This document shows positions 1-64,000 of a stretch of DNA of 64,000 nucleotides, in pieces. A model generated the notes under the pieces. The model was given only the letters and a program-made list of their open reading frames with translations, had not been told where the DNA came from and ran no database searches. The first letter of the stretch is position 1. Every line of letters starts with the position of its first letter. The DNA lies in assembly GCA_023515725.1 (NCBI GenBank), contig JALDTO010000098.1, positions 1,700,164 through 1,764,163 of the forward strand. Reading direction: 5' to 3'. Origin of the DNA: Amoeboaphelidium protococcarum X5. Its lineage: Eukaryota; Fungi; Aphelidiomycota. The translations under genes and the position numbers were made by a program.

Positions 1-359
1 TAATTCGTACTACAGTACTGTAAATGTATGGTTGACATAACGAGGTGAATCGCCAGATTCTAGTGAGATGCCTTCGCACAATATGTTACAGATTGTGGAG
101 TGGCGGACTTTTCAGCTCAATGAGTTACGAGAGTTGGCAGCATTAAACGTCCTGCTATGTTGAAATCTACCCCATCTAATGCAATAATAGTAAAGACTAG
201 GAGTTGAAAATAAACGCATTTAAAGTGCATCGAAAGCACAAATTTCTGAAACGAACAACGACGATCAAAGTGAAACGCGTTTGTCCCTCAGTCCTCGTGT
301 GATCCTTTTTCAAAATTCCTCCGTTTCATTGTTATTTCTGTGATACAGTTGCTCAAAGT

Positions 360-1673
360 ATGGTTATCGCTAATCTATCATTATTGGTAGCTTTTACAGC
401 TATCACTGCTGGTGCTATTTTGATTTAGCATCCACTTATGTTAAGCGAAAATTTGAAGCCGCTTAAGGCTTATCGTTGTCCATTAAGTGATGAGAAGGCT
501 GCGTAGGCACTGAAGGCTTGGGTGGAGAATCAAGAAGCTATTAACCAGTTAGATCATTTCGCAGTTGATATATGGTCAAATGAGCAATATCAAGTAGGCA
601 GAGATTTTGATTTTGCCACATCTGCAGATGGTGAATTTTAGCCGCCTTAAGGATGCCGAATCCTTATTGACTCTACCGAGTTGTCTGCTCTGATATCAAT
701 GGAAAAGCTGGCTTTTCGAGAGATGGTCGCTCCTGATGATGCTGATTGGTTCAAGAATTATCACTCATTCGATGATATGACTGCTTCCATAAAGTCTTGG
801 ATCAGCGGATGCCCATTAGCTTCAATGTCCTCTATTGGCTAGTCCCATGAAGGCCGCGATATAAACGTGGTTCGTTTTAGCAGCGAGACTGGTTCCGCAG
901 CGAAAAATGTAATCTGGATATCTGGCGGTATCCATGCCAGAGAATTTATAAGCTCTCATGTGGCGTCCTATATCATAAGAAGCATAGCTGATATGTGCAA
1001 CTCTGGTAATGAGCTGGTGACCGAATTTTTGCAGCATTATGAATTCGCCATTGCGTTCCACATCAATCCAGACGGGTATGAATTTGCTCGTACTCAGCGC
1101 CGAATGTGGAGAAAGAATCGTCGCGCCAACCGTGACAGATCGTTTGGAGTTGATCTCAATCGTAATTTTGACGTGTTTTGGGGTAATGGTGGCTCATCTA
1201 GATCTCCGTGGTCTGATACGTACATGGGTCCATCTGCTGCATCTGAGCCGGAGGTGGCTGCGATTTAAAAGTTTTTGACTGGTCTGATTCAGGAGGGAAG
1301 AAATGTTACTGTGGGTGTTGATTTGCATTCTTATGGACAGTTGATTATGCGTCCATATGGATACACTATGGATGATCACCCTGATGAAGAGTACAACAAA
1401 CAGTTGGGTGATAGTATCAGAGATGCAATTGCCTCACACTAGGACGGTTCCAGGTACAAGTCTTAGAAATCCGCCGGTCTCTACCCTGTTACCGGCGGTT
1501 TTGATGACTACATGACGGAGAAGATTAATGCCATTGGTTTCACGTGGGAGTTGCGTGATACCGGGCGTTATGGCTTCATTCTACCCGCGCAGTATATCGA
1601 GCCAACATGTGAAGAAGTGTGGCTGGGTGTGAAGGCGATGATGAGATTCCTGCTTGATAATCCCAAGAATTGA
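360..1673 (+). CDS. Secreted M14 zinc metallocarboxypeptidase (carboxypeptidase A/B-like)
   Basis: One frame ATG360-TGA1673 when TAA/TAG=Gln. Hydrophobic signal (MVIANLSLLVAFTAITAG). M14 motifs GIHARE, NPDGY, WRKNR, GVDLNRNF, DLHSYGQ, ELRDTGRYGFILP. Confidence 0.93.
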
Positions 1674-1946
1674 TTAGCTCTTTTTGCTGCGTTTTGCTAG
1701 CAGTTGTTTATGAATCTATGATGACTTCAATAAAAGTCTTTTTATCGATTTGGCTGTTTACAGTAGTTATTTCCTGCATATCAAACGACGTTGTTGTTGA
1801 AGACGAGACAGTTACATTCCTATTTTTAGTCTGAATTCTTACAATGTATTCACGCGATGTCTTCTTTTTCTTTTTCTCTTGTGTTATTGAACGTTAAAAA
1901 CTGTTTAATAAAAACTTATTAAATTTTGTGAAGTATAGGACCAAAA

Positions 1947-2903
1947 ATGAATGTCGATCTACTGTTAGATAATCTCAAGAATAAGTAAAAGTTGCCTACT
2001 GAGAATATGGTGCGCAAGATTTGTGAGCGAATGAAGGAGATTTTGATAGATGAGCCGAATGTAATGCATATAAGTACCCCAGTATCAGTGGTTGGAGATG
2101 TACATGGATAGTTTCATGATGTTCTGGAAATATTTAGGATAGGCGGAGAGTGTCCGGATACTAATTATCTATTTCTTGGCGACTATGTGGACAGAGGGTA
2201 TTACAGCGTGGAGACAATGCTGCTCCTGTGTCTTCTCAAGATCAAGTATCCGCAGCGAATTAATCTACTCCGTGGAAATCATGAGTCCAGAGCTGTGACG
2301 TAAGTTTATGGATTCTATCTGGAGTGTCAGCGAAAGTATGGCTCATCCAATGTATGGAACTACTTCACAGATATGTTTGACTATCTCACACTCTCAGTCA
2401 TGATTGACAATTCTATATTCTGTCTGCATGGTGGATTGTCGCCTTGTATTCACTCTATAGATTAGATCAGAGTACTGGATAGATTTAAAGAGATTCCTCA
2501 CGAAGGAGCTATAGCTGATATAATGTGGTCGGATCCTGAGAATGATAAAGATGATTTCTAGATGAGTCCGCGAGGTGCTGGCTACACGTTTGGAGCAGAG
2601 GTGGTGAAGCATTTTAGTCATGTCAACGATGTATCTCATATACTTCGCGCCCATCAACTTTGTATGGAAGGTTATCAGGTGCTCTTTGAGAATCGACTCT
2701 CAACAGTATGGTCTGCCCCAAACTATTGTTATCGCTGTGGAAATGATGCCAGCATTCTGGAGATATGGGGAGTGGACCCTCAATAGCGGCGGTTCAACGT
2801 ATTTTCAGCTGCCCCAGAAAATGAAAGAGACACTGCCGCGGGTAATGCAACTGCAGATGGATAAGTTGGACGGCGACAAGCGGAGAACTAGTACTTTCTC
2901 TGA
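1947..2903 (+). CDS. PPG1: PP2A-family Ser/Thr phosphatase catalytic subunit, Ppg1-like
   Basis: GDVHGQFHD (Q=TAG 2109), [34 protein letters not shown] and C-terminal YFL-TGA. VVGD.HGQFHD.LEIF.IGG and YFTDMFDYL fit fungal Ppg1 best. Confidence 0.9.
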
Positions 2904-3003
2904 CACTTTGTATATACTGTAGAATGATTAAATGGTTTTGTTTATTGATGTTAGCAGTTGTCTGATGTAGGTTAAATTTTATTACAATTCTATTCCGGAT
3001 TTT

Positions 3004-4674
3004 TCAAATGTCTAAATTGCATTCAAGTAACAACTCGTCCAGCATCAGCATGTGCCTTTAATCTCCAATCTGGCTTTCAAAAAATGGATCTTGATCATCA
3101 TCTTCCAAAGTCACCTTTCGATGATCATAATTCTTCTGACTGAGTTTATCAAGCAAGCTGTCATGAGATGTAAAGTAGAATCGCAAATCATCTATGAATG
3201 GAACAGAATCAGTCTCTTGTCTCGACTTAATGGAACTAGCACTCTGTATAATTAGAGTCTTCAATTCATTACGCTCATATCCGTCTCTAAGAATCTACTC
3301 AAAATGCTTGGCAATATATTGAATGCATTTCTGTTCGACGCGATCCAGATTAAGTTGTAAGGAGGCTTTAATAATCTCCCAAATGGACACATCCATCACA
3401 CTGAGAGACGCGCTTTGATCTGCACTAAAAGAGGAGGAATCCGGTGGTTTAATGACATTACTCAGAGCCACGCATAGAGACAGTGCAGCCAGCGAACGCA
3501 AGCCATCCATCAGAAAAAAGTCTGAAACTATCAATATTTTGAATGCAGTCGACACTATGTCCACCTTAATCTTTAAACGGCCACAATAAATAAACTCCAA
3601 AACACTCATAACGGTAGACTCATCAATATATCCAGCGGGTTCATTCAGTTGAATACTTTGGCACGCGGAGTCTCCAACACCATAATCCAAAAGATCATTA
3701 AAAAAGTCGGATCCCATCATCAATATAGCTTTGTGTGCTGGTATTCGCAACTAACCAACTTTGAGTATGATATCAGCATGAAATCGGTGCATAAGATCTT
3801 AATCAGGTAACTCTTATAACGACTGATCACTCGCAATCGATTAAATGTAATTTCGCTATATATCATCCTACACCTACTGGCTATAATCGGAAATCTTGAC
3901 CAACTTTCTGTTCTAACTTTTATCGATTGCAAGCAACTATTTCTCGAGCGCTGTCAACTTCCAGGCTTTTATGACGATCTCTAAACACTCCAATTCAAAC
4001 CGACCAAGTTTAGATACCGTAAATGTACCAGTGTAAAACCAAATTAATACAGATTAGACAACTAGCGGTAGAGCTGAAGGGTGGGAGATTGTAATAGACG
4101 ATCGATCTTTAAATCGGCCGTTAAGAATATCATTAAAGTAACAACTTCTCCAACATAGAATGCATTTATGAACTTTATACTCGCTCTAAACACTTCCACC
4201 AGTACCCTTAACCACAAAAGTCAAATCAGTAAGCTTCTAATCAAAATATAATCGATACATTACGGAGACAAACTAATTAGAACTTTCAAATGACTTGGAA
4301 AAGTTATAATCACGCAACAAGTTCCGAATTTTGTTATTCAATGCTCCATAGTACAATCTCTCAGCATCAAAACTATTCGGCTCAATCTTGACAGCGCCGC
4401 TATCTAGAAAGTAATGTACAATTTAAAGGTGTCCACAGAGTACCGCGTAATATAGAGGCGACGCAGAGAACATATCCTTATCATTGATGGGCGCATTCTC
4501 CATCTCTACCAAGTACTTTACTCTATCAATGTCATTCAACTTAACTGCCAAGATTAGTTCTTACGATAGTTGACTATTTCTCCCACTAAATTGCGTCTCA
4601 CTCTACGTGACACTTACATCAATATTGCCGACATCAACTGAAGCGTTCTAGTCATTAAATTATGGTATCGACAT
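3004..4674 (-). CDS. Ankyrin repeat + tandem BTB/POZ protein (ABTB1/Btb3-like Cul3 adaptor)
   Basis: N-terminal ankyrins (PLYYAVLCGH), two BTB domains (VHKCIL, IPAHKAIL..GSDFF), C-terminal RQETDSVPFIDDLRFY typical of ABTB1. Single frame to TGA at 3004-3006. Confidence 0.85.
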
Positions 4675-5286
4675 GATAGCTGTACTGTTTTAATGAAAAA
4701 ACAATTATCGGTGTTTCAAGATCAGCAGATTGTCGATAGAAACAAGAAGTCCTTAAAGAGTTTCAATAGATCGTCAAATGACCGTCAGGCTAAGTCCATC
4801 GGTTGCAAATCTATTTTGTAACAGGCAAAGAATAATAAAAAGTGACTAAAGTTTCTAGGAGTAGATACTGTTCTCCTTTCACATTTCCGAATCGTTAATT
4901 ATTGTCTGACGATACAAGAGGCACGCTGATAATCAGATCTTCATTCAGATAAAGCTTCCAATAACTCTCCATCTGATTTCTTTCTACATTGTTTCAACTA
5001 CTGTAAGCCACATGCTTTTCTCTCCTCTGAAATCAATAAATCTTCTACTCTGGGAACGAAATGATCTGCAGAATCATGAACAGAATGACATATGATCGTG
5101 ACTAGCATTGTTGAAGTGACTCATTATGATTGTATCAGTTTAATTTTGTGTGAATATGACTTCTCACACTTCATCATTGTTATCACTATTTCATCTATTA
5201 CGGCATAGCTTTACTTTCAGTTTTTATTATTATTATTAGTACTCAAAGTACACACAGTGATTATAATATAAAACACACAACTTGCT

Positions 5287-6369
5287 ATGAAGTTGATTCG
5301 TTTGACACAGCGCAACTTGAGCTACTTGCGCATCTCCACCTCGACTGCGCGCTATGCTTCAGCTGCTGCTCCTAAGCCTTCTGCATCCAATTAGTCCAGT
5401 GATAAGGGCCACCTGTCTGAGACTTCAAAGAAGGATCCTAACTCTGCATACTATTAGGAAGAAGCTGAAACGTACTCTGAACAACTGCACAATGTTGATA
5501 GTCCACTCAAGCACAAGACTATGAAGATTGGTAGCGATGGTGAACACTAGGCACAGACTGAATAAAGTGCCTTAGGTGTAGACAGTAGTGAGAATGTGAT
5601 GAAGAACACCAGTCGCGTTGATGACTATGGCCCGCTGAATACTGGTCAGGATGATAATGATACTGCACAGTAATAAGGCAAAGTTCCCGTATCTGGCGTG
5701 AAGAGCGATGGAGATTTCCAGTCGGTAGGAGATCAAGACGCGATGGGAGGAAGAGTTGGGGGTACTATGAGTAATTCTGATACCAACTAGGATGAATCAA
5801 TGACTGGGCGTTTGAAGAGTCTCGGCATGAAGATCATTGATGGGCTGAATCCGCAGAAACATCGCGCCACTGATGATGAAAGACTCACGTACCAGGAGGG
5901 ATTGAAACAACGCGCTGAGAATGCTGGATAGTAGTTGAAGCACGCCGCTCAGCAAGGAAAAGGCTATTATGAAGATTTTAAAGATACAGCGAAGGATTAC
6001 GGTGATAAGGCGATGGACCACTCCCAGGACATGGTAGATCAAGCCAAACATAAGGCATCGCGCGTTGCTGATCAGGCAAAGAGAGGAGCCGCCAATGTCA
6101 CGTAGAAAGTTTCGCACGCTATGGGTGATAATGACATACAGCACAGTGCTCACTAAGAGAAAGAGAATCTGATGGGAAAGATTCATCACTCTGAGGAACG
6201 GGTTAAAGAAATGGCTCATGGGGCAAAGGAAGCTGTGACGGGAAAGGTGAAAAACGTCGCTGAGCATATTAAGAAAGACGCTGCGGATGCTCATGAGAGA
6301 TTGTTCGATGACAAGTAAGAGCACAAACGTGCTTAGCACATCGGATTGAAGCAAAAGCACAAGGAATGA
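5287..6369 (+). CDS. Hydrophilic LEA-like protein with putative mitochondrial presequence
   Basis: Arg/Ser-rich, acid-free N-terminus (MKLIRLTQRNLSYLRISTSTARYASAAA). C-terminal half is A/K/E/D/Q-rich helical sequence (DTAKDYGDKAMD, DQAKHKASRVADQAK, KEMAHGAKEAV). Confidence 0.65.
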
Positions 6370-6502
6370 TATGATAATGTTTATGTTGTGAGAGAGGCGT
6401 ATAAATAAAGAATTATCCTATAATCAGTGTTAAGTTTCGTTGTTTTATATCGCTGTCTTTCTGGCGTAATTTTTAACGTCAAGCAAGAGAATTTAATTAA
6501 AG

Positions 6503-7252
6503 ATGGTGCAAGATACAGAGTGGGATGACATTTTGCGTGAAAAGGGTATAATTGGTCCAAAATAGGAAGTCGATGAGAAGTAGGCACCGTATATAAGGTC
6601 CTCCTAGTAGAGAACGGGATACATTGGCGGACATGGTCGCGATGATAACGATGCGTCTCGCCATAAAGATTAATCAGATTCAGATTTGGACAGTCTACTT
6701 TCTATTAATGATGATGATGATGGGGAAGACGGATTTATGGCCAAGTACCGACAATAGAGACTGATGGAGATGTAATAGGAGTAGTATGGAAGATAGTAGA
6801 GCGCTCAAGGATCATCTACGCGTTAAGATTTAAGTGAAATTACTCGCCAAGACTTTGTATAAAAGGTGACTCGAGCACCCAAAGATCAGCTTGTTATTTT
6901 ATGTCTTTATAAAGCTGGTCTTCCTTAGAGCGATTTGATGGTGAAAATATTACAACAATTGGCTGATGGTGAGCGTGGTGGTGGGGATGGTGTTAATATG
7001 GCGTTCTATAAGATTAAACACGATGATTGCATCCCAAATTACCCAGATCGTAATGTACCTACTCTATTCTTTTATTTAAATGGAGATCTATTGGTTCAAA
7101 AGGTAAATCATTAAATTCCTGGCCTGTCAATACCATCTGGTCGAGCTGGTCAACCTCAACTGGATGATGATCAATTCGAAATGCTCTGTTAGACCATTGA
7201 CTATCTATTCTCCCAATGGTGTAGCCAATACAAAGCTCTTCTAAAAAAGTGA
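6503..7252 (+). CDS. Phosducin-like protein (PhLP2/Plp2 class)
   Basis: N-terminal DTEWDDILREKGII, thioredoxin-like domain with CIPNYPDRNVPTL. In frame to TGA 7250-7252. Confidence 0.88.
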
Positions 7253-7324
7253 ACATTTTATTGTTATTACTGTCAATAAAAAGCATATAAATTCATAAAA
7301 ATAATAATATTTTGTACATTCCAG

Positions 7325-8422
7325 TCATACAGTGGAAGTGTTATCATATTCAATAGTGGGGATAATGGCATTCATGAACTTGAGAAATACCACCATGTAC
7401 TGATCAACGCGGATTTCATTGCCACTTGACTGGAACATGTCCATCAACTTCTTCATGACGGCGGCATGTTTGCAAGGATGTACACACACCATATGGATCA
7501 TGGACAAGTGTGGGAACTCTTCCACGGTCACAGTCTTGTTCGCATGATCTTGTGAGATGTCTTGGAATATATCTTTAGGTTTCAGCGGCTTCCCCTGAAA
7601 GTATCCTTGTAGCCAGAGTCTAGGCGTCTGGTAATACTTGTCATACGTGATGTAAAGGTCATACTTACGCGCCATTTAATTACTACTAGTATTGCTGACT
7701 GCACTGTTCAAGCGACTCAACTGATTCGCACTCTTCATAGAATATGCATCTTATTGCGGCATCTGAGATGGAGGTGGAGGTAGATTTTTCATATTATCTG
7801 TTACCGCTGCAGCAGGATCTTCTTCAATCATCAACTCTTCAATATCTGGAATATCTTCATCATCGTCATCTTAATCCTGATTCTATTCACTCTTACCACT
7901 AATAGGATCATCATTCACTTTAGAACTTTCATCACCCATCGATCGCTTCTACAAAGCAGTGGATTTATCCTCTTGACCTGAAACTTTATTCTACCAACTA
8001 CCACTACCACCATCAGCAGCAGTATCATCATCGATATCTACAATCTCAGGTTCATCATCATCCTACACCTCCAATACGTATCCAACCCAATCATCCTCAA
8101 CAGAACTACTATCATTATTACTTCCATCGCGCCGCGTTTACCAAGTCACCTCTCTGACAACTTGGTCATTGAATATATCAGCGACTCGCCGTGTGCACTG
8201 AACTCCTTTAGCACACAAGTACTACTTGGCACCTCTAGAATTCAAATAATCCTTCCGCTTCAAATCTTCACCACTCTCCCACCTCCATGAGGGACACTTC
8301 ATAGACAGGAAATCACCTGCTGCAATAAACTCTTCCGGTGTCAATCTACCAGTGTCCTTGAATGTGGATACTGTATTAACCGGTGTTAGATAGTTGGCAA
8401 CATTAAGCAGAAAGGACTACAT
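7325..8422 (-). CDS. ATG3: Autophagy E2-like enzyme Atg3
   Basis: [43 protein letters not shown], catalytic [26 protein letters not shown]. Confidence 0.96.
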
Positions 8423-8754
8423 TATTATTATTATTTCACTATACTGTATTATAAACTATACACACTAATCTAAAACGGTGGCAGAGATTCTTGATATAGT
8501 ACTAGAATGCAGTAAAACCAAACGAGGAAAGTTTCAACTGGCGCGGCGTAAGAGAGAGACAGCGGAAAGAGATCATGAGATGGAGAACGAGAGACGATAG
8601 CTGGCGCTTTGGGATTGGTTGATGGTAAAGAGTTGTCTCAACGAATACGCTTCTAAAAGAACTGGAGGTGAGAAGGACATAGTACAGTGGAGTGGTGGAC
8701 GTGATAATATCAGAGTAAAGAGTAAAGAATAAATAAATAAATAGATATAATAAA

Positions 8755-10614
8755 TCATTTACTTTACTGTACAAAGAAATTATGTTTAATTTCCTGAAGT
8801 GGTGAGGAATCCTCCTCAACGCCGATGAGGACGTCTGATTCTGCGTCTTCATCATCATTATTGTTGTCAACTTGATGATCTACAATCTGATCGTAATATT
8901 CACCAGCAGTTGATGAGTTCTTGGATGATTAAAATTAGATGCGCAACTTATCACCTATTGACAGCGTGAATCCTATAAGCAGTCCATACTCCAAATTTAT
9001 CAACACAATCGCCAGGAATGTCACCCACCAGATGAACGTATCTGCAGACTTGGGACGATCTCGCAATAAATTGAAGCCTTTAGTCATCTGACCGAAAATC
9101 TTTCGCATAGACTCAAGAATAATTGCACTTAGTGCGCAGTATGGTATATACGCCAGAGTCTGCGTGAGAGTGTACAGAACAATCACAATCATAATCACGC
9201 TAAAAATTGATAGCAACTGTGATGGTGGCGTATTCTTGTAAGAATCGTTCACAATTGCCGTCCTGGCTAGAGACGCAGTTGGCACAAAAGCTGAGCAGAA
9301 TGAACCAAACAGAGAGCATAACGAGAGAGCCAGCCAGTCTTGATTAAGATCCATCTCCCTCTCTACGACTCCATTTTCCTGGTAGAATACAATAATAGAG
9401 GTAGCCAGCAGGAAAGCCGCAGTGAATAGCACAATTACAGGTACAATTAAATGTGCGTAAATAGATCCTAGATTACACACATTTAAAAGTGCACATACAC
9501 GGTCCATACTCCACGGTAGAATAATGGGCGGCATTCCAGAAGGAATATGGCCAACAATCTTGATATGAATAGGGTCTTTACTCAAATTGCCTGCGTACAC
9601 TATAATTATACACAAAATGATAACTATAAATACCTCTGGCAGAGGCAGCTGAACCATCTACCTCAATCTCTAAACAAGTCGCGACTTAAAATTACTCCCT
9701 GATTATAAAGCTTAATTTGAAGCAGCGGTTTATTACACTAATAGTTGATCTGTATTCTCGCCCGGCAGTTGACGATGATTAGATATGTCACCATCGACTG
9801 TATTCTATGTGTCTGATAAAGCCCAGGCTTTCGCCTTCTTATCAGCAATTTTAAATGCAATCACAGCAAGTAATACACTAAAGCCAAATATGACAGTGGG
9901 CAGATGAACATCGCCCAGAGTGAATGCACGAGCAATAGCTGCCCACTATACGCCAAAACCAAATACAGTACTCTGACGTAGATTGAGAGCCTCTTCAACT
10001 GCAGTGACATGAGCGGCATATTGTCGAATACCAAGAAATTCTTTAAACTGAGATGTTCCGATATGAAAAGATGCTCCACATGTAAGACTATTGATGGTGT
10101 ACTCATTCATAATCTTAACAACACGACCGCCAACTCGGAACGCAGACATCACCATACCCAAAATACCCACCATAAATGTGATACACATTGCCAACTGTAC
10201 CCGCGCCTCAAGTATACTCTAGTTGTGTTCATCTGCAGTTTCCAGATTAAGATATGTCATCACTCCATCCACACCACTCTTGAGCAATATAGAAATCACA
10301 GCGAATACACCAATGTTAACATGAGGTGAAGACCCAAATATGGAGAATACCAGCGGCGGAAGTAGCGAAGTATATAATCCATACTATGGCGCCAGTCCTA
10401 CAATATTATTATACCAATAAATACTTTATCAATCTACTATAAAGGGATAAATAATAATACCTGCTAGAGTGCCATAAGCTAAAGCCTAAGGAATGACAAA
10501 AGGTGTAACTGTCAGCGATGATACAACATCCTGAGCTAAATATTTTCTAGGTCGTTTTGGAAGCCAGTCCAATATGGGCACAATTCCCTTAATTTTCCCA
10601 AATATTAAGCTCAT
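8755..10614 (-). CDS. SLC26/SulP anion transporter (2 exons; intron 10398-10460), apparently without STAS domain
   Basis: PILDWLP, IPQALAY..LAGL.PQYGLY, IFGSSPHV.IG, GHIPSGMP, DLNQ, SLART, LAYIP...LSAII, LEYGLLIG. After the last TM only a ~60-aa acidic tail before TGA 8755. Confidence 0.87.
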
Positions 10615-10898
10615 ATACTGCAATAGAAATGAGGCTAATATATGGGATAATATAAATTCAATTACCGGTATTACAGTAATGATCAGCAATATAATGCTCT
10701 TATTGTTAAAAGTGCAAAGTGCAAAAACGGAAACCGTTAAGGTTGACGTTGGAAGAATGCGCGAGCGATCGAGCGCGCGACGGTGATCTCGCAGAAAACA
10801 GACAAGTCAGTTGTTTCAAACAAATCCTCAATGATTTTGCATTAAACTTTTTGTATTAAATCCACTTTCAATCTCAGTCTCCATATTATCTGTCTTGT

Positions 10899-13331
10899 TC
10901 AAATACTACACTCATCCATGGTACCAGAGCAATTGTTTGTCTTGAAGCTAGTTGGTTTGAAGTTCCCCCAATGTGCGATGAACTTATCCAAATCACCGCC
11001 AAAGTGCTTTCTCAGACATTTCATGATCGGGCAGTATTGCTTCACGTAGAATGATTTGGCGCCAGCTGATAACCCGACGGTTGAGCCAGGATCATCCACT
11101 GCAAGAATGGCCTCCAACTTCGCCATGGCAGTCTTCGCTTTTCTCACTTTCTCTCTCCCAGGCATATCATTCACAACTTCATCCTACTGAACAGCTGTGA
11201 TGGCAGGTACAACATCAGCTACGTCAGTGTCTTCTTCATCGGATTCATAGAGTTCATCATCAGAGTGAACCGCAGCTTGTTCACGTAACTATCTGGAAGA
11301 AGATTATTGAGAAGTCAGAGTAGATTTTGGCTACTTCAACTTAGCTGATTGAGTGGCAGCAATCAATCCATTCGCATAAAGCTCAAGCATCCTACGCAGC
11401 TCATTAATCTCCTCCGGAGTGGCATTAGGTGCAATTTCTTTCAACTTTGCCTCAATAAGCTGCAGCACAGTCTCTTTCTTCTGCAACTGGAGAAGTGCAT
11501 CGTAAATCACTCTAGGTCCACCAACTGCATCAACATCAGATAATCCACATAAGCTACGAACAATCTCTTGACTCACCTGCTGCAGACAAAAATTGCCTCT
11601 AGAATGGGCAGCATTCAGACTGCGAGCCATCTATAGCTACTCACAGTAGGCTGATCTGAATTTGCTTACCACGGAAGACACGTCCAAACGTCTAGTCTTC
11701 GCTAATTCTAGCAAATAGCTAGCATCCTTCTTATACAATGCGGCATTAGCGGACGAAGCGTGTCGCGCACTCTTAGTGATGTCAATCTCTGATCCCATTC
11801 CCCAAACAGCAAGCAAATAGCCAGTCTTCCTACTAGTGTGCGTACCAAATTTACCATCGGGATTGCCGGTAGCAATCTTACAAGCTTTCTGATACTGCCT
11901 ATGATAAGATACGTAAGAGATGTTGTACGCCGCATGCCCAACTTGCTTCACAGCATCCAGTGTACTCTCTTGAGGGAACAAGAATCCAGTTCTAATCCCA
12001 GAAATAAAAATCCACGTCAAAAGCGCACGAACCGGGCACAATTCGGGCACATCATAATCCGTCCAAAGAGTCAAGCACACTCTAACACGATCAGACTTGC
12101 CTTTAATGTAGAAAGCAAGGGAAGATATACTGCCATCACTTTGAAAGGTCGCAAGATCCTTGTTGAGACAATTTTCCAGCCTAGGATCATGAATTTTCAA
12201 ATCGGTGACTTCATCATTGCGCAGAAATAGCTTGATACTAACGATAATCATCGTCCACATCATGAATGACTTCGCATCATTTTTCGAGATGAAATACTCG
12301 CGGAGACGTAGTAATTCCCAAGGTGTGAGCGGCTAGCTGCCTTCGGACACGTAGCTGCATCCATCGCGGGAGTTCAATCTCTACATGTTAGTCATGAGGG
12401 AAGAATTCTTTGGATCTCCACCCAGCCAAATACGAGGAGCCATCGGATGGAACCGACAGCCAGATCTATCACCACGCTCAGAACGTTGGATGCACTCTTC
12501 GCAGATATCTCTGTACTCCCCCCTCTAATTACGACTATCATGCAGCACAGAGACAGCCGATAACAACTGGTCAACATTCTGTGGCATATTCCAACCACCC
12601 TAGCACTTGATATCGTGCCCATAGACACATTTCACAGCGTTGCCATTCTCGTCTTTTAGCAAAGAACCCTTCTCATTACGCTTGAACTTGATAAACAAAA
12701 TGATGCTCTTGGCGTTCATTGACGGTGTGTACTGCGGGGGGTTAGGAAGCAGCATTAAACTCGAGCTGTAGTCACCAATTAGCGCAAAAAAGTACCGCAA
12801 TCCTCTGTAATGCTTCTAGTAGGCTTACATACTATTCACAGCCAAAGGCCTACCGCCAGTGAGTGGCACAGATACGTCGGATCGAGTCAACCTCAGCAGC
12901 TTCAACGTCTCTCCAATGCCTTCATCCAGCTTATACTTGTACGCCGCTTCAATGCGATACACATGGCTGTTCTCCGACTTCTTGCGTCTCTTCACCTTCT
13001 TCGCCAACTGCTCATCATCCAGACCATCATCAGAGTCGTAATCGTCGTCGTCATCTTCATCTTCATTCTCCAGCTACCTATTGAAAGCAGCACTGACTTG
13101 AGCAGAACTTTGTGAAGTGATATCAGCAGTTTGATTCATGCTAACAACACTTGTTTCAGCCTCGCACCCAGCCAGACCAGAACTTGAGGAGGCGGATACG
13201 CCGACACTACTGCCAACACCAGCACACTCATCAACGGCTGGGATGCCAGTACTACTGTTGGAGGTGGTGATACCACCTCCAGATGGCTACGAGTCACTCT
13301 ACACTGCTCTAGAACGCTTCCTGCCAGACAT
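10899..13331 (-). mobile_element. Tyrosine-recombinase ORF (810 aa) of a Crypton-like DNA transposon
   Basis: Five ORF-track pieces share one frame, joined by TAG/TAA. YR catalytic set R (LFLRNDE), K (IKGKSD), HxxR (HTSRKT), H (SARH), Y (ALYKKDA); also LCPVRALL..GFLFP. No RT/RNase H nearby. Element ends not defined. Confidence 0.8.
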
Positions 13332-14256
13332 GCGAGACGGTCGAGATTGTAACAAAGCGAGTTCGGTGCGTTTCTCCGGGTGCAAGGTGCAAAACACTAC
13401 CGGTGCAAAAGAAAACAAGCGTTTTATTTGTTTTAAAAGAGTCAGATACAAAGTAGTACTGAAAAACAAACGCGACTTGCCGTGCGAACAACAATGGACA
13501 ACAATGATGATGATCATTGATGCACTTTTCATGAAGCTACCATTGTCTGATGATAAACTCAATGGTATAGATAAGTATTAAAACCATCAATTTCCAAGTT
13601 TAAAAAATACTTGTATATAATAAATACAGTCACAGCGTAATCACTGAATTACTATCTCATACCTAAAACCATGTGCTCAATCATGAGTACCTTGTGTAGC
13701 TCAGACGCGTCGTTGATTATAAGCGAGAGAGACTTTCATCAAGGGCAACAGTCTCTACGCATTATTTCTTTCTATTGTACAGTAATCCGAGACTTGATAC
13801 AAACTACTTATAATCAAATACTTAACAAAAAAATGCAAACTAGACGGCAAGATGGCTGATAATGGAGATAATTAATCAGAGAATGATGACGTCCCTCAAT
13901 GGTATTAGGAAGATGTAGATACCATGGGAGCCAGAGTCGTGGGAGTTTGTTCAAGCTTTGAAAGAGGAGCAAGAGAAATATGACCAAGGCGATTGATTAG
14001 CTATTACTGTTCTTATGGAATTTGAAATATATTTTTTCAACTTCTACTTGACTTTTATCCTCATTTTCTATTAGTCTTGAACTTTCTCTTTTGAATAAGT
14101 GCGATGTGTAATGAATTGTCGCAGGATAATACACTCAACATTTTAACACGTGATGATGAACAGTGTTTTATCAGCAGAAGGTAAGCGCGTGAATCGCTTC
14201 TCAATTCATCAACAGAGTTCATCTGTCAACAAATAGCACTAAAACCAAAGATTTTA

Positions 14257-15248
14257 ATGGACGATTTATCTATTGAAAGTCTGTTCTCTGTCAAGAATAA
14301 AGTTGCTTTAGTTACTGGCGGAAGTCGCGGGTAAGAATGGTATTTCATTCCTTTTATATACGGTGCAGTATGTTCATTTAAGTTTGGGTAGAATCGGTTT
14401 CATGTTTGCCTCTGCTCTGGTTTAGAATGGCGCCAAAGTTTACATAGTGTCGAGAAAGGAGAAAGATGTACGCTCAGCTGCTGACTAACTGAATTCTTCT
14501 AGACCGGGATCCTGCGTAGCAGTTGATGCTGATCTGAGTCATATGGAAGGTATTATGAAAGTTGTCTCATTTGTGAGTGAGCGCGAAACTTCATTGGACA
14601 TTTTGGTGAATAATGCTGGCGCTAATTGGGCTCAAAATGTTGAAAAGTTTACCGAGTCTGCCTTTGATAAAGTGCTCAACCTGAATTTGAAATCAGTCTT
14701 CTTTCTAACTTAAAAGTAAGTGGTTTCATTTACTACTATAAATAATGATGTCACAATGTTTAATAAATGTTAAATCATGTAGGTTGTTACCTCTTTTGAA
14801 AGCATCTGGCGCTAAAAATGCGTCTGACCCTGCGCGTATAGTTAATGTTGGTAGCATAAATGGCCTGATGCCACCGCAATTTCCAACTTATGCTTACAGC
14901 GCTTCTAAAGCTGCGGTCGCTATGCTTTCGAAGCACTTGGCCATTCATCTGAGCCACTTAAATCCATCTACTGATCATTAGAACGCCACCTCATCTTATA
15001 ATATCACTGTGAATACTATTGCTCCAGGATCGTTCCCGTCAAAGATGATGGCGCATACGTTGGAAGCTTTTGGCGAAGATATTAAACGCTCAGTTCCCAT
15101 GAATAGAGTAGGAAGAAGTGCTGATATGGCAGCGACATTGCTATGGCTTTGCGGACTTGGTGGCTCGTACGTTACCGGTGCAACCATTGTAGTTGACGGA
15201 GGTGCGTCAATAGTACCGTCGTTACTGACACAACAATTTAAACTATGA
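14257..15248 (+). CDS. Short-chain dehydrogenase/reductase (3 exons; introns 14331-14391, 14716-14782)
   Basis: TGGSRGIG restored across intron 1; LVNNAG, YAYSASK (YxxxK), VNTIAPG, VTGATIVVDGG. Confidence 0.92.
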
Positions 15249-15314
15249 AATAAATAAAACAATACGAATCAACCAGTATATACTCTTAATCAATCAACAT
15301 TAACGTTTACTTAA

Positions 15315-17462
15315 TCATCTAACTTGGACAGACTCAACGCGTTTATTCTCTTCAGAGTGAAATTTGAACTTACGACGTCCGCCAGAAAATTGATGGCAAC
15401 TATTGCTGAGCACTAATTGCAATATTTCTTCCAATTAAAGCTTTAAAAACGATGCAGACTACCAACATACAAAAGTGGACGGTAGCCGATAGTGTAACCA
15501 CATGTAAAGCATAGTGACTCGATGCATATTCTCAAAGTGCTACAAAACTTATGAGGCCTGCCGTGGATCAGGAATTTCAAATTCATCAACAGGCGGAAAT
15601 AATCGAGTTTCCGACCAGTTTACGTTCTCTTTATCATCCAGCATATCAGTCATTTAAAGACGCTAAATAGCATTCAGACCTGGAGAACTTAACAACGCAT
15701 TTTCCACAGCATTGAATTCAATCAGCTTTCGCCGCTCATTTCTACACCGCGCCAAGACAAAATTTTCAAATATTTTTGCCTCCATTGCCTTATTTAAACT
15801 TGTAGGTGCACAAGTTAGAGTCCACTTATCTTTAAGCGGCAGTGCTCCAGAAGATGACGGAATATCACGCTAGGCCGTCCGGTCACACTTCTCCACAATG
15901 TCAGCGATTTTGATCATATCGCTCAGGTTGGCCATTTCATAATCATCGCTGAGGAGAGCAAACTATTAGAAACTCTGTAAGATCTGGGGCAAGAGGTAAT
16001 CTTTGCCAGTCTGATCTCGCAAAGCTGTGGCAAACTCATTTACGACTTCAAACGTGGGCTGAATAGTGGCATTAGTCAGTTGAGGATCATCGCCAGACAT
16101 TTTACGCCTTAAAATAGGGAAATCTGCTGGAAAGAATGTAGTAACCTCGCCGCCAACAGCTTCTCTCTAACTTCGCTTTTAAGTCTTAGTGGTAGAGGAT
16201 ACATCGGTTTCCTTAGTATCAGAGCCGCTAGAACTATCATCTTGAATTACAGCAAATCTGCCAGCTCGTCCACCAATCTGCTTCGTCTAACTTATGGTCA
16301 ACTCCACTCGCTCCTTATCGTTATTCATCTTTTTCATATCGTAGAAAATCACCCTCTTCACAGCCAAATTGAGTCCCATTCCAATGGCATCACTGGCAAT
16401 TATAACATCATAACCATCAGCTTAAAGATCTCCCCTCGCAAGAGCCTACTGCTTGGCATTAAACAGTTTGGCCTATTCAGCTCTTGATTCTGCGGGCAGA
16501 GAGCCATATACAACAGCGCACTTGAGAGAAGTTTTCTGCTCAACCATTGATTTGATCCAGAATATGTCAGCTCTACTAAAACATATCAAAGCGTCACCTG
16601 GTTAGAGCATGGAGAACTGATTACTACCACCTCTGGTCTTTTCTGATTTTACAACACTGAGCGGCGATAATCTCTAATACTTGTGAACATGAAGAACATC
16701 ACCAGTCTACTCCACAATAGTTTCAATCAACTTTTACGCTCTCAACTCTCCACACAGATGAACTTCTTTGGCGGGAACTCCCAAAAGTGCATGAGTCCAA
16801 GCCCAGCCTCTTTCACGATCACTAATCATTTGAATTTCATCAATCACGGCTACATCATACGGCTATCTGACATTCAGATTAAGCATCTCCACCGTGGAAG
16901 CTGTATGCAGACTATCGCTATCCGATGTGAGAATACTAGACTTTAATCTCTGCTCACCGGTAACTAGATCACATGCAATCTACTCTTAATTCAAGCGATG
17001 AAATATCTCCCAGGCCAGCAATCTCAGCGGTCCAAAGTACACACCGCTACCAGCTTATTTCAACCTTTGTAGAGCATTATAAGTCTTTCCACTATTCGTC
17101 GGTCCAATATGCAGGTGTATCTACCTCTTCCGATCACCGACAAGACAACGAGACTGCTGATACGTAGGCCACTCAGCAGGATGCGTGAGATTAGTGTATT
17201 TAGAAACGGTACTCAGGACTTGCTTCTACTCTGCACTAAGACTTGTCGTCATATCTTTAGACGCGTATCGTATTAACTATGGCATTAGATTTCGCTGAAA
17301 TCCTTGTAAACTTGCTGCATCTTTAACAAAGCTTCTAGCATATTCTGTAGCGACACTTTAAAATTCAGTAGAACTAATACCGAATTATCTAAACAGACTC
17401 AAGTTCTCTTCATTAAAAAGAGATGCAGCAACCTACCTTTACAAACGTTTAATCTTAGACAT
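15315..17462 (-). CDS. SUV3: Mitochondrial RNA helicase Suv3
   Basis: [35 protein letters not shown]...[32 protein letters not shown]. Start codon approximate. Confidence 0.9.
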
Positions 17463-17895
17463 TACAATTATTATTACTTGTGTGATAAGATACAATACGA
17501 TAGGTCTACAAAGAATAATAAGAAACTGTAAAGTGACTTTTTCAATTTTTCTCTCAATCGCGAAACACTTCAAATGTTGTCCTATACTGCTACCATATCA
17601 AAGAAATAGAAAGTCAAAAAAAACTCAAATCTATCTATTATAACTGTTCCTTATAGTTGGATTTAACACCTCTCCCTTCTAGTCATCTACAAATACTAGG
17701 AGATTGCCGACCTGTCTGCAAACCTCGTGTTTGTCATCGCGTCGGCTTGAACAATTTTGTAATCTCTTCTGATCGATCGTTCTGAAACAATTCTCCTCTT
17801 TCTCATAGTTCTATCTTGTTAGAGGCGGAATATTTCATTTATTCATCAAAGTTGATTTTATTACCTAGGCAGTTATCACTTTAATCTAAATTAAT

Positions 17896-20133
17896 ATGCT
17901 GTCTAGAATTCTGTGCGCTTCGCTGTTGGCGATGCTGCAGTGCTCTGCGTCATAAGTTAGTGCCGCGATGTCTGCAGAGTGTTAGAGGCAATTGTTGACT
18001 CTGGATCCGGAATCTCTACCCGTTCTGAAAGCTCTTGATGCTTGGGGTAAACCTGTTGGTGCACTGATGGGTACATTTACATCTATGGGGGATTTTAAAG
18101 AGTGTTTGAAGATTAATAAAGATGCTAGTGTTGATGGTCAGGTGATGTTTAATTACGTTATGGTGGAAGGTGCTTTGAATGTTTCAGCGGCTGGTCAGAA
18201 TGTCAATCTTTAATCATTTCTGGGTATTTGTGTTCCTGAGGTATGTGGAAATTTTAATGACATATCTGCTATTTTTGACTTTATTAATTTGCAAATTCAA
18301 TTTGGTTAATCTGGTGTTTATATAGATTTTGTGTCTGCGGCTGGTCGGATCTTGGCTGGTTCTGTGCCATCATCTGACAAGGGATCTGTCATGTATCACG
18401 TAAATCAGGTGCATCCTCATAAGGTTGTTGAATGGTCTCCAGGTACCTGGGCAATGGTTATAGTTTGGGGCTGTCTGGCTTCAATTGTAGTCTTATCCAC
18501 TCTAGTTGATTACTAGGCGAGATAGCGTAAATTCTGCGCTGCAGTCATGGCTGAATACTTGTAATCTTAATAAGACTCTTGTGGTGTAACAGAAAATGAT
18601 GCCGTTCTGTTTTAATCTAGTAGTGCAGAGACTTTATTACCTAAAAGTGAACTGGAACTGTTGAATGTTGTAAAGAAGCGCAAATAAATGAGCTTCATGT
18701 CTGTCATATAGTCTTTCTCGCTGTACAATACGCTTAGTGCTCTTGTTCATACGTCTTGCAAGTCTTTCTAGGAACTTAAGATTCTGCACATGATAAGGGT
18801 GGTTAGTATCTGCTGGGTCGCTCTGGGACATACTTTCAGTAGTTATATTGAGAATGCTCCTGTGGATGCACTTGATGCTATAGATCTTGTCAAGTCTCCG
18901 GCCATGATGCTCATAATGAATGCATTCTTGTCCGTGGATACGTTCTTTTATTTATCTGGATTTCTAGTTGCATATATGATATTTAGTGATCCCAAATATG
19001 CGCAGAGATTCAATTACGTTAAATATGTTCTTTTACGATACATTAGACTTACTCCCACTGCGATGATTGTTATGTTGACGTGGTGGTTCATATTTCCTAT
19101 TCTGGGTGGCGGCAATCACTACAATGGTAGTCCGATGTGGTACCGCAAAGTTGATCATGTAAATAAAGCATGTCCTTAATACTGGTGGACGCATTTAATT
19201 TATATTGCCAATTTCTATCCCAAGGTGATTGGATAAGAATGTGATCCTCCTTACTGGTACTTATCGGCGGATATGCACCTGTATCTGGTTGCGCCGTTGT
19301 TTATGTTGCCGCTAATATCCAAGCGTAAGCTAGTTTCCAACATTGGGTGGATTCTTATAATGCTTGTTGGTGTGGTCGGCCAAGCTTTGTGGACGATGAT
19401 TCCGTCTATTTTATTGCATATTCCAGCATTACCCACGCCTGTTAATGATGCGCAATTAGGAATTCGCGATATTTAACGAGACATGGCTGTGTGGTAAGAG
19501 AATTTCTATCAGAAAAGTTATAATCACTTGTCGGTATTAATCATTGGTATTGTTACAGCCTACTTATGTGTCTAATAGCGACAAAGATAAACTGGCATTA
19601 GTTAGATCTAAGCATCGTACATTAGCAGAAGGGCCATAACTAAGTGGAGATTTCGGGCTGCATTGATTCATGCTATAGGAGGAGCTCTACTGCTCACGAC
19701 ACTTTTGCTTCCCAACACCTTTGCCAAGAATATGTCACGCTGGCAGTCTGCTGAAGCGAATGCACTGTATCATTACTTGTCTAGAATATTCTGGTCTATT
19801 GGCCTGTCAATGATCATCTGGCCATCGATAACTTCACCAGTGTCTTCTATTGATGGAAAGAATTAAAGATGGTCTCAATTTCTGTTTATCGAGTAGTTGG
19901 CAAGTTGGAATTTGTGGACCGTATTGGGTAGATTAACCTTCTGCGTATACCTGACTCATTGCCTTGTTATTAATTTACAACTGCTCGGCACGTTGAGAGA
20001 GCAGTCTTATTCATGGCCTCTCTTTTTAACGATATACGGTGGAGTTTTGCTCTGGAGTCATTTGATCGCAGTAGTCGTCTACGCATTGGTAGAATAGCCT
20101 TTGAACAACATTGTGAAACTGTTACTAAAGTGA
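17896..20133 (+). CDS. NRF-6 / O-acyltransferase-like membrane protein (NRF domain + acyltransferase-3)
   Basis: Signal peptide; LDAWGKP..G.F.EC (NRF domain); IRVVSICWVALGH, LSVDTFFYLSGFL, RYIRLTP, WYLSADMHLY, LGRLTFCVYLTH, VEQP. Six ORF fragments in one frame. Confidence 0.88.
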
Positions 20134-20214
20134 ATAGTGTTTGATTGTTTATAATGTACTACTAGCTATTTGAATTTATACGACATATCAGTTTCTGTTT
20201 CATCATTAATCAAT

Positions 20215-21942
20215 TCATCCGTCTTAAGCTCGAATTCCTCTAAGCCAAGAATCAATTGCGCCGAAAATTCCATTCCAAAATGACATACCTTCTGTATTGG
20301 GATTGTACCACTTTACATTGTCGAGCAGGAGGGTACTTTTAAAAGTTATTATAGCCGGATTAGTCTTGGTGGTAGATTCGACATCTTTCAGGCGTTCAGA
20401 CAAGTCGACAGGTCGATCTACAAGACACCACGTCATAAAGAGATACCAAACCATTGCTATCACATTATATGTCACATTTGACACCCAAAAATCGATAGAG
20501 AACAACAGATAAGATTAGAGGAATATAAGCACAGTTGGCAGAAATAAGAAAGGTGGAACGATAGAAGCCATAAGCTGGATGTAGTTCAACTTGCGCACAG
20601 AGTTCAGAGTATTAAACAGTGCCAACTTTGAGACGGATGATCCTCGCTATGACGATGTCTGCTGATCAATGATATACTCTTATCCATCTTTAAACTGGAA
20701 TGCAAACGAAACGTTACTCTGCTTACCTTCAAGCATATAGACAGTCTTCCATCTGAGAACGGACGCAGTAAGAATGATATTCAACACAAAACTGATGCAT
20801 ATTCTCATAAATTCTATGGCCAACTATATGAATGCCTGGCCATCGACTGTACCTGAAGAATCCCTGACGCAACCCAAGAGGCAATAAATGAAAATTAGTA
20901 TCGAAAACACAACTTGCTCTCGTAAAGGCACGGCTGTGATAAATATCGACCATCCAGTAGCAATTGTTGCAGTGAGTAGAAATATTAAGCCATCACTGAT
21001 GCAAGTGAACGCGTAAGCAGCACTTGTCAGAGGTCTATATACTCTATACAGCCCATTCGATCGAATCACAGTAAAATAAGCCAATTAAAGAACATTAGAG
21101 CAAAGAATACAGAATATAGCAGCACACAAAAAGACCGGAATAGGAGACTATAACAATCTACATGGCCATACACTCTCATGAGAGATTATGCAAATTAGAT
21201 ATGCTTGAAACAAATGATAAACTTACTTATGGTATTTAAATACAGCAAAGACTACTGTAAGTGTAATACTCCATAAAGCCAAGAGGTATGGAAACTATTT
21301 AGAGTAATTGTTATCATCTGAGGTCATCTCACCTAAGCCATTTCCATTGATCACCTTAAGAGAACCAGAGAACGTGACGGGAGTACTGAAGTTTGGCGCC
21401 TGATATGAATAATCTGGATCGTCCACGGGAAACTCTGGAGATGGTGTCCAAATAATGAGGTAATAATACGAAGGTAGCTTATTCTGTGCATTCAAAGTAA
21501 AATTTACCAAAATTGGACCGTCTCCAGTGGGTAACTCATATCTTTTGATGGACGGCTCAATGAAAGACGATCGCGAGTTGATGTTGTTAAGAACATTCTG
21601 ATACTGCGCTTGAGTATACACGGTTAGATACTTTACAACTAGCGGATACTACAATTAAGTGTGTGTATATAGTTGATTAATAGTAAAAGAGTTAAATCTT
21701 ACATTGGTTTATATCTATATTTCAAAATATGGACTCCCTTCTAACGTCAGAGAAGTATCAGGCACCAGGTTGGTTATCTGCCAGTTTCGCAGAGAATAGG
21801 ATATTCCAAAAAGACTATCCAGAAATCCCTCAGATTATTTTGCAACTGCAACACTACCATCTAACTGTACTCTCAGACTCTGTACATGCTGGATGCATAA
21901 ATAAGTAATGATTAGAAATGTTGATATGGCAGCTTTCACCAT
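20215..21942 (-). CDS. Signal peptide + lumenal domain + multi-pass TM protein, GOST family (GPR180/TMEM145/GPR107-like); intron 21158-21226
   Basis: Signal MVKAAISTFLIITYLC, ~230-aa lumenal region, then hydrophobic helices including IFLL..IATGWSI. Subfamily uncertain. Confidence 0.6.
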
Positions 21943-22627
21943 AATGGAATTGATAAGTTGATTGGTTTCTCCAGAAAGTGGCCGTTGACTGAAACAAGAA
22001 CTGAATTGTCTTCGTAACAACGATATCAATAGGAAACAACATCACAAATTACACTGCAATGAAATGAGAGAAAAACTAATAAATTCACACTATTTAAGAC
22101 GTTACATGTTGAACACATATCACGTGAATGGAGAATAAATTATAGTCATTTACTTTAAAAAAGTCTCATGACGCCTCACTACAGCGTGCGCGTACCTACC
22201 TACCTTTAAACGGATTCAGAATAGCGCGACGATTGAACAAACAGAACGCGGCGGGGCGACACTCGATTAGACGTCGATTTCCTTTTCTGGCGCCCGTCGG
22301 AACTCGACGCCTCCACGCGTAATTCAGTAGTCTTTCCTGATGTGGACAGAGAGAGAGAGACTTGCCCGTCTCGCACATCATTTGACGACAACGATTCATT
22401 CTAGTGCACGAAACGACGTCCGAATAGTCTGGGATTAGAAACTGTGTATAATCCGTTTCGAGTCTGCTGTAAATCCATCTCTGTGTGTAACGTTGTATAT
22501 TGATCATATATACATACTCGAACAGTTACTGTCTATTTGTACCATATTTTATAACTCGTACTCTCTTTATTTCCGTTTCGCTGACTAAATTGATTAATAT
22601 CTACCGTCTCGTCGTGCTGCTCTGGAA

Positions 22628-25387
22628 ATGACTCAGAAAGTGGAAGATTAATCTGGTGTGTAATAAGACTTTCTTTTAAACTCTCACTCTTCTGAACTAA
22701 ATACTTCCTCTGCATCCATTCAACCTTAATACTGGCCTGCCGGTACTGGTGGTGGTATTGGTAGTAGTAATAATCATCCGACTAGTTAGTAGCTATTCAC
22801 TCAGAGGATCACCTGTGACAATGGCGAAGTGTTGGAAGAGGTGCTGTAGAGTCAGTTCCAAGGGCGTCAGGGAGATGTTCTGGCGATCAGGTTCAAGATT
22901 AGTCAGCCTATAAGTGATGATGATCATAGCTCGGGTGGTCAGGGCTACCAATAGTCTCAAAGCGGTCAGTGTGATCCAAATGGAGTCTAATCAGATGCTG
23001 CTGATGATCATGTGTATTAGCTGTGTTTAGGCGCGTTACCGCTTGAGACTGAAGTTACTGAACTTTGTGCCAACATTCCATTGCGATGTGTCAACTCAAA
23101 GGGAGTTAAAACGTAGAAGTAATAGCAATTATAGCAATCAGCTGCTGCAGACAAAGAGAACCATAACAGCAGTGCAGAGAATTCATAGTTCCGCGTGTAG
23201 TCCATTATCATATTGAAGAGTGTTGTACCATCGTTGGAGTAGACTTAGTGGTTCGATGTTAATGTTCCTATCCAGATATTGAAGTTGAAGGGTGAACAGA
23301 TTGTGACAACTGCTCATATCGGTGCCTTTAGTTACATGAATCACAACAGAAATGATGACGGTAATGTCCGTTGTAATTTCAATGATCCAACTCTGCATGG
23401 TGGCTATTATTCTTATGGTGGTGGTGCATCAGCTACCACTTCTGCAGCAGGTCCGCCATCTTAATAATAATCATCATCATAATTGAAAGCTTCAAACAAT
23501 GATCCATCACTTGCACCTAATCCTCTGCTCAATCCTGATTGTTTATCCTAATTCATTCAGTATCGTCATTCTCCTCAGACTTCAGCGTTGGAATGCGCAG
23601 GTGGTGATGTCAACTCTGGTGGTAACGCTGGTTCTGCTACAGGAACTGCAGATAATAATGATTCTAATGCTGTGGTGAATGACCTTCCATCTGCCGTGGT
23701 TCGTGATCTGGATAGTCCATCAATGAGCTAGCTCTAAACTCATCTAACTCCATCTTTACATCTGCAGTATTCGCGACCACCGTCACAGTAGTCTCATTAT
23801 AGCATTCCACATTAATCTCATCAGTTGGAGCACTAGTAGTAGTAGCAGTAGGTACAACAATAGCAGCGACAATAGCCTGCTCAAAGGTAGACTCGTCAGC
23901 AGAACAAGAAGCCGCGTAAAAGTTCTGTTGGCTCAGTGTCTGTTGCTGCGCGCAGAAATCGTGATGAATCCACCGCCGCACACGGCCATGATGGATACAA
24001 TATGCCCGTGAGATACTTGAAGTAATTTGAAGAGGTGCTCGAGGAATGGACACCGCTTGAGATGTCACACGGTCGCCGAATTGTGGCTTTCACCATTGAG
24101 CATGATAAGAAGAAGCAGGACCTCATCCATGTTAATCTGGATAAACCGGCTACACTAGACGATGAGACTTTGGTTGATATGTAGATTGTTTAGCTGGAGC
24201 ATATCTTTAGTGGCAAGTTCTCGCGTGAGAGCGGTGATGTTCTGGTGAATTGTATTTCTGCTCAATTGACTGATGACTCTCTTGGCTACTTTATCACTAG
24301 TGTGGACTTGGTCTATCTCCTGGAGAAGATTGTCGGTATAAAGTTGTTGGCTGAGACCAAGAACAGAATTAGACGAACGTTGGAGAGATTCCAGCCGCTG
24401 ACCATCCCTAAGCCTGGTGTGCAGAAGAATGTCCACAAGAATAACAGTAATAATAATCAAGCTTACTCTGGTGCCTCTATTTAAAATCAGGTGGATTTCT
24501 TCATGCGTTTAATGTCCTTTGATGAACCAAAGCCGCGAAATATTGAGAAGGATATCAAAATCTATCCATGGGTCAATATTCCAAGTGCTCTTTTGCGAGT
24601 GTTGGAAAAGCATGCTGATGAAATCGTTGAACTCTCTGCCAGTTAAAAGTCTCAAATGGAGAATGGTGCTCTGCAGGCACACAGTGCTTCTGGTGCTGTT
24701 TACAGAATTAAATCTGCCGTGGGGAATAAGCGGAAATCTATTGCTGCATCTGCTGCTCGTTCTATTGAAGATGTTGATGAATATTATGAAAATGGCAATG
24801 GGGGTCAGGGCTCTTAATAATTCCGTAAAAAGTCCAAGAGTGACGTTCACATGATGTAACATTAGCAGCAGTTTGCATATCAATCATACGGTTAATAGCA
24901 TGCAATGCTGCAACAGATTTAGCCATAGCAACATTAGTCACAGTAATAGTAATAATAGGTGCCGTCTCAGTAGCAGCAAATGCCATAGGCCTAGTTGCAG
25001 GTTCATAGCTTCCCGCTGGAGGACGAGAAGTGCCATGGCGCAGATAATGATGATGATTAGTATCAGTCTAATAATGTTCCCTAGGTGCCGTAACAATAGG
25101 AAGAGCTGAGGTAAACGTCGGCTGGTGCTGGCCATCAATATGCCGACTTTGCCAAGTCCTTGCTGTCTCTGTCTTAGCCTAATCATCCACAACTGGCTTA
25201 TGATCAATAGTATGATTTCAACACTGGTGTGGCTGTTGGCAATGGTGGTTTCGTTAAACAGATTGTGGTGCCTAACCTTTACGCGACAAGTGGCTCTGTC
25301 TCAAGAGCTACTAGCTCCGCTAATTCTTCCAATTCCAACTCTGATGACAGTCATGGTGTCATGGATGACGTTCTTGAAGACATGTGA
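22628..25387 (+). CDS. medA: Medusa/MedA-like transcriptional regulator
   Basis: Conserved core WTPLE...RRIVAF, NCIS, YFITSVDLVYLLE, KNRIRRTLE.FQPLTIPK, FF..LMSF.EPKPRNIEKDIKIYPW....ALL..LEK. Long Q/N/G/S low-complexity flanks. Confidence 0.85.
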
Positions 25388-25570
25388 GTCTAATGTTAAT
25401 TGATCAGTAGTGTTGAGAACGTTGTAAAGGAGTTCCAATCCAATCAATGTATATATATGCTGAATAAGAGGTGAGAGTGTATAGTGAATAAGCGTGATCA
25501 AGAAATGGTTGTAAGTTAAAGATCAAAATATATGTAAATTTTATTCAAAGCGCTCGATTACTATTTCTAT

Positions 25571-28500
25571 TCAACTGATCATACTACTATTATTATTGCC
25601 AATGTTCTACTCTCCACCAACACCGCTTCCACCTTTGTCGGAGTTAATATCAGATACTACATCCAACGCCTTCAGGTACTGCTATCTAACTGGACTATCC
25701 GGCGCAAGAGCACCTAATTACCCATTATTCCATTTCAAAAATTGATTAATAGTCTCAGGACCACATTTCAACAGAATCTACTTCATCTTTATTGATGGTA
25801 CGCGAACTAAGAGACCAAAGCTGGACGGAGTTAATTGATTCAATAACCGCACCCAACCCTCCCACAAAGATTTGGCTCGCTTGTATTCGTCATTGTGAGG
25901 CTCAATATGCAAATTTTTGGCTTCAATCTTTGCACCGAGCCACAAAGTCTTGAAAGAGACGCATCGAGTCAGCACGTGGGTAAGAAGCTTATCCGATAGT
26001 TCATTAGGATAAAGACTTAGTGCAGTTAGAACAGCTTTCATAAACAAAAGAGGAACATTCGCCCCATATTTATCCAAAATAGCAGTTAATCCCCAGAATA
26101 CGACACTAGGAGTATAGAAGCGCTGCAATTAAGGATGAGTGAGAATGAGACGTGATATTTCAATCATGATTTTAAGACTGAGAAGATGTTATTATACAGA
26201 GTTCTTATCAGAAGATTCTATGTCGAAGCAATGGAATAGAACAAACACGTCAACAGGATGCAAAAACTGTTCCGAGACATCAGATAGCGGCTTGGATTGA
26301 GGCTCTGGATGCTTAAGCAGCACTCTTTCCACAGCATCAACAAATAAAGACACTCTAGTGGTGGTATCAATTTTCTACTAATCACTCCATAGAGAGGATG
26401 CCAATGAGAGCAAACCATGCCTGGATTCTTCAACTGAAATGTCGTCGCCGGGTAGAATACAGGCCCAAAATCTACCATCTTTGAATAGATTAGTCTTCTC
26501 AGACAGCAGCCGTTTGAAGAATGCCACATAGACAGATGAAGGCTTAACATGGACACCAGCAGAAGATATCACCATAGACTGCGCAAATTTCAGTACAAGT
26601 TCCATGTTTGAATCATTAAATTCCGACTCTATCACAGGTAGTAATGCAGAAGCTTTATTAGATCCATCGGGCATACCAATAAAGGAGACAATTTTACCAA
26701 CAGCCGCCAGAATTACATTCTACACCAAGCGATTCACATCATTATCAGACGCGGACAGCTTAGAAAACTAAGGGAATAAATGACGGAATATCGATGGATC
26801 TCTAACACAAATGACAACATAGAGGTCTAAATATCGCAGAATATCATTTTCAGTTATCTGTGCACCAACAATACCATCACCACCACCATCCTCATCAGTT
26901 ACGAGTTGATCAAATCCAAGAAGATTATCAAGATTCTCAATCGAGTACTCTTACACAGATTCAATGAGTTCAGCATATTTAGCCGTATGTATGGCAATAA
27001 GGTCCTTTTAATCACTATTCTGTTAAAATGCATCCGGGGACAGTGTCCATAATCGTCGAACAACTCGAATGGATTCGCTTCTCTTGGCTCGATATTCAGA
27101 CGATGTACACTCAAGCAGTAGATGGAAAGCCATTTAAGACACTTTAACATTATTAACTCTAAGCACACACTCAAATAGAAAATATAATGCAAATTATATT
27201 TTAAATTTCTCCAGAGGAGTTGGAGATTATGACTAAAACTTGAGCCTACTCAATTAACTAATCGAAAAAATCTATCCAACGTCTTGATCCAAATCTGAAC
27301 TATCCTTAGAATCTTTAGCATCAGTCATATCAATAAGAGACTAAGGAAACTTGACCAGCGCAAATACAAACTTTTTGAACACGACATTCTGCTTCTTTTG
27401 AGGAAGCCAAGGAGTGAACGCATTTCTATTACCGTCCATATTAATTCTGGAATACATCAACTACAGAAACTAATCAATCTAGGAGTCATACGTAACATGG
27501 TCCTATTTCATCAGGCAATGAAAGAAGAGACACGTAAAATAGCGAACAGCCAAATCCCATCTGTTCAGAAAATCATCTAGGAGAAATTTAAACCAGATAT
27601 CAGCCAAAAGATAGTCTCTCTGAGCATTGACTTGCTAAATCTCGCATTCAGACGCCTTTTAAAAGCTATGAAATCCTTCAACAGGCTTATTTCTATTTCT
27701 TCGCACCTAGTTAAATGTTCTAGGACTATACAACAAAGTGCAAATGTATCGCGCCAAAGCACCGCCCCAATAAGCTCTGCTACCACGAAACATTTATCCT
27801 ATTTAAGCTTTCTAAGGCTGTAGAATTTTTGCAGATAATACCGTCGCACCATTCTCTTCATGAGCATTATTTCGATTATCTAATAGCTTGGGTTATGCCG
27901 TACTACTCGCACTTGGATCATCATCAGGTACGAGGTTATTATCTTCCATTTATTCGTTTTGAATCTGATCAATATTTCTCTTTCTACCATTTAGCTTCTT
28001 CATATCAATCCCACTCATATAAAGCCATCTCGAGCCATACTCATCAAGGAACAAGGTATTGTCTTATTTACTCGCAATATCCATTTTATCAACAGAAGTA
28101 TTCTAATCGACTGCATCATCATAGTCTTCCTCCTACTACTCATCTTCATCGACATAATCAACATCGCCTCCGCTGCTATGCATTCCAAAAGGAGAAGCTT
28201 CCAGTACATGCCGCAGTAATTACTCAATAGCCTCAAGTAATCGGCGTCTAATATCAGCTGCTTTACCAACATCAACTTTGTCATTATCACTCTATAGGCA
28301 TGAATCTAAATCAAAATATGGTTAATGCTCTGAAGGCTGCAACTCGAATTAAACTTGACCCAGAGTAGATTATTATTCATAATCTTGGTCTGAATCATCT
28401 ATATCACGCTTCTATTCAACCATCATGCTATCATCAGGAATAACACCAGATTGTACATCTTTAGTTGATGGTTACGGTGGATTGAGTTCCACTTCCGCAG

Positions 28501-28801
28501 ATTGCCTAATACCAGCAATAACATCTTTCCACTATTATACTCCACCATCTTCATGACCAGATCCAAACGAGTATAAAGATGCCAAAATCGCTGAAGAGAG
28601 AATAGGAACACCAAGCACCTAAAAGTTCAAATTCGGCGGCATTTCAAAAGGACTCTATCTCTAGCCATACACAGGGACATTGGCACCCAAGAACGGATGG
28701 TTAGGATCAGACCTAAAATGTGAAAACCCATCTCTAACTATTTAAGTCACTTGTTCCACTGAGAGCTAATTTAATGCTTGCTCCTCCATCTTATTTTACA
28801 T
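25571..28801 (-). CDS. Symplekin-like mRNA 3'-processing scaffold (start uncertain)
   Basis: C-terminal symplekin domain PLLFMKAVL.AL.LYP...VLTR...K.LW...LWEGW......PSSF.LL..P. Long single frame to TGA 25571. Confidence 0.7.
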
Positions 28802-29217
28802 AATAACTCTCCAAAAATCTCGTAAATTGGTATAGAAAGACAGGTCCAATTTATCGTAAAGAAAGAACGAGAAAACTTTGAGAGAAAGTAACAGGCGCGC
28901 ACCATTGTAAGTACAGTAGAAGACGTTCCCACTGACTGTTGAATAGCGCTCACACTATCCGTTATAAATTGACTTCAATTATTATTGTTAATAATTTTAT
29001 GAATAAACAATTGTTGTAGTTTGAGTCTTCTCAATTTCTATGGTCTTCTCTAATGTGAAGTAAAACACGACAAGTTTTGCCTCACTGAGAATTGTCTAAA
29101 AATAGCCTCTTGAATGGATGTTACAACATCTTAATGATATTGCGTTGATTGAGTCTTTAATCTTTGAATTCACACCTTAAAATTAGTGAAAGAGAATATA
29201 AAGCATTCAAGCAAAAA

Positions 29218-29636
29218 ATGTGGAAAGCAGAGACAGGACATAACATTAAAGAGGTTAAAGCTTAAAAAAGCAACGATGATGATTGGGAGACTGATGGTGA
29301 AGTGGTAAGCAACTTTTCTTATGTTACAAAAAAATACCAATTTTTTATTCTTTAACCATGTGACTATATATGTGAGTGTAGAATGCTGTTAGTGAAAAGT
29401 AGCAGAGATGGGCGGGTGGTCGCGAGGTGCATGTTGATGTACCACTTAAGGAATTTGCTGCATAAGTGGCTCAGAAGCACACAGAGGGCAAGTTGAATGA
29501 GTATAGTGGAAATTCTTTTGCGCGCGGGTATGGTGGTAAGAATGGTGTTGAAGTGAGATCAAAAGATGATGCAGATGCCAAAATTAAAATAACATAGCAG
29601 TCTAACGCATCCAAGGCACCAGCACAGTAAAATTGA
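29218..29636 (+). CDS. Mini-cortactin (113 aa): N-terminal acidic Arp2/3-binding region plus start of one cortactin repeat; exons 29218-29304 and 29382-29636
   Basis: MWKAETGH...DDDWETDGEV|NAVSEKQQRW...FARGYGGKNGVE parallels the animal cortactin N-terminus (MWKA.AGH...[20 protein letters not shown]...SHGYGGKFGVE). GTAAGC..TGTAG intron of 77 nt keeps the frame. Absent from the ORF track. Confidence 0.85.
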
Positions 29637-29760
29637 ATTCTTTAATGAATGAATGAATGACTAATCAATCATGTTGTTTCTTCTATCGATTACATCATTG
29701 TGTAAGTTTCATTTCCTTATATAAGCGTCGAGTTAAACTTGTGAATTTAAATCGATGCAA

Positions 29761-29893
29761 GGTTGATTGTCAGTGAAGCTGTCATCGTCGGAATGATATT
29801 TGCCGAAGGAGCGCTATTTGGACCGATGATTTGGTCGAGACCACTCCGTAATCGGCGGTCAGTGAAATGACGTCACTTCATCCCTTGTCAACC
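29761..29893. other. Imperfect long inverted repeat / candidate structured ncRNA
   Basis: Seven nested complementary pairs around 29828: GGTTGA/TCAACC, TGAAG/CTTCA, GTCAT/ATGAC, TGAT/GTCA, GCCGA/TCGGC, GGAG/CTCC, GACC/GGTC. Confidence 0.4.
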
Positions 29894-29985
29894 GCAATTT
29901 CAACGCATTTTCTTTTGTCTCGATGTTAACTTTAAAGATATAAAGTAATCACTCTTACGACTTAGTTATTCTCAAGGATACTAAT

Positions 29986-31422
29986 ATGGATATTAGCAGG
30001 TAAATAGTTGAGACAATTGTAAAGCGCTTCATACGCGCGTACTTGCTTCACTCGGTGGCTTGGCTTGGTGGATTATTTGCTCATCTGATCTTCACTTGGA
30101 TTCCTAATAGAATTAGAAACGGTCCTAAAAGACCATCATGGACTCTGCTGCATGAACTCCTCATAGTATCTATGCAATACTCTTACTAATGGCATCTCCA
30201 GCATGCGACTGATGTTCCTCTTGATTACTAGTATGCGGTTCAACATCATAGTCTGGTTGATATGCAATTAGATGCTGTTACAGATTTTAAATCTGCCGTG
30301 CTAGAGAAATGTGGCGTCTCTGAGCGTGATTTGTATGCTTTATGCTGCGTGCGATACTTTAGGCTCCTCATTAGCTTACTGCCTCTTCTGCCTTATTATC
30401 CATTTGCTCGATTCGAGTCACGAACTATATCTTCCAAGACGGGAGATATTCGCGTAGACTTTGTTACGCATAGATCAGTCACCAATCCACAAAGCTATAT
30501 CGTGTATGTTCATGGTGGTGCGTTTACTTTCTCGATAGAAGCATCATGGCGACATATGGCTATGGAAATCAGTCGATTGACCAATTCTACTGTGGTGATT
30601 CCGCATTACCACCTGGCTCCAGAAGCAACTTTCCCTCAGGCTATCGATGATGTCATATCTACATTTTAGTACTTGCATACCTAGACTTAAGATGTTGATA
30701 GTTGCATATAGAACATCATTCTTATGGGTGACTCGGCTGGTGGTGGATTGTGCGTGTCGTCCTGTCTGGAGATGAAGAGAACTGGCGTCACGCTTCCTGC
30801 AGCTCTATACTTGTAAAGTCCATGGTTAGATCTGACGTGTGAAATAGCCAATATTGGCCTACTTGCTCATTCCGAGTTGGAAAATTATCTACAACTGGCT
30901 CGTGATGGACTACTCATGAAGGATGATTTAATCAAGTTCCCCAATGGATGGGCCAGACACGATGGTTAGGATATTCTTCATCTTCCTCAATGGCCCTTTG
31001 ATTTGTCTGAATGTTATGTCAGTGGTTTATAGCAGAATAATATTTCGCGCAGCTTAAATTAAATTCTAAAAACCAACAGTAAAGCTAGTCCCTTCTTTGC
31101 TAGTATTGAAAGCCTTTACGAAAGTCTTCCTCCCACTCTGATACAAGTTGGATAGAAAGAGTATCTGTGCGATGAGAGCATAGTGATGGCCACTAGATTG
31201 GCACGTAAACATGGTGAGAGGATGCGTGGTGGATTTACTTCTGAATGGCTTTAATTCTACCACTCTTAAAACAAAGAATTATAGGTGACTCGCGGTCCGA
31301 TCCAAGTACAGGTGTTTGAGCATATGACTCATGTATTTTAACTCTTCGCGTTTGCTGGTGTCAAAGAAGGTGCTGATGCTATCTCTGCTGGTTGTAAATT
31401 TATCAAATTATACTCACGCTGA
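29986..31422 (+). CDS. HSL-family alpha/beta hydrolase (esterase/lipase)
   Basis: HGGAF oxyanion motif, YHLAPE..FP, nucleophile GDSAGG, SPWLDL, catalytic His in MTHVFQ. Confidence 0.92.
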
Positions 31423-31814
31423 CTATGTAGTTATTCGAATGGATGTATACTGATTGAAACCTGTAAACACAATCGATCATTTCTCTTTCTGCTGATATGA
31501 CTAGTAATTAATTTTAAACACTTTTGAAACTAGTTTAAGCAAAGCTAAACGCTCCAAGAGACATTTACCTGCCGTTTCAATTCTTCATCTAGTTAAGATG
31601 TAGTAGTGTTATTTTTGTTTACAGAGCTGCTCTATCAATTTATCCCACTTACAAAGAAGCAACCGGAGATACTTTCGATTGTCTCTAAAAGCGGCGCCCG
31701 CGAGCTTGATTTTCTAGTGCCACGAAGCTCCTCATTATGCTTCGTATCGGCGTTTCAACTACAGTAGTTAACGCATAATTCTAGTCAGAAAAGAAAAATC
31801 GATGCTGCCGTGCA

Positions 31815-32430
31815 TGTGCAGCTCTTGCGTACTGAGTAGACATCTCCTGCATCAGCAATGTCCGATTTTGTCCTTTTGTAAATGAACATGATCTTACACT
31901 CTATCATGCAGTTTGAGCTCATTTGAGTCGCGATCTTTACAAGACATACTCTGAAGGCATTGATTTTATCAGGAGTAGTATGTAGAATGTATATAAAATT
32001 ATAAAGTTAAGTATCATATGAATGAGTCTTATTGTTCACGATTCAAAAAGTGTTTTCTTTAAGGTTGCCCCCACTGCATCAGATCGAGATCGTTTCAAAT
32101 TTCGTAACCTGTAAAACAAGCTGAGCCACATCACAAGATTCTTGAGCATAGTATTATATTTGGTATCGTGCAACTTCAGGTCTCGTGCGCTAGGTGGACA
32201 TCTCTAACTTGTGTATGATCCGATTTTGTCCATTTGGGACAGAATAGGCACTCACACTCTATCTCACAGCTTAAGCCAATTTGACCGGTGATTAGAAGAA
32301 GAATTATTCTTTATGGGATAATTTATTCAGAACTAGCATTAAAAGTGGTGTCGCTGAAGCTCAGGACTCGTGCGCTAGGTGGACATCTTCAGGATCAGTA
32401 AGATCCGATTTTTCCATTTTGGACAAAACA
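31815..32430. repeat. Three degenerate copies of a ~185-bp non-coding repeat
   Basis: CTCGTGCGCTAGGTGGACATCT identical at 32182 and 32367 (period 185). TCCGATTTTGTCC and ACACTCTATC shared between ~31861/31896 and ~32219/32254 (offset 358). Confidence 0.75.
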
Positions 32431-32592
32431 GAGGAACAGGTTGGACCGATTATACACGCGATTTTCAACGTCGGCGGCTTTATTTCATCTTTGTTCTTAG
32501 GAGCAGTTCATAAGAACGTGATCGACCTGCCCTTCGATTTAAGCAGTGTTCTGGCTTCCATCTGCTAGATTAGGACTCTTGTTATTAAAATT

Positions 32593-34683
32593 ATGCTGAA
32601 CAAGAAGAAGTTTGTATTGTTTTTGCATGGTTTGAATCTGCCGAGTCAAGCTGATGCTTAGAATGAATTGGTCCATGTGCAGTTGAAGCAGTATCTTTAA
32701 TGTGACTTTGAGTATGAATGTATCAACTACGCCTCTATCATAGAATCTAAATAGTTGGCTAGAGTTGATAGACTTTAGCTATTTTGGAATAGATATGACA
32801 AGTCAACAAACTATTAGTAATCCTTGTTTGATATACTCTGGTTTACAGTACTGGCCTGTCTTGCTGCGTTGTATAACCGTATTCTGTAATTTGCCAAATT
32901 GAAGGGATTTAGTAAAGTTTATGCTCAAGACATATAAATCTCTTGGATCCTCAGAATGTTACCACTTAGAGTGTTAAATCTTGGCTTAAGTTTCTGGGGA
33001 GATTTAGATTTCAGATTTAAAGTTTTAGAAGCAGTTTAAGAAGCTGTTATTCGATTAAGGTCCAGGATGTCCAGTGGTTAGAGTGATAAATCTGAACAAG
33101 TGGAACTCATTTTCATTGGATTTTCTATGGGAGCCACGATATTTATGGAATATATCTACGAGACTTTGACTATTGATTATCGATTAAGACCGCAGTTTCT
33201 TTAAATTGATGCGCTAGCTGGTTGTAAGATTAAATTGATCACCATGGGATCAGCTCTACATTGGCATCATTCTTCATCACCATATAGATTTCTAGCTTAA
33301 CTGTAGAAAGAGGGCACTATTGAACGTTAATGTGAAGTCGAATGGATAAATCTCAGGTATTGGACAGATGTTTTAAGTAGCGGATCATGGAAGAGGACTT
33401 TCAACGATGATAATAATAATAATGTTGGAGGTGGATAGTATAAAAATTAGTATTCCAAGTAGCTTTCTTCTGTGAAAGTTAACGATATTTGTATTGATAT
33501 GTTTGGTAATGTGCGGAATTCATCGTCTACAAGAGGAATCTACTCTTTATTAAGAATTATGGCTGATAATTTGGGCCAAGTTGGCGCACTTTTATTAAGA
33601 GGTTAGATAATGTCTGGATTATAATAAATGGTTGTAACTCTTTGCCGATATACACCTCTTAGTCACGGTTTTTACTTTAGAGATTAGAAGATGCTTTAGT
33701 ATTTGGCTCGAATAATTGATGACGATATTGTATTGGCTTTGAAGCATATTGAATCCGTTCGTGATGGTGGTAACAGAGCTGAACAAGATGTGAAGAACCA
33801 AGATGCTAATATAGAAATAGTCAAGATTCGCAAAATCAAAGAGAAGTCTCCTGCTCACTTTAAAAAGAATACTGTTATTTTATATGTTCATGGCATGTCT
33901 AATAAGCAACATATCAAGTCCGAACTTGATGCCATACTTGGCAAGTTGAATGATAATTTGTATATTGACAGAAAACTGACTCTGTACTCTATAAGTTATG
34001 GACACCTGTTGAAGCCTGGTAGATCTCTATCTTAGAAACATCTATCTCTGGATCAGTAAATGTCATCTCTGATATCTCGTCTGTATTTCAATCTCAAATG
34101 TGCAGTCCTAACCAGGTTCCCAATTGCAATGTCTATTTGGTCCGAGTCACATGTAAGAGAAGCTGTTCAGGAAGCATTAGCTCAGAAATTGAGTGAGATC
34201 TTACCACCAGATGGCGTCTCTTTAGAACAGATCGATCAAGTTGTTCTATTGACACTGTCTACTGGTGCACTGGTTGGTCTCTCTGGTCTTGAACGTTATC
34301 TGATGCAGCAGTAGCAGTAGCAGTAAAAGTCATTGGCTCATAAATTGCGAATAGTAACTCTAGCGAGTCCTCTGCCGTGGTTTGCATGTAGTGAGCAGTT
34401 TAGGCAATACATGCCAAACTTGATGAAGATGACCAAGACGATGCAATGCGCTAAATGGGTGAATATCTTGTATCGATACGATCCAATGTCTATACCGCAT
34501 TCTATTGAGAGTGGGTTGGCAGATGTTGTTACCGATGTTGTTCTAAATCGTCCCATCTAGTTGTCATTGCTTCATCCCATCAAGTCTCTATTATCCGTCA
34601 TTGGATGGAATGAATTGACTGCTAGTATATCCACTGAATATTTACAAGACTCCAAAGTTTGGCATCATGTTTTAAATCAATGA
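32593..34683 (+). CDS. Protein with two tandem alpha/beta-hydrolase-like (DDHD/PLA1-like) domains
   Basis: Domain 1: LFLHG, GFSMG, LITMGS, WINLRYWTD. Domain 2: LYVHG, TLSTG, IVTLASP, WVNILYRYDP. One frame to TGA 34681. Confidence 0.65.
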
Positions 34684-34718
34684 TTTCATGTAAAATAGTT
34701 TAATTAATACATATCATT

Positions 34719-37046
34719 TCAGTTCATAGTCTGAGCACACTGTAATACTTGAACACAGCCTGCCATGGACAGTCGAGTAATATTCAATTTTTCCATCAAC
34801 CGAAAATCTTTAACAATCTGCTCAAGCATCACAGGATCCACCAACACCTCTTCCATTAAAGATGAGTCCATCTTGAGCAATTTGAGACCGTCACTCAGGC
34901 GCGGAAAGAGCAGATCGTTCAGTTGAAGCTAGTCCATTCGCAAAATCTATAAATCAGTAAAGATATTACCAGCTAGGACGGAGATGAACTTATCCATCAC
35001 ACTTGTAAATACTGAAATTTACTTTCGCTATTTGAACAGAATTTTGAGCATGCATTTAAACAGATGCGCATCAAAACTGTCCATGAGTAATTTCACAATA
35101 GACACGAACGCAGATGAGGTGTAAGCATGTTGTGTATCATCCGAACCAGAGTTCAATACAACATCATAAGGTAAAGAGTCTCTAAATAGTTGGAATACAG
35201 ACAATAGCTTTACCATGCCCGAGTATAAGCTACCCTCTAGGAGCTCTTTAATTTCATCAACATTGGCAGTAGTATTCAAATTACGCAAAACTCTGGCCAA
35301 ACACTACACATCGAATACCTGATACAAAGAGTAAAGACAATTGACAGTAATGATTTTAGTAAGAGACTCAATAATTCTCTACATACGCTTAATTAAATCT
35401 CGGTATCTATCTGGTTCGGACTACAAGAATAGCAATCCACTCTCGCCACTGTCTTGAATCTTATTATCGTCTACAGCATTCAGGAGAAAGGATAAAGCGC
35501 AGAGCCACCTACTACAGCCCTGAACCCAAATTTTAGAATCAAGATCACTATTGGGACCTGACAAGTCTGCAGCAGTATTACCAGACACAGCTTTACCGGT
35601 AGTTGATGATGACATCAATGCAGCAGTCAATTAATTATCTTTTATTCGATCAACGCCTGAACTGATGGTGGATGAAATAACTCCTCCGGGTGTAAGCTGA
35701 GACTTCTATTATTACCCACTGCCACCAATATCCTCAGGTGCCATAGGCTTTCGATAAGGAAATCGATCAACCAGCGGATCTACAAGATCTCCCTCAATAA
35801 ATTCCATTACACGGTCGATCAAATCATGTCCTAGATCACAAAGATCCATCTTTTAATTTTGTTTATTCACATTCTAGGTGATATCATCAATATCTTGCAA
35901 TAAATCCAGAATCATTAAACTGCACTTGGCACATCGGAATTGGTCATCCTGAATGTCAGAATCTGAATAAGCACGAAGCCATAGATCACTGCGAGCCATA
36001 ATTATATCCAACTAATAATTGTACGTTATAATCAGTGCATTAAACCAATAATCATACAAATCCTGACCAGAAGTTATAACTGCAAAGCAAGGAGAATCCA
36101 AATTACTGGAACTGAATCGAAGCCTATACTCATCCAACTGTAGTCCATAGTTATCAGTCAGAGCACAATCAAGTTGGATAATCTCCTTGACCAAATCACA
36201 CAAAAGTTTATTATATCGAATACTCTACTAACTACCACAATCAAATTTAACCCATCCAGAACTCTCACTTGATAGTTGTTAATCCTCTGCATTCTCTGAC
36301 AGTTAAGCCTTGTCTATATATGCACATACACTATTGACCGCACTAACAACTTTGTGCAATAGACATTCCCGAACAATGACAATCATAAACTCTTGGAATA
36401 GATCGACACTTACAGCACAATCTTTAACCATAAGCGGACTCCAATTGAACTACTAATGCTTACTGAGCACCTTGTGCAAATAATTTATCCACCATTCAAA
36501 TTTATCAACTCGATTAAGCTTTGACGTTGAAGACTCAAAATGAAACTTGAATCGCTTTATAATATCTTATGCATACACCTGGATAGCCCAAACGTACTAA
36601 CACTATTCAGTATATTGTAGCTTATTCTCATCTTTAGGATAGAGATTACACTAAAACTTGAGCAAATTTCTAAAAGCTAATAGAGTGTCCAGATCTTGAG
36701 ACAGGGATTCCAATCTATAGTGTGATTTAATCAGGCAATGTTACAATTCCTAATCTAATCTTGCCCGTTCATTTTAATCATAATCTCGTACTTTATCAAG
36801 ATGTTAACTTGTAGATGAAGATAAGGATTATTAATGCATACTCTACCTATCTTAGTCAGTTTTATCAGCGTCAACTTTCTACCTCATCTCGGACACAATC
36901 TATGTGGATTTCATATTGCTACTCTTACTACTATTAACTTCACCAACAGTATTGTCCAAATCACTCTTACTAGAAATCAAATTATCAATCACCCTCTAAA
37001 CCACCAAGAGTCTCTTCAACCTCTCCAATTACTCTTCCACTGTCAT
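34719..37046 (-). CDS. RINT1/Tip20 family tethering protein
   Basis: RFKFHFESS...NRVDKFEWW matches the RINT-1/Tip20 FHF...NR.DKPEW signature; helical composition; single frame. Confidence 0.75.
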
Positions 37047-37854
37047 TACTCTATTTTATATATAAATTCAATCTCTTATATGTTTAAGAACTGACTGACT
37101 TCCTGTCCAACAGTTCTAACCAAATGCAATAAGTATTACAGCAGCAGAGAACTAGAATAATCAGCAGCGTGTTCATCAAAAACAAAGAAAAGGAGAAAGA
37201 AAGAAAGAGAGAGAGAAAGTAAAGCAGAGCGCAAGAAATACAGCAGAATCAAAATGGATTATTATTTCACTTCGATGTTGTGTGTTTCCGAGTGTATTGA
37301 CGGTAAAACGAGAGAGGTGAGCGAGAGAGGTTCAATGAACGCATTTTGTGTTCATAATTGACCAAACGCACGAAGATTGCGTAAACTCCCTCAGCATCAA
37401 GCGAACCATTCTAACAGCTTATTTCTAGACTCAATATACACAGTTTACCATTTTGCATTCATAAAAAACAGTTTCGAGTAAAAAACTCTTAATGCGACAG
37501 AGAGGTCCCCACTGAGAAAGGAATAGTTTTGACCCGCCGAGGCGACAAGTGATCGACTCACGCGCGCGAAACGGATATCGCATTCATCACTCTCTCGTCT
37601 ATTTACTCACACACAAACACTCTGTAAATCTGCTTCTCTCACCTTTTCTTACCATTTCATTACGCGTTCTCTCTCTCTCTCTCTTTTGGCCTCATTATAT
37701 CATTAGTAGATATTCTCTTCACTAAATTATATCATTAAATATATAGCATAGACTGGTAATCGTTTGGTTGACGGAATCCTACTTCAAATTACAGTAGATA
37801 CTATTTTCATTTATCAAGGTGGTTATAATTGTGATTTTTAAAGGTGATAATAAA

Positions 37855-39222
37855 ATGTCCAACTATTAAATATTCAGGCCAAGGAATATCCTCACTGGGA
37901 CCGTGATTATGACTGTGGGTATTGTGCTTAGTGTCTCCATTGCGTGCCTCGTATATATGGCCATGTACTCTCTCCTAGTCCCCTCAACTGTATATTAAGA
38001 ATTTCCACTGCGACTAGAGTATGATTATGATCACATGAACATTCACGCCATCATTCCATCCGTGAAGCTGAATAGATTGAGTAATAGATAGACTTATGAC
38101 TGGCATCTGGTGATGAAATTGTCTCAAGAGAAGCATAATTATGACGGGTTATGGCCTGTCAGTGCTTGTTAGTTGAGTGATAAGTAGTTACAGTCGCAGG
38201 AAAGTGTATATTCATAGTCGGTATATCCGTAGAAGTCTCGCATGTCTTAAATATGTCATTATTCCAACACTGATAATCTTGCTTGGAGAGGCTCGTCAGT
38301 GTTGATGTTAAGGTATTAATCCAGAGCTTTGTAGTGGTTAAACATTGTCCTTAGACTTCCGCTGTATGCATTTGGATATTACCAGGAGTATGAGATGGTT
38401 CAATTGAAATTGGATTCTGACAGATAGTACAAACATTAGAGGAGTTATCATCAGAAGTCTGGCGATTTGTATCTCACCATTGCAGGTAGTCGTGATTATG
38501 ATGGTAAGGTCAAGTTGCCTCGGATAGTTACAGCTCTTATGATATCCACTGCCTAGTTTGTACCGTATTAATTGGCATATTATTTGTATCACTATAGATT
38601 TCTGACAGGCCTTGCGGTGGTCTCTTTGATTGCCTTCTCACTGCTTACTGTGTATTATGCATGTATACTGGTGTATCTGTGGAAGTAGAGTAATATAGAT
38701 ACCGTGGAGTGGAATAAGAGGAATGTGCAGAAGGATTACGCTCCCCTCATGGATAGTATCAAGTATAGGTAGCGTTCTATGAGCAAAAAGAAGCGCAGTC
38801 CGTTGCGTCTTCTCGCATCCGGCCTCAGATTGCGTATTGATAATGGCAAAGGTGATAACTAGAACGATGAAGATTCCACGTCAACTAGTTCTAATAGTAG
38901 CAACAATAATTCAAGTAATGCATTGATCCTTGCTTAGAACTAAACAGAGTCCACTTCCACGTCGTCACAGTCATCGTAATCTAAATCAAGATCGAGATCC
39001 CGCAGAAATCATAGTCTTCCCTCTCCTAGATAGTCTGGAGACGAAGCTCTGTCTGGCCGTAATGGAATGTTTGAAGATGAAGATGAACGTTTGTCGCGTG
39101 AACGATATAACACGTCCACATAGTAAGATTATGGTGATGCACAGTACGATCAATAAGATGTAAATTAGCCGTTGAGTGACAGTGATGATATTTCTAGTGA
39201 CGAGAATGAAATTTTGAAATGA
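37855..39222 (+). CDS. Seipin (lipid droplet biogenesis) with long low-complexity C-tail
   Basis: TM1 ending Y..LVP, lumenal domain (QTYD..L.MKL, LRYQS..L..L..V...PLY.FGY.QE), TM2 near 38590-38680. Confidence 0.75.
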
Positions 39223-39309
39223 AAGTAATTGGTGTAGTGGTAATGATAAATAGTTCATGTTAAATACCTCATACCTCATAGACTAAACTTCTTTTAATTT
39301 TCATATTAC

Positions 39310-40923
39310 TCACATTTTTAGTAGATGCTTTGCCTGATGGTAGTGATCAATAGTCAGCTCTGACTCGCCATGAGATAGACACTACAATCTGGACAACTCC
39401 ATTAACAACTTCAGAGTATCCTGATCGACTGGGGTAGATGTAGACGATTAAATACTATCACGGCGCATTTGAACATAATCGTTTACAATCTAATCCCCAA
39501 TTTCTGGTAATACATTATACTTCGAGTCTTAGTCTCTGCAACAGTGGACATAACGGCGAAACTGTTCAATCAAACTACCAGGCAATTGAGGCAAGTGAGT
39601 TGGTTCTTGATTTGGCGCTTTGATGTACAAGGATGTTGCCAGAATCTGACTTAGGGAAATATTCTTTGCATCAGCAGCATTCATTTATGGTGGTCGGGAT
39701 ACTTTAGATAGCATTAGCACGCTCCATTCCAAATTAACTTATACACCAGATGATACAGCCTTGGAATCGGCATTGCAATACTCCAAAGAACTGTTTTGCA
39801 ATACACCTTCAGACAAAGATTATAGATTTTTCATACCAACTTCTGATAATTTACCGTCATCTAATTAAGTTTCATCCAATATCACATGGCCAGATGAAGG
39901 AAGCATAAGAGGGGATTCACTTATGCGCCCAAAACAGTCTTATTTCATATCATCTGATTATACATATTTAGGCACAAAGGAATCAGAATTCAAGTTGGCT
40001 AATGTAAGAGAAACATAATTCAATACTCCAGTCAGTAGTTGAACTACATTTCTCACCTTGCTGCTGAATGCAGCATCCTGGACGTCATAGATGGTACAAG
40101 ACACCTGACCAAGCACAGAATCAGCGCGTCTATGATACACCTTACTGATCAACCAGAGTAGAGACAGCTCTGCAGCCTTTTCATCGTTAGGGAACAGACT
40201 ATCAGTCAAAAAGCTTAACAGCTGAGATCTAGTCTCCCCAGAGTTGACACGATATAATTAAGGTTTCTGATACTCGCAACCTTTGATCAACCAACCACCA
40301 CCTTAAATTGCTGGAGAAAACATGCGCAATGCCAAAACTTCAAGAGTATTACGCTTTGGTTCATCTTCATCGTAGGAAGAATAGACAGCAATAACTTCAA
40401 CGACATTATTCAATAGCAATTACACTTCAGTATTGTAAACCAACAGCTGAAACTTGACTCCATTATTAACGCCTCCATCATCAAGTTTCAACCCACCCAG
40501 ATCGAGATCAACGTCGCAGCTCTCAGCCAAATCGCGTCGTCTCGTCGCGTCAAAGCCGGGACACAGCACAGCCTCAAACGCGTTGCACTCGGAAAGTCGT
40601 TGAGTTTCAGAGAGGCAATTATCGCTGCAGAAAGAGGCGGCGCCTGACTGCAGGGCGGAGAAGCGGTAGTCTGAGCACTGGACCTCTCCATCAGCATTCA
40701 AGTAATTAGAGGGATAGTACAGAGGTGTAAGACCATTGTTGGTAACCATCAATACACCAGTGACTAGCTGATTCTTCCCCACCAATTTTCCATCGTTCAA
40801 TGAAGGAATTTTGTTGACTAATTCATCTGCAACACTAGTCAACTCGCGCAGATCTCTATTTAGACGACTTAATTACTAAAGAGGATCCTAAATCCACTCA
40901 GAAGCAGTTTCGCTTTAAGTCAT
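39310..40923 (-). CDS. MCMBP: MCM complex-binding protein
   Basis: D..AAE..LL.LISKV..R.D..LG, LTL.NLN...FVPK, L.LP....VILDETQLDDGKL..VG.KNL. Confidence 0.85.
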
Positions 40924-41201
40924 TTTCAACTATTTACTTTGAAGCTTTATATGCGATGCTGCAGGGTAAGAGGTACGAACGATTGAAACAGTTATTGACA
41001 GAGACCGAAAAACTAAATGAGGCGCGTCAAACGAGAGTAGCTCGAGTTTCGTAATGTCGCACTTGATATTATCGTGGCTCTATACAAAGCATAAGTAATC
41101 ACAAAATGGTAACTTATTCTTCCATCACATCACACTAAAGAAACTACTTTGATATTTCAAAGTCTAAAGTATGTATAAAAAATATATCAAATAATAATCA
41201 T

Positions 41202-41480
41202 TCAAACACCTAGATACTTCTATCCAGCATTTTTCCTACGCCATAATAGCCTTCGTCCATTACGCGTCATAAGTCTTCGCAAGAATCCATGAGTACGCTT
41301 TCTCTTCACAATCGATGGCTAATACTCACTACCGTACTGTCCTCTGATAAATCTCTTTTACATCATTCCACTTAAACCAGATATTCCAGATATTGGTGAC
41401 AATCTAATGGTAGTATTAAGAGGCACTCGACTGATGGTCATAAACGATGATGACAAACCACCAAAGATTTATCGCAGCAT
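41202..41480 (-). CDS. MRPL34: Mitochondrial ribosomal protein bL34m
   Basis: Presequence-like N-terminus, then YGSEYQPS.VKRKRTHGFLRRL.TRNGRRLL.RR...G.KYL (Q=TAG at 41319-41321). Absent from the ORF track. Confidence 0.93.
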
Positions 41481-41797
41481 ATTTTCAGATTTTACAAGCT
41501 TTAATTAATTTAAACAGTGCTCTAGTGGTATAGTAATTAAGCTAGACACGAAAATATTATGAGCTTAATGATAATACAACACCTTGACAATGGTGTATAA
41601 TTGAGCGCGTCCAAAAGCTGAGAGGTTTTCGGTTGCCGGTCAGCTGATCGATCAGAGAATGACGACGGACGGATTCAGCGAGAAAAGAGAAGAGAATTCT
41701 CAGACGATGCGCGGCTGAAACAAAAGAGAAAGATCACACGATTGTTTCCTTTTCGTTTCCTCCATCACGCAGTTCTTTTAATATTTTTATAATAGTA

Positions 41798-43252
41798 ATG
41801 GCATTGTTAAAGCATGTTTTATCGCAACGCAACAACAATAATGATGGTAATACTTAGTAGCAGACATAGCCTGATGGTACTCTGATGAATTAGCATTAGT
41901 AGGTGAATGAAGAAGAGATGCTGAGGCAGAATCTGGAGGCAGCGTCATTGAATATGGTTGACTCATCGATGGAGTTGATAGATTTGATAACAACGCAGCA
42001 GATACACTCTCTACGTAGTCGCAAATACAAGAAGAAATTGAGTCCTATGCTTCGGCCTGATTATGTCGATTTTGATGAAATCATGATGGATCGATTGAGC
42101 TTGGATCAGCAGGACGATGACGCTTTCAGTTGGCCACTCTCTCCATCTGGTGGAATTCAATCATCATCCAATAAGAAGAAAATACTTAAATGTCACAATT
42201 CCTCAGGCTAAGAATTTAGCGGTGGTAGAGTCGTGGTGAATGAATGTTTTATATCCATCAAGCCTTATAAGAACTATGTGCAGAAGCAGCTATTTGGACA
42301 ATCTAATCTCACCACGCCGTCAAAGAATGTTAGATTTGACGGTTATGATAAAGATTCCGCGTCTATTTAATCATCTTCAATTAATTAGATATAATCTGGC
42401 AATAGAGATCGTGCTGCCAACAGTAATAATCATAATAATTTGCTAATTAATACTAGTCCTTAAAAGACTTTTACAAGAATTCCGAAAAAGATCAAGAATA
42501 AGATTGACTGTAAATTGTGTGCGGATAGTCTTATAATTCAAGATTTGGATAAATTTGATTTTGCAGTCCAATAAGCTCAGAATGGCGAGGTTGTGAATGT
42601 TAAAGAATGCAGTTGCTGGAAAATGGTTGTTAATGAAGATTCTGACGATGATATGAACTCTGTAGGTGGAAATAATAATAATAGTAATAAACACAAAAAG
42701 AGCAAGTAATCTGCGTTAAAGAAATTTAATTATTTAGTCACAGCATCGAGTCATGTCAAGGATGATGATGTTATTTGGTATGAATTATTTAGCTGGCTGC
42801 GACACTATGATTTCTCAATTGATAAAGGTCATCTGGATGGAGATTTTCGTAAGATTTGGATCAAGGTGCCATTCGCGTAGAGTAATCACAGTCTAGATGG
42901 AGCCGGTAATGTTGGTAGAAATAGTGGTCATCACTCTCCTGGTAAACAATAAACTCATGGCAATGATCAGCGTGGTAGAACTGAACGTAAGAGGCTATTG
43001 TCTTGCAGTAAAGATGGATCTTCATCATCAGCATAAAACGGTGGTAGCGGCGGAGGATCTAAAGATGGTAAGAATCGAAAAAAGAGTCGCTCATCTTCTC
43101 GCGGCAAGAGCAAAGAGAACCAGAAAAGGCGCAATAGCTCTGACGGACGTTCTCATAGAGGCAGTCAACATTCTAGTGCAGATGATCTGTCCAGCATGTC
43201 ATTTCTTGACTTTCTCAGAATTCACAGTCTGATAGATTATGGTTCTGAATGA
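41798..43252 (+). CDS. Hypothetical protein, N/Q/S-rich with basic C-terminus
   Basis: 484-codon TGA-free frame with an ATG downstream of a CGCG-containing intergenic stretch; no family recognised. Confidence 0.6.
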
Positions 43253-43537
43253 TGGATGAACACGTGCCTAATTTATTTAAATAGATATGCTTTATTTGTT
43301 CCTTGTTGTAATAACCTTTTTAATGATGGGCTATCTACTTTTATGCTACTATATGGCGACTATAATCGATTAATCATGGTTTAATCTAGAACGGTCAATT
43401 CAACGGTGCGATTACGCGGTCGCGCCTAAAACACGCTCGTCGCCTTGTCTTCCCCCCTTTAAATCGGCAACATTAAAGCAGTAGCGATTGTACGTATCCT
43501 TGTATTCGATAACAAACATCATCATTATACTATTGGA

Positions 43538-45145
43538 ATGACTTAGATGATGAGCGAGCAGGTGGAAAAGTATGTAAATTGTCCGATACAAGGTCTTATT
43601 CCTCTGACTAGACTATAATTGCGTTACATTGACACTCAGTAATTCTAACGACTGCGTGAATTAAAGCAACTCGGCACTGCTTCATACGTGTATCCAGGGG
43701 CGACTCATACCAGATTTGAGCATAGTATTGGAACATCCACAGTGGCACGCGCTATGCTTAAACACCTGCCAACCGCTTCCCAACAGTTGGACATTTCTGA
43801 GTTTCAATATGAATCTGTCATACTCGCTGGCCTTCTGCACGACATTGGACATGGACCGTATAGTCACATCTTTGATGGCGCCTTCATACCGCAGTCGAAG
43901 CAGCGAAATACTGGGTGGACTCATGAGAAGGGAAGTCTAATGATGATCGATTACCTGGTCGATGATAATGGTATAGACATTGACACTGATTAGCTCAAGT
44001 TTGTTAAATCCCTCGTTATGGGAGAGCCTATGTACTCTAATCAAGAGTATGGCTATCTGTACGATATTGTCAGTAATAAGCGTAATGGTGTCGATGTGGA
44101 CAAGTTTGATTACCTGAGACGTGATTGCTACTATGTTGGCGAGTCTTCAACTTATGATTCCTCTCGGTTGATTATCAACTCCAAGGTATTAGACAATCAG
44201 ATTGTGTGGAATAAGAAGGATGATTGGAATTTACACAGACTCTTTTAGTCGCGTCTGAATCTGCACAGAAGTGTTTATACCCACAAGACTTGTAAAAGTG
44301 TAGAGCTTATGCTGATTGATGCTCTGTAGATTGCAGATGAAGAACTTGGTATTAGTGAATCTATCCTTCATCCACAGGAGTATATGAACATGACGGATGG
44401 AGTAGTGCGGGATATTGAGAGGAGTAAATCGGAGATTTTGTTACCGGCTAGGTAAATCTTACGGCGATTGAGAAAGAGACATTTGTACAAGTATGTAGAT
44501 GAACTTCGCCTTAATCCGGCTAGTGCAGAGTTGGTATTCCAAGGCCGTAAGATGGAGGATGTTATATCGGCAAAGAAGATTGCTGAATGTCAGGATGTGA
44601 ATTAGGCATTCAGACTGGAGGCTAGTGATGTCGTCGTATCTTTTGTGCATTTGAACTTTGGTATGAAGGATAAGAATCCGCTGGAGAATATCAGTTTTTT
44701 TAACAAGTTTAATCCGGACGTTTCTTTCAAGATTGACTAAGAGGATTTATCCTACCTGACTCCTGTTTGCTTCTAGGAACTCACAATATATGTGTTTAGT
44801 CGCGATGCTACCAAAGTACCAGCAGTGCAGATTGCTTTCAGAAGGTTCATGGCATCGCTGCAAAGGGATATTCAGATTGAACGTAATGTAAGCGCTACTC
44901 TTGGATCATTAAACAGCGATAATATGGATGCTGCAGCTGCTGGTAGTAACACATTCCATGTCCGCACTTCTCCTTATTCGCCGTCTAAAGTGGACAAGTT
45001 AATGACCAAAGTCCCTGATCAGGAAACGTGGGATGCAATGGCAAAGGTGAATGGATGGAGTCCTCGCAAGTCCTAAATGGGTAGAGGTATATTATCAATG
45101 TCTGATGATGGTAATAGTTTTACTGATAGATTGCCTCCTCAGTGA
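43538..45145 (+). CDS. SAMHD1: SAMHD1-like HD-domain dNTP triphosphohydrolase (no SAM domain)
   Basis: IDTQQFQRLR.LKQLG, YPGATHTRFEHSIG, LLHDIGHGPYSH.FD, WTHE.GS, NGVDVDKFDYL.RD, R.NLHR.VYTHK. Confidence 0.92.
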
Positions 45146-45312
45146 GGACTATTTCAAACTGATTGTACAAGTCTCTCCGTAGTTTTACTTCAAAGTTTAA
45201 GTTTAAAGCAATAATCGCATCCTTGAATTTGTAAAGTGATAATCAAAGCATGAAATAAAGTGTCAAAATTTGCACCGTATTTTCAATACTGTATTTAAAA
45301 ACAATGTTAACG

Positions 45313-46945
45313 TCAACGTGGTCCTTCGCCGATAAAATGCTTCAGGATGCGAAATACCAACGGACTTAGTGTCTCCTTCTCAGTAGCATAAAACGCCATC
45401 AGAATACCAAAGGCCACGCTGCTCATCACAGTCTGGAATCCTTAGACTTTGAACATTAATCGCCGCTTATACAGCACTCTATACAATGACTCTACTGCTT
45501 TGGGAGCGACATACATCGCCAGCTCAGATCTGCGACTCTTACTCTCCAACAGAATTGTCATACCACTCAACACACCAAATAGATAATAAAAGTAACGATG
45601 ATCTTTCTTGGGATACAGATAACTAAGAATGTTCCACGGTTAAAACATCTTGTCATGTACACAAACACTACCCTGATACAACGAGACCAGGCATGCAAAA
45701 AATGCACTAGATCTTACCGCAGATGAGACTCCCTTGCTTATAATGTCAACTGGTCTACACATTTCAGCTATTATACACAGCAATTATTCAAGTAATAATT
45801 TTAAAAGTATATTCTTACGCTTTAACAAGTGATTTATGCTTCAATAAAAATATGGGAACCAGATTGAGAGGTATATACACAGCTACAATCTGTTTGAATA
45901 CATTCACCCACAACGACAGATTGTATGGTAGACAAAATTGATTTCTCGTATGAATAACCGCGCAAGGGAGATGATTAATATCAGCTTTCAATTAGTTTTG
46001 TACAAACTCCACAGCTGCTTTATTGCTACCATACTTTGACAGGACAAAATCACGCAACTTTTGCACGTCAATACTACCACCTTTCAAATTCTACTCAGCC
46101 TACCTCAGAATAAAGTGAGGGATCTAGGCGCTTTGCACCATAAAACCATAGAAATCTTTTGGCAACGTCTGAGGATGCATAACATAGGCATATAGCACTT
46201 GAGCGGTACCCAGCGTGAATAGCACCACGTCACCATATGGAAGATTAATGAGACCTCTAGACTTTCCAGCATTGTAAAGACATTACATTGATCTCACAAC
46301 GGCCTGTTGCCCAAACATCTTCATTTTTGATTTGGACTCGATCAGTATGGTGAATCCACTCAAAAATCCAGCAATGAATCCATTTAATCTGTTTATCCGC
46401 CTTTGCACTGTTACATGATCCTCAGACTATTATTATAAAAGCAATAGTCGAGACATTAATCGAGAGTCGGAATAGTCTATAATTTACAGAATGGGAAATG
46501 CAGTCTTCCAAACAAGTGTGAATCCGCCCATGAACGCACCGAACCTAAATGACTCCTACTTCCATACAATGGACCATAAGAGGTTCAAGATGAAGGTCTT
46601 AGTTGAGGACTAGCCTCCACGACGACTGAATAGACGCGACAGTAGAGCGATAGCAACATTAATTGCAACTCTAGCGCCTTATGCGTGGGCGAACGAACGT
46701 AAAGCAGATTAGACAGCTCTCTTTATAATGGGCGACAGCAACAACTTGAGCTTAACTTTCAACGGTAGACTTTAACCAGCACCATCACTATCCTGAGGCA
46801 ATTCAGATTCAAAGCTACCCTCCTTATTACCGCTCTAAAGAGGCGAAGGAGACATAAGGACATCATCCCAGAACTTTTACGAATTATGAGCATATGTGCC
46901 AACTTGTAATTATGACACTTGATTCCTCATATTATTAGATGACAT
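45313..46945 (-). CDS. TMEM135-like (Tim17-superfamily) membrane protein; intron 45755-45818
   Basis: RFGAFMGGF, NGFIAG.LV, AQVLYAYVMHP.TLP, PCAVIH, RSSAF, E.KSRRSELAMYV.PKA. Start could be 46945, 46930 or 46855. Confidence 0.8.
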
Positions 46946-47862
46946 CACTTCAAAAACGCTATGGAGAAATAAGATTCTACACCTAGAATCAAGATATAAT
47001 TAAGATTGCAATGTCTAATAGTACCTCAGCAATAAGAACGCACTGCAAATCCACTCAAACAGTTACTCAGACAGTAATAAGCCTCAGCGAAAGATAGATC
47101 TTGAATTTCAATTCTCTCAGTGTGAAAAGCGTCAAGCGAAACATGAGGCGCGTGTTGTTCCAGGTCTCAATTTTTATTGTAATTATGAAACTGCCTTTAG
47201 AGGCGCGAGGAGTTTTTATACTGTACAGTGGCAGGACTGTAAAAATTAGCAGTAAGCACCGATTACTAATTCTGGCTCATTCAGTGTATATGAAGACGGC
47301 CATTTTATCGAGTCGTTTCGTCTCTGGCGTGATAAACGTGGTTAGAAGGCTTTTGTAGCTGTAGGGCAGTTAAATGATCGTGAAGATATTGTGTCCTTCT
47401 TCTATACAGTACTTGTTCAACTGAATTGATCGAATCCAAACGATTTTAATGGTTTGATTTAACCTGTTACAATTCATCCACAGCGGTAGTAGTGGTACAG
47501 CTGATGTTTTACTACAGTATACTGAGTGAAAATGATATCCAAGATTGTAATTATATTGTGATTTGTAGAAGAATGCATCACAGGCCTTTTCATATCATGA
47601 GTGCACTCTAATTTTCTCGATATGGATGCCAACTAATGAGAATAGGCATCCGAATGTGGTGTAGTTACAGATCACCGTGTTTTTGTACTATAATTGTAAT
47701 TGTCAATAAACCGTATTGCTTTTTGAAATGATGCAGTAATATTATATCAGATGAGAGTCCAGTCATTATGAGTGGTTGTTGATTGGACAGATCAGTTTCG
47801 ATGCCAATCACGAGGTTTGTTCTTCCTGATCTGATATCTTACAATTAGTTACACATCACGGA

Positions 47863-49425
47863 ATGGATAATTACGAAATCACTGACCTTTTGAATTATTT
47901 GCAGTCATTATAGCCTGTGCCATAGAGCTTGATTACTGACCTGTAATAGAATCAAGATGATGCATACTGGCGTTTATTTCGTTTGTCTAGAAAGCAATGG
48001 TAGTAGAAGGATTCTGTCCATGGAAATGACATTTTTTATCATTTTGTGTATTCGCACGCCAAGCCCCTTGAATATATTAATGAAGTTATCGGTCTTTGTT
48101 TTCAAGAGTGTCGCTGGAATTAGATGAGAAGTGGTACTGCCACCTCCAGAAGTGTCAGCACAAAGTATCCTCAAATTACGAAAATTGATCTTCGCGCGTG
48201 GAAAAATTTTGATGAGATTGTTTCAAGCTTTGTTGCGTAACTGCCTGATCAGCAGCTGCTTGAATTTATGTCCTTACCTAGATAGAGGAATGTCTCCAAT
48301 GAGTCTGATGTATAGGCTATGCTTAATAACACAATTCTTTAAATGGTATCGTTAACCTGTTAGTCGTTATCTGCTAATGAAGATTATTCATATTTTAGAG
48401 GTAATTGCAACTTTGTGTCAATTCACGGCGCTTATGTCTTGGGTGATCCAGATCAGGTTTGGGTGTCTGATATAGATAAGGGGCTTCCTAAATTGACAAT
48501 AGAACTGAAGACTCCCTGGGCAGTTAGAAGTATGGTTGACCTGGTAACAATCTACGAATAAGAGTATGTGGATTATTACAGAAAGGTGTCAGAAAGAAAA
48601 GAGCCGAGTAAGTAGATTGAAAAGGGCAAAACGATTCGTGCAGTCGAGTAAATCTACGCGTACATGACGCTCAATCGTCATCGTTACGGCGTTTTGACCA
48701 CGCTAAATGAAACAGTCTTTCTACGTAAGGTAGAAGATTCAGAGTAGGAGGGGTGCTCAGTGCTGGAGGTTTCACCTGCGGTGAGATGCTCTCAGCGCAA
48801 TCCCTACACTTTGGTGGCCGCATGGCTTTGGGTATTGGCCTAAATTGAAGGCCACCCTAGCCAATTGATGTATGCGTCGCCCCATAGCAGTAATGTTGTC
48901 AGCCCGGTTATTTCTCGCAGAGCTCGTCCTATTTCATACACGTCTGTTGAGCTGGATAAATTTTGTCATTGGAAGGATATTATTGCACGCGGTAAAACCG
49001 GCGCGGTGGCCTTAGGCGATTATGCTAATTAACAAAAAGTTACCTTTAAGACGGTTGACTTGACAAAGAATCCTGAGGCGAAGGATCTATTTGATCATGA
49101 GGTTCGGATGTACTAAGAGTTGGAATCGCTTCAAGGTTCAGTAATTCCCAAGTTTTATGCGTACGGTACTTTGTGTGGATTTTTACAAATGATTGTAATT
49201 GAGAATGTTGGATAATCTATGACTATTGAGTAGTGCAAAGAACGCTAAGGTGACATTGATGCCGCTCTTAAGTAAATCCACGATCTGGGCTATTAACATG
49301 GAGATGTGCGACCTGCTAATTTGACAATTGACAATTAGGGACGCGTTCGTATTATTGATCTTGAGCGTACTAAGAAGGTTGATGGTGACATTTGTGAGGT
49401 ATACGACTCTGATCTCGTTGATTGA
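47863..49425 (+). CDS. PD-(D/E)xK nuclease-like domain fused to a C-terminal protein-kinase-like domain (Crinkler/CR-type)
   Basis: GDPD...IELKTPW...QIYAYM..N..RYGVLTT, then IARGKTGAV, VTFK, HEVRMY..L..LQG.VIPK.Y, HGDVRPAN, IIDLE. Absent from the ORF track. Confidence 0.8.
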
Positions 49426-49695
49426 ATATATTTCTCATATAATTGTTTCTCTTATTTTGATAGAGTAATTTAGTCGTCAGCAAGTATCGAATGAACACTT
49501 TAGTGGTGGTTCACCAAATGGTTGGTTCAAGTCTTAGACCTGGATCAGTCTATTGACCACAAGTCGTGAAGAGATAAAGAACAGAAAGAAATAGATATTC
49601 ATAAGAATCAGTAGTGTACACTAATTGTTATAACTTCAATCAATTTGAGTACTTCGAATTGGCCAAGTATTCGGCCGATCAGTCTAAACTATAAA

Positions 49696-51381
49696 TCAGT
49701 CAAAGAACTGCTTCCAAGAGTTTGACTAACGAATCAGATCGCGAGACACGTACAACTTTGGACGTCCATTGCGTAGTTCCACCTGTGCAACATGTTTTCC
49801 ATTCTACTGATGATCTTTAAAGCGCAAAACATCATTTCCGGATTGATCTAGCACATTTACGTAGTCATGCTTCATTGGAATTAAAATATCGCGATTCAAT
49901 TAAAAGCCATTGCCGCCGTTAGTAACACAGAGTATAACACCATTTCTCTGCAAGACGTGGAAATCATCGTTAGTCCACAGAGGCTAATGAGTAGACTAGA
50001 AGAAGCTCTTGCCAGCAATCTTTCTAGCCAGGTTGATTCTCTTAAAGAACTATCCTAGCTGAGGTTGCTTGCGATGATAGATATCAGGCCACATGGACTC
50101 CCTGTTCTTTGGATCATCACCGCCATTAAACAAGTACTCGGTTCCTTGGTACACAATCGGAATACCGGCACAGATCATCATATACGCAAGAGCATTCTAG
50201 ATAGAAGCTTCATCATTAGTGGTATGCATGAATCTAGCGAAATCATGATTGTCGATAAAACTGCCTAGTACACTCACATCTTTGAAGCTACTGCTCAACT
50301 GATGCCAGCGAGTTTCCAAAGCCCACATAGATTAACGCTTCTAGAACACGTCCAGCAAGGTGAAATACAATGGGAAGTTGAGAAGAGAGTGCATATATTG
50401 CTGATACGGGCCAACGTACGCAGGATCTCCATGTAACACTTCACCGAAAGAGAAGACACCAGAGCTGCGCACAAAGTCTGGCCAAAACTCCTTTCTGACG
50501 TGCTTAACAGTATCAATACGGATTCCGTCAAAGTCATACTCCTTCACGATCCACTTGATCCATCTGCTTAGTTCCTGTGCAACCTGTGGATTCTCAGTAT
50601 TCAAATCCGGCAAACTAGATTCGGAAGATCCAATTCTGCAATTCTCCACTTCTGCCTGATTGTCATAATTCTAAATCAGACAAAAGTTGTGGTACTGAGA
50701 AGAGCTATTGAACGGATTGATCTCATTGAAACCAACACGGCCACCAACATGATTAGCCACAACATCCAACATGACCCAGATATCGCGTTTATGACACTCC
50801 TGCACCAATCTCTTCAAGTCTTTGGCCGTACCAAAATGGCGGTTCAAAGAGTAGAAATCTTGAGCGTAATAACCATGATATCCTCCAGCAGTATCTACAC
50901 GTATACACAAGTCAATATATTGTGTCAATACGAAATAATACTTACTCTTCACAATAGGAGAGATCCAGATGGCATTAAAGCCCATTGCCTCAATGTGATC
51001 TAGATTCTTCCTCAAACCATCAAAAGTACCACCACAGTACTCCATCAGATTATGACATCTGGAGTCAGACTGATGAGTTGGAGCAAATCTACAAATTTCG
51101 ATATATTGTCGTTACAGGCTAATAGGAGATGAAAAAACCAATCAATAATACAGTGCTCACCTGTCAGTCAGAACTTGATAAATTGAGCGAGAACGCCAAT
51201 CTTTACCTCCAGTAGGAAAATCAAAGTTGGTACTACCATCAGGCTAGAAGAACCTGGAAATACCATCGGTAGACACCACATCCAACGCATGATGATCAGA
51301 GAACGCATGTTAAACCTGTTCAGCCAGAGACAACTGACAGAGTAGTAGTAGCACCAAAACTTTACCAAAATACTAAACCAT
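49696..51381 (-). CDS. Secreted GH13 (Taka-type) alpha-amylase; introns 50895-50945 and 51089-51160
   Basis: Signal peptide; WRSRSIYQVLTDRFA, YCGGTF.G, GFNAIWISP, YHGY, DVVANH, DGIRIDTVKH, GEV, FIDNHD..RF. Confidence 0.94.
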
Positions 51382-51855
51382 TACGAAATGACAACCAAGA
51401 TGAGCAATAGTATACCACTTGAACAAAAATAGGAATCAGAAGATAAGTAGTAATGGATGAGATCTTCTCCAGATGATGATCGCGATCAGAGTAGTCGAGT
51501 GGGGGTGAGCAATGAGTATGACTACAGCAAGGGAGGCGTGAAAATCAACGTAGATGTATGACTAACACTTGCCTAATTGACTAGATAAGGATAGATGGCG
51601 TCGATAAAGATGAGATCGTTCGTTCGTGTGTATGAGAAAGTGTGAATATGCAAAAGGGGTATTTTCACACGGTTTAGAACATCACGTGTTTTTTGAGAGG
51701 CTTTATCATCGTTTCACCTAGACGCGCTCTGTCTGAAACAGGACAGTCTCCCCTTTTAGATTATAGTATGCCGTTTGACTGGCTGAAGAAGAGATACAGT
51801 AAAAGAGGCGTCTACTTAAAGGTGAAACCGCTGTGTGTAATTTCTATATATTCAG

Positions 51856-53784
51856 TCAGTCCTTGTACATCACAATCATTTCAGCATCGGAGTTTTTATG
51901 ATAAGCTTTGTGCGATCCGTCAATCAGCGATTTGACACCGTGTAGCTATAGATTGGACGGTGATTACTGACCATTTATAGATGAACGCGTCTGTTGTTAC
52001 CGTTAAAACACGCGTGATGTCTCTAACGCTTCATCTTCATTACGCGGATCTACATTGATACCAGCATGTCGCGATTATGAGCTGCTAACAGAACTAGCAC
52101 TGGGAGAGGCGTGCATATCATGTTTAACGTGCTGGTACATCCATAATCCTACAAAAGTGAGTACAATGCCGCATATTTACACATTCTCCACATGCTAGCC
52201 AAACCACAATATACTGGCCACAATCACCACAATCCGTTTGATCAATGACGCTATACTGTATGTGACAGGACTCACTAGAGACAGGATGGAGAAGGCGAAC
52301 ACGTTCTACATGAAATGACTGAGGCCATTGAGAATGAAGAGAGACGAGACGGTGTACATGCTCCAGTCAGCTTCTGATTATGCCGCATGAAGATCTGGCG
52401 CCACATCGGATTTAACAAACCACCCATGACCCTCGGACCAGAACCATATCGGACACATGAATATGAATGATAACGAGTTTGAGTATAGAAGCATATTCAA
52501 TTTGTCCAATGTTCTCTATTTAAAAAGCTTCTTTGAGAATATATTCTGACATACAAATATCAAAGTTGAAGCTAATGCACAGAGAAGGCCAACCATGTTA
52601 AAGGATATCTCGGATGAACAAGCCAACATCACACCTAACGTCAGAGGTACTAATGAGACATAAATAGATGTCTAATATCGCGTCTTCCACACGAATCTGA
52701 ATATCAAAACTGTAAATAGAGGTGACAACGCCTTGATAGTATGCACGAAGCTTACGGGAACATTACTCAAAGCAATACTGCTAAATACATGACCACTAAT
52801 AAGAAATACACTGAGTGGAGCCATTGTTCGAATGATAGACATTGATGGCTTGAGAACGTGAGTTTTATGCAAGCGATCTCCATAGTTTTAAGCTGTGTTA
52901 CTTATTCCACCACCACCACCACCGGCAGCCATATACTCATCTTCATGTATACCCAGACCGAGTGCAATCCAAAATCGAAGCAGCTTCCCAAAGTAATGTA
53001 TAATGTCTACTAATCGCGATAACGTCCAACCAATTATAACAAATAATATTTTAAATATCCTTCTCAAAAAGGGAAATGGAATAAGACGAATGGATGGCAT
53101 AAACTTTCGAATGTTCCAGCCAGAGGTGAATATCTACCACTGCTAAGAAGAAGCCTTACCATGATCAGAAAATGTATCACCCGCTGATCCAATGAGAGGA
53201 GATTTGCCAGCAGCCACATTCACAGCACGGTCAACCACATTGGAAAAGTATCCAAAGATGAAGCAGAATACAGCGTTAAATCCGAATTAGACATAAGTCA
53301 GAGTTACTGGACATTTAACCAGTTAAAAGATCTACTTGGCAATATTATTAGTCATCGCGCTACTTCCATACCAGAGAAGACAGAGAACGATAAGCTGTAC
53401 AGAATCTGGTTATAAAATTTCCCTTATAAAACCCCATCGATCTATAAAATCAATCACCTACCATAAATACGCCTTGGATTGCTATTATGATTACTATAAA
53501 GGTGGCTGATACTGTTAAGGTCGATGATGAGATGAGCCGTTTCTTAATAATATATCAGCGTTATTATTATTATTATTATTATCAAAATTTTGAATATTAA
53601 CAACTTTATCTGTCATTAATCTGGGCACTGATGACTGCCTGGATATATTAGTGCTAATACTTGGATCGTGATGAAAATGAACTCTCCGGTGAGACATGTT
53701 AAGATCTCCAGTGCTGAAACTATTATTAAGACTACCAGCATGAACGTGTGTATTAGCAGCATCCTCCAATGAGGCCATCTCCAT
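51856..53784 (-). CDS. Triose-phosphate/nucleotide-sugar transporter family (SLC35E1/Sly41-like)
   Basis: CLLWY.SS, PVTLT..QF, GHVFSS.AL..VPVSFVHTIKALSPLFTV, QNIFSKK, SPVTYSIASLIKRIVVI. Confidence 0.88.
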
Positions 53785-54229
53785 AAGACTGTCTCCATCC
53801 AATAAATCAGAATCTTTACTACATATTATTATTATTATTGGTCATTGAAGATTAGTTGATCTTGACAATTGTATCAAAAGCCATACCTTGACTTTTCCGC
53901 AGAACTCTTTCTGTATTAGTGTTGCACCTGTGGTTCAGAGCTCACCATCATATCTTCCTATATTTCTAATGACTTTGTCCACAGTTTAGTCTTCAAAATT
54001 TGTGGACAGTATTAAAGTATAAATGAATTTTAGAGCACTCTGACGCTCTTTAACGAAAGGAACGGCAGATCGGCAGAAAAGTTTCAAAACTCGCGTGAAG
54101 AAACTTCATCTTTCCATCTATCTGATCAAGTTGGAAGATGATAGATTCCAGCAAAAGTCGACGATTTCTGGGTTAAAATTACTGATGAAATAGCCATGAA
54201 ACAAATTCAATATATATGCAAACAGATCA

Positions 54230-57200
54230 TCATGATTAATGAGAGGTGGACTAAACAAAGACTTCCTTCTTCTCACTCTTCCGCTTGATGGTCAACTTCT
54301 CACGCACCAGGGACCCAGTGTGACTGACTACAGTGAGGATCACATCTTTCCTCACTGTCATCATAAATTCTAACCAAGTCCACGTCCTGTTGTGGTACTC
54401 CAAAGTGGGTAACTTCAATACAAACTTGTCCAGATCCTCAATGTTCTTCTCTTTTTCTCCATGATAACTTATGCAGTGGACAGATGATGGAACTTTAATG
54501 TACACAAAGCTTTTAATAACAGAAGCACGGTCCTTCATAGCCTTGATATCTTTATCGATAGTGAGTACGTGTGCATTCTTTGATACAGACAAGGGAATCA
54601 ATTTCTTGAGTAATCTCTTGCGAAACTTCTCGGTTGACTTTTTATCAGGTGTCTCTTCTTCTATCTAATCCGACTAGATCGACTAAAGATCCATCAAGGC
54701 AGTATCAGACAAGTTATCATTCAATTAAGCTTGCACTTGCAGCAAAACTCCACTACCAGACTATTACTACTGCTACTACTATATAGATGGTTAAGATTTC
54801 ATAGTGTTTGAACGCGACCTTTGAGGCGTACGACCAACTCTCGGACTACCAAAAGGAGATTTGAGAACCGAAGCAGGCACAGACTTAACATTTCCGGCAA
54901 GAGGTGTAGTTTAGTCTTGTATTGTGGACAAAGTGGCGGATAGATTAGAGCTCGATGTGGATTACGGAATATTGCCAATGGTCGACTACTCGGCCGAGTC
55001 TACAGATTTCTACTTTTTAGGATAAAAGTATTCCACAAGAGCTTTACCAATCTCATAAGTCATACTCAACTATAGCGGGAATATATTCACTTCAAAATGA
55101 TCGACAACAGCTATACCAGCCACTGCAGGCAACTCGCGCCAATAGACACGTAGCATTTTATGACGAGAGAAATCGAGCTTTCTATTCTAGGGATTATAGA
55201 AAGACAAGGTATTAGCATAAAACTGGTTCGGTAAAAGATTATCAACAGATAGTCTATCAACTTCACCAGTGTTGATATGAGACTGATCCTCATATCCAGT
55301 GCTCATATACTGAAAGTCCTCAAAAGCAATCTTGAATAAATTCTGTCCGCTATCTCTCTTTGCCACCCATTGAAAATCATCAGACTTTACCAAAAGTCTA
55401 GAGCTCTTCTTAATCCCAGTCTTGACTTTGCGTTAGAATGCAACACGTCGAATGGCTTCCATATAAATCATAAGCTTCTAATGAAGCATCGATCGCTAAG
55501 TCAAGAGGTAGTTTAGCATTTCATCAGAGATATCGGGTGCCCAGCTGTAGTTTTCCCAATTCAGAGCTTCCTATACCGTCTGCAACTAATACTAAATGTC
55601 TGCCAGCATGTGAGTAGCGTCCGATAGATCTTCCTTCGTCAAAGCCAGAGTAAGGGAATAAATCTACTCAATACGGTCTTTTCTCTCAGGATCATTGTAT
55701 ATCAAAACGTTAGTGACAATGTCATAGGTACAGAGGTACTACTTGGATGAAGCAAATAGCTCAATCTTTGGCAGATTTACAAAGACAGTATTGGCATGCT
55801 CAAGCTCAAACGGATTCTCAGAACTTTCCAATCTGTTGGCGCTCACATCACGATCAAAATTCTTCCTTATGTATAGGGGATTGCAAGAGTCAATCTATAC
55901 ACTAAATCTTGAGCCAGATACAAAGCGCGTGATTCCCTGAGACTCAACCTGAAGATCAATCATACTCTCTATCGGGAGCCACACTTTGTTGGCATCAAAT
56001 TGATCCCCTCTGCGCAAAATCAAATCAGACAGCTCCTGGTGAAAGGCAGAAAAGAACTGAGCTTTACCGATACCAACAATACGTCTGTACTTCACCAGTT
56101 TGACAGACTCATCCTGATGAGCAACAGTCTTATCCACAATCTGAAACCCCTTCATATCTGCATACTCAGCCGTTACAATCACAAACCCATCATCGGTATG
56201 ATTATCAGAAGTCTTGAATCTAAATTATGGATAAAAACACTAAATAATCATATCAGACTTCTTCTTAAAGATGGGTGATATGTACAAAGGATCATTGGGA
56301 TCTACGTTAGTCTGCTTGGATTCAGGTGATGGCTCCTTCTCAGCCACTACCAGCTTCGTGTTCGACTCCTGGACCAGAAGAGAGAGAAGCTTAGTCGCAA
56401 CATCATCACGAACTTTATAATCCTAAGGCACATTGTCGTCTTATTCCACATAATCAAGAGAACTCTGACTAGTATTCTGACTACTTAACAGCATAGCATG
56501 TGCAAACGAGGAAATTCGTTCATTGATATCTGCGAGAGCAAACGACGAGCAGTAGTATCGCATAGCAGTTTACTAAGCCTCCAAATCACCAAACTTGAAC
56601 AAGATATCACGCTAAGTTAAATTCCAATTGACCTTCAGGCTGTGAATAATAAAATGATGCTTAAAGTTGTCTTCAACTGGAACACTGGCATTAGAGTTCA
56701 TGGAATTAACTGAGCTTCGTCTTTATCTAGCTATAGACAAAGACTGCAATAATTTCCTATGTCCTTTCACACCTTTCATCTACGAAGAAGGTAATCGCAC
56801 TTGTGAACTACTTTTAACAGCAGTAAGGCTTAACATCTTCTTGCTCTGCTACTCTAAAGCATCTTACACAACTTTAAGCTTCTCATAAGAATTCGCAATT
56901 TTATCCACCAAGGCCTAAGATCTAGCTTTCAAATTGTCATCAAAATACAGAGTCATCCTTTACTCCCATTGCTTCAGATTCTGCTTATCTTGATCTATCA
57001 TCTCATTTAACTAATCAATTCTCTGGGTGAGAAGATTGGCCTATATCTAGTGCACGTCCTTATCAGGGGCTTGGAAATCGAGAGCGTACGCGAATTCATA
57101 CTACTTTTCTTAACCTTGCCGGAAGTATATGACTCTCGGGGCTTCAAGCAGACTGTACAACCTTATAATGGAAGATTATTGAGCATCAGATGCATCAATG

Positions 57201-60200
57201 TTCAACCAGTCACTGTTATCTTGAAGCACTTCATCAACAAAGACTATAGTCTAAGGAGCGATTGATTAATCCAAGTACGTTTGCGACTGAGCACATGCAG
57301 TAAAACTGTTCAAGTCAAAATCAGCAGAGATCAAATCCCAACCAGCGCCTCTGTTTCCAGCCGTAAAGTTCTACTATTACAAAGAGAAGGTTGAGTTAAT
57401 ACCGCCAATTCTGCCACTTACACCAACAGATACACTCTCACTTCTGTTCTTATAAGTACCTAAAATATTCTTCAAGCTGCTAGCAATGTTAATGTCTTGA
57501 ATATATCTGGAGATTTTCTGACTTTTAGGTACAACGATACCACCTTACTAAAACAAAGATCCCTTCTTAATCGGCAGAACAGATAGTATCGACGTGAACA
57601 GGCGTGAGAAGTCGGTCAAACTATTGATAACATCTTGATTTAAATCGACAAAAATTGAATTTTATCCACCAGCTGCGGCAGAGGCGAGCAATGGGGCCTA
57701 CAGGGAGTAATTCATAGACAAGTACTTGGACCGGATCATCCAAAAGGAATCATAAGTCTCCAGATCAGCCACACGCTCCGGTGGACGCATGATAATCTAC
57801 GAGTGATTCGATCCTTACTCACTGTTGAACGCAATCTCTAATCCTAATTCCACCCCAGATTCAAAAGCAGCAAACGTGTGCTCAACAAAGTCTTGTGCAT
57901 TTAAAATACCAACACTGGCCCGACCGAGACGAATCTATATAGGCGGTCTCCTATTGTCTTAGTCAATCTGATTTTCCGACCTGTCATATCCAATGACGGC
58001 ATCAATACCATTTTCAGCTCTAATTTTCAATCCCGGAACTCGACCAAATTCATCAATAGTGTGAATGTTCCTCTAACCAAGCAAACATACTTCCAATTTG
58101 GTCAATTGATCAGCACGTATTCTTATATTTCCATGGAACAGCAAACAAATCTTATCCCAGAAAGGAAGAGGAGGTGAAGGATCCACACTTGTAGGAGTAA
58201 GTCCGGCAAACACTTTATTCATATCTGCTAAATGAGGCTCCAACCCAACACCATAAGTGACGCTGCAATCATTATCAGGAAGAGTGAGTTCTAAAGAAAA
58301 GTAAAACTTTGTCGGAGCTATTGTTCTAATAATACTCACATCGCCAAGTAGTTGGCCATCTCTGTATAGGACAGGGATATTGATTTTCCGGTTGGACTAG
58401 GATGCGTCACGAACAGATTCAGCGATCACAACGAGACCACAGATAGATGCAGCGCGATCAATCTAAACCAATTTCCACGGAAAGTCGCGTAACCCAACAG
58501 ATGCATGGTCAAATTGCAATTTAATCTATGCAGCGAGAGCCAGATCGTAATCAATGTCAGCAGGAGTTTCAGGATCCAGCTCATGCAATGTCTACTCTAC
58601 AGTCTCTGCAAGTAGAAGGGGCGGATTAATCTAAATAGATGCATTGGTAAGCACAACATGGAACAGAGGAGAATTTATTAAATTGCCATGGATATTTTTG
58701 ATATCTGAGGTGGCCTTATCACGATGCACTCTTTCTATCCATAGTTAAGAATCTAGAGAACGCATTTCATGCCGAAGCTTTTGCAACTTATCAAAATCGG
58801 TAGCATTCTGGAAATCACTCTTCTTTAGAATGCTGTCGAAAGCACTTTCGCGCGACTGTCGCAAGACACACTCGTGGCCACCAAGCTTAAAGATCCGGAG
58901 GAGATTAGCGTCGAAGCGATCATCTTCAAATATCAGCTATACTAAATTACACTAAAACACTACGGTTGGAACGAACTAAAATTGTCTTTTCCTAAACTCA
59001 GCAGCCTCCGGAAGCAATGGCTCATAATCAGAGCTGATAGATTTGTACTGATGTAACTACTTAATACTCTTACTCATGTTAGCACAGCCATCTACGAATG
59101 ATGCAAAGTCATATTAGAATGGCAAAAACCAAAACGCCGAATCACAAGAAAGTTCCACTAAATGCCTCAAATCCTCAGTCTATGAAGTATTGACGCAGAG
59201 ACTCTGCAACTTGAAAAGATCAACTTTATCAGAGGTGAGTATATTGACAGAGTTAGCATTTCCTTATCCGCTAGACTCTTAACCATCGAATGAAAACTTG
59301 AATGAATCAATCAACAAAAACAGCTTAACATCTTTAGGCAACCACACTGTAAAATCAAATTTATCCACAAGCACTTCAAAATTGGCTGAATTCTTAGTGG
59401 TGTCTTCAGAAGGCGATACTGATGAGACGTTCGATCTTTAAGCTGCAAACAAGGGCTCCAGCAAATGATAAATATCATACACGATAATGTGTTCCAACAA
59501 ACCATAATTACCAGCAACATTCTGAACACTAAAGCTATGAAAAGCATCGGAATCAGCATTTTACGATACCAAATTAATTTTATAGATACTTAAAATTCGT
59601 TCCTTCATGGAACTTTTAAGCAAATAAGATTCGATAACTTCAACGCGCAAATCAACATCGCTGGATCCGACCAGAGAGTTGTGAATTTATTTAGAACGCA
59701 CAACTGGAACTTAAATATCTACCACAGTCTAAAAAGTTTTGCCTTCCAACTAAACGCTCGAGTTATAACATGCTATTTCAAAATCAAAACTCCTAGAAAT
59801 AACTTTGGGAAAGCGCTTCTTTGCACTAATACCACTCCCTGACTTGGAGCCAAAATAGAGAGCCACAGATTCAATCAGTTTATCATCAAAACCACATTAT
59901 CTAATCAAACTTGCTTTAAAATTCTGAACATCCACTTCAACTTTAATCTTTGGACAATCATCATCTTAACTAATAAATGATTCAAAAGTACATCGCCCAA
60001 CAGATATTAAAGGCTGATCCTAAATCCCAACAGAGAGTGGTTAAACATCAAGCATTCCTTTAACGGAGACACCCTCACCATCAAATACAAACTCTGAGGA
60101 TAGACGAATTCCCCCGAATCGTAATCTTAGAGGAGATTAACAGAACTTTGTCTAAAAACCAAACTATTGCTCCAATATATTTACATTACACTTCAGTCTT

Positions 60201-61312
60201 ATACCTTGTAAAACTTGAATAACATGAAAGCCTTCACGTTGATTATCATTTATAGATGAGGATGTTGTCTCACCATAAGTCAAAAAGAACGCATCTAAAT
60301 TAGAGCACTGGGAAGCACCAACCCTTATGTCCAACTTTGCATTTTCATCTCCAATCGCGTCATCAAGAGGAACATTCAACTTAAGCTCACTGGACGTGTG
60401 GCTACCTAATATTAGACCATTCTGCTTTGCATATACGTCATGAATCATAAACTTGCAACTAGCCCACTTCCTTTCAATGCATAAAGAGGTAGATAATTAC
60501 ATTTCTAATTCAACGTCATCTTGAAAAACAACTTTCACATTACTGGCTTTCATTGAAACAGAAAAATACAATTTTTTGGTCCATTGCGGAATATTCAACT
60601 ACTACTTGGTCTCTTAGTCACTCCGTGATTTAACATTTTTACTATAACTAATGAGCTGACGTATTTAAATTGTGGGCTATTCGATCTAAATATCCAGTTC
60701 ATAATCATTGTAATTCTTCAGTGAAAATTACAACTTTATGGAAACGCACCCAAACAATTCAGAGTTATTCAGACTGGCAACAACTTCCTGGATAGAGATG
60801 ATAGACTAAAGAATAACAGAAGACGGTTCAGTGAGGTCTACCATTAATTGAGATACTTGACACTCCAGATCACCATCCACCAGTATCATATTTACAATTT
60901 CAATCTTGATCAAGTGCCAGACATACTTCTTAACAGTATTTAATGCCAGAGTGAGTAACTGCAATGAACTTTCCGCGGAACGAGTCGATGTAGGAGACAA
61001 AGGGACATTTTCATTATCACGACGCCTTTATTATGACTCCAATCGAGACTCTCCAATATTAACAGTCAAATCATATATCACCAGCTTGATAATCTTTATA
61101 GGACCTTTCCTTGATATCAAATTCTCTAAAAAAGATACTTGCAAAGTTTAAATCGAAAACAGTCGGTGCTCAACGTAGAACAATGACAGCCATCCAAACC
61201 AGCCTATACTCAACTCGAATCTCTTAAGCAGTCTTCGATACTGAAAATAGAGATAAGTAGCAACTAGTGCCACAATAGATATGAATATTCCCACAGCTGT
61301 CTACACCAACAT
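54230..61312 (-). CDS. Bridge-like lipid transfer protein BLTP2/Fmp27/Hobbit (~2360 aa, apparently intronless)
   Basis: N-terminal TM anchor; DPSPPLPFWDKI.LLFHG; YDSFW..RS; C-terminal Apt1-type FVYIKVP..VHCISY.G.KEKNI.D...F...LPTLEYHNRTWTW. All coding fragments share one frame. Confidence 0.9.
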
Positions 61313-61571
61313 TAATATCAATTTATATTCCAAAAATGCACTCTTACAATGACACTATAACAATGACTAAAGAGAGAGATTGAGAGAAATGTGAAACGAC
61401 AAATCGCTTTGAATCTGAAACGGTTCAATAGTTTTCAACAACAAAAGTTTTGAAACAAAGTAGAAACATGTGACGCGCATTAAACATCACTTAGAGTCAT
61501 CTTTATCAGTATTAAAACAAATTACATTAAATCACCAACCATTTAATCAACAACAACGTTAAGCGAGAGTA

Positions 61572-63068
61572 TCATCTGTTGAGAAGCTTTTGAATGGCTG
61601 CATCCTCAAACTGATTGAGAAAATTGACACGCTTCTCAACAATGCGATCACCGCGGAGACGAGCCATTTACTCCACTGTCCAGTACTGACTATCATACTA
61701 AGATTTTGGTACAAAGTTGAGTAAACCCATTTTCCGTAGACGGTGTTACGGCGTCTTGGCATGTATGATGAAATCCTTAATTTCCTGAGTTGAATAAATA
61801 TCACGCTTGAACAGACTGCTATTATTCTGGTCCAGATATCGCCCAATGATCGCGTCATCTCGCCTCGTAAAATACATGTCTCTAATCACAGACTTTCTGG
61901 ATTCTTACAAAGCAAAATACCTCCTGGTCGTTATTATGTCTCCATTGCAAGAAAACAAAGCATTCAGCACAGCCAACTCCGTTGTATTGAACGCCTCGCA
62001 TATATTTTTAATAGATCGCCTCAGCTTCTCCTTCTTGGTCAGTAATGTTCTCTAGCGCTACGATGAATCAGTAGTTTGACTTGGCTAATACTGAGATTGA
62101 GCATTAGGAATATTATGAGTAGACTCTTGACTAAAATCAACATGCATATGAGAAGCATTCATAGGCAACCTCTAAGGATGAACATTGAACTCTTTAGATG
62201 AATCATTTCTGATCTAGAAGCTATAGTCCGCAGTATCATCAATGACCACGACACTATGATCCTTTTGCTGATTAGATTTCTGTGAATTTTCTGTATATTA
62301 TTTACCAGACTACGATGTCAATATATTGCTTTTAAATACAACAGTAGTCTAATTATCCTCAACTTAAATAGGCATCCCTCTAGGAGTTGATGATACAAAA
62401 GAATCACTGGCCAGAGGTTTAGCGCGTTTAAACTATGGTCTTATAGGAGAAGTAGAAGCATAAGGCAAAGTCCTTTTATTAATAGGAGATTATTTCTACT
62501 TGACTTTAAAAAACAACTCCCCATCTCTGAATTACTCTTCTCCATTAACTTCACTGTAGTTAGTTTACACGGTTCTCTAATCAGCATCGTCCAAATGAGC
62601 CAGATGTTATTAATAATAATTTCTTAGTAGCTCCGGACTTACGTGAAAATCATCACGTATTTCGCCCAAGTTTTACTACATATAGCCTTAAAAAAGTCCA
62701 TAAACTGCAAACCACAAACTCTAACTATTAACATCAGCTATTTGACTATAAACTTTCACGTACTCCACAATAAACTGGCGAATATCCACAGAGAATATGT
62801 CAATATCAATCAGATTATCATTTTAATTTATTCTATGAGCATTATCAGATTGCTGAATAGTAGATTAAGTGCTTTACTAAGCAGACGATTCAACTGCAAT
62901 GGGAACACCGACCTAACTCACAGTAGGAGGTGCAGCCACATCAAACTCTGGAGACTGAGCTGTACCATTATCATGGTGACTATTACTATTGTGCTAATGT
63001 AACAAACTGTGATATATCTCATCATGCTCTAAATCCTTATTAATAAATTTCATAATTTAGCCAGACAT
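61572..63068 (-). CDS. RAP1: Telomere protein RAP1/TERF2IP-like (single Myb + RCT domain)
   Basis: Myb-like FSVDIRQFIVEYVK...SLWFAV...LRNYYQQHL. RCT-like IKNICEAFN....V.NALFSCNGD.....YF...FTRRDD...G...VEKRVNFL. Absent from the ORF track. Confidence 0.7.
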
Positions 63069-63470
63069 ATTCAATAATAAAATTTAAGTAAGTATGAATA
63101 GAATAGAATAGATTACGCGTTTTTACACAACAAAGAAGAAGAAACAAAGGAAAATTTCTGGTGAAACGAACGAGAACAATTGCTACAATACAGTACGTGA
63201 TGGTGAGCTTATAAAATTTACGGATGGAATTCCCGCTTAACAATCGATAAACATCACAAAATACCATGTAAACGTAATCTGAAACGAAGGATCGGGAATT
63301 TAAAGTTATTGAGGCTAAGCTCCTCATGTAAATTGATCTCTCAAAGTTAATAGCGGGTGATCGTCTTCTCTTTCTCTCCTTTTCTTTTCCTGTGCCACAG
63401 AGCCTTACTGAATTTAGAAGATTTTTCATTGACTATTAACTGAATAGCGTGTTGTTATTTATCTAGTATC

Positions 63471-64000
63471 ATGACTGGAGTAGTGTTGACAGAGCTGAAT
63501 GATTATATTGCACCTGCTAATTTATGCGTTAAGGGTGAGGAGGAGAAGACTGGATTGGAGCCTGGGAATGTGTAGTAGTAGCAATAATCGGGATCTGGAG
63601 ATGCGAAAGTATTTGGCTAGATTTAATTGCAGGATTGTCTCGCGTGCTCTGGATGCATTACATCTGCAGAGACTGTTCTTATTCAGTAGCATTAATATTC
63701 TGAACTGATACGGAATCTCAGCATCCATAACAATATTGTCGTTGCAATCAGTCCTCAATCAAGATCATCAGTGGCATTCAAGTACAGCCTTACACACGCG
63801 TAAATAATGCGTAGACTGTAGTGGTTCTTTTCCCATCATCTGCCATAGAAATACAATCCTTAATGTCACATAACATTGACAGATACATCGATAATGCGGA
63901 ATTTAGCACTGATTGAGGCCTACAATGAGTACAAGAGTCGTCGCGTGTCGAATTAGGTGTAGACATCGTTGGCATCTCCTGTTATCACTTCATCATGTCC
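63471..64000 (+). CDS. NAR1: Cytosolic Fe-S assembly factor Nar1/NARFL (5' part, truncated by window end)
   Basis: LNDYIAP...CVK, I.LQDCLACSGCITSAETVLI, ISPQSR.S.A; window ends in ITSSC. Confidence 0.93.

Follow-up and report, generated by a model that had tools for sequence, protein, structure and literature searches.

Amoeboaphelidium protococcarum X5 is a relative of fungi that parasitizes algae. On the forward strand of the 64,000-nucleotide stretch of its DNA analyzed here (hereafter the window, to which all coordinates refer), a two-exon gene occupies positions 29218-29636. Exon 1 (29218..29304, codons 1-29) opens with an ATG at 29218, the 77-nt phase-0 intron (29305..29381, GTAAG...TGTAG) interrupts a V|N site, as do introns of sea urchin cortactin and of a metagenomic gene (L004), and exon 2 (29382..29636) carries codons 30-113 and a TGA stop, with both exons being kept in a homeologous copy (L002). 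Translating the window with TAA and TAG as glutamine, five in-frame TAR codons of the gene are read as Gln and the product, here called mini-cortactin, comprises 113 residues. These coordinates and this translation, splice model included, exactly reproduce those proposed in an initial annotation of the window. Upstream lies a divergent open reading frame (25574-29206, reverse strand) that probably starts near 28801 or 28789, in which case it would share a head-to-head promoter of some 420 nt with mini-cortactin; a weak Rfam match to SNORD38 (29026-29090, reverse strand; 28 bits against a gathering threshold of 44, E 0.005) is probably due to chance. Downstream by 350 nt, an alpha/beta hydrolase gene of the hormone-sensitive-lipase type, with HGG and GDSAGG motifs, spans 29986-31422 on the forward strand. 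It is preceded by a non-coding segment (29830-29905) that is nearly identical in both homeologs, contains the palindrome TGACGTCA at 29868-29875 and has no match in Rfam; this segment may serve the hydrolase gene as a promoter element.

The initial annotation presented the gene as hidden, which proves incorrect because it has already been called in NCBI: the hypothetical protein KAI3640945.1 of A. protococcarum (P0005) is identical to the spliced 113-residue translation and has the same splice model, so that the gene was merely unnamed. When the 43-residue stop-free piece of exon 2 was compared with representative proteins, this 113-residue protein was the best match, and its cluster holds NCBI proteins from A. 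protococcarum (KAI3641878.1, KAI3652086.1, KAI3651006.1 and KAI3640945.1). Pfam gave no match to the exon pieces or to the whole deposited protein. The homeolog, located on contig C13, maintains both exons in frame, and of the codon changes that separate the exons of the two copies, 12 are synonymous and 2 non-synonymous (pS 0.168, pN 0.0075; pN/pS 0.044). Its intron measures 75 nt and contains indels, as do the flanks, and glutamine codons are swapped between the copies (TAA/CAA, CAG/TAG). The pN/pS ratio, the intron indels and the TAR/CAR swaps together support the genetic code, the intron and selection on the protein; judged by these substitutions, mini-cortactin is a real gene under purifying selection.

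The relationship of the product to cortactin is established by several searches, which took the exons as separate pieces and, for whole-protein comparisons, deposited proteins (P0001, P0005 and P0006). Cortactin provided the only matches in the PDB (8P94, residues 1-97, E 2.4e-8; 8TAH, E 1.5e-6). A hidden Markov model of the N-terminus, built from 13 animal cortactin/HS1 N-termini and one long environmental cortactin (P0004), ranked the two exons, scored separately, first and second among the 1598 six-frame segments of the window (E values of 2.6e-7 and 3.5e-6), with the next match at E 0.55. The whole deposited protein matched a model of long animal-type cortactins with E 2.2e-10 at Z=1e8, and the HS1/cortactin clusters retrieved from the ESM Atlas at 0.83 and 0.78 are taken as a lead only. 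On these profile and structure-database matches, the protein is a cortactin homologue corresponding to residues 1-97. The initial annotation is supported in recognizing the hallmarks of the cortactin N-terminus, devoid of repeat array and SH3 domain, in a fungal-side lineage.

The successive parts of the cortactin N-terminus, comprising the acidic domain with its DDW motif (NtA, cortactin 1-76) and the half repeat after it, can be followed along the protein, all of them on the forward strand. The N-terminal MWKA..GH motif (29218..29241) corresponds to cortactin residues 1-8; deletion of residues 1-17 in cortactin strongly reduces co-activation (PMC10613254). The inverted acidic motif D20-V29 (29275..29304), in which W23 stands for cortactin W22, is one residue shorter than its animal counterpart, with a W-to-RW spacing of 16 instead of 17, and both of its flanks are kept. 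It is followed by the VSEK.QRW motif (N30-W39, 29382..29411), in which E34, R38 and W39 are invariant across 36 aligned sequences. A 22-residue helix predicted by AlphaFold at residues 51-72 (29445..29510) is equivalent to cortactin NtA helix I55-T76, and residues G78-D91 (29526..29567) form half of an HS1/cortactin repeat that falls below Pfam detection, in which K82 aligns with cortactin K87, the F88 position is occupied by Asn and the second half of the repeat is absent. The C-terminal tail (92-113, 29568..29633) is non-conserved and of low confidence. The equivalences to mouse cortactin are W23=W22, V29=V29, E34, R38, W39, L51=I55, F54=L58, V58=V62 and H62=H66. Modeled as a single chain with 36 homologues supplied, the protein is predicted to be a disordered chain with one long helix, residues 51-72, at a local pLDDT of about 70-75 (58 for the whole model, pTM 0.22). 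In this prediction, the helix matches cortactin I55-T76 in length and hydrophobic register; its hydrophobic moment does not exceed that of its own shuffles (p 0.13), a test that animal helices also fail. The initial annotation missed this helix, through which activated Arp3 is read. Within the alignment, the aphelid sequence counts as one of the most divergent, with a long branch and a loop before the helix about 5 residues shorter.

The gene appears to be complete as it stands. Instead of the tandem 37-residue HS1 repeats of cortactins (3.5-6.5 copies; PF02218), it encodes one half repeat, and the helical domain, the proline-rich region and the C-terminal SH3 domain are absent. The stop codon (29634-29636) is kept in the homeolog, in which the 3' flank of the stop is also conserved. 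Within 1.5-kb flanks no further repeat or SH3 motif was found, and no TGTAG, the acceptor used by mini-cortactin, its homeolog and L004, occurs from 29382 to 31426. Flank motifs, acceptor scan and conserved stop all bear out the earlier observation that no repeat or SH3 sequence lies before 29986. Genome-wide, a profile of 36 sequences matched only the four exons of the two homeologs and detected no further cortactin repeats; searches of the genome with PF02218 and with the first 335 residues of a long cortactin are uninformative, since they recovered nothing, the known gene included. The SH3 domain of a long cortactin matched Abp1, an endophilin-like protein and myosin I. Mini-cortactin might nonetheless be the 5' fragment of a split gene, yielding a longer product by splicing to downstream repeat or SH3 exons or acting through a trans partnership with an Abp1-like protein, as could be argued from the presence in the genome of an Abp1 gene (L005) whose SH3 is the best match to that of cortactin, and from the spliced product being known from genomic DNA alone. 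We consider this very unlikely, given the conserved stop and 3' end, the start of an unrelated hydrolase gene 350 nt downstream with no intervening acceptor, a profile that returns just the two homeologs, and three fungal orthologues that stop likewise, with unrelated genes 43-253 nt downstream.

These orthologues belong to a wider set of deposited short forms of 87-119 residues, from Blastocladiella, Catenaria, Gonapodya, Rhodelphis, Palpitomonas, Roombia and metagenomic fungi-like contigs, some of which are automatically named cortactin or HS1 in databases and others unnamed. They surfaced only with a profile: in a word-index search the 43-residue piece yielded no candidate and the deposited 113-residue protein alone retrieved only itself. 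The profile search was restricted to short proteins (candidates of nominally 62-198 residues) and also returned many animal fragments. The complete-looking forms with a species name are those of Blastocladiella emersonii (KAI9176140.1, 119 aa, automatically named HS1), Catenaria anguillulae (ORZ34511.1, 102 aa, 5' partial), Gonapodya prolifera (KXS18391.1, 112 aa) and, from EukProt, Rhodelphis limneticus (98 aa), Palpitomonas bilix (99 aa) and Roombia truncata (93 aa, complete ORF). All three fungal genes reach a stop within 20-24 residues of the GYGG motif, with unrelated genes 43-253 nt on, and environmental genes L033, L034 and L035 likewise stop short after GYGG and are followed by unrelated genes; for L068, which runs out on a short contig, the 3' end is provisional. 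The metagenomic gene L004 is a second aphelid-like gene, with the same intron and 64% identity over exon 2, and it stops at the same point, after the half repeat. Mini-cortactin is hence not peculiar to this organism, short forms being deposited for Blastocladiomycota, Monoblepharidomycota, Rhodelphis and two cryptists, and it appears to belong to a family of short proteins found in early fungi and several non-opisthokont protists.

Further variants were observed among the environmental sequences. L033 and L034, both aphelid-like, lack the V|N intron and have in common an intron elsewhere, inside the helix (after AQ). A still shorter clade (L029:3541-3825, L031:973-1236 and L067:5001-5320) ends with SYG or shortly beyond it; L029 and L031 show synteny, with citrate synthase upstream and methyltransferase and adenylate kinase downstream, and the PRM1 and Zn cluster neighbors of the clade suggest a fungal lineage. 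A marine group (P0112, P0121, P0122 and P0124) consists of NtA-only proteins of 83-107 residues without GYGG, one of them from a Tiarina transcriptome of doubtful purity and origin. The P0072 cluster (ENA) contains one-repeat forms of 113-120 residues whose position is within the animal branch and which are possibly short animal isoforms or truncated assemblies. A scan of JGI metagenomes returned one locus, an animal-type multi-repeat form, and a Monosiga repeat protein (P0002) was discarded as a low-complexity false match.

We placed the aphelid sequence in a maximum-likelihood tree computed from an alignment with 36 rows and 109 columns, leaving out human-looking proteins retrieved by the profile search (P0025, P0047 and P0103); the tree is unrooted and the alignment short. 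A branch (94/95; present in 100% of bootstrap trees) separates animals and the long environmental forms from the rest, with every named short form on the other side. Four environmental genes cluster with the aphelid (99/98), and a one-residue deletion in the acidic motif is common to the aphelid and to the three of them whose first exon is aligned. Rhodelphis, Palpitomonas and Roombia group together (96/90), and the fungal-line sequences do not resolve as one clade. Because the alignment is short, the tree unrooted and the fungal line not one clade, this analysis excludes animal contamination but does not fix the order of events. A phase-0 intron at the same V|N site in the cortactin of the sea urchin Diadema antillarum, the one animal checked, favors common descent with animal CTTN, in agreement with a tree position not nested within animals. 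Horizontal transfer or contamination from an animal would account for the patchy distribution of the short forms, and the protist records do come from transcriptomes of predators, with the Tiarina record of doubtful origin. For the aphelid gene, such a source is already refuted, and the idea is most improbable overall: the gene uses the TAR=Gln code and the TGTAG acceptor of its host, sits on a megabase contig, has a homeolog and retains an intron at the animal position, and the named short forms are all outside the animal branch.

Whether the short architecture is original or derived is a separate question, and we see about even chances that a protein made of the NtA and half a repeat is the ancestral cortactin, predating the split between Amorphea and Diaphoretickes and retained in amoeboid, zoosporic and phagotrophic lineages. 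Under this account, taken as a whole and at the same even chances, holozoan cortactin would have arisen by tandem duplication of a 37-residue unit and gain of an Abp1-like half comprising the helical and SH3 domains. In its favor, short forms occur outside Amorphea, and animal proteins have n+0.5 repeats, as would be expected had a 37-residue unit been duplicated in an ancestor with 0.5 repeat. In the aphelid genome, a cortactin SH3 finds its best local match in Abp1, which fits, without proving, a later fusion with an Abp1-like C-terminal half. The gene in question (L005; G000:C207:385690-387666, reverse strand) is Abp1/drebrin-like: it combines an ADF-H domain with a charged helical region and a pair of SH3 domains, and the GSNYQRP segment that follows the ADF domain is similar to the beginning of the helical domain of cortactin.

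It is also possible, if less probable, that an opisthokont or older ancestor had a multi-repeat cortactin from which the short forms were secondarily reduced, with the same mechanism. Compared with one long sequence (P0004), fungal tails match different parts of the animal-type array: those of Blastocladiella and Catenaria score best against its terminal half repeat (86 and 81; others 51-65), whereas that of Gonapodya scores best against the first repeat and retains an interior ..AVGFD continuation. One fungal clade has been eroded further, to SYG, and the 113-120-residue P0072 forms fall inside the animal branch. Reduction would, however, require several parallel losses of array and SH3 alike, all non-animal members found are short (in a search range of nominally 62-198 residues), and the three members outside Amorphea (Rhodelphis, Palpitomonas and Roombia) form a group (96/90).

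The function that mini-cortactin might perform can be approached through published work on the mammalian protein. Residues D20-V29 of mammalian cortactin bind the basic pocket of Arp3 with a polarity opposite to that of WASP; both flanks of the acidic motif are required for co-activation and not for affinity, and Cort1-33 binds equally well yet without co-activation (PMC10613254). The NtA helix I55-T76 can be accommodated only by activated Arp3, where it holds the groove receiving the first actin of the daughter filament; repeat 1 links subunits 1 and 3 of that filament, and the NtA alone protects branches, less well than full-length cortactin (PMC11102864). With dimeric VCA, the NtA alone synergizes to the same plateau at an approximately 110-fold higher concentration (PMC3762189). 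Cort1-76 shows no F-actin binding and no Arp2/3 recruitment, and at high concentration it lowers activation by monomeric WCA. The aphelid genome encodes the corresponding partners: Arp2 (L042/L043), Arp3 (L045), WASP (L057) and Abp1 (L005). Its Arp3 keeps 9/10 of the basic pocket residues listed in PMC10613254, with Met at R230 and Lys at R329, and an identical W-loop, so that both the partner surface and a class I nucleation-promoting factor (NPF) are present; since this pocket serves WASP too, its conservation is necessary but not diagnostic. The WASP gene runs from WH1 to a WCA ending in DDDW, and an Ena/VASP-like gene (L059) was observed in the same genome.

By analogy with the mammalian structures, W23 and the acidic residues of mini-cortactin would dock in the basic pocket of Arp3, residues 30-50 would run over Arp3, helix 51-72 would occupy the groove that is open only in activated Arp3, and the half repeat would contact the first actin of the daughter filament, being unable to bridge to the third. 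The protein would thereby displace the CA segment of WASP/SCAR from Arp3, boost nucleation with WASP and slow debranching. Its effect would fall short of that of animal cortactin, as it would bind little F-actin by itself and would have no connection to SH3/Src signaling. Based on the published behavior of mammalian NtA and on the Arp3 pocket and W-loop, Arp2 and WASP in this genome, we regard it as probable that mini-cortactin acts as a weak, SH3-less class II factor, binding to activated Arp3 in place of WASP CA and thereby delaying the loss of branches. The explanation as a whole, which we likewise deem probable with this mechanism included, is that of a functional single-locus gene, present as two homeologous copies, encoding a natural minimal cortactin composed of the whole NtA and half a repeat. 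Features that speak against this explanation are the deletion in the acidic motif, the Asn at the F88 position, the shorter loop before the helix, the long branch, the hydrophobic moment of the helix, the low overall confidence of the structural model and the behavior of Cort1-76.

That behavior also makes a brake the main functional rival, since Cort1-76 inhibits at high concentration with monomeric WCA. Mini-cortactin could, like Arpin, occupy the acidic-motif site of Arp3 and, having no F-actin-binding array, dampen WASP-driven branching; the lack of repeats, the competition of Cort1-76 with WCA on Arp3, which lowers polymerization, and the use of the same Arp3 pocket by Arpin would all suit such a competitor. 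We think this unlikely, because conservation across the short forms extends to the N-terminal motif, VSEK.QRW and the helix, parts that serve co-activation and recognition of activated Arp3 and that simple competition does not need.

Regulation of branched actin in fungi is usually discussed through Abp1. The view of cortactin, a stabilizer of actin branches, as an animal or holozoan protein, on which the initial annotation relied, is indeed that of the literature: PMC3748353 restricts cortactin to holozoans with a sampling that included Spizellomyces and Allomyces, and PMC4824007 likewise dates it to Holozoa. Across literature that comprised few subscription papers, we found no description of a non-holozoan cortactin or of short forms. 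The Paraphelidium transcriptome paper and a preprint surveying chytrid actin make no mention of cortactin, the word was not found in the listed literature on Blastocladiomycota, Gonapodya, Catenaria, Rozella and Amoeboaphelidium, and cortactin and aphelids were not found together in one paper. Databases already carry the deposited gene and automatic names for a few short forms.

A conserved short form in aphelids, Blastocladiomycota and Monoblepharidomycota, and probably in Rhodelphis and cryptists, places the origin of cortactin earlier than Holozoa, and suggests that the core of cortactin is roughly the piece resolved on activated Arp3 in the cryo-EM structures of 2023-24. As evolution has kept the NtA in these proteins without the F-actin-recruiting array, they are suited to testing recruitment against displacement models of cortactin-WASP synergy, and they are a further candidate for the set of genes characteristic of non-animal cells that crawl and phagocytose. 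Should the ancestral reading be true, Arp2/3 regulation would have involved sensing of activated Arp3 at branch junctions from nearly the time of LECA, and this would have gone unnoticed because such genes have only about 100 codons and often escape Pfam.

Set against known systems, mini-cortactin has in common with cortactin (CTTN; 8P94, 8TAH) the N-terminal MWK motif, the inverted acidic DDW motif, VSEK.QRW, the 22-residue helix, the first half repeat with GYGG and an intron that separates V29 from N30. It differs in having 0.5 repeat in 113 residues, as opposed to 6.5 repeats in 546, an acidic motif one residue shorter and neither helical domain, proline-rich region nor SH3. Since two defining features of cortactin, array and SH3, are absent, we class it as a homologue that would act like the cortactin N-terminal domain, and not as cortactin proper. 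HS1/HCLS1 also has the NtA, with a reduced repeat number (3.5, PMC11102864), but is a vertebrate paralogue that retains the C-terminal SH3 half. Abp1/drebrin-like proteins, class II NPFs of fungi and animals, are branch stabilizers with acidic DDW motifs (PMC2190564; PMC10903444); they have an unrelated N-terminus (ADF-H) and are encoded by a separate gene (L005) in the aphelid genome. Arpin and the acidic tail of WASP use the same Arp3 pocket through a Trp and acidic residues, but their acidic motif is C-terminal and of opposite polarity, whereas the aphelid protein has it at the N-terminus, ahead of the segment and helix specific to cortactin; with its motif at the N-terminus and no Pfam WH2 match, identity as a class I NPF (WASP/SCAR) or as Arpin was rejected. 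The forms of Blastocladiella, Catenaria, Gonapodya, Rhodelphis, Palpitomonas and Roombia have the same architecture and size (93-119 aa) and are closer to animal NtA than the aphelid protein, with Pfam HS1_rep matching the three fungal ones. Engineered Cort1-76, 1-77 and 1-84 cover nearly the same span, bind Arp3, synergize with dimeric VCA and partly protect branches; compared with these fragments, the aphelid protein is the product of a natural gene under selection, with half a repeat in addition.
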